In this document: positions 1-64,000 of the stretch, one piece after another | How positions within the stretch are numbered: the stretch's first letter is position 1 | Layout of the letters: each line of letters opens with the position of its first letter | Source of the DNA: Hypanus sabinus | Taxonomy: Eukaryota | Length of the DNA stretch: 64,000 bases | Reading direction: 5' to 3' | Assembly: GCF_030144855.1 (NCBI RefSeq) | Contig: NC_082734.1 | Location: 17,732,001 to 17,796,000 of the forward strand | Notes under the pieces: model-generated | What the model saw: only the letters and a program-made list of their open reading frames with translations | Databases searched by the model: none | What the model was told of the DNA's origin: nothing | Program-made: the position numbers and the translations under genes

Positions 1-458
1 GGTGTACGGCGCACCCCTGGTTGTCCCCGGGGAGTTCATACCAGCCCCAAGGGGGCACGAGGAAGAACCCGCAGCAGTCCTGGGCAGACTACGCGAGAGG
101 CTCGGCAACCTGGCCCCCATACCCACTTAACAGCATGGGCAGAACCCGACCTGTGTACCCAGAGACCTGCGAAACTCTAAGTTTGTGTTTGTACGAGCGG
201 GCGGACATCGGGCACCACTACAGCAGCCCTACGAGGGGCCGTTTATGGTGATCAGAAACAACGGGTCCACGTTCGTGCTGGACGTTGGGGGGAAAGAGGA
301 GGTTTTCACGGTGGACCGCCTCAAACCGGCCCATGTGGACGTGGCGCAACCGGTCGAGTTTCCGGCACCGCGGCGCAGAGGCCGACCTCCCAAACCGGGT
401 CCAGTCCAGACTGTGGACATTGGGGGGTGTATCGCCGGTTCTCGGGGGCGGGGGATTA
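1..458 (+). mobile_element. Gypsy/Ty3 LTR retrotransposon, 3' end of integrase and polypurine tract
   Basis: Frame 185-478 encodes VFVR...LQQPYEGPF...VDRLKPAH (integrase GPY/F module). Purine run GGGGGCGGGGGA precedes the LTR TG at 459. Confidence 0.85.
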
Positions 459-640
459 TGTGGCGACCCACTTCCTAGCGTATCCGAACCGACTCACAAA
501 TGGACAGCGCGCCGGCACAACGGCCAGTCCCAAAAAGGCGCCAGGTCTGCTTCACTAACAAAGGGAAAAGCTGGCGTATTCAGGACTGTGAATATGCGCG
601 CCCGGGAGGCTTTAAAGCGAGGCCGCGGAGTTGGAAGAAT
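459..640 (+). mobile_element. Truncated 3' LTR of the Gypsy element
   Basis: Begins TGTGGCG right after the PPT; TATA-like CTTTAAAG near 610-617; no AATAAA or clear terminal CA before it merges into the ADSL promoter. Right edge is approximate. Confidence 0.6.
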
Positions 641-812
641 CTCATCGGCCCCGGGTCGTGATTTCCGCGGGGCGCGCAGCTCACCGCGACACCTGCGCAC
701 TCCCGGCGCCAGTGGCCATGTGACATGGCGCTGCGAGCCCGTTGGCCGACCGTCCGCCAATCAGCGGCCGCCGTCGGCGGAGGCGTGCGGCGGGCTGGAC
801 GCGGCCGGAGAG
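640..812 (+). promoter_or_regulatory. ADSL CpG-island promoter / 5'UTR
   Basis: Very GC- and CpG-rich; CATGTG E-box 717-722; CCAAT box 757-761; lies just upstream of the start codon. Confidence 0.7.
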
Positions 813-17539
<16,727 letters not shown>

Positions 17540-18432
17540 GAAGTGGTGAGCTGGTCCCCACACCCGGTGCTGCAGCTCATCGAAGACTCTGTGTGGGATG
17601 TGTGCTTCTGATTTTGTGTTCCATTTGAGTAGAGTGTGTGAATGAGGACAGGTCCTCCCCAGGTCACAAACACCCGACTTGGGAGCCTGTACGGTTTTGG
17701 AGACTGGTGGGATGGATTTGCTGGCTGCTGTGGGACAGCGGGAGTCCTCTGCCTTGTGGGAACCTCATCATTGTATCTTGCAGGGAAATTGGAGTGGTTG
17801 AATTAAACATCTTGGTTTGTCGATATGCATAAAATACTGGAGATATCGGCCGGTCAGGCAGCATCAATGGAGGGAAATAAAGCGTCTTGATGAAGCATTT
17901 CAGCTCAAAACTTTGACTGTTTCCCTTCACAGATGCTGTCTGACTTGCTGAGTTTCTCCAGCATTTTGTGTGTGTTGAAACCCTTGTTTCTGGTTTGACT
18001 ACACATTGGCCTGTGTTTTTATTTTAATATATTGCCAGGTAGACATGTTTCTGATGGAGAACCTTTTGGGTAATGGACAGTCCTCGGGATCAGGACCTGG
18101 GGAGGGCCTGTCTCTCTGTGAGCAGGTCTTGATAAGTAGTGTTTGAAAATATTAGATGTGCCTAAGCTCAGCGTTACTTTGCCTGTGAAGCACAAACAGG
18201 ATAGAAAGTCTGTTTCCCATTTCAGAGGGAGGTAATCTCGCCCCCACCTCCAATTCACATGGATCTGTGATTGAAGAAACATCTCCATCAATTTCCACTC
18301 CAAATGTCACTCAAAAGCATTGGGTGATCCCAGTAAAACATGAGTGATGGGATTCCAGCTGGGAGCTGGAGTGTCATCAGTGGCCAAACAGATATTGTTG
18401 GTTCTGTATAGCTCTGTGCTGCATCTTTTTAA

Positions 18433-18521
18433 AATAAAGACCTCTTGAAATGACATTCAGAACAGATTTTTTTTGTGTGTTTCAATGTCAATTTGAGTAA
18501 TCATTGAAAAGATTCAATAAA
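18433..18521 (+). terminator. Likely ADSL polyadenylation signals
   Basis: AATAAA at 18433-18438 followed by a U/GU-rich tract (ttttttgtgtgtttc); second AATAAA at 18516-18521. Confidence 0.6.
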
Positions 18522-19199
18522 CATCTCTAGTACCACCAATTAACCCAGCTAGAAAGGGAATCTGGGGATAATGGGGAAACAAGAAGGTGGTAGATGGGTT
18601 AGAAGTATTTGCATCAGTCTTCTCTGCAAGATCAGCATAATATCATGGGCTGAATGGCCTGTACAGTGCTATGCTGTTCTGTGATAATGGGGAGGAATGA
18701 TGTAAGTTGAGGTGCGGAGGGGGAGGAGGCAGATGGGGATGGATGAGGTTCAAAGTAAATTTATTATCAAAGTACTCGTCACCGTAAACTAACCCTGAGA
18801 TTATTTTGGTGAGTTTGGGTAAATACAAAGAAGCAATCGAATCTGGGCGACCAATGTGCAAGAGACGACAGACTCTGCAAATACAAAAAAAAGGTGGGGG
18901 AAATAATTTAAAAAGAAGAGCTTGAGCTGTAGAACCTTGAAAGTGGGAACAGTTCAGTGTTGGGACGATTGAAGTTGAGTGAAGTTATCTCCTCTGGTCC
19001 AAGAGCCTGATGGTTAAGGGGTAGTGACTGTTCCCGAAGCTGGTGGTGTGGGTCCTGAGGTTCTTGTACCTTCTTCCTCATGGCAACAGCGAGAAGAGAG
19101 CATGGTGGTGGGGGTCCCTGATGATGGATACTGCTTTCCTGAAACAACCCTCCTGTATACTGATTCGGTGCCGACAGGTTGGAGACTAGTGTAAGGGGA

Positions 19200-19620
19200 C
19201 AGGGCTGGGACCTTAATTTCTCCGGCGCCCGACATGATTCAACCTGGAGGAAAGAGCCCGAACCGGGATGAGTAACCAGTTTAGTGGCACCTCGTTATAT
19301 CACTGCGCAAGCGCAGCAGCCTTCCGCCAGTACTAAAGATGGCAGCAGCAAAAATGAGACTCTGAAGTTTTCTCCGCAGGCGATTGGTTCCGGGTCATCC
19401 TGGCGGAAGAGGATGTGAGGGGACAATTTGCCACGTAGGTGACGTCATCTAAGACAACATTGGAACAGCATCGGTGAATCAGGTGAAGTTAACGCCGTGG
19501 GGTCCGCTGAGGGGGCTCGGATCTCTTGCTTGTGTCCAGGGATCTGCCACTCAGGAACTGAGGTCCAGAGCCTGTAATCTAAACATCTGGGATCCAGAGT
19601 GTGTGGGTGAGTGACATTAT
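19200..19620 (+). promoter_or_regulatory. PICK1 promoter and probable non-coding exon 1
   Basis: CpG-rich. NRF1-like TGCGCAAGCGCA 19304-19315; YY1-like AAGATGGCAGC 19336-19346; inverted CCAAT 19382-19387; perfect CRE TGACGTCA 19440-19447; candidate donor gtgagt at 19607. The first coding exon has its own acceptor (tacag| at 22073), which implies an upstream UTR exon. Confidence 0.7.
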
Positions 19621-20018
19621 CTGGGGGAGGCCGAAGGTGGGGGGAGGGAAATAAATTGGATTTAATACAAAGTCAATATACATGGGTGTTGGATGGCCAG
19701 AATGGACTCCGAGGGCTGGTGGTTGTGCTCTATAACCCAGTGACTCTGTGACATTTTGATTCCAGTCACAATATTGCAGCCCTACCTTTTACTGACTTTT
19801 GCAACTTTCTTGCCTCTCTGAATGTAGGCATGTCAATGTTTAGAGGAAATAGTAAGCACAGGATTATGTAAAGATGCTGCTGGGTGGTCAACATGGATTC
19901 AGTGGGCCGAAGGGCTTGTTTCGTGCTGTGTCTTTCTAAATCTGACACATATGTTGGGCTGATGAGTGGAACATTAACCCATTTATGTCCTCCTCCTCTG
20001 CATTCTGCCCCTCAGTGA

Positions 20019-20279
20019 TGTAGTAGGTTGTAACAAATAAAACAGTGTCAGGCGTATGTTTAAGAATAACTGCAACAGCTCATTTATTGTAGTCCAAACA
20101 CTGAACGCAAAGTGGGGTGAAAACATCTTCATGCAATCACCAGCCCCTTAAAGTGAACCTCAATTCAATGTCAATGGGTTTCAGTGTGATCCCTCCTCAC
20201 TCTTCTAAACCCCAGAGAGTGCAGACCCAGAGCCCTCAAACATTAACCCTTACATTCCCACCGGTTACGTTACCCTACA
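20019..20279 (-). mobile_element. Putative short solo LTR
   Basis: TGTAG...CTACA termini; minus-strand AATAAA at 20083-20088; no TSD. Confidence 0.3.
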
Positions 20280-22116
20280 ACACCATCATGGTGGCCAGTC
20301 CTCCATCTCCCACCTCCTCTTTCCATCTCTCTCCCCATCCCTTCCCTCGCCCCATTCTCTCCCTATCCTAACCCCTCACTCCCATCTCTCCACTCCTCCA
20401 TTACCACTAATTGTTTTTATTGCTGTTGTCTTAACACTCAGTTCCGATCAGCATTCTCCAACTAAATATTAGGAAGCCCAAAGACAATGCTTCTGTTCTT
20501 CAGACTCCATCTCCCTTGGCCCTGCTGTGGTCTCAACCAGACTAATCCTAAGATAAACTCTGATCTCTCATCGACACATTGCCCTGACACTCATTTTCAC
20601 CCGAGATACTGCCCGGCCCTGCCTCTGGTTTCAATCAGTGGTGACTCAAACCCTCAGCTATGTCTTGGTTAACTTCTAGACAACGATTCCTGGCTGGTCT
20701 CCCACCTTCTGTCAGACATCTGTCAATCTCTGGGAATGAAGGGGTTAATGTAAGGGGAGTGTTTGAGGGCTCTGTGCCTTCACTCACAGGGGTTTAGAAG
20801 AGTGAGGAGGGATCTCATTGAAACCTATCGAATATTGAAAGTCCTGGATGGAGAGGACGTTTCCTTTGTGGCTGAGTCTAGGAAGAGAGAGGGCCGTCCC
20901 CTTAGAACAGAGATTGGAGGAACTTCTTTAGCCAGAGGGCAGTGAATCGGTGGAATTCACTGCCACAGATGGCTGTGGAGCCCAAGTCGGTGGGTATACT
21001 TAAAGCGGAGGTTGATAAATTCTTGGTTAATCAGGGTGTCAAAGGCTACAGAGAAAATATAGAGGAATGGGGTTGAGAGGGATAATAAACCAGCCATGAT
21101 GGAATGGTGGAGAAGATTCGATGGGCTGATTGGCCTAATTCTGTTCCTGTGTTATGCTTCCAGTATCCTAACATTTCACTATAGTTCTGCTTGTTGCCCT
21201 TTGCTCGCTGATGATTTGTCTTCTGGTTAAGTTCAGGTCCGGCATTTTCAGTCCATTACTGCAGTCCCCACCCCTCAGGTTATCTCTCCGACTCCCTCAG
21301 GTGCTGCACTTCCCTGCTCCCCTTCAATTCCGGCATCCAGTCTGAATCTCATTCCCACCCTGGCACCCAGTACACATTCAGTCTGAATTGCAGCACCCCG
21401 GCATCCTGACCTCCTCCTCGTTTTCCTGAAGCTTTACGGCGTGTTACTGCCACCTCCTGAACTGGAGTGTGGCTTGGGACAGCTGAATCTAATATACAGT
21501 ACTGTATTAGTATTTGTATCAAATCTATAAAAAAAAAGACCTGCATTGTTAAGGAACTGCACTATATGTTTACATCAATAATCCTGTGATCTTTTCTGCA
21601 CAATATTGTTGATGCTGCATTTTATTATGTGATAACTTTAAAATCAACCATCCCCTCTCTTGATTATGTCTTGGACACCTCACCAGTCCGTGCTCAACCA
21701 TTTCTTGTTGATTACAATACTCAAATCTCCCATTACTGTGTTTCTACATTAAAACAATGTACGATTTAACCCCGTGTGCCCAAACCTCAACCTCGATATT
21801 GTCACTTTCCTGCTCTTTCCTGCCATCCCACCTCTTTCTGCCTTTAGTTGCCGAGGCCCTGGCTGCTTGATTTTCCATTCTACACCTCTCTGCGTCTCAT
21901 TTCTCTTTTAATAGAGTCTGGCACTGAGCTTTCGGACATCTCAGTATCAGAATGATTGCCCGTTTTCTTGTGAGGTTCCTCGGGATCATTTGCGATGTTA
22001 CAGATACAATGGGAATGCAGTTATTGCTGGTGAGCAGGTACGACAGGCCCCACTGACTAAATGTACTTTACAGAGACCAGGAGCAGCGGCAGGATTTTTT
22101 CGAGCAGCCGGCCGTC

Positions 22117-22157
22117 ATGTTCGGTGACATGGATTTTGAAATCGAAGAAGATAAGTT
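22117..22157 (+). CDS. PICK1: PICK1 coding exon 1 (MFGDMDFEIEEDK)
   Basis: N-terminal acidic region; donor |gtgagt. Confidence 0.92.
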
Positions 22158-25100
22158 GTGAGTAATCATCACTTTGAGCGATCCAAGACTTTAGTAACTG
22201 TCCGTTGCTCGTGTTTGGGGTGGGCTGTCGCAAGCTCACGTTTATAATCCGTCCGTAACTGAACGTGACCAGTGACGGTGCCTTAACCCAACTGCTGAAA
22301 GCAAATCCCACTGCTTTGAGACAGCCTGGAGTTGTATAGTTCACCTGCCGATAGTCCAGTGAGCCTTGGGTGCACACCAAGCTGTTCTGCTGAGGTTCCT
22401 GTCTGGCACTTCCTGTAATCAGTGTAGATTGGACTCATTTAACAGGCGCTTTAGACAGGCACTCGATCAATAGACAACCCACTCGATCAATAGACAACCC
22501 ACTCGATCAATAGACAGGCACTCGATCAATAGACAGGCACTCGATCAATAGACAGGCACTCGATCAATAGACAGGCACTCGATCAATAGACAGGCACTCG
22601 ATCAATAGACAACCCACTCGATCAATAGACAGGCACTCGATCAATAGAAAACAACTAACTCCTCATGAGGGCCTCATGTACACCAGTTAGACCACCTCAA
22701 GCCTCGTGGTTAGTCTTGCATGTTCAGTCCATTTTGGGGCATCCCCGCCTCAGATAAGCTTTTATGTGGTCTGTGTTGGTGGACCTGCTGATATCGATGG
22801 AGCCCATCCAATAGGAACCCTTGAACCTGACCAATCAGAGAGAGGTTTTGGTGCTTTAAAAAGAGCCTGGGAGCGATTTGCTGCTTTAAATTGGCTGGAG
22901 AGGTGGAGATAGGTCTCCCTCTGCTAGCCTGTAGGTCACCTTTGGACAAGGTGTGGTACCTGCTTAGCCCCTGATCAGGGTTACATGAATCCATGGGAGC
23001 AGGTGGTGGATGGTCGTATGAGCAGACCTGGTATGCGACCACTGACGCCAGGCAGACAATCTCTGAAGAGTATTGATAATGGCTGGGGTCACCCGTCTTG
23101 TGAAGACACTGCCCAGAAAGTGGGAATGGCAAAACAATTCTGTAGAAAAATTTGCCAAGAACAATCATGGTCAAGACCGTGATTGGCTGCGTCATTTGAC
23201 ACAACACATAACAAACAAACCATGCTCTAAAAGCCATTTGGTGCTTTAAAAAGAGAATGGGAGCCTTTAAGGTCACTGGCCAAGTGGAAAAGATAGTTCT
23301 ACTAAACTAGGTTGACCAAACTCAGGTTGGGTGATGGCTTTGCAGGAGTTTTCATCTATTCCTACTCTACACACTTAGAGTGAGGCCCAGTGAAGTGCCT
23401 TGTCTCCTGTGTGGGCCTGTTATAGCCTTCACTTTCTGATCTACAGGCATGCCTGGGGTCGGTCAGTCTCTCTCTCCCCCCTCTCCCCCTGCCTCTCTCG
23501 CCGATGAAGGGATACGGGGGGGGTGGGGGGGAAGGAGGCAGGAGATTGGGGCTGAGAGGGAAAATGGATCAGCCATGATGAAATGGCAGAGCAGACTCGA
23601 TGGGCCAAATGGCCTAATTCTGCACCTTTATCTTATGGTATTTCAAAAAAAAAGCAGTTAACATACTGAATGTCAAAGTTTTGCACTCTTTTCTTTGGTA
23701 TTTTTTATTGAGATGAGTGAATTTTATTTTTTTAATATAAAAATATTGCAGCTTTCTGGGCTCAAAATTGAATTTTCCAACTTTGTTTACCTGAATCAGC
23801 CATTTCTGCAGTGACTCAGCCGGTTACCACAATGATAATTTTCTCTCTGCCTGCCCTGCTGTGAGCCACACCGAGCACACAGCAAGAAGGGTAGTCCCTC
23901 TCAAACTGGTCCTTAACCCTCTGGACCCCATGACTCACCCCCATGGCATATCTGGCCTCGGCCCATCACATTTCCTGTGGCTGACCTGTCTATCCCTCCT
24001 CCTTCTTGGCGGCAAGAAACCATCTCTTCTCTCTCTTATTCCCACTTCTGACTGAGCTGAAATATTCACTCTGCTTCACTCTCCACAGACGCTGCCTGAC
24101 CCGCTGAATGTTTCCAGCTTTCTGTTTTGATTTTAGATTCCCAGCCGATCCTTTGATTTTCAGATCAGGCCCTCCCTCCTCCCACATCCACTCCCTCTCC
24201 CTCTTCCTCTCTGCTGCTTTCCCTGTGTCCAATTCCTGGAAAATTTGCACATGACTGAGTTTGATCCTTCCCAAGTTCGTCTCAGGAGAGAGAGCAAACC
24301 TCATCATACTGTCACTGAGTCAATATTCATTGGCGGGGGGACCCAATGGGGTGTCACCCATTGACCGGAGAGGGTGTGGGCGTCACCCATTGACCGGAGA
24401 GGGTGTGGGCGTCACCCATTGACCGGAGAGGGTGTGGGTGTCACCCATTGACTGGAGGGGTGTGGGCGTCACCCATTGACCGGAGAGGGTGTGGGTGTCA
24501 CCCATTGACCGGAGAGGGTGTGGGTGTCACCCACTGATTCAGAAGGTTAATATCATAGCTGTATCCAGTGAAATGAAATTTTAATATCTTAAGCATGTTA
24601 CAAAAATGTCAACTGTTGCAGGGGAATTCCAACCGTGCCTGGGACTGTGACGCTTAAAAAGGACTCTCAGAATTTAATTGGCATCAGCATCGGCGGAGGT
24701 GCCCAGTACTGCCCCTGTTTGTACATTGTGCAGGTGAGACGCCCTCATTGTACAGAAAGTAACCTGTTTCTCGCTGCAGTGAAAGGCACCCTCTACCATG
24801 CCCGTCTCCAGTAACCCACCGATTTAACCCCAGGACAATTTACCTACTAACCAGGACGTCTTTAGACTGTGGCAGGAAAACCCACAAGCACACTCGAAGA
24901 GCATACAAACTTTTTACAGAGGGCGTTGGAGTCAAACTCTGAAATCCAACTGCAGAAGCACTGCACTGCCGTGGTGCCCCATTTGGTTTCCTCATTTGCC
25001 CACTTCTCCATTGGGGTTGGGTCTCTGGGAATTTAAAGGAATTCTGTTTGCAGACTTGCCCGGCTGAAGCTTAGTTCACTCTCTTTCCCACCTGCAGCAT

Positions 25101-28100
25101 TAAACATTTCCCTCCCCTTTGTGTTTCTGGACATTTGCTGTAGCTGACTCTGGCCCTCCATTCGCTCATTCTGCATTAATCTCTTCGGGTGTGGCACGTG
25201 GCCAAGTGGTTAAGGTGTTCGTCTGGTTATCTGAAGGTCGCTGGTTCGAACCTTGGCTGAGGCTGCGTGTGTGTCCTGGAGCAAGGCACTTAACCACACA
25301 TTGCTCTGCGACGACACTGGTGCCAAGCTGTATGGGTCCTGATGCCCTTCTCTTGGACAACATTGGTGGCGTGGAGAGGGGAGACTTGCAGCTTGGGCAA
25401 CTGCTGGTCTTCCATTAAAAAAAAACCTTGCCCAGGCTTGCGCCCTGGATACTTTCCAAGGTGCAAATCCATGGTCTATCGAGACTAACGGAGGCCTACT
25501 ACAATATCTCTTCGGGCTACAGAGAGGTGAGTCTAAGGGGGCTCACTGCTTCAGACAGACTCTCCAAAGCCCAGCTTACACTAGGATAGTGTCTCAGACT
25601 GAATACTTCTCCCCTGCATTGTAGGGGCAGCCCACAGCTGACCTGGTGGGAAGGGTAATTATTTACTCAGGGAATGCGTCCCTGAATCCACAGTGGGAAT
25701 ACTGTCCTTGGCTTATTATTGGCGTATTGAAGGAGAGAGGGGGTAGGTGTGAGGGGTAAGTGGTGGATGCCTGGAATGTGCTTTCTGGTATGGTGGTGGA
25801 GGCAAATACTTTAGAGGCTTTTGGATAGGCACATGGATGTGAGGAGGATGGAGGGATAGGGACGTGGTAGGAGGGACTAGAGTTTGGGTGGTTCTGGTTC
25901 AGTACAACATTGTGGGCCGAATGGCCTGTGCTGTACAGTTCTACTGGTGAATATGTTACATTGTTGGGCTGATTGTCAACTGAGGACACATCAGGCCATT
26001 TTATATGTAAGGTGACTGGAGTCGAGGTAAGAGGGGTTTGCTGCGCGTTTACAGAGGTCTGAAGCCCCTCTGGGTCTCAGTGCCGGAGGAGAGGATTGCT
26101 TGTGCTGGGGGTGACTCCACTTCTGCTCTGCCCGCACCCTCCGCTGCTAATCCACGTTCCAGTGCTCTTGTTGCCGCTCCCAGTCTGGATCTACGGGTGA
26201 ATTCTGACCCCGTGACCCGTGTCTCTGCCGGCAGGTTTTCGATAACACTCCCGCTGCCCTGGATGGGACGCTGGCTGCGGGCGACGAGATCATCGGCGTG
26301 ACCGGGAAGTCCGTCAAAGGGAAGACGAAAGTGGAAGTGGCCAAGATGATCCAGGCTGTGAAGGTCAGAGGGAAGAGGGTCTCACGGCAGGGGAGGGGGG
26401 GTGAAGAGGAAGTGAACAGGGTGAAGTGCTGCATTCTGCATGGGAGTGGGGTTGGTTGGGGTGGGATAGTAGAGGGTAGTGCCACAGAGGGAGGGAGTGG
26501 TTGGTACAGGAGGTGGGTGAGGCCGTGTGAATGGGAGAGAGCGCAGTCTGAATTTAATTACGTCCATTACTGCAGCAGCGATCCCCATAACAGACCAAAA
26601 ATTGACATGGAACCGGAGACTGCCTGTTGGAAAGAATGAGCCATTCGGCCCTTTGAGCTTATTCCATCCCTTCAGTAAGATCATTTGACCGTAAGACCAA
26701 AAGATATAGGAGCAGAAGTAGGCCATTTGGCCCATCGAGTCTGCTTCGCCACACATTGATATCCCCATTTCATCCGATTCCTTCTGGGTGAGCAGAACTG
26801 ACCACACCACTCCAGGTGAGGCCGGGCCAGCGTTTGCTGAGGCTCAGCGCAGCTCCCTTGAATTTAGAGTCTCCCTGTGGGAGGAACGTTAGTAGGAGGG
26901 AAGAAATCATCAATGTTTCAAGTCGAAACCTCTACCTCGGGACCGAGGGTTGGAGAGGTGACGCAAGAGATGCTGCAGATGTGGGGAACGCTGAGCAACG
27001 CTCACAAATTGCTGGAGGATCTCAGCCTGGCCTGTTGAGCTCCTCCAGAAGGTGGGGGTGGGGGAGGAATGAAGTGAAAAGCTGGGAGGTGACACATGGG
27101 AACGATAAACCCCAAACCATTCTTCCAGGTGAGGAAAAAGTTCATCTGCAAACCCGTCAGGGTCATCCACTGTATCCAGTGCTACGTCGGGTCTCACCCA
27201 ACCTCGATGAGACCCGAAGTAGATTGGGGGACCGCTTTGTCGAGTGCCTTCGCTCCATCTGCAACTGAGGCGATTTCCCAGCGGCCAGCCATTTTACTCC
27301 CATTCCGACAGGTCACACCGTGGTCTCCTCTGCTGCCCTCTCACCCCTTCCTTTCTGCATCACCTCTCTGTTGTGCCTCCCCCTTCCCTTTCTCCCATGG
27401 TCCACTCACCTTTCCTATCCAATTATCCACTCAGGATCAATAAAGCACTTATTATTATCAGATTCCTTCTTCAGCTACTTCCACCTATCACCTCCATGTT
27501 TTCCATTTAATTCCCCCCCCCTTCCCGTCACACCCAGCACCCCCTCCTCACTGGGATTCATCTACCTCCTTCCAGCTTGTACTCCTTCCCCCTCCCCCAC
27601 CCCCCTCCTCTCCGGACCTGATGAAGTGTCTCGGACCGAATCGTCGACACTTCATTCCTCTCTGTAGATACTGCTGACCTGCTGAGCTTCTCCAGCATTT
27701 CAAAAACTCAAGAAGTTACACAGATTCTGGAAATCCAGAGTAACACGCACGAGATGCTGGAGGAACTCAGCAGGTCAGGCAGCCTCTATGGAAATAAATA
27801 AACAGTCGACGTTTTTAATTCTGATTTCCATTCCTGTTCCGACGTGCCGGTGTGTGGCCTCCTCCAGCATTTTGTGTGTGTGTTACTTGGGCTTTCTAGC
27901 ATCTGTAGAATCTCCTCTGTTTCTCATGATGAACTGTGGTTTTGAGCTAATTAAACAATTTATTTTTTTGAACTCTCCTTTTAATGTCCTGAAAGGGAGA
28001 AGTTACAATTCATTACAACAAACTCCAGGCTGATCCAAAGCAAGGGAAAACCTTAGACATCGGTAAGTAGTCTTACCTGTCTCGTAAGCTGATGTTTACC

Positions 28101-31100
28101 CCCTCGTTCCCCTCAGTGTTTCCCTACGCACCATCACCCCCGGCATCGTCTGGGACCCACAACTGCCCCACCGAGCTCCTCCTACTCCTCGATCTGAGGA
28201 GGCGGCCTGTTGTTGTTGATATTTCCCTCCGGGTAGGGTGACCGTTCCTGTTCCTGTTGAAACTCCTGGCAGAAAGATCGGGGTTTTTAACTGATCGTGC
28301 AGAGATGCTGTAACTGTGAGGATCTTCTTCTGAAGCCCATCACCCCTGCTGGGGCATCGGCCTCTGACAGCGGCCCACCAAAGTCTTCTGGCCTGCCCTG
28401 GGCCAGTCTTTCAAGGTGCGTCGCAGATCCTTCCTCTCCCAGGGACGAGGCCTTTAGAGCTTCCGTCGGTGTTTCTAGAGCACCGGGTTATTATGGGATG
28501 GGGTTGCCGACCTCATGCCAAACCCTCCTTTTGAAGCTGGGCTTGGGACCATTCGTGCAGATTCTGGCTTGGATACAGAACCATTTAGACCAGAGGGTCC
28601 ACAGACCCCTCTGTTAATGATCATGGCATTACAAAAAGGTTGGGAAACCCTGATTTAAACTCTATATTGTCATTCCTATGTGAAATAAATTATTGTTGGA
28701 AATTATTAGTATTTTATATTTACTTCTCAGTCTATTTTGCCTTTTGTTTCCCTCTATTGCTCGTTCTGAATTGGATTTGACTGTATCCTTCCCTAAGAAA
28801 CCCATATTTTTGAGTTAGACCATTAAGACCATATGACATAGGAGCAGAATTAGCCCATTCAACCCATCGAGTCTGCTCCACCATTCGGTTATGGCTAATT
28901 TGTATTCTCTCCCAAATCTATTCTCCTGCCTCCTTCCCATAACCAGGAATCTATCAAGCTCCTCTTTAAATATACCCAATGACTTGGCCTCCACAGCCGT
29001 CTGTGGAAATCCCAATTTACTTGTATATCGCTTGATCAGCAGATGGGGTGTATTTAAGTAATTGTGTTCAAATTATCTGCAGTCTCATGTTGCATTAGGT
29101 ATGAGAAGTTATGAGGGGTATAGATAGGGAAAATGCAAACACTCTTTTTCCGCTGAGGTTGGATGAGACTAGAACCAGAGGTCGGGTCTAAGGGTGAAAG
29201 CTGAAATATTTAAGGGGAACCTGGGTGGGGGAGCTTCATTAATCGGAGAGTGGAATGAGCTGCAGTGGAAGTGGTGAGTGCGGGTTTGATTTCAGCATTT
29301 AAAGGAAGTTTGGATAGGCACATGGTTGGTAGAGGTATGGAGGGCCGTGATCCAGGTGTGAGTCAAGGGAACTAAGCAGAGTAACAATTCAGCACATAGA
29401 TGGGCTGAAAGCCCCGTTTCTGTGCTGTAGCGTTCTATGACCCAATGAATCCCACAGCTTCACCGCTTTGGATGAAGAAATTCCTCCTCACCTCTGTTCC
29501 CTGATACTCAGTGAGATCCATGGGCCTCCCTCACGGAGAACTGTCGGCCTGCGTTCGTGAAGCAGTGTATTGTTTCTGAGTGAAGGAGGTGGGACAAGAT
29601 GAGGTACAGGGATGAGGAGGGGGTGTAATTCTGCTAAATGCCACAGGTTCAGTGGCAGTCAGTGGGCAAATTCTTCCCCGGACAGTTTAGTTCTCCTCAG
29701 TATTCCTGGCATGGAGCCCACATCCGGCAGGAACGAGACGACGGGGTGCTGACATTGCTTCAGGGTGACGGTCTGTGCTGCCTTTTACAGTTCTGAAGAA
29801 GGTGAAGCACCGGCTGGTGGAGAACATGAGCTCTGGTACAGCCGACGCTCTGGGCCTGAGCCGGGCCATCCTGTGCAACGGTGAGTGTGGGGCAGCATTC
29901 AGGGGACAGGCGGGGGATTTATTCAGTGTCGACACATGACACGAGCACGTTGGAAACAGGGGCAGACCCAGGCTATTCGGCCCCTTGTACCTGTTCCAAC
30001 ATTCAGTAAGATTGTTACCGATTTTTTACCTCAGCACCACCTACCTGCACCGATCCCATTATATGCCAAAGTCTATTGATATCTGAGAGTGCGGCCGGGC
30101 TTTAATTGGGGAGGGGTAAGGGAGGGTGGGCTCCTTATGCTTGATAGTGCCTGTGGGTGGAGTTGTGTGGTAATGGGGATCAGCTCCCATGACCTATTAA
30201 TGCTCCCGTTGGTGTGTGTTTCAGTAGCCTCTGACAGCCAAGTCCACCTGCTGGCCTTCAAGCGTGGCTCAGCTACTAAACCCATCTCTACCGACAGGAG
30301 AAGGGGCAAAGGCGGGTTGCTGGCACCTTCGGGCAGACGGGGCAGCTGGACTAGGAGAAGGAAAACTCTGATCTCAAACTTACGCTGCCCTATGGCTGCA
30401 CCCACTTGTGGGGAAGGCTTCGGGATGAAACCCCGAGGAAGAATCCAGGGCTGGAGTCCCTCGGACAGTCCTACGTTGAGTTCAATGCTGACTGGCAACT
30501 CCTGTGATGTTGCTGGTGCCAAACTGTATCGATCTCTGTCGTTCCTTTGGGTTCATCAGCTGTGTAGAGAGGGGGAGCCCGCTACATGGGCAACAGCTTG
30601 CTTTCCATACCTTACTGCCCAGGCTTGTGTATCGTGTAGACAGCTGGGTCGCAATATCTATGGCTGACTCCGACAAACAGAGGGCTCCTCACGAGGGAGG
30701 GTGGTTGTTAAGGGTTCAGTGACAAAACGAGGCCATTCAGCCCATTACACCTGTGCCTGTTCAAGTATAGCTCCACTACCTGGTCCAACCTTCTAACCTG
30801 TGGGGTTCTGAGGGATGAGGTGGGGTTTTATTTGGGGTAAGCAAGGAGTGATGACTAGAGTTTGGTGGGAGAGGGAGACGGGGTTTAAAAGGAGAAGGAT
30901 ACTATGAGTTTATTCGGGGCTCATCGAGGAATGTAGGTTTGTTCAGGGTCAGAGGTCAGAGTTAACAGGGCTGAGACCAGGGTTTGTGGAAGTGAAACCT
31001 GGCGCCAATAATTCACAGGATGGCCTTTCTTCCAGACGGGCTTGTGAAGAAACTGGAGGAACTGGAGAGAACGGCGGAGCTGTACAAAGGTGAGGGGGGT

Positions 31101-34100
31101 GGGAGTGGCGGGGTGGTAGGGCCGAGGAGCGGGGGTGAGACTGTCTCAGGGTGATGTGGCAGGGGACTGGGTGGCTAGAAAGCCGTGATCGTTGGAAGGT
31201 TATCACAGCAGCGATGTGTTGAAGAGGTGCGGTGGAATAGGGTTTTGGGTGTGGAGGTTGCGGTAGTGAGGTGGCATGGGCTGGGGGTGCGGGTGGGCCC
31301 TGGGTTTGGGGACTGTGGATGTGGTTGTCAGGTTCTGGGGTGGACGCAGGGAGTGTGGATGTCAGGAAGTAGGATAGATGTGGGAGTGGAATGAGTGAAG
31401 GGTGCGAGTGCAAAGGTGTGTGGGGCTCGAGATCGGTGGAGTCCCATCTCCATTAGTGAGGATGCGTGTGTGTGTACACGTACAGACAAGGACAGGTCTG
31501 TGTGTGGTATTCAGGCAAGGGCTGGTCTGTGTGTGTGTAGGCAAGGACTGATGTGTGTACAAGCGAGGATTGGCGTGTGTACAATTGAGTTCTGGGTGTA
31601 TATGCAGGCAAGGGGCTGGCTGTGTGTGTGTAGAGGTGAAGACTGAGGGTTGGATATGCAGGGCAAGTTGGGTGTAAGTGCATGCAAGGTGGATGTGTGA
31701 GAGCCCTTACTTGTCTGTGTGAGGAACAGCAGGGAGCAAGGGCAGAGCCTGTTTATGAGGTTCACTGTTCCCACACTCAGGAAAGGCTTTAACAGCTTTG
31801 TGTTCGAAGTGCTAAAACATTTTCCCCTTCCCAACGTGTGGCAGGACTGATGGAACATACAAAGAGACTGCTGAGGGCGTTTTTCGAGCTGTCACAGACA
31901 CACCGAGGTAAGACCCGTTCATCGGCAACTTGGCCTGGGCTGGCAGGACGTGTTGTGCTGCAGCTCAGAGCTCTGATCTTCACTAGAAACAGGGGAAGGA
32001 GGTTCACCCTTTCAGCCTGGTTCATTTATCCCCTAACCTCCCTCCCTGAGCTAACGCAGGTGAGTACTGTGTACATTATAATGGGAGAGTTGTGTCCTTT
32101 GCCTGCCCCAGGGACTGGGTGATGACGATTAGAAACTAAAATCTGGAAGATGCTTCCTGTGGACCGGGAGCCAGGGAAAGGTGTATATGGTGCGTTGTTT
32201 TAAACTAAACACCAAGCTCCAAGGACATGGATTCCTACAGCACAGAAACAGGCTCTTCGGCCCATTTAGGCCATGCTAACCCAATCTTCTACCTTGTAAC
32301 ATCTACCTGCACCCAGACCACGTCTCTCAAAATCTATCCCAGCCATGAATCTAACCAAGCTTCCCTTAAATGTTACAACTGAATTCTTTTATCTGTCAGC
32401 TTGTTCCACGGTCGTGAGTGAAGAAGTTGGATAGATTTGTTTTTGGGCAGGAGCCGGGCGGGGGGTGGTTAGGATAGACTGGGAGGTTAATCTGGATGAG
32501 CTGTGAGGTGTGGCTGCTGTCATTCAGGCTGGCACTCTCACCCGTGTTTTGGTCCGTTTCAGCGTTCGGCGACGTGTTTTCCATCATCGGGGTGAGGGAG
32601 CCGCAGCCCTCTGCCAGCGAGGCCTTTGTCAAATTCGCAGATGCTCACCGGAGCATCGAGAAGTTTGGCATCCGACTCCTGAAGACGGTGAAGCCGGTAA
32701 GTCCCTGCCTCGGCAGCGCACGGCGGTAATGTGTCCCTTTGCTCAGCGAAGACACCGCTACAAAGTGGGTTCAGATCCACTTTGAAATGGTCAGGTGGAG
32801 AAGTGGAGACGCTGAGCCACCAAGCCACCCGATTTGTTCTTTCTCACTGAGTAATGGCTGACATTTCCACTTGCAGATGCTCAGCGACCTGAATACGTAC
32901 CTCAACAAGGCCATTCCTGACACTAAACTCACCATCAAAAAATACCTCGATGTCAAGTTTGAATATTTGGTACGTACTTGGCAAAACCTTCTTTGGATAG
33001 CAACCCCTCAGCCCTGACCCCAGCTAGTCCCTCCTCCCTTCTTATCCTAACCCCAGCTAATCCCACTTTCCTTCTCATCCTAACTCCAGCTAATCCCTCT
33101 TTCCTTCTCATCCTAACTCCAGCTAATCCCACTTTCCTTCTCATCCTAACTCCAGCTAATCCCACTTTCCTTCTCATCCTAACCCCAGCTAATCCCACTT
33201 TCCTTCTCATCCTAACCCCAGCTACTCCCACCTCCCTTCTCGTCTTAACCCCAGCTAATCCCACTTTCCTTCTCATCCTAACCCCAGCTACTCCCACCTC
33301 CCTTCTCGTCCTAACTAAACTTCATTCTGGCCCATTTTTTTCTGGTTTAATGGAACACGAGTTGTTAGAAATGGACTCTGCTTTGAAATTGAAATGAGCG
33401 TTGCAAAGGACCTAGTTGCGTTCTCTACATCTGATCTCTTTTGTCTCCTGCAAGCTGGAGAACTGGGTGCTGAGGAGCTACTGGCTGCGGTAGGTCTCTG
33501 TCACCCCCATGCAACTGAACAGCGATGGCCAAGTGCTCTTGACCCAAGGGCAAGCAGGTCACCGGCCCATGCCTCTGACAGCCCTGTCCAAGGCTTCACA
33601 ACAGATCTCTGCCCTCCACTGTCATGGGTCCAGCCCTGAAGGGGAAACAGAACTCAAGAAATACCACACTGTTAGGAGTGAGGGAGCGTCACGCTGTTAA
33701 AGAGGTGGTAACAAGGGTGTGCCCGGCTGTCAGAGGAGCCGGACTGAAGCTGATCATCAATCGGAGCAGGAATTGACCCGTTGAGCCTGCTCCACCATTC
33801 AATAAGATCCTGGCTGATCCGGCCATGGACTCAGCTCCAACTACCTGCCTTTTCCCCGTAACCCTTAATTTCCCCGCTACGCAAGACTCTATCCGGTTAT
33901 GTCTTAAATATATCTTCCCTGGGCAGAGAATTCCACAGATTCCTTGCTCTCTGTAAAAAGTACCTCTTCATCTCAATCCTAGATCAATTACACCAAGCCT
34001 TGAGGCTATGGCTGGCATGGTAGCGTTGTGGTTAGCACAAGGCTTTACATTACCAGAGACCCGGGTTCGAATCCCGTCGCTCTCTGTAAGGGTTTGTACG

Positions 34101-37100
34101 TTCTCCCCATGACCGTGTGGGTTTCCTCCCACAGTCCAATGATGTACCGGTTGGTAGGTGAATTGGTCATTATAAATTGTCCCATGATTAGGCTAGGGTT
34201 AAATCATGGAGATTGCTGGGCAGCACGCTTGAGGGGAGGAAGGGCCTGTTCTGCACTTGATGTCAATAAAGAAATAAATGTCCCCTAATTCTAGTATAAT
34301 TTACCAGTGGAAACAACTTTCCTGCCTCTATCTTATTTATTCCTTTCATACTTGTTGTATATTTCTATAAGGTCCCTCCTCATTCTTTTGAATTCCAGTG
34401 AATATAGTCCCCGGTGACTGAAATCTCTCTACATAGACCAACCTCCTCGTCTCCAGAATCTACCTGGTGAACCTCCTCTGGCCTGCCTCCAAGCCCAGTT
34501 GCTTTATCCGCTACAGTGTCCTTGGCCTGAAGTCGCGTATCTTGGCCAGGGCTGCGGTACCAACATCAGAGAGCCCGCACTCCCCGCCTGGTTGACGGGA
34601 CTACGATTACAGAGCGGTGGGCGGGGGCCTTCTCTGTTGGGATGACGTCCTGACGTTGCAGCTGCTGGAGGAGAGGACGTCGGCGGGGTGATGAACTTCA
34701 CGCACTAACAGCACGCGGGCTGGTCAGAGCAAGTCCTTGGACAGTGACGGGAATGGGTGGTGGGAAGAAACACTAACGTATACAAGAACCACACTTTGCC
34801 AAGCTACCAGCTCCTCGACCAGTCTTCCCGGTCAGCGGTGTCACTTCATGACCTGGATTGAGGGTGTTACTGTGAGGTCCTCTGCTTGTCTGAATATCTG
34901 TACTGGACTCTGTCTCCCCCCCCACCCCCCACACTGACTCCAGAACTATAGATCCTCACTGCCTCTCCTCTTCTCTAGGTACTCCTCTGCCTCTGTTCCA
35001 GACACCACTCTCCCACCTGCCCAGCCCCTGTATCCCAAGTCCCACATTCTCCCTACTTGCTTCCACCCTTGGGAAAAAGTGGTCACGGTGGAGGATTGAG
35101 CACAGATCCATCCCATCAAATGTTACCAGCAATACTCCATACTGTCCCATCAGACAATCCCGTGTTCAGACACAGAGTGAATCCACCTCCACAACGTCCC
35201 GTCACACTCTGCTGGATTCATTGATTGAGCACAGATCCATCCCATCAATTGTTACCAGCAACACTCAGGAGCCACTGACTGCACTGGCAGCATTGGGTTT
35301 TGTCAGAGCTTTCAGAGGAGAAGTTCCAGACACTGAGGGCCTGGACGAGATGGCCCAGACGGAGATGATGCACCGCCAAAACGGAGGATAATCCAGAGAA
35401 GAGATCCAATACGGTGAGGGCCCAGGCCAAGGGATGATCCAGAGTAGATGGCCCAGGACAAGGAACAGTTCAGAAGAAATGTCCCAGACAGTGAGAGCCC
35501 AGGACAGAGGGGAAGATCCAGAGGAAATATCCCAGATAGTGAGAGCCCAAGACAGGGGCAGCTGGGTCCCTGACAGCACTGTGGACCCTGCCCAGGGCTG
35601 GAGTTGTTCAGCCAACTTTGAGTTGTATCTAGAGCCAGTTGCGACCTCGCCGACCACGTTAACCCTGGCAAGTGCCTGCGGTGACCTGGTGTACCATCGT
35701 TTCAAAGTCAGATGTGCTGGACTAATTAACCAAACCTCACTCTGCCATCTGCCCAGATGGGATTTGCCCATCCCACTTCCAGAAACCTCGCCCCATTGGT
35801 TTTTACCGGTATGTCACTAAAGTGTACATTTCCACCCCACTTCACGTCCCCATGTCAACCACTGGCCTTTGCTGAGGGGGTGTACAAATGTTAATCGTGT
35901 TGGCTACCTCGTCTTGCTTGGAAGTGATTGGAATGCTGGTTTAAACCCCTTGGCAGCAGCTGCCTTGATCTGTAACCTCTCTCTCTTGTTCCGCACAGTC
36001 TTACTGTCTGAAGGTGAAGGAGATGGACGATGAGGAGTACAGCTGCATTGTGAGTGATGGCAGGGGGCTGGTGGGTTGGTGGTTGTGGGCAGCCGGGCAG
36101 GGCAATGCCCTGAGATCAATTGATCGGGGTACAATGACAGACTGGGCAGCTCCCTGTCACCTTCCACAATTGTTGCGACTGGAAAAGGTTGGTAGGCAGC
36201 TGTTCAGAGGGCCGGCAAGTCAGTGGGTTGGAGCGGGGGTGGTTTGAGGGGAAGATACCAGGTGGACAGGGGCTTCTGACACACTTTGGATTGGCTTTAA
36301 CTGGCGATTATGGCCACTTGCAGCATGATCATGAATGGGTTCAGCTGCGGCTGGAAAGGAGAAGGGATTCCTGGTACAGGGAATGGATTATTCTCCTGGG
36401 GTTGTGTGTTGACACGAGGCCATTGGAGCCATTCCCCCCCCCACCCCCCCACACTGCCGACGGTATGTGCTGCTCTCAGCAATGTCAGGAGTTCTGACCA
36501 CACAACCTTCCTCTTTGCCCCACACCAGGCCCTTCAGGAGCCCCTGTACCGGGTCGGCACTGGAAACTATGAGTATCGCCTGATTCTCCGCTGTCGGCAG
36601 GAAGCCAGAACGCGATTTGCCAAGATGAGGAAGGATGTCCTGGAGAAGATCGAACTACTGGACCAAAAACATGGTTGGTTTTAACTTTCTGTGCCGCACA
36701 CGCCATGGTTTGGGGTTGTTTTTGGCGGCTTTGTGTGTTCCAGGTCAAGAGGGCTTGGGATCAGGTGCTTTGTCAGGTGTGACGATTCTGTCCCAGGTGT
36801 GACTATGCTATCCCATGTGTGATGATTCTGTTCCAGGTGTGGCAGTGTTGTCCCAGGTGTGATTGAGGTATCTTTACATCAGGTGTAATTGAATCGGAGT
36901 GCAAATACAGAAACTCCCAACGAGACAGATACTCAACTAATCACAGTGAAGTCTTTTAACGAAATAGCAAAGATAAAGTAGCTGTAACGAGCAACAAGGG
37001 CCCCCACAAAGATGGCAAAGGGTTGCAGTGATTAGAGGCCACTATCATGAATCATAATGAAAATTACCAGCAAAATATAAAAAAATGTACAGATGTTGGA

Positions 37101-37889
37101 ATCAGAGAATGCTCAAAACACACTGCAAGTCAGTCAGCATCCGGGAGTCAACCTCTCCGGTCAGGGAACTGAAGAACAGGGCAAGTATAGAAAACCGGGT
37201 ACAGTTAAAGGTGAAGAGAATCTGGGATGGGATAGGGTGAGATGTGAGGGGAAGACAGGATCTGAATGATATTTATAATCACTGACGTATATCGTGAAAC
37301 TTGTGGCAGCAGTACAGTGCAAGATATGAAAATTACTGTAATTTTAAATAAATGCATAGTGCAATTGTGAGGTAGTGGGCTCCTGGAGCATTCAGAAATA
37401 TGATAGTGGCAGTGGGTGGGGGGGGGGGGGGAGGAAGCTGTTGTTAGAACATTGAGTGTGGGTGACAAAGATCAGTGTTGGCCAGAGATGCTTCTTAACG
37501 GCAACTAATCTGTCCGGAGGAAGGACAGACTGGCAACAAGCTGAAACTGTGAGTGTGGAGTAACAGTCCTGCGAGTCGAGCAGCATTTGTGGAGATGGGA
37601 ACTGGCCAGAGATTTTTAAAAAGAAACAAAGGAATTAGAAATTCTCTCTGTCGAGTCTGGTAACCACCTCTTCCCATTCACAGTTCAGGACATCGTGTTC
37701 CAGCTCCAGCGCTTCGTCTCCGCCATGTCCAAGTACTACGACGAGTGTTACGCCGTCTTGAAGGACGCGGACGTGTTTCCAATCGAGGTGGACCTGACCA
37801 AAACCATGCTGAACTACAGTCCGAAGGACCTTTATCCCGATGCAGAAGAGGAGGAGGAAAACGGAGAGAAACTCTTCGACGATGAATAG
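22117..37889 (+). CDS. PICK1: Protein interacting with C kinase 1 (PDZ + AH/BAR), 12 coding exons, 1185 nt / 394 aa
   Basis: Exons 22117-22157, 24622-24733, 26235-26363, 27996-28062, 29791-29880, 31036-31089, 31845-31907, 32563-32696, 32877-32969, 35999-36049, 36529-36673, 37684-37889. All junctions are GT-AG and the frame is consistent. N-terminus MFGDMDFEIEEDKL; PDZ KDSQNLIGISIGGG and CPC motif; BAR segments SSGTADALGLSRAILCND, KAIPDTKLTIKKY, GNYEYRLILRCRQ, FPIEVDL. Confidence 0.98.
22452..22644. repeat. 19/20-bp minisatellite, 10 copies
   Basis: Units A = TAGACAGGCACTCGATCAA and B = TAGACAACCCACTCGATCAA, in order ABBAAAAABA. Confidence 0.95.
24353..24537. repeat. 29-bp minisatellite, about 6.4 copies
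   Basis: Unit GTCACCCATTGACCGGAGAGGGTGTGGG(C/T). Confidence 0.93.
24622..24733 (+). CDS. PICK1: PICK1 coding exon 2 (GIPTVPG...YCPCLYIVQ)
   Basis: ttgcag| ... |gtgaga; PDZ carboxylate-binding loop. Confidence 0.97.
25190..25505 (+). mobile_element. Full-length tRNA-derived SINE with CORE-like body
   Basis: A box TGGCCAAGTGG, B box GGTTCGAACC, CORE-like TGTGTCCTGGAGCAAGGCACTTAACC, (TAC)n tail; 11-bp TSD ATCTCTTCGGG at 25179-25189 and 25506-25516. Confidence 0.9.
26235..26363 (+). CDS. PICK1: PICK1 coding exon 3 (VFDNTPAALDG...IQAVK)
   Basis: cggcag| ... |gtcaga. Confidence 0.97.
26910..27925 (+). mobile_element. Decayed Penelope-like element with inverted pseudo-LTR pieces
   Basis: FQVRKKFIC...VIHCIQC and RLGDRFVE remnants; degenerate hammerhead CTGATGA at 27618; GATGCTGC/CTGCTGAG tail in both orientations. 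Confidence 0.7.
27996..28062 (+). CDS. PICK1: PICK1 coding exon 4 (GEVTIHYNKLQADPKQGKTLDI)
   Basis: tgaaag| ... |gtaagt. Confidence 0.95.
29791..29880 (+). CDS. PICK1: PICK1 coding exon 5 (LKKVKHRLVEN...AILCN)
   Basis: ttacag| ... |gtgagt. Confidence 0.97.
30130..30693 (+). mobile_element. Non-autonomous RTE-like element sharing its 3' tail with the SINE
   Basis: 11-bp TSD AGGGAGGGTGG at 30119-30129 and 30694-30704; GGAGAAGGAAAACTCTGA motif; last ~190 nt align with the SINE 3' half. Confidence 0.7.
31036..31089 (+). CDS. PICK1: PICK1 coding exon 6 (GLVKKLEELERTAELYK)
   Basis: ttccag| ... |gtgagg. Confidence 0.96.
31845..31907 (+). CDS. PICK1: PICK1 coding exon 7 (LMEHTKRLLRAFFELSQTHR)
   Basis: tggcag| ... 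|gtaaga. Confidence 0.96.
32563..32696 (+). CDS. PICK1: PICK1 coding exon 8 (FGDVFSIIGVREPQ...KTVKP)
   Basis: tttcag| ... |gtaagt. Confidence 0.97.
32877..32969 (+). CDS. PICK1: PICK1 coding exon 9 (MLSDLNTYLNKAIPD...FEYL)
   Basis: ttgcag| ... |gtacgt. Confidence 0.97.
33017..33315. repeat. 33-bp minisatellite, 9 copies
   Basis: Unit ACCCCAGCTAATCCCACTTTCCTTCTCATCCTA. Confidence 0.95.
35999..36049 (+). CDS. PICK1: PICK1 coding exon 10 (SYCLKVKEMDDEEYSCI)
   Basis: gcacag| ... |gtgagt. Confidence 0.96.
36529..36673 (+). CDS. PICK1: PICK1 coding exon 11 (ALQEPLYRV...LLDQKH)
   Basis: caccag| ... |gttggt. Confidence 0.97.
36741..36865. repeat. Degenerate ~20-bp repeat containing CAGGTG
   Basis: About 5-6 CCAGGTGTGACGATTCTGTC-like units. 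Confidence 0.6.
37684..37889 (+). CDS. PICK1: PICK1 last coding exon (QDIVFQLQRF...EKLFDDE*)
   Basis: tcacag| acceptor; FPIEVDL; acidic tail; TAG at 37887-37889. Confidence 0.96.
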
Positions 37890-38411
37890 AATTCTTCTGG
37901 AAACCCTTATTGTTAAATAAGACCAAAGTAGGTTGCCTATAATTGGATTAATGCTCGTATTTATGTCTCCTGTGATGAGACTGTTGTCCTGTCACAGGGA
38001 ATCCCTGTTGTACAGACATTGGTTGTGTTGTTGGAATCTGTTCTTGCCTCCTGTGTCACAGTTTCCAGAGGTGGCCTGTGTAGTACTTCGATCTGCTGCA
38101 GGTCCACGTCCCTGCTCTCCGGGCACTGCGCCCTCACTCGGGCAGCCCCCAGCAGAAGATCCAGTGAAATCCACCTACCAGAATCAGTCGTGGACCCTCC
38201 TCCGCAGTCTGCCCTCCCACTCTGTGTTTGGAGGAGGTGACGGTTTACTGCCTGTGGAGGTACTCTCTGTTCAGGCCTGTATGCTGATGCTATGGCGTTT
38301 CCCCCATTTAGTTCCATGTTCTAGTCCGTGTCACAATCACTGAACGCTGCATTGTGTGGGTATTGGGAGTGTTACTGATGGGTGGTTTCTGTTGACATGT
38401 TTCCACATCAA

Positions 38412-38543
38412 TCTCTGTACTCTGGGTCTGAGAGATCTCCCTGATCTCTGCTCTTTGGGTCTGAGAATTCCCACTGACCTCTGCACTCTAGGTGTGGGAA
38501 TTCTCCCTGATCTCTCTACTCTGGGTCTGAGAGTTCCCCTTGA
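38412..38543. repeat. Degenerate 33-bp repeat, 4 copies, in the PICK1 3'UTR
   Basis: TCTCTGTACTCTGGGTCTGAGAGATCTCCCTGA-like units. Confidence 0.7.
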
Positions 38544-39436
38544 CCTTGAGCCAAATGGTAAACTGGCACTCTCCACATTTTGGAGAGCATAGGGGCACGT
38601 TGAAAATAACAGACGATGTCACTCCACCCTCACGTTATAGAAGTGAACGGAAAACAGTGTGAACTCACCTCACCCCCGGAATATCAAGCACTCTATGGAG
38701 CAGGGTCAGGAATCCAGGACATAAGAGATCAGTGCAGATCCGTGTTTCTGCACATAGGGTAGAAACAGAGGGAGGACTCAGTATCTGCTGCACTGTATGC
38801 GGTGGATTGAGAACCTTTCAAATCCCCTGGTTGTTTTTGTGTGGGGCCTCCCTTTAAAACCTCGGGCAAATGGTCACACTCATCATCACAGAAGTCGTAT
38901 AGCGGATTAAGAAAATCCCAAGTAAAAACTGGGTGTAGAAATTAATCTTCCTCATGGGCACAACTACTGCACACAAAAAGGCCCTGGACTAATCACTACA
39001 CTACACTACACTAATCACATTTTTTATTCTCCCCGCATTCTTATATCCGCCCCAGATTTTACCCCTCAACTATACCAAGGCCAATTTACAGCGACCAATT
39101 AACCCACCAACCCGCTCGGCAGAGGGATGTGGAAAGAAACCTGGTCAGAGAGAATGTGTAAACTGCACACAGACATCACGGTTAAACGTGGAACTCTGAC
39201 ACTTTGAGGATGTGGGACCGTTCTCCAGTGCTGTGTTCCAGGGATGTGGGCCGTTCTCTGTTAATCACCGTATTCTAAGGCTGTGGGACATTTCAGTCCT
39301 CTACTCCAGACGCGTCCGTGTTTCCCGATGACTTTTAAATGCTCAGTTTTGAACATATTCTGCTGCTGCTTCCACAACTGAGGGTGTGGTGAATGTTTTC
39401 CACCAGTTTGGTGAGATCTCTCACATCTTTTTTTCC

Positions 39437-39442
39437 AATAAA
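39437..39442 (+). terminator. Likely PICK1 polyadenylation signal
   Basis: AATAAA about 1.55 kb after the stop, with GU-rich sequence downstream. Confidence 0.55.
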
Positions 39443-42010
39443 ATCATTCATTGTCTCACGGTCACAGACTTCCATCTGTGGGACTGAAACAGAGACGGTG
39501 TGTGTGGTGTGTCAGTCTCTGGTTCAGTGTTTGCTTTACTGAGTAACTTAGCAAAGGGAAAGTCACACGGGAAGTAATTTTTGTCACAGGAGTTCGCGTC
39601 GGAACCAAGTTTTTATTGACATGGTTTTCCATTTCAGCCCCACAGTGGTACACTACTAACTGTTAGTGTCAGAGACACGAGGGACTCTGTAGATGCTGGA
39701 ACTCTTGAGCAACACACACACAAAATGCTGCAGGAATTCAGAAGGTCGGGCAGCATCTATGGAGGGAAATAAAGAGTTGACATCTCGGGCCAAGACACTT
39801 TGTTGGGATCGGGGAAGAAATGTGTACCATCGAGTGTGCACATGGCCATAAAACCATAAGATACAGGGGCAGAATTGGGCCATTTGGCCCATTGAGCCTG
39901 TTCCGCTAGTTCATCATGGCTGATCCAATTTTCCTCCCACCCCCAATCTCCTGTCTTCTCCCCGTATCCCTTCATTTTCTGACCAATCAAGAATCTATCA
40001 ACCTCTGCCTTAAATATACATAAAAACTTGGCCTCCACTGTGGATCTCCACTATAGATTCACCACTCTCCAGCTAAAGAAATTCCTCTTCTCTGTTCTAA
40101 ATGGATGCCCTTCTATTCTGAGGCTGTGTCCTCTGGTCCTAGACTCTCACCATAGGAAACATCCTCTCCACATCCACTCTTATCAAGGCCTTCCACCATT
40201 TGATAGTTTCAATGAGGTCACCCCTCATTCTTCTGAACTCTAGTGAATACAGGCCCAGGGCCATCCTGGAGTCATTTTTGTGAAAAAAAAAAGGGGAAAG
40301 GATGAAGGGGTAGGGAAAATGGGAAAGGGGAGGAGAGAGAAGATGGGAGAACAAAGTGGGGATGGGAATGAGGGAATGGGAAAGAAACAGGACATGAAAG
40401 CCAAAGGGAACGATATTGGGGAAAAGAATGAGTGACGGGGAAAGAAGAGTGATAAAGTTGTGTAAGAGAGAGAAGAGTGCAGAGAAATGTGTTTCAGGTT
40501 GAGACCCTTCATCAGGACTCGTGCTAGTTTCCCTCCTATCCTTTACTCCACTATCATCTCTGATCAGATTCCTTCTTCCTGAGCTCGTTACCTCTTCCAC
40601 CTATCACCCTCTGCCCCCTTCCTTTCCTGTCCTGATGAAAGGTCTTTGCCCGAAAGTTGACTGTTTGTTCCCCTGCGTAGATGCCTCCGGACCTGCTGAG
40701 TTTGACCACTGTGGCTGTCTGCAGAGTGTTCACAGCCGAGATCAAACCTCAGACAACAAGGGGAAGGTGGGGGGATCTGGGGGTTTGTAGGACTGACGTG
40801 AGTGGGATGCTGGGTGATGGGGCAGACCCAGGAGGTTGTGGGGCCTGATGCTGCCTCTGGCAATGTTCTAATGGAAGGAGTAAAGGGCTCACAGAGAAGG
40901 AGAGGAAAGGAGGGGGAGGGCAGGAGAGAAAGATATCAGGAGGAAGTGTGAAATAAAGAGAAGATAAAGGAAAAGGCAGGAATGTGGTAGGTCAAAGGGG
41001 CTGGATGTATACAGTAGGGGGAGGGAGAGTGAAATGGAGAAGGCAGGGGAGAGGAGGGAGGACGAGGGGCAACAACAACTACAGCCAGCGGTGCAGAGAA
41101 ACCAGGCCTTTGGGCTGATAGAGCCAAGGGTATCAGTCTGGGACACAGTTTATTAGTGAGCAGGACAGGGAGAGGGAGATGGGTAGTGGGGTATCCAGCA
41201 GTGTTTTAGCCAGCCTGGTGCACTATATTGAGCTGTGGGGTCATCCCTTCCCTTGTGAGCAGCCTCTTGGGGTGGATCATGTACCCCAGCATGGAAAGCA
41301 GCCATTCAGCCCATCGAGTCTGCACAAGCTCTTTGTCAGTGGCCACTAGCTCGTTATCACCCCAGTCTCTAACCTTTGTGGTTTCAAACGCCTCCTCGCC
41401 ACCTTCGCTGTCCCAAGGAGGATAACTCCAACCTCAGTCCTCATCTACCGATCTGAAGGTTCTCGTTCCTGGAATCATCGTGGTATCTGTGGGACGTCTA
41501 CCAGTGAACAGAGCTGTGACTTTATTTTAAATGTTTGTTTAGTTTCAGTATTAAATTGCCTCCTTTCCCTTTTGCACTGATGACCATAGACACTGTACTC
41601 TGAAAGTCAGGTAAGTCGCCGCTTGGCCCTTTGAGCGTGCGACACAGGTCAATACAATAACTTCGATAAATTTCAATGAGAATCCCCCCCCCCCCCCCCA
41701 CCCTTCATTCTTCTAGCCCAGGGCCATCCTTCGCTCCTCATACGCTGACCCTTTCGTTCTTGGAATCTTTCTCGTGAACCGGCTCTGGGCCCTCTCCAAT
41801 GCCAGCAGTTTGCCACCACTGGTGCTCGTACGTTCTCCCCGTGACCACACGGATATCCTTGGGATGTTCCAGTTCCCTCCCGCATACCGAAGGCAAACAG
41901 GTTAGTGGTTAATTAGTCACATGGGTGTAATTGGGCAACAAGGGCCTGTTACCATGGTGTCTCCAAATAAGACGAAAGCTCGTGGTACAGGAGGCAGTGT
42001 TGGTGCAGAG

Positions 42011-42091
42011 CAGGGCTTCCCAATCTTGTTTATGCCACGGACCAATACCATTAAGCAAGTGGTCCATGGATCCCCAGGTTGCGAACCCGTG
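42011..42091. mobile_element. About 80-bp hAT-type MITE (other copies 2945-3025 and 28591-28652)
   Basis: CAGGG..TTCCCAA / TTGGGAACC..CTG-type TIRs; degenerate 8-bp TSDs GTGCAGAG/GCGTAGAG, ATTTAGAC/ATTTAAAC, TTGTAAAG/TTCCAAAG. Confidence 0.65.
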
Positions 42092-42344
42092 GCGTAGAGG
42101 AAAACAGGCTTCAGGAAACAGAGTGTATAACGGAGTTTCTCTACGTGGCATGACATTAACATCGTGCCACACAGAGTGTGGGGTGACATGACTGAGGGCT
42201 TTTGACAGGGTGGGGAGGTGGAGAGACTTATCTCTGATGGATGCATCCAGAAACAACGTCACGGTTTCAAAATGAGTTGGCCATTTAACACGTAAATTGA
42301 GGGTTTTAAAAAAATCTCAGGATTCTGATTTTTTGGAGCTTTAA

Positions 42345-43145
42345 GAGGTAGTGGACAGAGGGCTGAGGAAGCAGAGAGGCTACAGAAGGACTTAGATTGG
42401 GAGAATGGACAAAGAAATGGCAGATGGAATGTGTCGGGAAGTGTACGGTCATGCACTTCGGTAGAAATGCGTAAACTATTTTCTAAATGGAGAGAAAATT
42501 TTTAAAAATCCGAGGTGCAAAGGGACTTGGGAGTCCTTGTGTGGGATTCCCCAAAGGTTAATTTGCTGGCTGAATCAGTGGTGAGGAAGGCAAATGCAAT
42601 GTTAGCATTCACTTCGAGAGGACTAGCAAGTCTGTAATGTTGAGACTTTCTAAGGCACTGGTGAGGCCTCACTGGAGTATTGTGAGCAGATTTGGGATGT
42701 GTTGACTTTGGAGGGGCTTCAAAGGAGGTTCACGAAGATGATTCCAGGATTGAAAGGCTCATCATATGAGGAGTGTTTTATGGTTTTGGGCCTGAACTCA
42801 CTGGAATTCAGAAGAATGAGGGGGGATCTATCAGATGTTGAAAGGATGGTTCCTCTGGTGAGGGAGTCTAGGGCCAGAGTACAGCATCAGGATAGAAGGA
42901 CGTCCATTAGAATGGAGATGAGGAGAAGTTCTTTAGCCGGAGAGTGGTGAATCTGTGGCATTTGTTGCCACGGAAGGCTGTGGAGGCCGAATCATTGGGT
43001 ACATTTAAGGGAGGGGTTGATAGATTCTTGATTGGTCGGGGCATGAAGGGATACGGGGAGAAGGCAGGAGGGGGAAAGTGGATCAGCCGCGAGGAAATAG
43101 CGGAGCAGACTCGACGGGCCAGATGCCCTAATTCTGCTCTTATGG
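42345..43145 (+). mobile_element. CR1 3' fragment
   Basis: RT C-terminal remnants (QRRFTKMIPG, VVNLW) and CR1 3' UTR. Confidence 0.8.
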
Positions 43146-44065
43146 GCACAGAGATTTTTCATATTTTTATGGAGGAATTGGATGGAAAAGAGGAGAAATA
43201 AATATGGAGGGCTCTGGGAGGGAAGAGTGATTGATCTTGGAGTAGGTTAAAAGGTTGGCACGACATGGCGGGCCAAAAGGTCTATACTGTTCTGTATTTT
43301 TCTATGTTCTATGATTCTTGGCAAGTGAGAGGGTGAAAGGTGGAACAGGTATCTAGACCTTACTGAATGGTGAGAGATGAGAAGGGCAGCTCTGCACTGT
43401 TTGTAAGTACACTTCTTGCATTTACATCCATATGTGGTGAATCTACATAGCCTGAAAATCCTCCTCTTTCTCTTTCTGATGCAACTTACCTCTCCCAAAC
43501 CCACTGCTCCTGTGATCCTCCTGAGCCCATTGTCTAGAGGTTGGTTACGGCCTCTTGGGCTAGAGGCCGCCTCTTTCAGAACTGGCCCAGTGCCCTACCC
43601 ATGGCCCACCTCTCCAGCCATGTGTATACGAGTATAGTCCGCTGTTTTTCCGTGGCACGGTGAGTGAAGTCCGGCTTAGTAATCTATTGCCGAAACCCTG
43701 AACCTCTCCCTGCAAGTTGTGCACCCACAGACCACTAGCAGAGGATGCAAACGTCCTCCTTCAGAATTCTCTGCATCAGGGAGGACACAAGCCATCCAAC
43801 AACTACATCCACAGACACCCCCATCTGCTCTTCTTCAATTCGCTGGGGACTAACTGTGTACGTCAGTGAGCAGGGCAGTGAGTGATGTGTTGTGCTCACT
43901 AGTGAACTGGGCAGAGAGAGCTGTGTTTTGTGCTCACTTGTGACCAGGGCAGTGAGTGTGTTATGTATTCACCAGTGAGCAGGCAATGAATGGTGTATGT
44001 GTGTTCTCTAGAGAGTGGAGCAATGAGTGGTGTAGTGTGCTCACTAGTGAAATGGGCACTCCACA

Positions 44066-46694
44066 GGGAGCCCCATAGTCAGGGGTACAGACAGGAGATT
44101 CTGTGGTCATGACAGAGACTCGTGTGATGGTTTGTTGCCTCCCGGGTGCCAGGGTCAGGGATGTCTCTGATTGCATGCACAGCATTTTGAAGTGGGAGGG
44201 TGATCAGCCAGATGTCGTGGTACCAATGACATAGGTAGAAAGAGTCAGGAGGTCCTGAAGAGTGAGTACAGAGAGCTTGGTAGGAAGTTGAAAAACAGGA
44301 CCTCGAGGGTAGTAATCTCTGGATTGCTGCCTGTGCCACGTGCCAGTGAGGGTTAGAATAGGATGTTCTGGCAGATGAACACATGGCTGAGAAACTGGTG
44401 TAGGGGGCAGGGTTTCAGATTTCTAGATCATTGGGACTTCTTCTGGGGCAGGTGGGACCTGTACAAGAGAGATGGGTTACACCTGAACTACAAGGGGACC
44501 AATATACTTGCAGGGAGGTTTGCTAGTGTTATTGGGGAGGGTTTAAACTAGATTTGCAGGGGGATGGGAACCAGAGTGCCAGAGTAGATAGTGGAATGGG
44601 GGTAAAAATACATGATGTTAGTAGTTCATGCAAAGTCATAAATAGTAAGGTTGTGTGTGCTGGTAATAATCTTCTGAGGTGTGTATATTTCAATGCAAGG
44701 AGTATTGTGGGAAAGACGGATGAGCTGAGGACCTGGATTGACACATGGAATTATGATATCATAGCCATTACTGAAACTTGGCTACAGGAGGGGCAGAACT
44801 GGCAGCTCAATGTTCCAGGGTTCCGATGTTTCAGATGTGATAGAGGCAGAGGGATGGGGGGGTGGGGGTGGCTTTGCTAGTCAGGGAAAATATTACAACA
44901 GTGCTTCGGCAGGAAAGATTAGAGGGCCTGTCTACTGAGGCCATATGAATGGAGCTGAGAAACAGGAAAGGTATGACCACATTAATAGGGTTGTATTATA
45001 GACCACCCAATAGTCAGCGAGAATTGGAGGAGCAAATCTGCAGAGAGATAACAGACAACTGCAGGAGACAGAAAGTTGTGATTGTAGGGGATTTTAATTT
45101 TCCACACATTGACCGGGACTCCCTTAATGTTTAAAGTCTTGATGGGTTAGAGTTTGTGAAATGTGTTCAGGAAAGTTTTCTAAATCAATATATAGATGTA
45201 CCAACTAGGGAGGATGCAATATTAGACCTCCTATTAGGAAATGAGTTAGGGCAGGTGCCGGAGGATTGGAGGATAGCTCATGTAGTTCCATTGTTTAAAA
45301 AAGGCTCAAAAAGTAAGCCGGGAGATTATAGGCTGGTAAGTTTGACATCGGTAGTAGGTAAATTATTGGAAGGAATACTAAGAGATAGGATCTACAAGTA
45401 TTTGGATAGACTTATTAGAAACAGTCAGCATGGCTTTGTGTGTGGTAGGTCATGTTTAACCAATCTATTAGAGTTTTTCGAGGAAGTTACCAGGAAAGTG
45501 GATGAAGGGAAGGCAGTGGACTTCAGTGAGGCCTTTGACAAGGTCCCGCATGGGAGGTTAGTTAAGAAGATTCAGTCGCTAGGTATACATGGAGAGGTAG
45601 TAAATTGGATTAGACATTGACTCAATGGGAGAAGCCAGAGAGTGGTAGTGGAGGATTGCTACTCTGAGTGGAGGCCTGTGACTAGTGGTGTGCCACAGGG
45701 ATCAGTGCTGGGTCCATTGTTATTTGTCATCTATATCAATGATCTGGATGATAATGTGGCAAATTGGATCAGCAAATTTGCTGATGATACAAAGATTGGA
45801 GGTGTAGTGGACAGTCAGGAAGTTTTTCAAAGCTTGCAGAGGGATTTGGACCAGTTGGAGGAATGGGCAGAAAAATGGCAGATAGAGTTTAATGCAGATA
45901 AGTGTGAGGTATTGCACTTCGGAAGGTCAAACCAAGGTAGAACATACAAGGTAAATGGTAGGACACTGAGGAGTGCAGTAGAGCAGAGGGAGCTGGGAGT
46001 ACAGATACATAATTCCCTAAAAGTGGCATTACAAGTAGATAGGGTTGTAAAGAGAGCTTTTGGTACATCGGCCTTTATAAATCAAAGTATTGAGTATAAG
46101 AGTTGGAACGTAATGGTGAGGTTGTATAAGACATTGATGAGACCGAATTTGTAGTATTGTGTGCAGTTTTGGTCACCTAATTACAGGAAGGATATTAATA
46201 AGGTTGAAAGAGTGCAGAGAAGGTTTACAGGGATGTTGCTGGGACTTGAGAAACTGAGTTACAGAGAAAGGTTGAGTAGGTTAGGACTTTATTCCCTGGA
46301 GTGTAGGAGAACGAGGGGTGATTTGATAGAGGTATATAAAATTATGATGGGTATAGATAGAGTGAATGCAAGCCAGCTTTTTCTACTGAGGTTAGGGAAG
46401 AAAAAACAGGACATGGGTTAAGGGTGAAGGGGGAAAAGTTTAAAGGGAACATTGGGGGGGAGGGCTTCTTCTCACAGAGAGTGGTGGGAGTGTGGAATGA
46501 GCTGCCAGATGAAGTGGTGAATGCGGGCTCACTTTTGACATTTAAGAAAAACTTGGACAGGTACATGGATGAGAGGTGTATGGACGGATATGGCCCAGGT
46601 GCAGGTCAGTGGGACTAGGCAGAAAAATGGTTCGGCACAGCCAAGAAGAGCCAAAAGGCCTGTTACTGCACTGTAATGTTCTGTGGTTCTATGG
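44066..46694 (+). mobile_element. CR1 LINE, 5'-truncated and internally deleted, decayed
   Basis: SGNH esterase ORF1 remnant (CCLPGARV, DGLHLN); APE endonuclease (YFNARS, AITETW, GDFN); RT ([14 protein letters not shown]); CR1 3' tail TTCTGTGGTTCTATGG; several stops and frameshifts. Confidence 0.93.
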
Positions 46695-46696
46695 CA

Positions 46697-47385
46697 AAGA
46701 GGTGTGTTGTGCATTCACTTGTAACCAGGGCAGTGAGTGGTATGTTGAGTGCTCACTAGTGACCAGGGCAGTGAACAATGTGTTCCCTTTTTTACTAGTG
46801 AGCAAGGCAGAAAGCAGTGTGCCACCTGTTCAACAGCAAGTTGTTGTTTGTGTGGACACTAGTAAACACTAGTGAAGTGAGTGTTGCGTGCTCATCAGTT
46901 AGTGGCGCAGAGAATTGTGTGTTGTGTATTCACCACTGAGCAGGAAGTGAGAGGTGTGTGTATACACTAGTGAGCAGGAAGTGAGAGGTGTGTTATGTGT
47001 TTACTAGTAAGTGGGGCATTGAGCTGTGGTGTTTACTAGCAGGTAAAGCTGTGAGCAAAGTGTTCTGTGTTCACCAGTATCAGGGCAGTGAGTGGTGTGT
47101 GTTCACTCATGAGCAGGACAGTGAATGGTGTGTCATGTCTTCATTAATGAGCAGGGCAGAGAGAAGCTTTTTGTATGTTCATAGCTGGGCAATGTGCCAT
47201 GTGTTACAGGTTCACTAGTGAGCCGAGAGTGAGTGGTGTGTAATGTATTGAATAGTGAGCAGGGATGTGAATTGTGTGTTGACTAGTGAGCAGGGATGAG
47301 AATTGTGTATTGCCTAGTGAGCAAAGATGTGAATTGTGTTGCCTAGTGAGCAGGGCAGTGTGTGGTACTTTGTGTGTTCACCAGA
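46697..47385. repeat. Degenerate ~30-45-bp satellite (continues at 43860-44055 on the other side of the CR1)
   Basis: Recurrent CACTAGTGAGCAGGGCAGTGAGTGGTGTG core. Confidence 0.75.
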
Positions 47386-47512
47386 GAATGGTTACAAAGG
47401 ACTGCTGAGGCTGTAGTTTGGAGATGACATGAGGCGACAGGAGAGGCATGCCGGAGTAGATTGGGAGTTTGCCCTTCTCAGCCTAATTGAGTTGGAGTTC
47501 ACCGTTCTCAGG

Positions 47513-47910
47513 TTAATTGAGTTGGGGTTCGTTGTTTTCAGGCTGCTCGTCCCTGTGTAACTGTTCATATTTCTGCTCCTCCTGTCCCTCTATGGGTCCT
47601 GCCTCAGCTCTATCCTCCACCATGACTTCATTGTGGCCTTCCCTCTCACTCTCCCTCACTGCGTTTGACCTCTGGTCCCGGGACCCTCCGCTTGGCGGGC
47701 TGCCCTCCTCTCTCCCTGCGCCCCCTGCCCCCACCGACACTTCTCCCAGAACCACTCCCTCCTCCTCCGTCATCCCCTCCTGCTCGCGGGGCGGCTCCTG
47801 TTTGAGGCAGAAGCGGAAGGCTCCCACCAGGATGAAGGCTGAGAGGATGAGTTCCGCCCCCGCCATGTAGAAGACGAGCTCATAGCTCTTGAACGTGTCG
47901 ACCAGGCGTC
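47513..47910 (-). CDS. SLC16A8: SLC16A8 coding exon 4 (RLVDTFKSY...EPQLN*)
   Basis: gtgtag| acceptor; last TM helix plus acidic cytoplasmic tail; TAA stop. Confidence 0.92.
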
Positions 47911-50900
47911 CTACACGGAGAGACAAGCAGAGAAGCCGGACTTTAGAAACATTCTCCTTCGTCTCCTCCTGCCAAAAATCACTGGGATCCTCGTTGTGTG
48001 TGTGTGTGTGTGTGTGTGTGTATGAATGTCTGACAGGTATGTGTCCCTGTGTATGTCAGTTGCGTGTGTTGATGTGTGTGCGAGATCTGCATTTCAGTGT
48101 TTGTGTCCGTGTGTGGGAGACAAGTGTGTGTCAGTATCTGTGTGTGTTGGTGTCTGCATATCAATATTTACATGCCTGTGTGTGCTAATGTGTGTATTTT
48201 AGTGTTGTGCATATCTATGTGTTGCACACGTGTGTGTCAGTGTGGGCATGTCTGCGTGTGTATGCCGATACCTATGTGCGTGCGTGTGTGTGTGTCTCCG
48301 TGGATGTCAGCGTATGTGTGTCTTCGCGCACACTGTGTGCTTGGAGATGTGAGAGACTACAATCATGGGATCTGGAGCAAAAGGAAACTGCTGCAGGAAC
48401 TCAGCAGGTCAGGCAACATCTACGGAGGGAAATGGCCAGTTGACATTTTGGGGTCGAGATCCATCATCTGGACTGGAAGAGTAGAGGCTGGTGCATGTGG
48501 GTCCATTAGACATAGGAGCAGAATTAGGCCATTCAGCCCATCGAGTCTGATCGGCCATTCCATCATGGCTGATCCCGGATCCCACTCAACCCCATACACC
48601 TGCCTTCTTGTCACATCCTTTGATGCCCTGACCCTTCAGGAAACAGTCAACTGCAGCCTTAAATATACCCACAGGCTTGGTCTCCACCACAGTCTGTGGC
48701 AGAGCATTCCACAGATTCACTACTCTCTAGGTAGAAACAAAAATCCTCCTTGCATCCGTTCTAAAGGGTTGCCCCTCAGTTTTGAGGCTGTGCCCTCTAG
48801 TCCTGGATACCCCCTCCATAGGAAACATCCTCTCCACATCTATCCTATCCAGTCCTTTCAACATTTGGTAGGTTTCAATGAGATCCAAATTCTTCTGAAT
48901 TCCAGTGAGTACAGGCCCAAAGCTGCCAAACAGTCCATATATGTTAACCCTTTCATTGCTGGAACTATCCTCGTGAATCTCCTCTGGACTCTCTCCAATG
49001 ACAACACATCCTTTCTGAGATATGGGGCCCAAAACTGTTGACAATACTCTAAGTGCAGCCTGACTAGTGTCTTATAAAGGCTCAGCATTATCTCCTTGCT
49101 TTATATTCTATTTCCCTTGAAATAAATGCCAACATTGCATTTGCCTTCTTTATCACAGACTCAACCTGTAAATTAACCTTCTGGGAGCCTTACATAAAGA
49201 TTCCCAAGTCCCTCTGCACCTTTGATGTTTAAACCTTCTCCCCATTTAGATAATAGTCTGCACTATTGTTCCTTTTACCGAGATGCATTATCATACATTT
49301 CCCAACACTGTATTCCATCTGCTACATTTTTGCCCATTCTTCCAATTTGTCTAAGTCCTGCTGCAATCGCATTGCTTCCTCAGCACTACCTGCCCCCTCC
49401 ACCTATCTTTGTATTATCTGCAAATTTTGCCACAAAGCCATCAATTCCATTATCCAACTCATTAACAAACAATGTGAAAAGCAGTGGTCCCAATACTGAC
49501 CCCTGAGGAACACCAGCAGCCAACCAGAAAAGGCCCCTTTTATTCCCACTCGCTACCTCCTCCCTGTCACTCATTCCATTGTCCAGTATATCTCCTGTAA
49601 CACCTCATCTTGTTAAGCAGCCTCATGTGTGGCACCTTATCAAATGCCTTCTGAAAGTCCAAGTAAATGACATCCACTGCTCCTCTTTTGTCCACCCTGC
49701 CTGTTACTTCCTCAAAGAACTTTTAACAGATTTGTCAGGCAAGATATCCCTTTACAGAAACAAATGCTGACTTTGACTTATCATTAGTCTCCAAGTACCC
49801 TGAAACCTCAACCTTCATGGTGGACTCCAACCACTGAGGTCAGGCTAACTGGACTTTAATTTCCTTTCTTTTGCCTTCCTCCCTTCTTAGAGTGGATTGA
49901 CATTTGCAATCTTCCAGTCCTCTGGGACCATGCTCCCTGACACTCATGCTGCTAGTGTCTTCTACAGTGAAGACAGATGCAAAGTGCCCATTAAGTTCAT
50001 CTGCTATTTCTTTGTCCCCCATTACTAACTCACCAGCATCATTTTCCAGTGGTCCAATATCAACTCTCACCTCCCTTTTTTCCTTTATTTAACTCAAAAA
50101 CTTGGTATCCGGCTTTATATTATTGGCTAGTCTGCCTTCATATTTAATCTTTTCCCTTCTTGTAGCTTTTTTAGTTGCCTTTTGTTGGATTTTAGAAGTT
50201 TCCTAATCATCCAACTCCCCACTCACTTTTGCTACCTTATATGCCATTTCCTTGGCATTTATGCAGTCCTTAACTTCCTTTGTCAGCCACAGTTGCCTTC
50301 ACCTAAAATTTGAGAACTTCTTCCTTGGTGGGGCATATCGATCCTGCGCATTCTGAACTATTCCCAAAAACTTCAACCATCTCTGCTCTGCGTCATTCCC
50401 ACCAGTATCCCCCTCCAATCCACCTGGGCAAGCTCCTCTCTCATGCCTCTGTAATTCCCTTTATTCCATTGCAATACTGATGCATGCAAGTTATGCTTCT
50501 CCCTCTCAAAATGCAGATCATATTATGATCACTGCCTCCTAAGGGTTCCTTTACATTAAGCTCCCTAATCAGATCTGGATTATTACACAACACTCAATCT
50601 AAGATAGGACTTCCCCAAGTAGGTTCAAGCACGAGCTGCTCTAAAAAGCCATCTCCTAGGCATTCAACAAATTCCCTCTCATGCAATCTGACATCAACCT
50701 GATTGTCCCAATCCCCTTGCATACTGAAGTCCCCCATTATAATTGTGTCATTATCCTTGCCACATGCCTTTTCCAGCTCTCTTTGCAATCTCAACCCCAA
50801 ATCTTAGCTTCTCCTTGGTGGCCTATATATGATTCCCATTATGCTTTTTTTTAAACCCTTGCAATTTTTTAACTTCACTCACAAAGATTCAACATTCTCT

Positions 50901-53900
50901 GACCTTATTTCACCTCTTTCTAAAGATGTAATTCCATCTCTTACCACCAGAGCCACACCATTGCCTATGCCTTCCTGCCTGTCCATTCAATACAAAGACT
51001 CCCAACTATGGCCTTCTTTCAGCCACGACTCAGTGATGCCCTCAACGTCATACTGACCAATTTCTAATCGTGCCACGAGTTCATCCACCTTATTCTGAAT
51101 GCTAAACACATTTAAATACAGCATCTTCTGTCTTGCATTCTTCGCCCTTTTGAATTTTGCCTCTGTGGTACAATTTAACTCTTTGCTCTGTCTGCACTTG
51201 TACCCAAACATTGGCTTCTCCTTCATGTATTACTTGTACAGGTCTACTTGTCAACTTGCTGGCTCATCCTCAGCTCTATCATCCTGGTTCCCACCACCCC
51301 ACCATATTAGTTTAAACTGCCCCCAACAGTTCTAATAAATCTGCCCACAGGAATATTGGTCCCCTATCGGATTCAAGTGCAGCCCGTGGGAGAGCCTCCG
51401 AGTGTTGGCTAGATTGCGTGTTCTCTGGGCATTGACTGTCTAGGGTGATATTGGGTCACTGAAGTGTCTCTGGATTAGTGGGGTGTCTCTGGGTGTTTAC
51501 TATCTGGGATGTCGAGTCTCCGAGCATTCATTTTCCATGGGTATTAGTTGTCAGGGGTATCTCAGGACCGCTGGCGGGGGTGCGCGGCACTGACCTGCGG
51601 ACGGGGGTCCGATCAGCACACCGATGGCCTCGATCAGCAGCAGCAGGCCGATGGCACTGGGGAAGTTGTGGGAGCCCACGATTGCCATGAGCACCTCGAA
51701 CTGCAGGGCGCCCACCATGCCATAGGAGACGCCGAAAAAGATACAGAAGGCGATGAGGCCGGGGTAGGTGGCCACTCTGGCACTCAGCACGTCTGTCAGC
51801 CCATTGCAGAGCATGGAGAAGCCGAAGAAATAGGCGATGCGTGGCCGGAGCAGGGGCAGGCCGGCCAGCAGCCCGCTCAGCGGCCGGGCGAAGATGTCGA
51901 TGAAGCCGATGATGGAGAGCAGGAAGGCGGCGTCCCTGTCTGCCACCCCCATGTCTTTGGCGTAGTTGACGATCATGATGGGCGGCACGAAGAGGCCCAG
52001 CACCATGATGAACTTGGCCACGGTGTAGATGACAAAACCGCGGTCCCGGAACACACTGAAGTCCAGCAGCTTGCGGCCCTGCTTGCCCTCTCCCTGCTGG
52101 GCACCCGCCTGCTCAGCCTTCCCCTTGCCCTTCTCTGGCGGCAGCATCTCCTTGGCCTCGGGCCGACCGTCACGCCGCGCCGTCAGGCTCTCTAGTGGCC
52201 GCATGACGGCTCCGCACATGCAGCAGTTGAGCAGCAGGCCGCCCATGATGAGGAAGGCGCCCCTCCAGCCGTAGGTGTCCTGCAGCAGCTGGCCGACCGG
52301 GGACAGGGCGCTCAGGAAGACTGGGCTGCCCGCCGCCGCCAGCCCGTTGGCCAGCGGCCTCCGCTTGTTGAAGTACCTGCCCAACATGATGAGGGAGGGC
52401 TGGAAGTTCAGGGCCAGGCCCAGACCTGGAGGGGCAAAGGAAAGGTCACCGCCATAAACCAACACCACTTCACAGGCATCCCCACACATACACATGGGCT
52501 ACAGGTGCCCTTCAAAGCTTTGCAGACGGCTGCAGTCTCCACAAACCCCGACACATTAATGCAGTCGCAAACGACTCACCACATCAGCTCTACTTGTCAG
52601 AAGTCTGAGGAGGTTTGGTACGTCACCACAGCCTTGCAACTTTCTGCCAGCATCCTGTGGAGAGCATACTGCCTGCTGTGGGGTCGCTAGAGACAGTAGA
52701 AGGCAGCAGAGCCAGCTCCACTGCAGACAAGATGCTCCCCACCCTCGAGGACATCCTTAAGAAGGCGACAAAGTCCATCTCCCAACCCCCCCCATCCTCA
52801 TCACATTCTACAGGGGTTGTATTGAGAGTGTCCTGAGCAGCTGCATCACTGACTGGTTCGGAAATTGCACCGTCTCGGATTGCAAGACCCTGCAGCGGAT
52901 AGTGAGGTCAGCTGAGAAGATCATCGGGGTCTCTCTTCCCACCGTTACAGACAATTACACCACATGCTGCATCCACAAAGCAAACAGCATTATGAAGGAT
53001 CCCACACACCCCTCATACAAACTCTCCTCCCTCCTGCCATCTGGCGAAAGGCACCGAAGCATTCGGGCTCTCACAACCAGACTATGTAACAGTTTCTTCC
53101 CCCAAGCTATCAGACTCCTCAATACCCAGAGCCTGGACTGACACCTTACCTATTGTCTTGTTTATTATTTATTGTAATGCCTGCACTGTTTTGTGCACTT
53201 TACACAGTCCTAGGTAGGTCTGTAGTCTAGTGTAGTTTTTGTGTTGTTTTATGTAACACCATGGTCCTGAAAAACATCTCATTTTTACTGTGTACTGTAC
53301 CAGCAGTTATGGTCGAAATGACAATAAAATGTGACTTGACTTGACTGAACTAGAAGGACTCTCAGCCTCCAGGATACACCCTCTTCTCATTACTACCATC
53401 GGGGAACAGGTACAGGAGCCTAAAGATTCAGAAACAACTGTCAGATATGAGGTTGAAACCCCGGCATCAGTGCCCGCAAACATTCAAGTCTCCTCAAATC
53501 ATCTGAGACGCAAGGGACTGCAGATGCTGGAACCGGGAACGACACCCAGACTGATGGAGGCGGGTCAGGCAGCGTCTGGAGGTGGAGACGTGCTCGATGT
53601 TCGGGTTTGAGGTCCTGCGCCAGGACTGAAGGTGTTGGAGGGCAGGTGGCCAGTACAGAGGGGTGGAGGAGAGGGTTGAGCCAGGGTCTGGCAGGTGATA
53701 GGGGAACAAGGGGCAGGTGGAAGGGGGGGTGGTAGTGGTGGAGCTGGGAGACAGAGGTTGGCGGGTGACAGTGGAGACAGATAAAGAAGGACTGAGAGGC
53801 AGATAAGATCAGGTGGGGAAGGGGAAAAAAATCAAGAAAGATGGGAGACTGGGTGAAGTGGGGGTTTGGGAGAACCTGGATGGATCAGGTGGAGAGAGGA

Positions 53901-56900
53901 AGGAACACAGGGGGGAGTGGTTGACCTGAAATTGGAAAATTCAATGTTTCATGCTGTTGGGTTGCTGACTACCCAGGCGGAATATGAGCTGTTTTTCCTC
54001 TATCCTGCACTTTGCCTCACCCTGGCCGTGGACAGACAGGCTGGTGTGGGAATGGGGAAGGAAATGAAATTGCTGGTTCTCTCTCCTTGCCGTCTCCTTA
54101 TTCCTCCCCCTCTCTGCCCCTCATTGGGAACTTGCCATTAAATGGGGGCTTTTCTCGTTTGCCTAAGTATCTTGTCTCAGAGGGGGATGTGTGTGTCTGT
54201 GTATGGGGGTGGGGGAGGAAACAGGGATTCTATAGAAAATGGCAGATGGAACTTAATGCAGACAAATGTGAGGTGTTGCACTTTGGGAGGACAAACCAGG
54301 GTAGGACTTACAGAGTGAATGGTGGGGCTTAAGGATCCATAATTTCTTCAAAGTGGCTTCACAGGTAGAGAGGGTCATAAAGAGAGCTTTTGGCATGTTG
54401 GCCTTCATAAATTGAAGTACCGAGTACAGGAGATGGGATGTTGTAGGCCTCCATTAGTCTTGATAGACCATGGATTTGCACCTTGGAAAGTTTCCAGGGC
54501 GCAAGCCTGGGCAAGGTTTTTTTTATGGAAGACTGGCAGTTGCCGAAGCTGCAAGTCTCCCCTCTCCACGCCACCGATGTTGTCCAGGGCACAAGGACCC
54601 ATACAGCTTGGCACCGGTGACGTTGCAGAGCAATGCGTGGTTAAGTGCTTTGCTCAAGGACACACACGCAGCCTCAGCCAAGGCTCGAACTAGCTACCTT
54701 CAGATCACTGGACCAATGCCTTAACCACTTGGTCATGTGCCAACACAGATGGGATGTTTCGTTGAAGTTGTACAAGACATTGGTGAGGCCTAATTTGGAA
54801 TATTGTGTGCAGTTCTGGTTACCTACCAACAGGAAAGATGTTAGTAAGATTGAAAGAGTGCAGAGAAAATTTAAGAGGATGTTGCCATAACTTGAGGACC
54901 TGAATTATGGGGAAAGATTGAAAAAGGTTAGGACTTTATTCCCTAGAGCATAGGAGAAAGAGAGGAGATTTGAAAGAGGTATACAAAATTATGAAGGGCA
55001 TAGACAGAGGTTTGGTGAGACTAGAATGAGAGGTCATGGGTTAAGAGTGAAATGTTTAAGGGGAACATGAGGGGAAACATCCTCATTCAGAGGGTGATGA
55101 GAGTGTGGAACGAGCTGCCAGCAGAAGTGGCGGATGTGATTTTGGTTTCAACATTTAAGAGAAGTTTGGATAGGTACATGGATGGGAGAGGTATGGAGGG
55201 TTATGGTCAGGTGCAGGTAAATGGAATGAGGCTAAATAATAGTTTGGCACAGACTAGATGGGCCGAACAGTCTGTTTCTGGTTTAGTGATCTATGGCTGT
55301 AGATGGAACCTGTTCTCTCCCACCTTCCCAAAACTGGCCCTGCAGGAGAGGCCAGAGCGGATAGTCAGAATTGCACTCACAGGCTCCCCGGACTCCATTC
55401 CCTGACCCTGGCCCTGATCCAGTGGCCTGTTTGACCCCTGTGATGAATTTCCATCCACATACCAGAAACATCTCCCTCTTTCCCTCAGCCTCTCCCCACT
55501 GCTGAAGGCCCCAACAATACCTGTCTCACTCTAGGCACACTGGTTCCCTTCACCAAGTTAAACTGCAGCCTCCGTGACCAAACGCAGCATAGCCTCTTGT
55601 TAAAACTTTTGTCCAGTGTTTTCATTCCCCTTATTGGCCTCAGCCCTCGCTGTCTCTGTAACCTCCAGCTTCACCTCCCTCCGAGATCTGCACACTGCTA
55701 CATTCTGGTCTTCTGCCAAGGTCCCAAGTCCCTTCCCTGCAGTCTCTAGAAGGTTCTTCAAGGTCTGACTCTGACCAGGTCTATAGACAGTTCCTGTGAC
55801 ACCTTCTATGTTCAATTAGCTTTGAAAAACACCCTTTGTGATTTTGCCAGGTGAAATACTGCCTGTTGGTGCTGTTGGAGGAGTGGGGAGGGGTGTGGTA
55901 TTCATCAGCTCAAGGGGCAGGGATGTTCACAAGCTTCGTAGGCTGTAACTTTGAAGAAGGCACTGCCAAGAGAAGAGGAACATGTTGGTTGAAGATCAGA
56001 CTGGAGCTGTGAGGAAGGGGGAAAAGACTTGGTAAGCGACAGTACAGGAGCTTGGAGGGAAGGCAGATTGGAAAAAGAGTTAAGGGTGACATTCAGCAGC
56101 AGCTTCTGAGGGCCAAGAGATGGTGACAATGTTGAAGGGAGGTCTACCCAAGAAGACCACATTCAGAATCAGGTTTAATATCCCTGGCATAAATCATGAA
56201 ACCTGTTATATTTGCAGCAGCAGTACAATACAATACATAATGATAGAATGAAATGCAGTATATATATATATAGTTTAATTAAAGAAGTAGTGCAAAAAAT
56301 AGAAATAAAAAAATAGTGAGGTAGTGTTCATGGGTTCAATGTCCATTCAGACATCGGATGGCAGAGGGAAGAAACTGTTCCTGAATCATCGAGTGTGTGC
56401 CTTCAGGCTTCTGTACCTCCTTCCTGACGGTTGCAATGAGAAGAGGGTGGTTGGGGTCCTTAATGATGGACACTGCCTTTCTGAGGCACTGCTCATTGAA
56501 GATGTCCTAGGTACAGTGGAGGACAGTACCCATGATGGAGCTGACAGTTTACAACTCTCTGCAGCTTGTTTCAATGCTGTGCAGTAGCTCTGTCTCCCCA
56601 TACTAGATGGTGATGTGGCCAGTCAGAATTTGCAAGTGTTTTTGGTGACATGCCAAATCCCCGCAAGCTCCTAATGAAATAAAGCCACTTCAACACGTAC
56701 AAACACGCTGGAGGAACTCAGCAGGTCGGGCAGCATCCGTTGAAAGGAGCAGTCAACGTTTCGGGCCGAGACCCTTCGTCAGGACTGAAGGAGGAGGGGG
56801 CAGGGGCCATATAAGGAAGGTGGGGGGAGGGGGGAAAGGTGCCAGGTGAGAAACCAATCAGAGGAAAGATCAAGGGGTGAGGGAGGGGAAGCAGGGAGGG

Positions 56901-59900
56901 GATAGGCAGGAAAGGTGAAGAAGGAATGTAAGGGGAAAGCATTATGGGTAGTAGAAGAAGGCAGAATCATGAGAGAGGTGGTAGGCAGCTGGAAGAGGAG
57001 GCAGAGTGAAAGTGGGATGGGGGAAGGGAGAGGGAGGGAATTACCGGAAGTTGGAGAATTCGATGTTCATACCAAGGGGCTGGAGACTATCCAGACGGTG
57101 TATGAGGTATATCAGGCTCCTCGAACCCGAGTTTGGCCTCATCATGGCAGTGGAGGAGGCCATGTATGGACATATCCGAATGGGAACGTGAAGCAGAGTT
57201 GAAGTGTGTGGCAACCGGGAGATCCTGTCTGTTGTGGCGGACGGAGTGGAGGTGCTTGACGAAGCGGTCCCCCAATCTGAGTCGGGTCTCACCGATGTAG
57301 AGGAGGCCACACTGGGAGCACCGGATGCAATAGATTACCCCAACAGACTCACAAGTGAAGTGTTGCCTCACCTGGAAGGACTGCTTGAGGCCCTGAATGG
57401 TGGTAAGAGAGGAGATGTAGGGACAGGTGTAGCACTTACTCTTGCAGGGATAAGTACCAGGTGGGAGATCTGTGGGGAGGGACGTGTGGACCAGGCAGTC
57501 GCGGAGGGAACGATCCCTGCGAAAAGCAGACAGGGAAAGATGTCCTTAGTGGTGGGGTCCTGTTGAAGGTGGCGGAAGTTGCGGAGGATAATATGCAGGA
57601 TCTGGAGGCTGGTGGGGTGGTAGGTGAGGCCACAGCATCTGCAGTGTACTTTGTGTGAAATATAGCCACTGTCTTGCCTACTTTATAGCTGCATTGATAC
57701 GTTGAGACCAGGTTAGATCCTCAGAGATGTTGACACCCAGGAACTTGAAATTGCTCACTCTGATCTGAACTCGCGCAGCTGCTGACTGGTTGGGACTGTT
57801 ACACCTGTGCCCCACTCCTTTTTGAGAATCGCAAGATCGCTATTAAGTCAGGGCAGGAGACCCAGGAAATGAGACAGAGACATTTGGAATGTTCTGGCCC
57901 CCAGTGATACAAAGCCACGGAATTGTCTCTTAGAGACGGAATTGTGTATTGAGTACTATGCTTCGCGGAAGCCCTCAGGCACCGTGGGCTGGTTGGGGGG
58001 GATGACATCATTCCACCCTGAGTGACATCTGAGACCCCGTGAGTGGGGATAAAAGAGGGTCTGGGGAACAGCCCCTTTAGACGCACCAGAAGAAACGCTA
58101 GAACTCCTGTAACAGCGTAATAGCGAAAGCCCACGTGCGTCCTTTTCCATTTGCCTCGGAATTGTTGGGTCTTGCCACGGAAGAACGGCTTTAGCTAACA
58201 CAAAGGAGCAATCAGCCCCCACCGACTCTCGCAGGATTGACATCATAAAAGGAATGGGCAAGTTTAAACTCTCTCTCTTGACTCCAACCAAAGGCTGCAG
58301 CCTGCAGTTTGAGTGAACTTGAGTGACTTTTATATTTCCATCGGACAATACATTATCCCCTAGACAACAATAGAGCTATTTCTTATTGATGATTATTATA
58401 CCCGCGCTTTTAGATTTAGTATTGATGACATATATTATCTGTATGTTTGCACTGATATTATTTTTGTGTATTTCATCAATAAATACTGTTAAAAATAGTA
58501 CCATCAGACTTCAACGGACCTCTCTATCTTTGCTGGTAAGTGACCCAGTTACGGGATACGTAACAGGACAGACCCTTGGGGACGAGCCAAGCTTTAGTGG
58601 ATGGCTATCACAGAGGGACTATTCCTCCTGTCAGTTGGTGGTGTGTGGGGACAAGTACCAAACAGCATTTCTTTGGGCTGTCACCCACCTGTAAGCACTC
58701 CAGCCGACAGGTAGAGCTGTGTGATGTTGATGGAGAAGGAGGCGATGATCATTCCAGACGAGGCCAGCAAACCGCCCACCAGCATCACCGGCCGGCAGCC
58801 GAATCGGTTCACCGTGATACTGCAGAGGGGCCCTGAGACAGAGATCAGAGGAGTCAGCTCACAGTCCGAGCACCCACTGGGAACCTTCAGCAAGCCTGAC
58901 ACTCTGACCAATCCACCGGGATTTAACGGGGAACTGAGAACCCAGGCTTAATCGGTAACAACTCCACGGTGGACACATTTCAGAGTGGGGTGAGAGGTGG
59001 GTTAAAGAGACCTCATTCTCCCACTCAAATGGGAAATGGCTGGAGTACAGAGTGGGTCAGGGAGAGCAAAACAGTCGACGTTCAGATCAGCGCGATTTCA
59101 TCAGGTCTGAGCATTTGCGAGGCAGTGAGAAGGTTTAGAGGTGGAAACCGTGTCGTGTATTTTAAGTATCTCAAACTCATATCGGTCTGGTTACTGACAC
59201 TACAGTCATTGGAACCACCACCATTATTGACATTAACAAGATCTTCAGGAATTTGGACCCTCTTCACCTTTCCTGCTCCAAGGAGACCTTCCCAGAATTC
59301 CTCATGTCTCTGCATAACCTCACGGTAGGGAGCATCCAGCATCACTTTGCACCAGTTTTACTCTCTGGGGGTCGGGTGACAAAGTAGGGGTGCTGGGAGT
59401 GAGGGAGGGGGTAAGGGGAAATGGATGTGGGTTTGGGGTGAGGATGAGGATAGGAAGTGGGTGGGGTTGAGGCTAGATGCAAGGGTGTGGGTGGTAGGGA
59501 GGGAGAGGATGAGTATGAGGGGTTGGTGGAGGGAAGTGTGGTTGGGTGTGGGGTGAGGGTGGGGATGAAAGTGGACTTGGGTGACGATGAGAGTGAGGGT
59601 GGGATGAGCGTGCAGATGCGGGTAGGGGAGGGACGGTGTGCAGATGGGGTGGAGGTGAGAGAGAGAGTTGGATGAAGATTGGTGTGAGAATGGGGTCAAG
59701 TGAGGATTGGAGTGGGGGTTGAGGTTTGGTGTGAGGGAGGGGTTGGGTGAGAGAGAACTCTGTGAGGGTTGGTGTGTGAGGGTGAAGGTGAGGATTGGTG
59801 TGTGGGGATTGAGGGTGAGGGTTGGTGTGTGGGGGAGGTTGAGGTGAGGGTTGGTGTGTGGGGACTGACGGTGAGGATTGGTGTGTGGGGGAGGGGGAGG

Positions 59901-62096
59901 GTTAGTGTGAGGGGGAGGTTGAGGTGAGGGTTGGTGTGTGGGGACTGACGGTGAGGATTGGTGTGAGGGGGAGGTTGAGGGTTGGTGTGTGGGGATTGAG
60001 GGTGAGGGTTGGTGTGTGGGGGAGGTTGAGGTGAGGGTTGGTGTGTGGGGACTGACGGTGAGGATTGGTGTGTGGGGGAGGGGGAGGGTTAGTGTGAGGG
60101 GGAGGTTGAGGTGAGGGTTGGTGTGTGGGGACTGACGGTGAGGATTGGTGTGAGGGGGAGGTTGAGGGTTGGTGTGTGGGGACTGAGGGTGAGGGTTGGT
60201 GTGAAGGGGAGGTTGAGGTGAGGGTTGGTGTGTGGGGACTGACGGTGAGGATTGGTGTGTGGGGGAGGGGGAGGGTTAGTGTGAGGGGGAGGTTGAGGTG
60301 AGGGTTGGTGTGTGGGGACTGACGGTGAGGATTGGTGTGAGGGGGAGGTTGAGGGTTGGTGTGAGGGGGAGGTTGAGGGTTGGTGTGAGGGGGAGGTTGA
60401 GGGTGAGGGTTGGTGTGGGGGAGGTTGAGGGTGAGGGTTGGTGTGGGGGAGGTTGAGGGTGAGGGTTGGTGTGAGGGGGAGGTTGAGGGTGAGGGTTGGT
60501 GTGAGGGGGAGGTTGAGGGTTGGTGTGAGGGGGAGGTTGAGGGTTGGTGTGAGGGGGAGGTTGAGGGTTGGTGTGAGGGGGAGGTTGAGGGTTGGTGTGA
60601 GGGGGAGGTTGAGGGTTGGTGTGAGGGGGAGGTTGAGGGTGAGGGTTGGTGTGTGGGGGAGGGTGAGGGTGAGGGTTGGTGTGTGGGGGAGGTTGAGGGT
60701 GAGGGTTGGTGTGAGGGGGAGGTTGAGGGTGAGGGTTGGTGTGAGGGGGAGGTTGAGGGTGAGGGTTGGTGTGTGGGGGAGGTTGAGGGTGAGGGTTGGT
60801 GTGTGGGGGAGGTTGAGGGTGAGGGTTGGTGTGAGGGGGAGGTTGAGGGTGAGGGTTGGTGTGAGGGGGAGGTTGAGGGTGAGGGTTGGTGTGTGGGGGA
60901 GGTTGAGGGTGAGGGTTGCTGTGAGGGGGAGGTTGAGGGTTGGTGTGAGGGGGAGGTTGAGGGTGAGGGTTGGTGTGTGGGGGAGGGTGAGGGTTGCTGT
61001 GAGGGTGAGGATTGGTGTGAGGGGGAGGTTGAGGGTGAGGGTTGGTGTGTGGGGGAGGGTGAGGGTTGCTGTGAGGGGGAGGTTGAGGGTGAGGGTTGGT
61101 GTGAGGGGGAGGGTGAGGGTTGGTGTGAGGGGGAGGTTGAGGGTGAGGGTTGGTGTGAGGGGGAGGGTGAGGGTTGCTGTGAGGGGGAGGTTGAGGGTGA
61201 GGGTTGGTGTGAGGGGGAGGGTGAGGGTTGGTGTGAGGGGGAGGTTGAGGGTTGGTGTGAGGGGGAGGTTGAGGGTGAGGGTTGGTGTGTGGGGGAGGTT
61301 GAGGGTGAGGGTTGCTGTGAGGGGGAGGTTGAGGGTTGGTGTGAGGGGGAGGTTGAGGGTTGGTGTGGGGGAGGTTGAGGGTTGGTGTGAGGGGGAGGTT
61401 GAGGGTTGGTGTGAGGGGGAGGTTGAGGGTTGGTGTGAGGGGGAGGTTGAGGGTTGGTGTGAGGGGGAGGTTGAGGGTGAGGGTTGGTGTGAGGGGGAGG
61501 TTGAGGGTTGCTGTGAGGGGGAGGTTGAGGGTTGGTGTGAGGGGGAGGTTGAGGGTTGGTGTGAGGGGGAGGTTGAGGGTGAGGGTTGGTATGTGGGGGA
61601 GGTTGAGGGTTGGTGTGAGGGGGAGGTTGAGGGTTGGTGTGAGGGGGAGGTTGAGGGTTGGTGTGAGGGGGAGGTTGAGGGTTGGTGTGAGGGGGAGGTT
61701 GAGGGTTGGTGTGAGGGGGAGGTTGAGGGTGAGGGTTGGTGTGTGGGGGAGGTTGAGGGTTGGTGTGTGGGGGAGGGGGAGGGTTGCTGTGAGGGGGAGG
61801 TTGAGGGTGAGGATTGGTGCGTGAGGGTGAGGGTGGGGGTGGGTGCTCGGGGGTAGTGCTGGGCTCCATGACCCACCTGTGCCGTAGAGCATGGCGAGGA
61901 TAATAGACGAGATCCAGGCGGTGTCACTGTAGCCGATGTGGAAATCGTGCATCAGCTCTTTGAAGTAGACACTGACGGCCTTGGGGAAAGCGTAGGAGAA
62001 GCCGGTGACCACGAAGCAGCCAGCCAACACCATCCAGCCCCACCCTCCATCAGGGGGGTCGCCTGTTTGTGCGAGCCTGCGGCCTGGGTTACCCAT
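47513..62096 (-). CDS. SLC16A8: Monocarboxylate transporter 3 (MCT3), 4 coding exons, 1593 nt / 530 aa
   Basis: Minus-strand exons 62096-61877, 58832-58689, 52425-51595, 47910-47513; GT-AG junctions, all phase 1. MCT motifs [52 protein letters not shown] and the tail-to-tail position with PICK1 favour SLC16A8 over SLC16A3. An acceptor at 62115-62116 implies an upstream UTR exon. Confidence 0.9.
47995..48350. repeat. (GT)n microsatellite plus GT-rich low-complexity tract
   Basis: Pure TG run at 47995-48020 followed by a degenerate TG-rich sequence. Confidence 0.85.
48505..51387 (-). mobile_element. CR1 LINE (second subfamily), decayed, in SLC16A8 intron 3
   Basis: Minus-strand fragments [44 protein letters not shown]; CR1-type 3' UTR. 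Confidence 0.9.
51595..52425 (-). CDS. SLC16A8: SLC16A8 coding exon 3 ([11 protein letters not shown]...IGPPSA)
   Basis: ctccag| ... |gtcagt; 831 nt; encodes most of the TM helices. Confidence 0.97.
52800..53346 (+). mobile_element. Rex1/Babar LINE 3' end (other fragments at about 6370-6630, 8290-8640, 10200-10460, 18745-19150, 56160-57770, 63135-63800)
   Basis: [47 protein letters not shown]; (GACTT)n tail. Confidence 0.8.
54232..55295 (+). mobile_element. CR1 3' fragment interrupted by a SINE
   Basis: [17 protein letters not shown] ... [17 protein letters not shown] ... 3' UTR. Confidence 0.85.
54443..54746 (-). mobile_element. Second copy of the same SINE, inserted into CR1 RT sequence
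   Basis: Colinear with 25190-25505; 12-bp TSD AGATGGGATGTT at 54431-54442 and 54747-54758. Confidence 0.9.
56690..57655 (-). mobile_element. Penelope-like element (GIY-YIG endonuclease C-terminus plus pseudo-LTR), nested in a Rex/Babar fragment
   Basis: [25 protein letters not shown]...RFVKH...PVATHFN; 15-bp TSD TGAAATA(A/T)AGCCACT at 56675-56689 and 57656-57670. Confidence 0.9.
56750..56787 (-). ncRNA. Minimal type I hammerhead ribozyme in the Penelope pseudo-LTR
   Basis: Minus strand reads CAGUC CUGACGA A GGG UCUCGG CCC GAAA CG UU GACUG: stem I CAGUC/GACUG, CUGANGA and GAAA cores, stem II GGG/CCC, palindromic ACGU stem III. Confidence 0.72.
57797..58565 (+). mobile_element. Solo LTR (769 bp, Gypsy-like)
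   Basis: TGTTAC...GTAACA inverted termini; exact 4-bp TSD GGAC (57793-57796 / 58566-58569); GATAAAAG 58048-58055; AATAAA 58478-58483. Confidence 0.88.
58689..58832 (-). CDS. SLC16A8: SLC16A8 coding exon 2 ([15 protein letters not shown]...AGVLT)
   Basis: tctcag| ... |gtgggt; 144 nt. Confidence 0.95.
59700..61845. repeat. G-rich TGAGGG-based minisatellite array, about 2.1 kb, in SLC16A8 intron 1
   Basis: 24/30-bp units GGGGGAGGTT(GAGGGT)GAGGGTTGGTGTG(A/T); 187-bp higher-order period in the left part (GTTAG at 59901, 60088, 60275). Confidence 0.97.
61877..62096 (-). CDS. SLC16A8: SLC16A8 coding exon 1 (MGNPGRR...PPDGGWGW...MLYGT)
   Basis: aggATGG start context; donor G|gtgggt. Confidence 0.93.
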
Positions 62097-62174
62097 CCTG
62101 AGGCCAGTCAGCGGCTGTGAGAGACGAACAGAATGTGACCCCAGGAAAACAGTGACGATCGGCAGACCCAGTAT

Positions 62175-62700
62175 CACCCTCAGCCTGAACACCCCACCAC
62201 CCAAACATACCTCACCTTCACTCTAAACACCCAGACCCTCAAAATCTACCTCAGCTTAATCCTCAACATTCCTCACCTTCATCCTGAACATTCCCCCCCC
62301 AAACACACATCACCTTCACCCTAAACACAACCCCCTAAACACAACTCACCTTCATCCTAAACACTCCAACCCTCAAACATGAGACCTTCACCCTAAACAC
62401 CTACAACCCCTGAAATCTACCTCAACTTAATCCTCAACACTCCTCACCTTCATCCTGAACATTCCCCCCCCAAACACACGTCACCTTCACCCTAAACACC
62501 ACAACCCAACACGTGTCACCTGCATGCTAAACACACCTCAACTTCATCCTAAACACATCCACCCCCAAACACACCTCAATTTTATCGTAAACACATCCAC
62601 CCCCAAACACTCATCACCTTCACCCTAAACACCCACAACCCTCAAAACACACCTCACTTCATCCTAAACACCACAACTCCCAAACACATCTCACCCTTAC
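62175..62700. repeat. C/A-rich degenerate repeat upstream of SLC16A8 coding exon 1
   Basis: CACCTTCA(C/T)CCTAAACAC units, with a larger duplication about 172 bp apart (62241 and 62413). Confidence 0.75.
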
Positions 62701-64000
62701 TCTCCGTCCCTGTGTTGGAAAGTTAAGAGTTGCTGACCACTGGATCCCCAGCCTCTGAACTGCTCTTGCAACCATGGTATTTCTGCAGCTGGTCCATTTT
62801 AAATTTCAGGTGAACGGTGGTTCATCCTCCAGGTGTTGTTTGTGGAGGAAGCGATGCCAATGAGAGACGAACTCTTTCTTGTTGAAGGCTGCTCTTCCAG
62901 TGGTCCCCCAGGGGATGTATCTCTGGCCTCCGTACCCCACACTGACACGCCGTCTCCACATTCCTACGTTCCCCGTGTCATCATTTGGCTTCCCAGGAGA
63001 GGGTTGGAATTGGTGGCTGCCTCTCGGCCACTGGGTACATCTCCACCCTTCTCTTGCCCCTTCAATCTTTTGAATCAGAGAGCTTGGACACAAAGCCAGA
63101 GAGTGTCAGAGATAGAGTGAAAATGGCACTGAGAGAGAATCAGAATCAGGTTTAATATCACCAGCATGTGTCATGAAATTCGTTGTCTTTGCAGCAACAG
63201 CACTTTGCAATACATGTTAATAGAGAAAAAAGGGTGAATTACACTAATCGTATTATTACCACCCCATCATCCAGATCATTAATGTACTGTATATGACAAA
63301 CAACATTGGACCAGTACAGATCCCTGAGGCACACCATTAGTCACCGGCCTCCAACCTGACAAACAGTTATCCACCACTACTCTCCGGCATCTCCCATCCA
63401 GCCACTGTTGAATCCATTTTAGTACTTCAACATTAATACCTAACGATTGAACCTTCCTAACTAACCTTCCGTGTGGAACCTTGTCAAAGGCCTTACTGTG
63501 CTGTAATTGTTATATGGTTATGGTTATATAAAACAATAAAAAAGTAGTGATTAGTGTTCATGGGTTCAATGCCCATTTAGGAATTGGATGGCAGAGGCGA
63601 AGAAGCTGTTCCTGAATCGCTGAGTGTGAGCTTTCAGGCTCCTGTACCTCATTCCTGATGGTAGCAATGAGAAAAGGGCATGTCCTGGGTGTTGGGGGTC
63701 CTTAATGATGGACACGTCTGCTTTGAAGCATCGCTCCTCGAAGATGTTCTGGATACCATGGAGGCTGGTGCCAATGATGGAAATGACTGAGTTTACAACA
63801 GAATGGGGGGGGGGGAGAAGGGGGGAGGGTGGGAGAGAGAGAGAGAAAATTGTGGGAGAGAGAGAGAGAGAAAATTAAGGGAGGGAAAAACAGAGAGGGC
63901 AAGAAACTGAAAGACAGCAAATCAGGGACTGAATGAGACAAAGAAAGCCAAACGGTAACGGGAAACTCAGAGAAAATAGTGGGGTGCGGAGACAGATGGA

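What the first reader, a model, noticed from the sequence alone, without database searches (positions are those of the whole stretch)
56750..56787. Intact minimal hammerhead ribozyme on the sense strand of the SLC16A8 pre-mRNA
Seen in sequence: the minus strand reads CAGUC-CUGACGA-A-GGG-UCUCGG-CCC-GAAA-CG-UU-GACUG. This gives a perfect 5-bp stem I, both catalytic boxes, a 3-bp stem II and a loopless palindromic stem III (ACGU), with predicted cleavage after GUU (56755/56754). It sits in the pseudo-LTR of a Penelope insertion with a 15-bp TSD. Established: Penelope-like elements carry minimal type I hammerheads whose palindromic stem III needs dimerisation. Inference: the insertion is co-oriented with SLC16A8, so every primary transcript carries a potentially self-cleaving motif in intron 2. 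That could affect splicing or co-transcriptional decay of an MCT3 transcript.
Basis: partly seen in the sequence, partly recalled or inferred. Interest (0 to 1): 0.7.

Follow-up and report, generated by a model that had tools for sequence, protein, structure and literature searches.

The report
Ordinary Penelope hammerhead in MCT3 intron
This is a real but ordinary copy of the tiny "hammerhead" self-cutting RNA motif that Penelope-like jumping genes carry at their ends; it sits in an intron of a stingray lactate-transporter gene, and as a lone copy that needs a partner to fold it most likely does nothing to that gene.

Summary
The minus strand 56787-56750 reads exactly as reported and fits the published minimal hammerhead (min-HHR) of Penelope-like elements (PLEs). 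It has both catalytic boxes, the extra nucleotide between A9 and G10.1, a G10.1-C11.1 pair, a loopless ACGU helix III and a 5-bp helix I. The predicted cut is at 56755/56754. My descriptor finds only this hit in the window and none in 300 shuffles.

The motif lies about 255 nt after the stop of a dead, 5'-truncated Neptune-like PLE (57655-56690). That copy has a frameshifted GIY-YIG remnant, no RT and a 14/15 target-site duplication. It sits in the GT-AG intron (58688-52426) between coding exons 2 and 3 of Hypanus sabinus MCT3/SLC16A8, in sense orientation.

The functional inference is weak. Nine decayed sister copies lie in the same 64 kb, and the HHR/tail is the most repeated part of the stretch in related genomes. 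This scan has flagged the same family many times on other DNA of this genome. Published tests found no cleavage by single min-HHRs and only low cleavage by dimers. No intact partner copy lies in the pre-mRNA, and no RNA data were available. Rfam does not call it.

Verdict: a known kind of element, of low interest.

The parts
56750..56787 (-). Minimal type I hammerhead motif (min-HHR): helix I CAGUC/GACUG, box CUGACGA, extra A, helix II GGG(U)-CUCG-(G)CCC, GAAA, loopless palindromic helix III ACGU, H17 = U
   Evidence: features match the min-HHR description in PMC4209133
56754..56755 (-). Predicted scissile bond, 3' of U17 (56755) and 5' of G1.1 (56754)
   Evidence: Numbering derived from the sequence; cleavage itself was not tested
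56690..56749 (-). Conserved 3' tail of the element (GATGCTGCCCGACCTGCTGAGTTCCTCCAGC...GTGTTG), shared by all sister copies
   Evidence: the bin 56624-56787 is the most repeated part of the stretch in related genomes
56788..57040 (-). C/T-rich 3' untranslated spacer between the ORF stop and the hammerhead
   Evidence: the same layout is seen in the second copy at 27270-27610(+)
57041..57640 (-). Remnant of the PLE ORF C-terminus: CX3CxxC linker, GIY-YIG endonuclease with cysteines between GIY and YIG, at least 2 frameshifts, inferred stop TAA at 57043-57041; no RT
   Evidence: Pfam GIY-YIG 22.3 bits against a cut-off of 22.6; 2759 relatives, and the full-length ones have RVT_1 plus a C-terminal GIY-YIG
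56690..57655 (-). Whole 5'-truncated PLE insertion (about 966 bp), including a 26-nt non-ORF stretch at its 5' end (57655-57630)
57656..57670 (-). Target-site duplication, upstream copy AGTGGCTATATTTCA
56675..56689 (-). Target-site duplication, downstream copy AGTGGCTTTATTTCA (14/15 identical)
52426..58688 (-). GT-AG intron of MCT3/SLC16A8 between the 144-nt coding exon 2 (58832-58689) and coding exon 3 (52425-51590); the hammerhead lies 1.93 kb from the donor
48390..48487 (-). Only other sense-strand copy of the HHR+tail module inside the gene (next intron); core mutated (CCAGAUGAUGG...CCCCAAAAUGUC)

Best explanation
The motif is the 3'-terminal minimal hammerhead of a dead, 5'-truncated, Neptune-like Penelope-like retrotransposon. 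The element inserted by target-primed reverse transcription into an older repeat inside an intron of stingray MCT3/SLC16A8. In the living element, two such motifs from tandem copies are thought to pair through the palindromic ACGU, and through helix I in trans, to form a double hammerhead that processes the element's own multimeric transcript. That step is inferred from the literature and was not tested here. At this locus the motif stands alone. It cannot form helix III by itself and has no intact partner in the pre-mRNA. It is most likely a neutral passenger that leaves with the intron and has no measurable effect on MCT3 expression. Its intact core reflects the modest age of the insertion and changes that fell on tolerated positions, not selection at this site.
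For: The motif is exact, and only this copy in the window fits the descriptor, with 0 of 300 shuffles matching. It shows every feature that Cervera & de la Pena list for PLE min-HHRs. These are an extra nucleotide between 9 and 10.1, G10.1-C11.1, palindromic 15.2-16.2, helix I of 4-5 bp and no helix III loop. The PLE context is clear: a GIY-YIG remnant with a CX3CxxC linker and cysteines between GIY and YIG directly upstream, and relatives with RVT_1 plus a C-terminal GIY-YIG. A 14/15 TSD flanks the insertion and the host repeat's ORF continues through the empty site. Nine further copies of the HHR and/or tail module lie in the same 64 kb, all with broken cores. The HHR/tail bin has by far the highest summed depth in related genomes. 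This copy differs from the majority of window copies at N7 (U to C) and H17 (C to U, a CpG transition), both positions where any or most bases are tolerated. The ORF has frameshifts and the RT is missing. Published assays found no detectable cleavage by a single min-HHR and low cleavage by dimers (review). In Xenopus, about 43% of the related HHR-bearing retrozyme copies are intronic. Folding favours inactive structures.
Against: No RNA data for this locus could be obtained, so cleavage in vivo is not excluded. Nearest-neighbour energies ignore the tertiary contacts of the hammerhead core. Abundant family transcripts could in principle supply a partner in trans. The family consensus rests on only about nine decayed copies in one window. 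Rfam's hammerhead models do not recognise the motif, so its identity rests on the descriptor-based min-HHR class and on its PLE context.
Confidence: 0.85

Rival explanations
1. One reading: the sense-strand hammerhead cleaves the MCT3 pre-mRNA in cis or between two nascent transcripts, and so affects splicing or co-transcriptional decay of the gene.
For: Sense orientation and an intact core are confirmed. Conserved type I hammerheads in amniote introns (RECK, CTCL) have been proposed to act in mRNA biogenesis.
Against: Helix III has no loop, so a monomer cannot fold into the active form. A single min-HHR showed no detectable cleavage in vitro. There is no second intact sense copy in the gene. 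The inactive rod is the predicted monomer fold. The amniote intronic hammerheads have loop-loop tertiary contacts and deep conservation, and neither is seen here. The copy belongs to a massively repeated family.
Confidence: 0.04
2. Occasional trans cleavage: RNAs from other copies of the same abundant PLE family pair with the intronic copy through ACGU and helix I, forming a heterodimeric double hammerhead that cuts a small fraction of MCT3 pre-mRNA or excised intron.
For: The family is extremely abundant and many copies share the CAGUC/GACUG and ACGU elements. Dimers and trimers do cleave, though weakly. Contigs in related genomes show head-to-tail hammerhead units (table 5c).
Against: Dimer activity in vitro is low and mostly seen at non-physiological Mg2+. 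The active dimer is predicted to be less stable than the alternatives. Expression of partner RNAs in MCT3-expressing cells is unknown. A cut within an intron, made after or during splicing, would have little consequence.
Confidence: 0.08
3. A chance match to the hammerhead core with no biological origin as a ribozyme.
For: The core-only pattern (CUGANGA...GAAA NN U H) occurs about 0.6 times per shuffled window. Rfam gives no hit.
Against: The full descriptor gives 0 hits in 300 shuffles. The motif is homologous to nine other copies that share its flanks and sits at the expected place behind a PLE endonuclease ORF. A distant full-length PLE (L002) has an equivalent motif 384 nt after its stop, with covarying helix II and helix III palindrome.
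Confidence: 0.01

Closest known systems
Minimal hammerheads (min-HHRs) of metazoan Penelope-like elements (Cervera & de la Pena 2014, PMC4209133; Lunse, Weinberg & Breaker 2017, cited in PMC6765202)
   Same: Type I topology, no helix III loop, palindromic 15.2-16.2, an unpaired nucleotide between A9 and G10.1, G10.1-C11.1, a short helix I, location in the terminal repeat region behind the RT-EN ORF, and occurrence mostly as single motifs of truncated copies spread through fish and amphibian genomes.
   Different: Nothing essential. Helix II is short here (3-4 bp, against the 6-8 bp reported for Schistosoma and Drosophila). N7 = C and H17 = U differ from the local majority (U, C).
Neptune-clade EN+ PLEs of fishes (Arkhipova 2006; Craig et al. 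2021, PMC8557442)
   Same: C-terminal GIY-YIG with cysteines between GIY and YIG, an extra CX2-5CxxC zinc-finger-like linker before the EN, variable TSD, frequent 5' truncation, and inverted or partial copies nearby in the window.
   Different: This copy has no RT, no upstream pLTR and a frameshifted EN. The clade was assigned from the linker motif only; no tree was built.
Conserved intronic type I hammerheads of amniotes (HH9/HH10: RECK, CTCL, DTNB; de la Pena & Garcia-Robles 2010, cited in PMC6155905)
   Same: A sense-strand type I hammerhead inside an intron of a protein-coding gene, probably derived from a retroelement.
   Different: Those have a full helix III or loop-loop tertiary contacts, are single-copy, are conserved across classes of vertebrates, and are recognised by Rfam models. 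This one is minimal, repeated, lineage-specific and not recognised by Rfam.
Non-LTR retrozymes of animals (de la Pena lab 2020, PMC7229834; Li, Clavereau & Pollet 2026 preprint)
   Same: Hammerhead modules related to PLE pLTRs; many copies are monomers and about 43% are intronic in Xenopus; reported in one chondrichthyan.
   Different: Retrozymes are tandem non-autonomous units that give circular RNAs. Here the motif is attached to a PLE ORF remnant and is not in tandem.
Double hammerheads of newt satellite 2 and ASBVd (Forster et al. 1988, cited in PMC4209133)
   Same: Helix III is too weak in a monomer, and the active form arises when two units pair.
   Different: Those units are in tandem multimeric transcripts. 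This copy is solitary.

Membership tests
PLE minimal hammerhead (min-HHR) | Conserved core: C3 U4 G5 A6 N7 G8 A9 ... G12 A13 A14 A15.1 ... U16.1 H17 | tested here: met
   All positions are present (CUGACGA, GAAA, U, U17)
PLE minimal hammerhead (min-HHR) | One unpaired nucleotide between A9 and G10.1, and a G10.1-C11.1 pair | tested here: met
   An extra A, then G...C closing helix II; both are listed as family hallmarks in PMC4209133
PLE minimal hammerhead (min-HHR) | No or minimal helix III, with palindromic 15.2-16.2 that allows a dimeric helix III | tested here: met
   A15.1 C15.2 G16.2 U16.1 = ACGU, with zero loop
PLE minimal hammerhead (min-HHR) | Located in the terminal repeat (3' end) of a PLE | tested here: met
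   About 255 nt after the inferred stop of a GIY-YIG ORF remnant, inside a TSD-flanked insertion
PLE minimal hammerhead (min-HHR) | Site-specific self-cleavage as a dimer | not testable with these tools
   Only folding energies are available. The active double hammerhead scores -19.3 kcal/mol against -34.1 for an inactive duplex. Only contigs of unrecorded or guessed kind could be laid, and they cannot show RNA ends
Rfam hammerhead families (RF00163 and relatives) | Covariance-model score at or above the gathering threshold | tested here: not met
   No hammerhead match at gathering, nor at E<=10 on 1.6 kb or 101 nt. My inference, not tested: the models expect a helix III hairpin
Canonical EN+ Penelope-like element (Neptune-like) | GIY-YIG endonuclease with cysteines between GIY and YIG, plus a CX2-5CxxC linker | tested here: met
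   CKSKCYTC linker and [18 protein letters not shown]; Pfam GIY-YIG 22.3 bits, just under the 22.6 cut-off; criteria from PMC8557442
Canonical EN+ Penelope-like element (Neptune-like) | Telomerase-like RT domain upstream of the EN | tested here: not met
   This copy is 5'-truncated and holds only about 200 codons of the C-terminus. Full-length relatives of the fragment do carry RVT_1 plus GIY-YIG
Canonical EN+ Penelope-like element (Neptune-like) | Target-site duplication of variable length; partial tandem (pLTR) or inverted arrangement | tested here: inconclusive
   A 14/15 TSD is present. There is no tandem or upstream pLTR at this locus. Inverted arrangements are seen at other copies in the window
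Domesticated intronic hammerhead (HH9/HH10 type) | Single-copy motif conserved at the orthologous intron position across distant species, with a stable monomeric fold | tested here: not met
   The motif is a member of a highly repeated family, and its monomer cannot form helix III. Orthologous-site conservation could not be examined because contigs break at the repeat

The most novel reading that the evidence does not exclude
The solitary sense-strand min-HHR is cut in vivo after pairing in trans with RNAs of the same very abundant PLE family. Thousands of intronic PLE tails would then make host pre-mRNAs, MCT3 included, targets of a genome-wide, transposon-driven trans-ribozyme activity.
Probability: 0.04. 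Interest if true: 0.55.

Novelty: already known. Interest (0 to 1): 0.12.

Why it matters
As it stands it matters little. It is one more copy of a ribozyme motif already known to be carried by Penelope-like elements and scattered, often in introns, through fish, amphibian and reptile genomes. Two points are useful. First, it shows that Rfam-based annotation misses this class entirely. Second, stingray genomes hold a very abundant min-HHR family, with tandem units elsewhere. That family would be good material for testing whether such minimal hammerheads cleave in vivo at all. Only direct evidence of cleavage of host pre-mRNAs would raise its importance.

Tried and rejected
1. Rfam 15 was run at gathering on the whole window and at E<=10 on 1.6 kb and on 101 nt. 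It gave no hammerhead family, only chance-level matches to unrelated families.

2. My first fixed-gap DNA pattern used the wrong spacing and found nothing. The corrected pattern found the motif.

3. RNA evidence was sought. The look-up of sequencing runs listed no run on record as RNA. The four runs laid are contigs only, so no ends, strand or expression level can be read. The run guessed to be RNA has zero depth on the unique intron parts and on exon 2.

4. Whether the insertion is present at the orthologous site in relatives cannot be read, because contigs break at the repeats.

5. Cross-species linkage of EN ORF and HHR gave little. The search for homologous proteins gave one short hit. Of five loci fetched through full-length or partial relatives, only L002 shows a min-HHR behind the ORF. 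L001 has only 290 nt of 3' flank, L003 and L004 show none with my descriptors, and the L005 (skate) copy is interrupted about 35 nt after its stop. The closest relatives lie on assemblies too large to fetch.

6. An exact-pattern scan of metagenome contigs for the family's HHR found nothing.

7. The MFE z-score of the 38-mer is unremarkable (-1.64) and says nothing about ribozyme identity.

8. I considered a heterodimer with the decayed sense copy at 48487-48390. Its substrate strand could pair with 4 of 5 helix I positions, but it is 8 kb away in another intron, so I did not pursue it.

Full report
**Observation.** The minus strand from 56787 to 56750 reads CAGTCCTGACGAAGGGTCTCGGCCCGAAACGTTGACTG. 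It is unique in the window at up to three mismatches.

- In hammerhead numbering it gives helix I CAGUC/GACUG (5 bp), then C3 U4 G5 A6 C7 G8 A9, then one extra A.
- Helix II is GGG/CCC. It can be extended by a U.G pair to 4 bp around a CUCG loop.
- Then come G12 A13 A14, then A15.1 C15.2 G16.2 U16.1 with no loop, then U17 followed by G1.1.
- My descriptor encoded these requirements. It finds this one site on both strands of the 64 kb and none in 300 dinucleotide-preserving shuffles. The bare core pattern occurs about 0.6 times per shuffle.
- Rfam 15 does not call it, at gathering or at E<=10 on 1.6 kb or on 101 nt. I think this is because the curated hammerhead models expect a helix III hairpin, but that is my inference.

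**What it belongs to.** Directly upstream on the same strand (57640-57041) lies the C-terminal end of a Penelope-like element ORF.

- It has a CKSKCYTC (CX3CxxC) linker and a GIY-YIG endonuclease with cysteines between GIY and YIG ([18 protein letters not shown]).
- It carries at least two frameshifts and no reverse transcriptase.
- Pfam GIY-YIG scores 22.3 bits against a cut-off of 22.6.
- An exhaustive HMMER search finds 2759 relatives. The full-length ones carry RVT_1 plus a C-terminal GIY-YIG, which is the canonical EN+ PLE layout.
- The linker motif is the one Craig et al. 2021 give for the Neptune and Nematis clades.
- The insertion runs from 57655 to 56690. It is flanked by AGTGGCTATATTTCA (57670-57656) and AGTGGCTTTATTTCA (56689-56675), 14 of 15 identical.
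- Removing the insertion and one repeat restores a continuous RT-like reading frame of an older repeat (...ARQWLYF|[10 protein letters not shown]...). This fixes the boundaries.
- The hammerhead lies about 255 nt after the inferred stop (TAA 57043-57041), behind a C/T-rich spacer. It is followed by a 60-nt tail.

**A dispersed family.**

- BLAST of the insertion against the window finds eight further copies of the hammerhead/tail module, and adds a truncated one. One of them (27100-27700) again sits behind an EN remnant.
- All have broken cores: C3U, U4A, G12A, G12C, A14U, loss of C15.2, or truncation. Only the copy under study is intact.
- Against the majority of these copies it differs at N7 (U to C) and H17 (C to U, a CpG transition). 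Both positions tolerate these bases.
- When contigs of four public runs are laid on 54000-58900, the unique intron parts have depths of about 5-25. The bin 56624-56787 reaches summed depths of 0.75-2.7 million, the highest or joint-highest of the stretch in those three runs.
- The scan's own index lists over twenty notes on the same family on other DNA of this genome.

**Host gene.**

- The large ORF at 52495-51554(-) is 100% identical to monocarboxylate transporter 3 of Hypanus sabinus. Its best matches across vertebrates are MCT3/SLC16A8.
- Mapping that 530-aa protein gives coding exons at about 62096-61877, 58832-58689 (144 nt), 52425-51590 and 47911-47516, all on the minus strand and with GT-AG borders.
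- The hammerhead is therefore in sense orientation inside the 6,263-nt intron between coding exons 2 and 3, 1.93 kb from the donor. 'Intron 2' is right if only coding exons are counted.

**How it most likely works, or does not.**

- Cervera and de la Pena (2014) defined this class. They list as hallmarks the nucleotide between 9 and 10.1, G10.1-C11.1 and the palindromic 15.2-16.2. They found most copies as single motifs of truncated PLEs. They saw no detectable cleavage by a single motif and only low cleavage by dimers or trimers. A 2019 review says the same.
- A loopless ACGU cannot close on itself. In the double hammerhead both helix III and helix I form between two copies.
- Within the MCT3 transcription unit the only other sense copy (48487-48390) has a mutated core.
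- Nearest-neighbour folding puts the monomer in a rod that pairs G5-G8 with C15.2-U17 (-12.9 kcal/mol; 66% of the ensemble). The hammerhead-compatible state scores -10.5.
- For two copies, folding prefers an extended inactive duplex (-34.1) to the active double hammerhead (-19.3). These energies ignore the tertiary contacts of the core.
- The best reading is a neutral relic that is removed with the intron. No RNA data could be brought to bear, so rare cleavage, for example after pairing with other family RNAs, is not excluded.

**Comparison and novelty.**

- The motif meets every sequence criterion of the PLE min-HHR class and lies where that class lies. It fails the Rfam hammerhead models.
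- It differs from the conserved intronic hammerheads of amniotes, which are single-copy, deeply conserved and have stabilising tertiary contacts.
- Related HHR modules (non-LTR retrozymes) have been reported in one chondrichthyan, and about 43% of the Xenopus copies are intronic. A sense intronic copy is therefore expected by chance in a genome full of them.
- One distant full-length PLE recovered here (L002) has an equivalent motif 384 nt after its stop. Its helix II (GACU/AGUC) and its helix III palindrome (AUAU) covary with those here. This agrees with the published conservation.
- I rate the finding as a known kind of element and of low interest.

Noticed in passing
window 56742-56786 (as seen in contigs of runs X16 and X17, table 5c): Contigs from related genomes join 56786 back to 56752 with 4 letters between (CAGT or CACT), or back to 56742 with 5 letters. 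Elsewhere in those genomes the roughly 38-nt hammerhead unit therefore stands head-to-tail with a period of about 39-50 nt. Such tandem arrays would supply the dimer context the ribozyme needs.
   Followed up: no
window 59762-61841: A G-rich minisatellite of about 2 kb (TGAGGG-based, periods 6, 24 and 54, up to 77 copies of the 24-mer) fills much of MCT3 intron 1. It produces long spurious proline- and histidine-rich ORFs on the minus strand and a GC skew of 0.92.
   Followed up: partly
window 27100-27810: A second PLE 3' end on the plus strand has an EN remnant, a C/T-rich spacer, a decayed hammerhead (GAAU instead of GAAA) and a tail. An inverted tail copy follows at 27742-27810(-). This is the inverted-repeat arrangement described for PLE insertions.
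   Followed up: partly
window 40491-40702: Two decayed hammerhead modules lie on opposite strands about 100 nt apart: 40608-40702(+), which lacks C15.2, and 40515-40491(-), which is truncated after GAAAC. This matches the 'dual motifs on opposite strands' noted by Cervera & de la Pena.
   Followed up: partly
window 57630-57655 (-): The insertion starts with 26 nt (CACAAAGTACACTGCAGATGCTGTGG) that are not part of the ORF. This may be the short 'tail' extension that Craig et al. describe at the ends of PLE insertions.
   Followed up: no
window 3321-3611(+) and 26298-26640(+): ORF fragments look like adenylosuccinate lyase (about 3.3 kb) and like the PICK1 PDZ domain (about 26.3 kb). I recognised both by eye and from memory; neither was tested with a tool. 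From memory PICK1 lies beside SLC16A8 in human, so synteny may be conserved.
   Followed up: no
L002 2822-2865 (+): A metagenome-derived contig encodes a full-length RT plus GIY-YIG PLE and has a min-HHR 384 nt after the stop: GC-CUGAGGA-A-GACU(ACAU)AGUC-GAAA-UA-UU|GC. Helix I is only 2 bp and the helix III palindrome is AUAU.
   Followed up: partly
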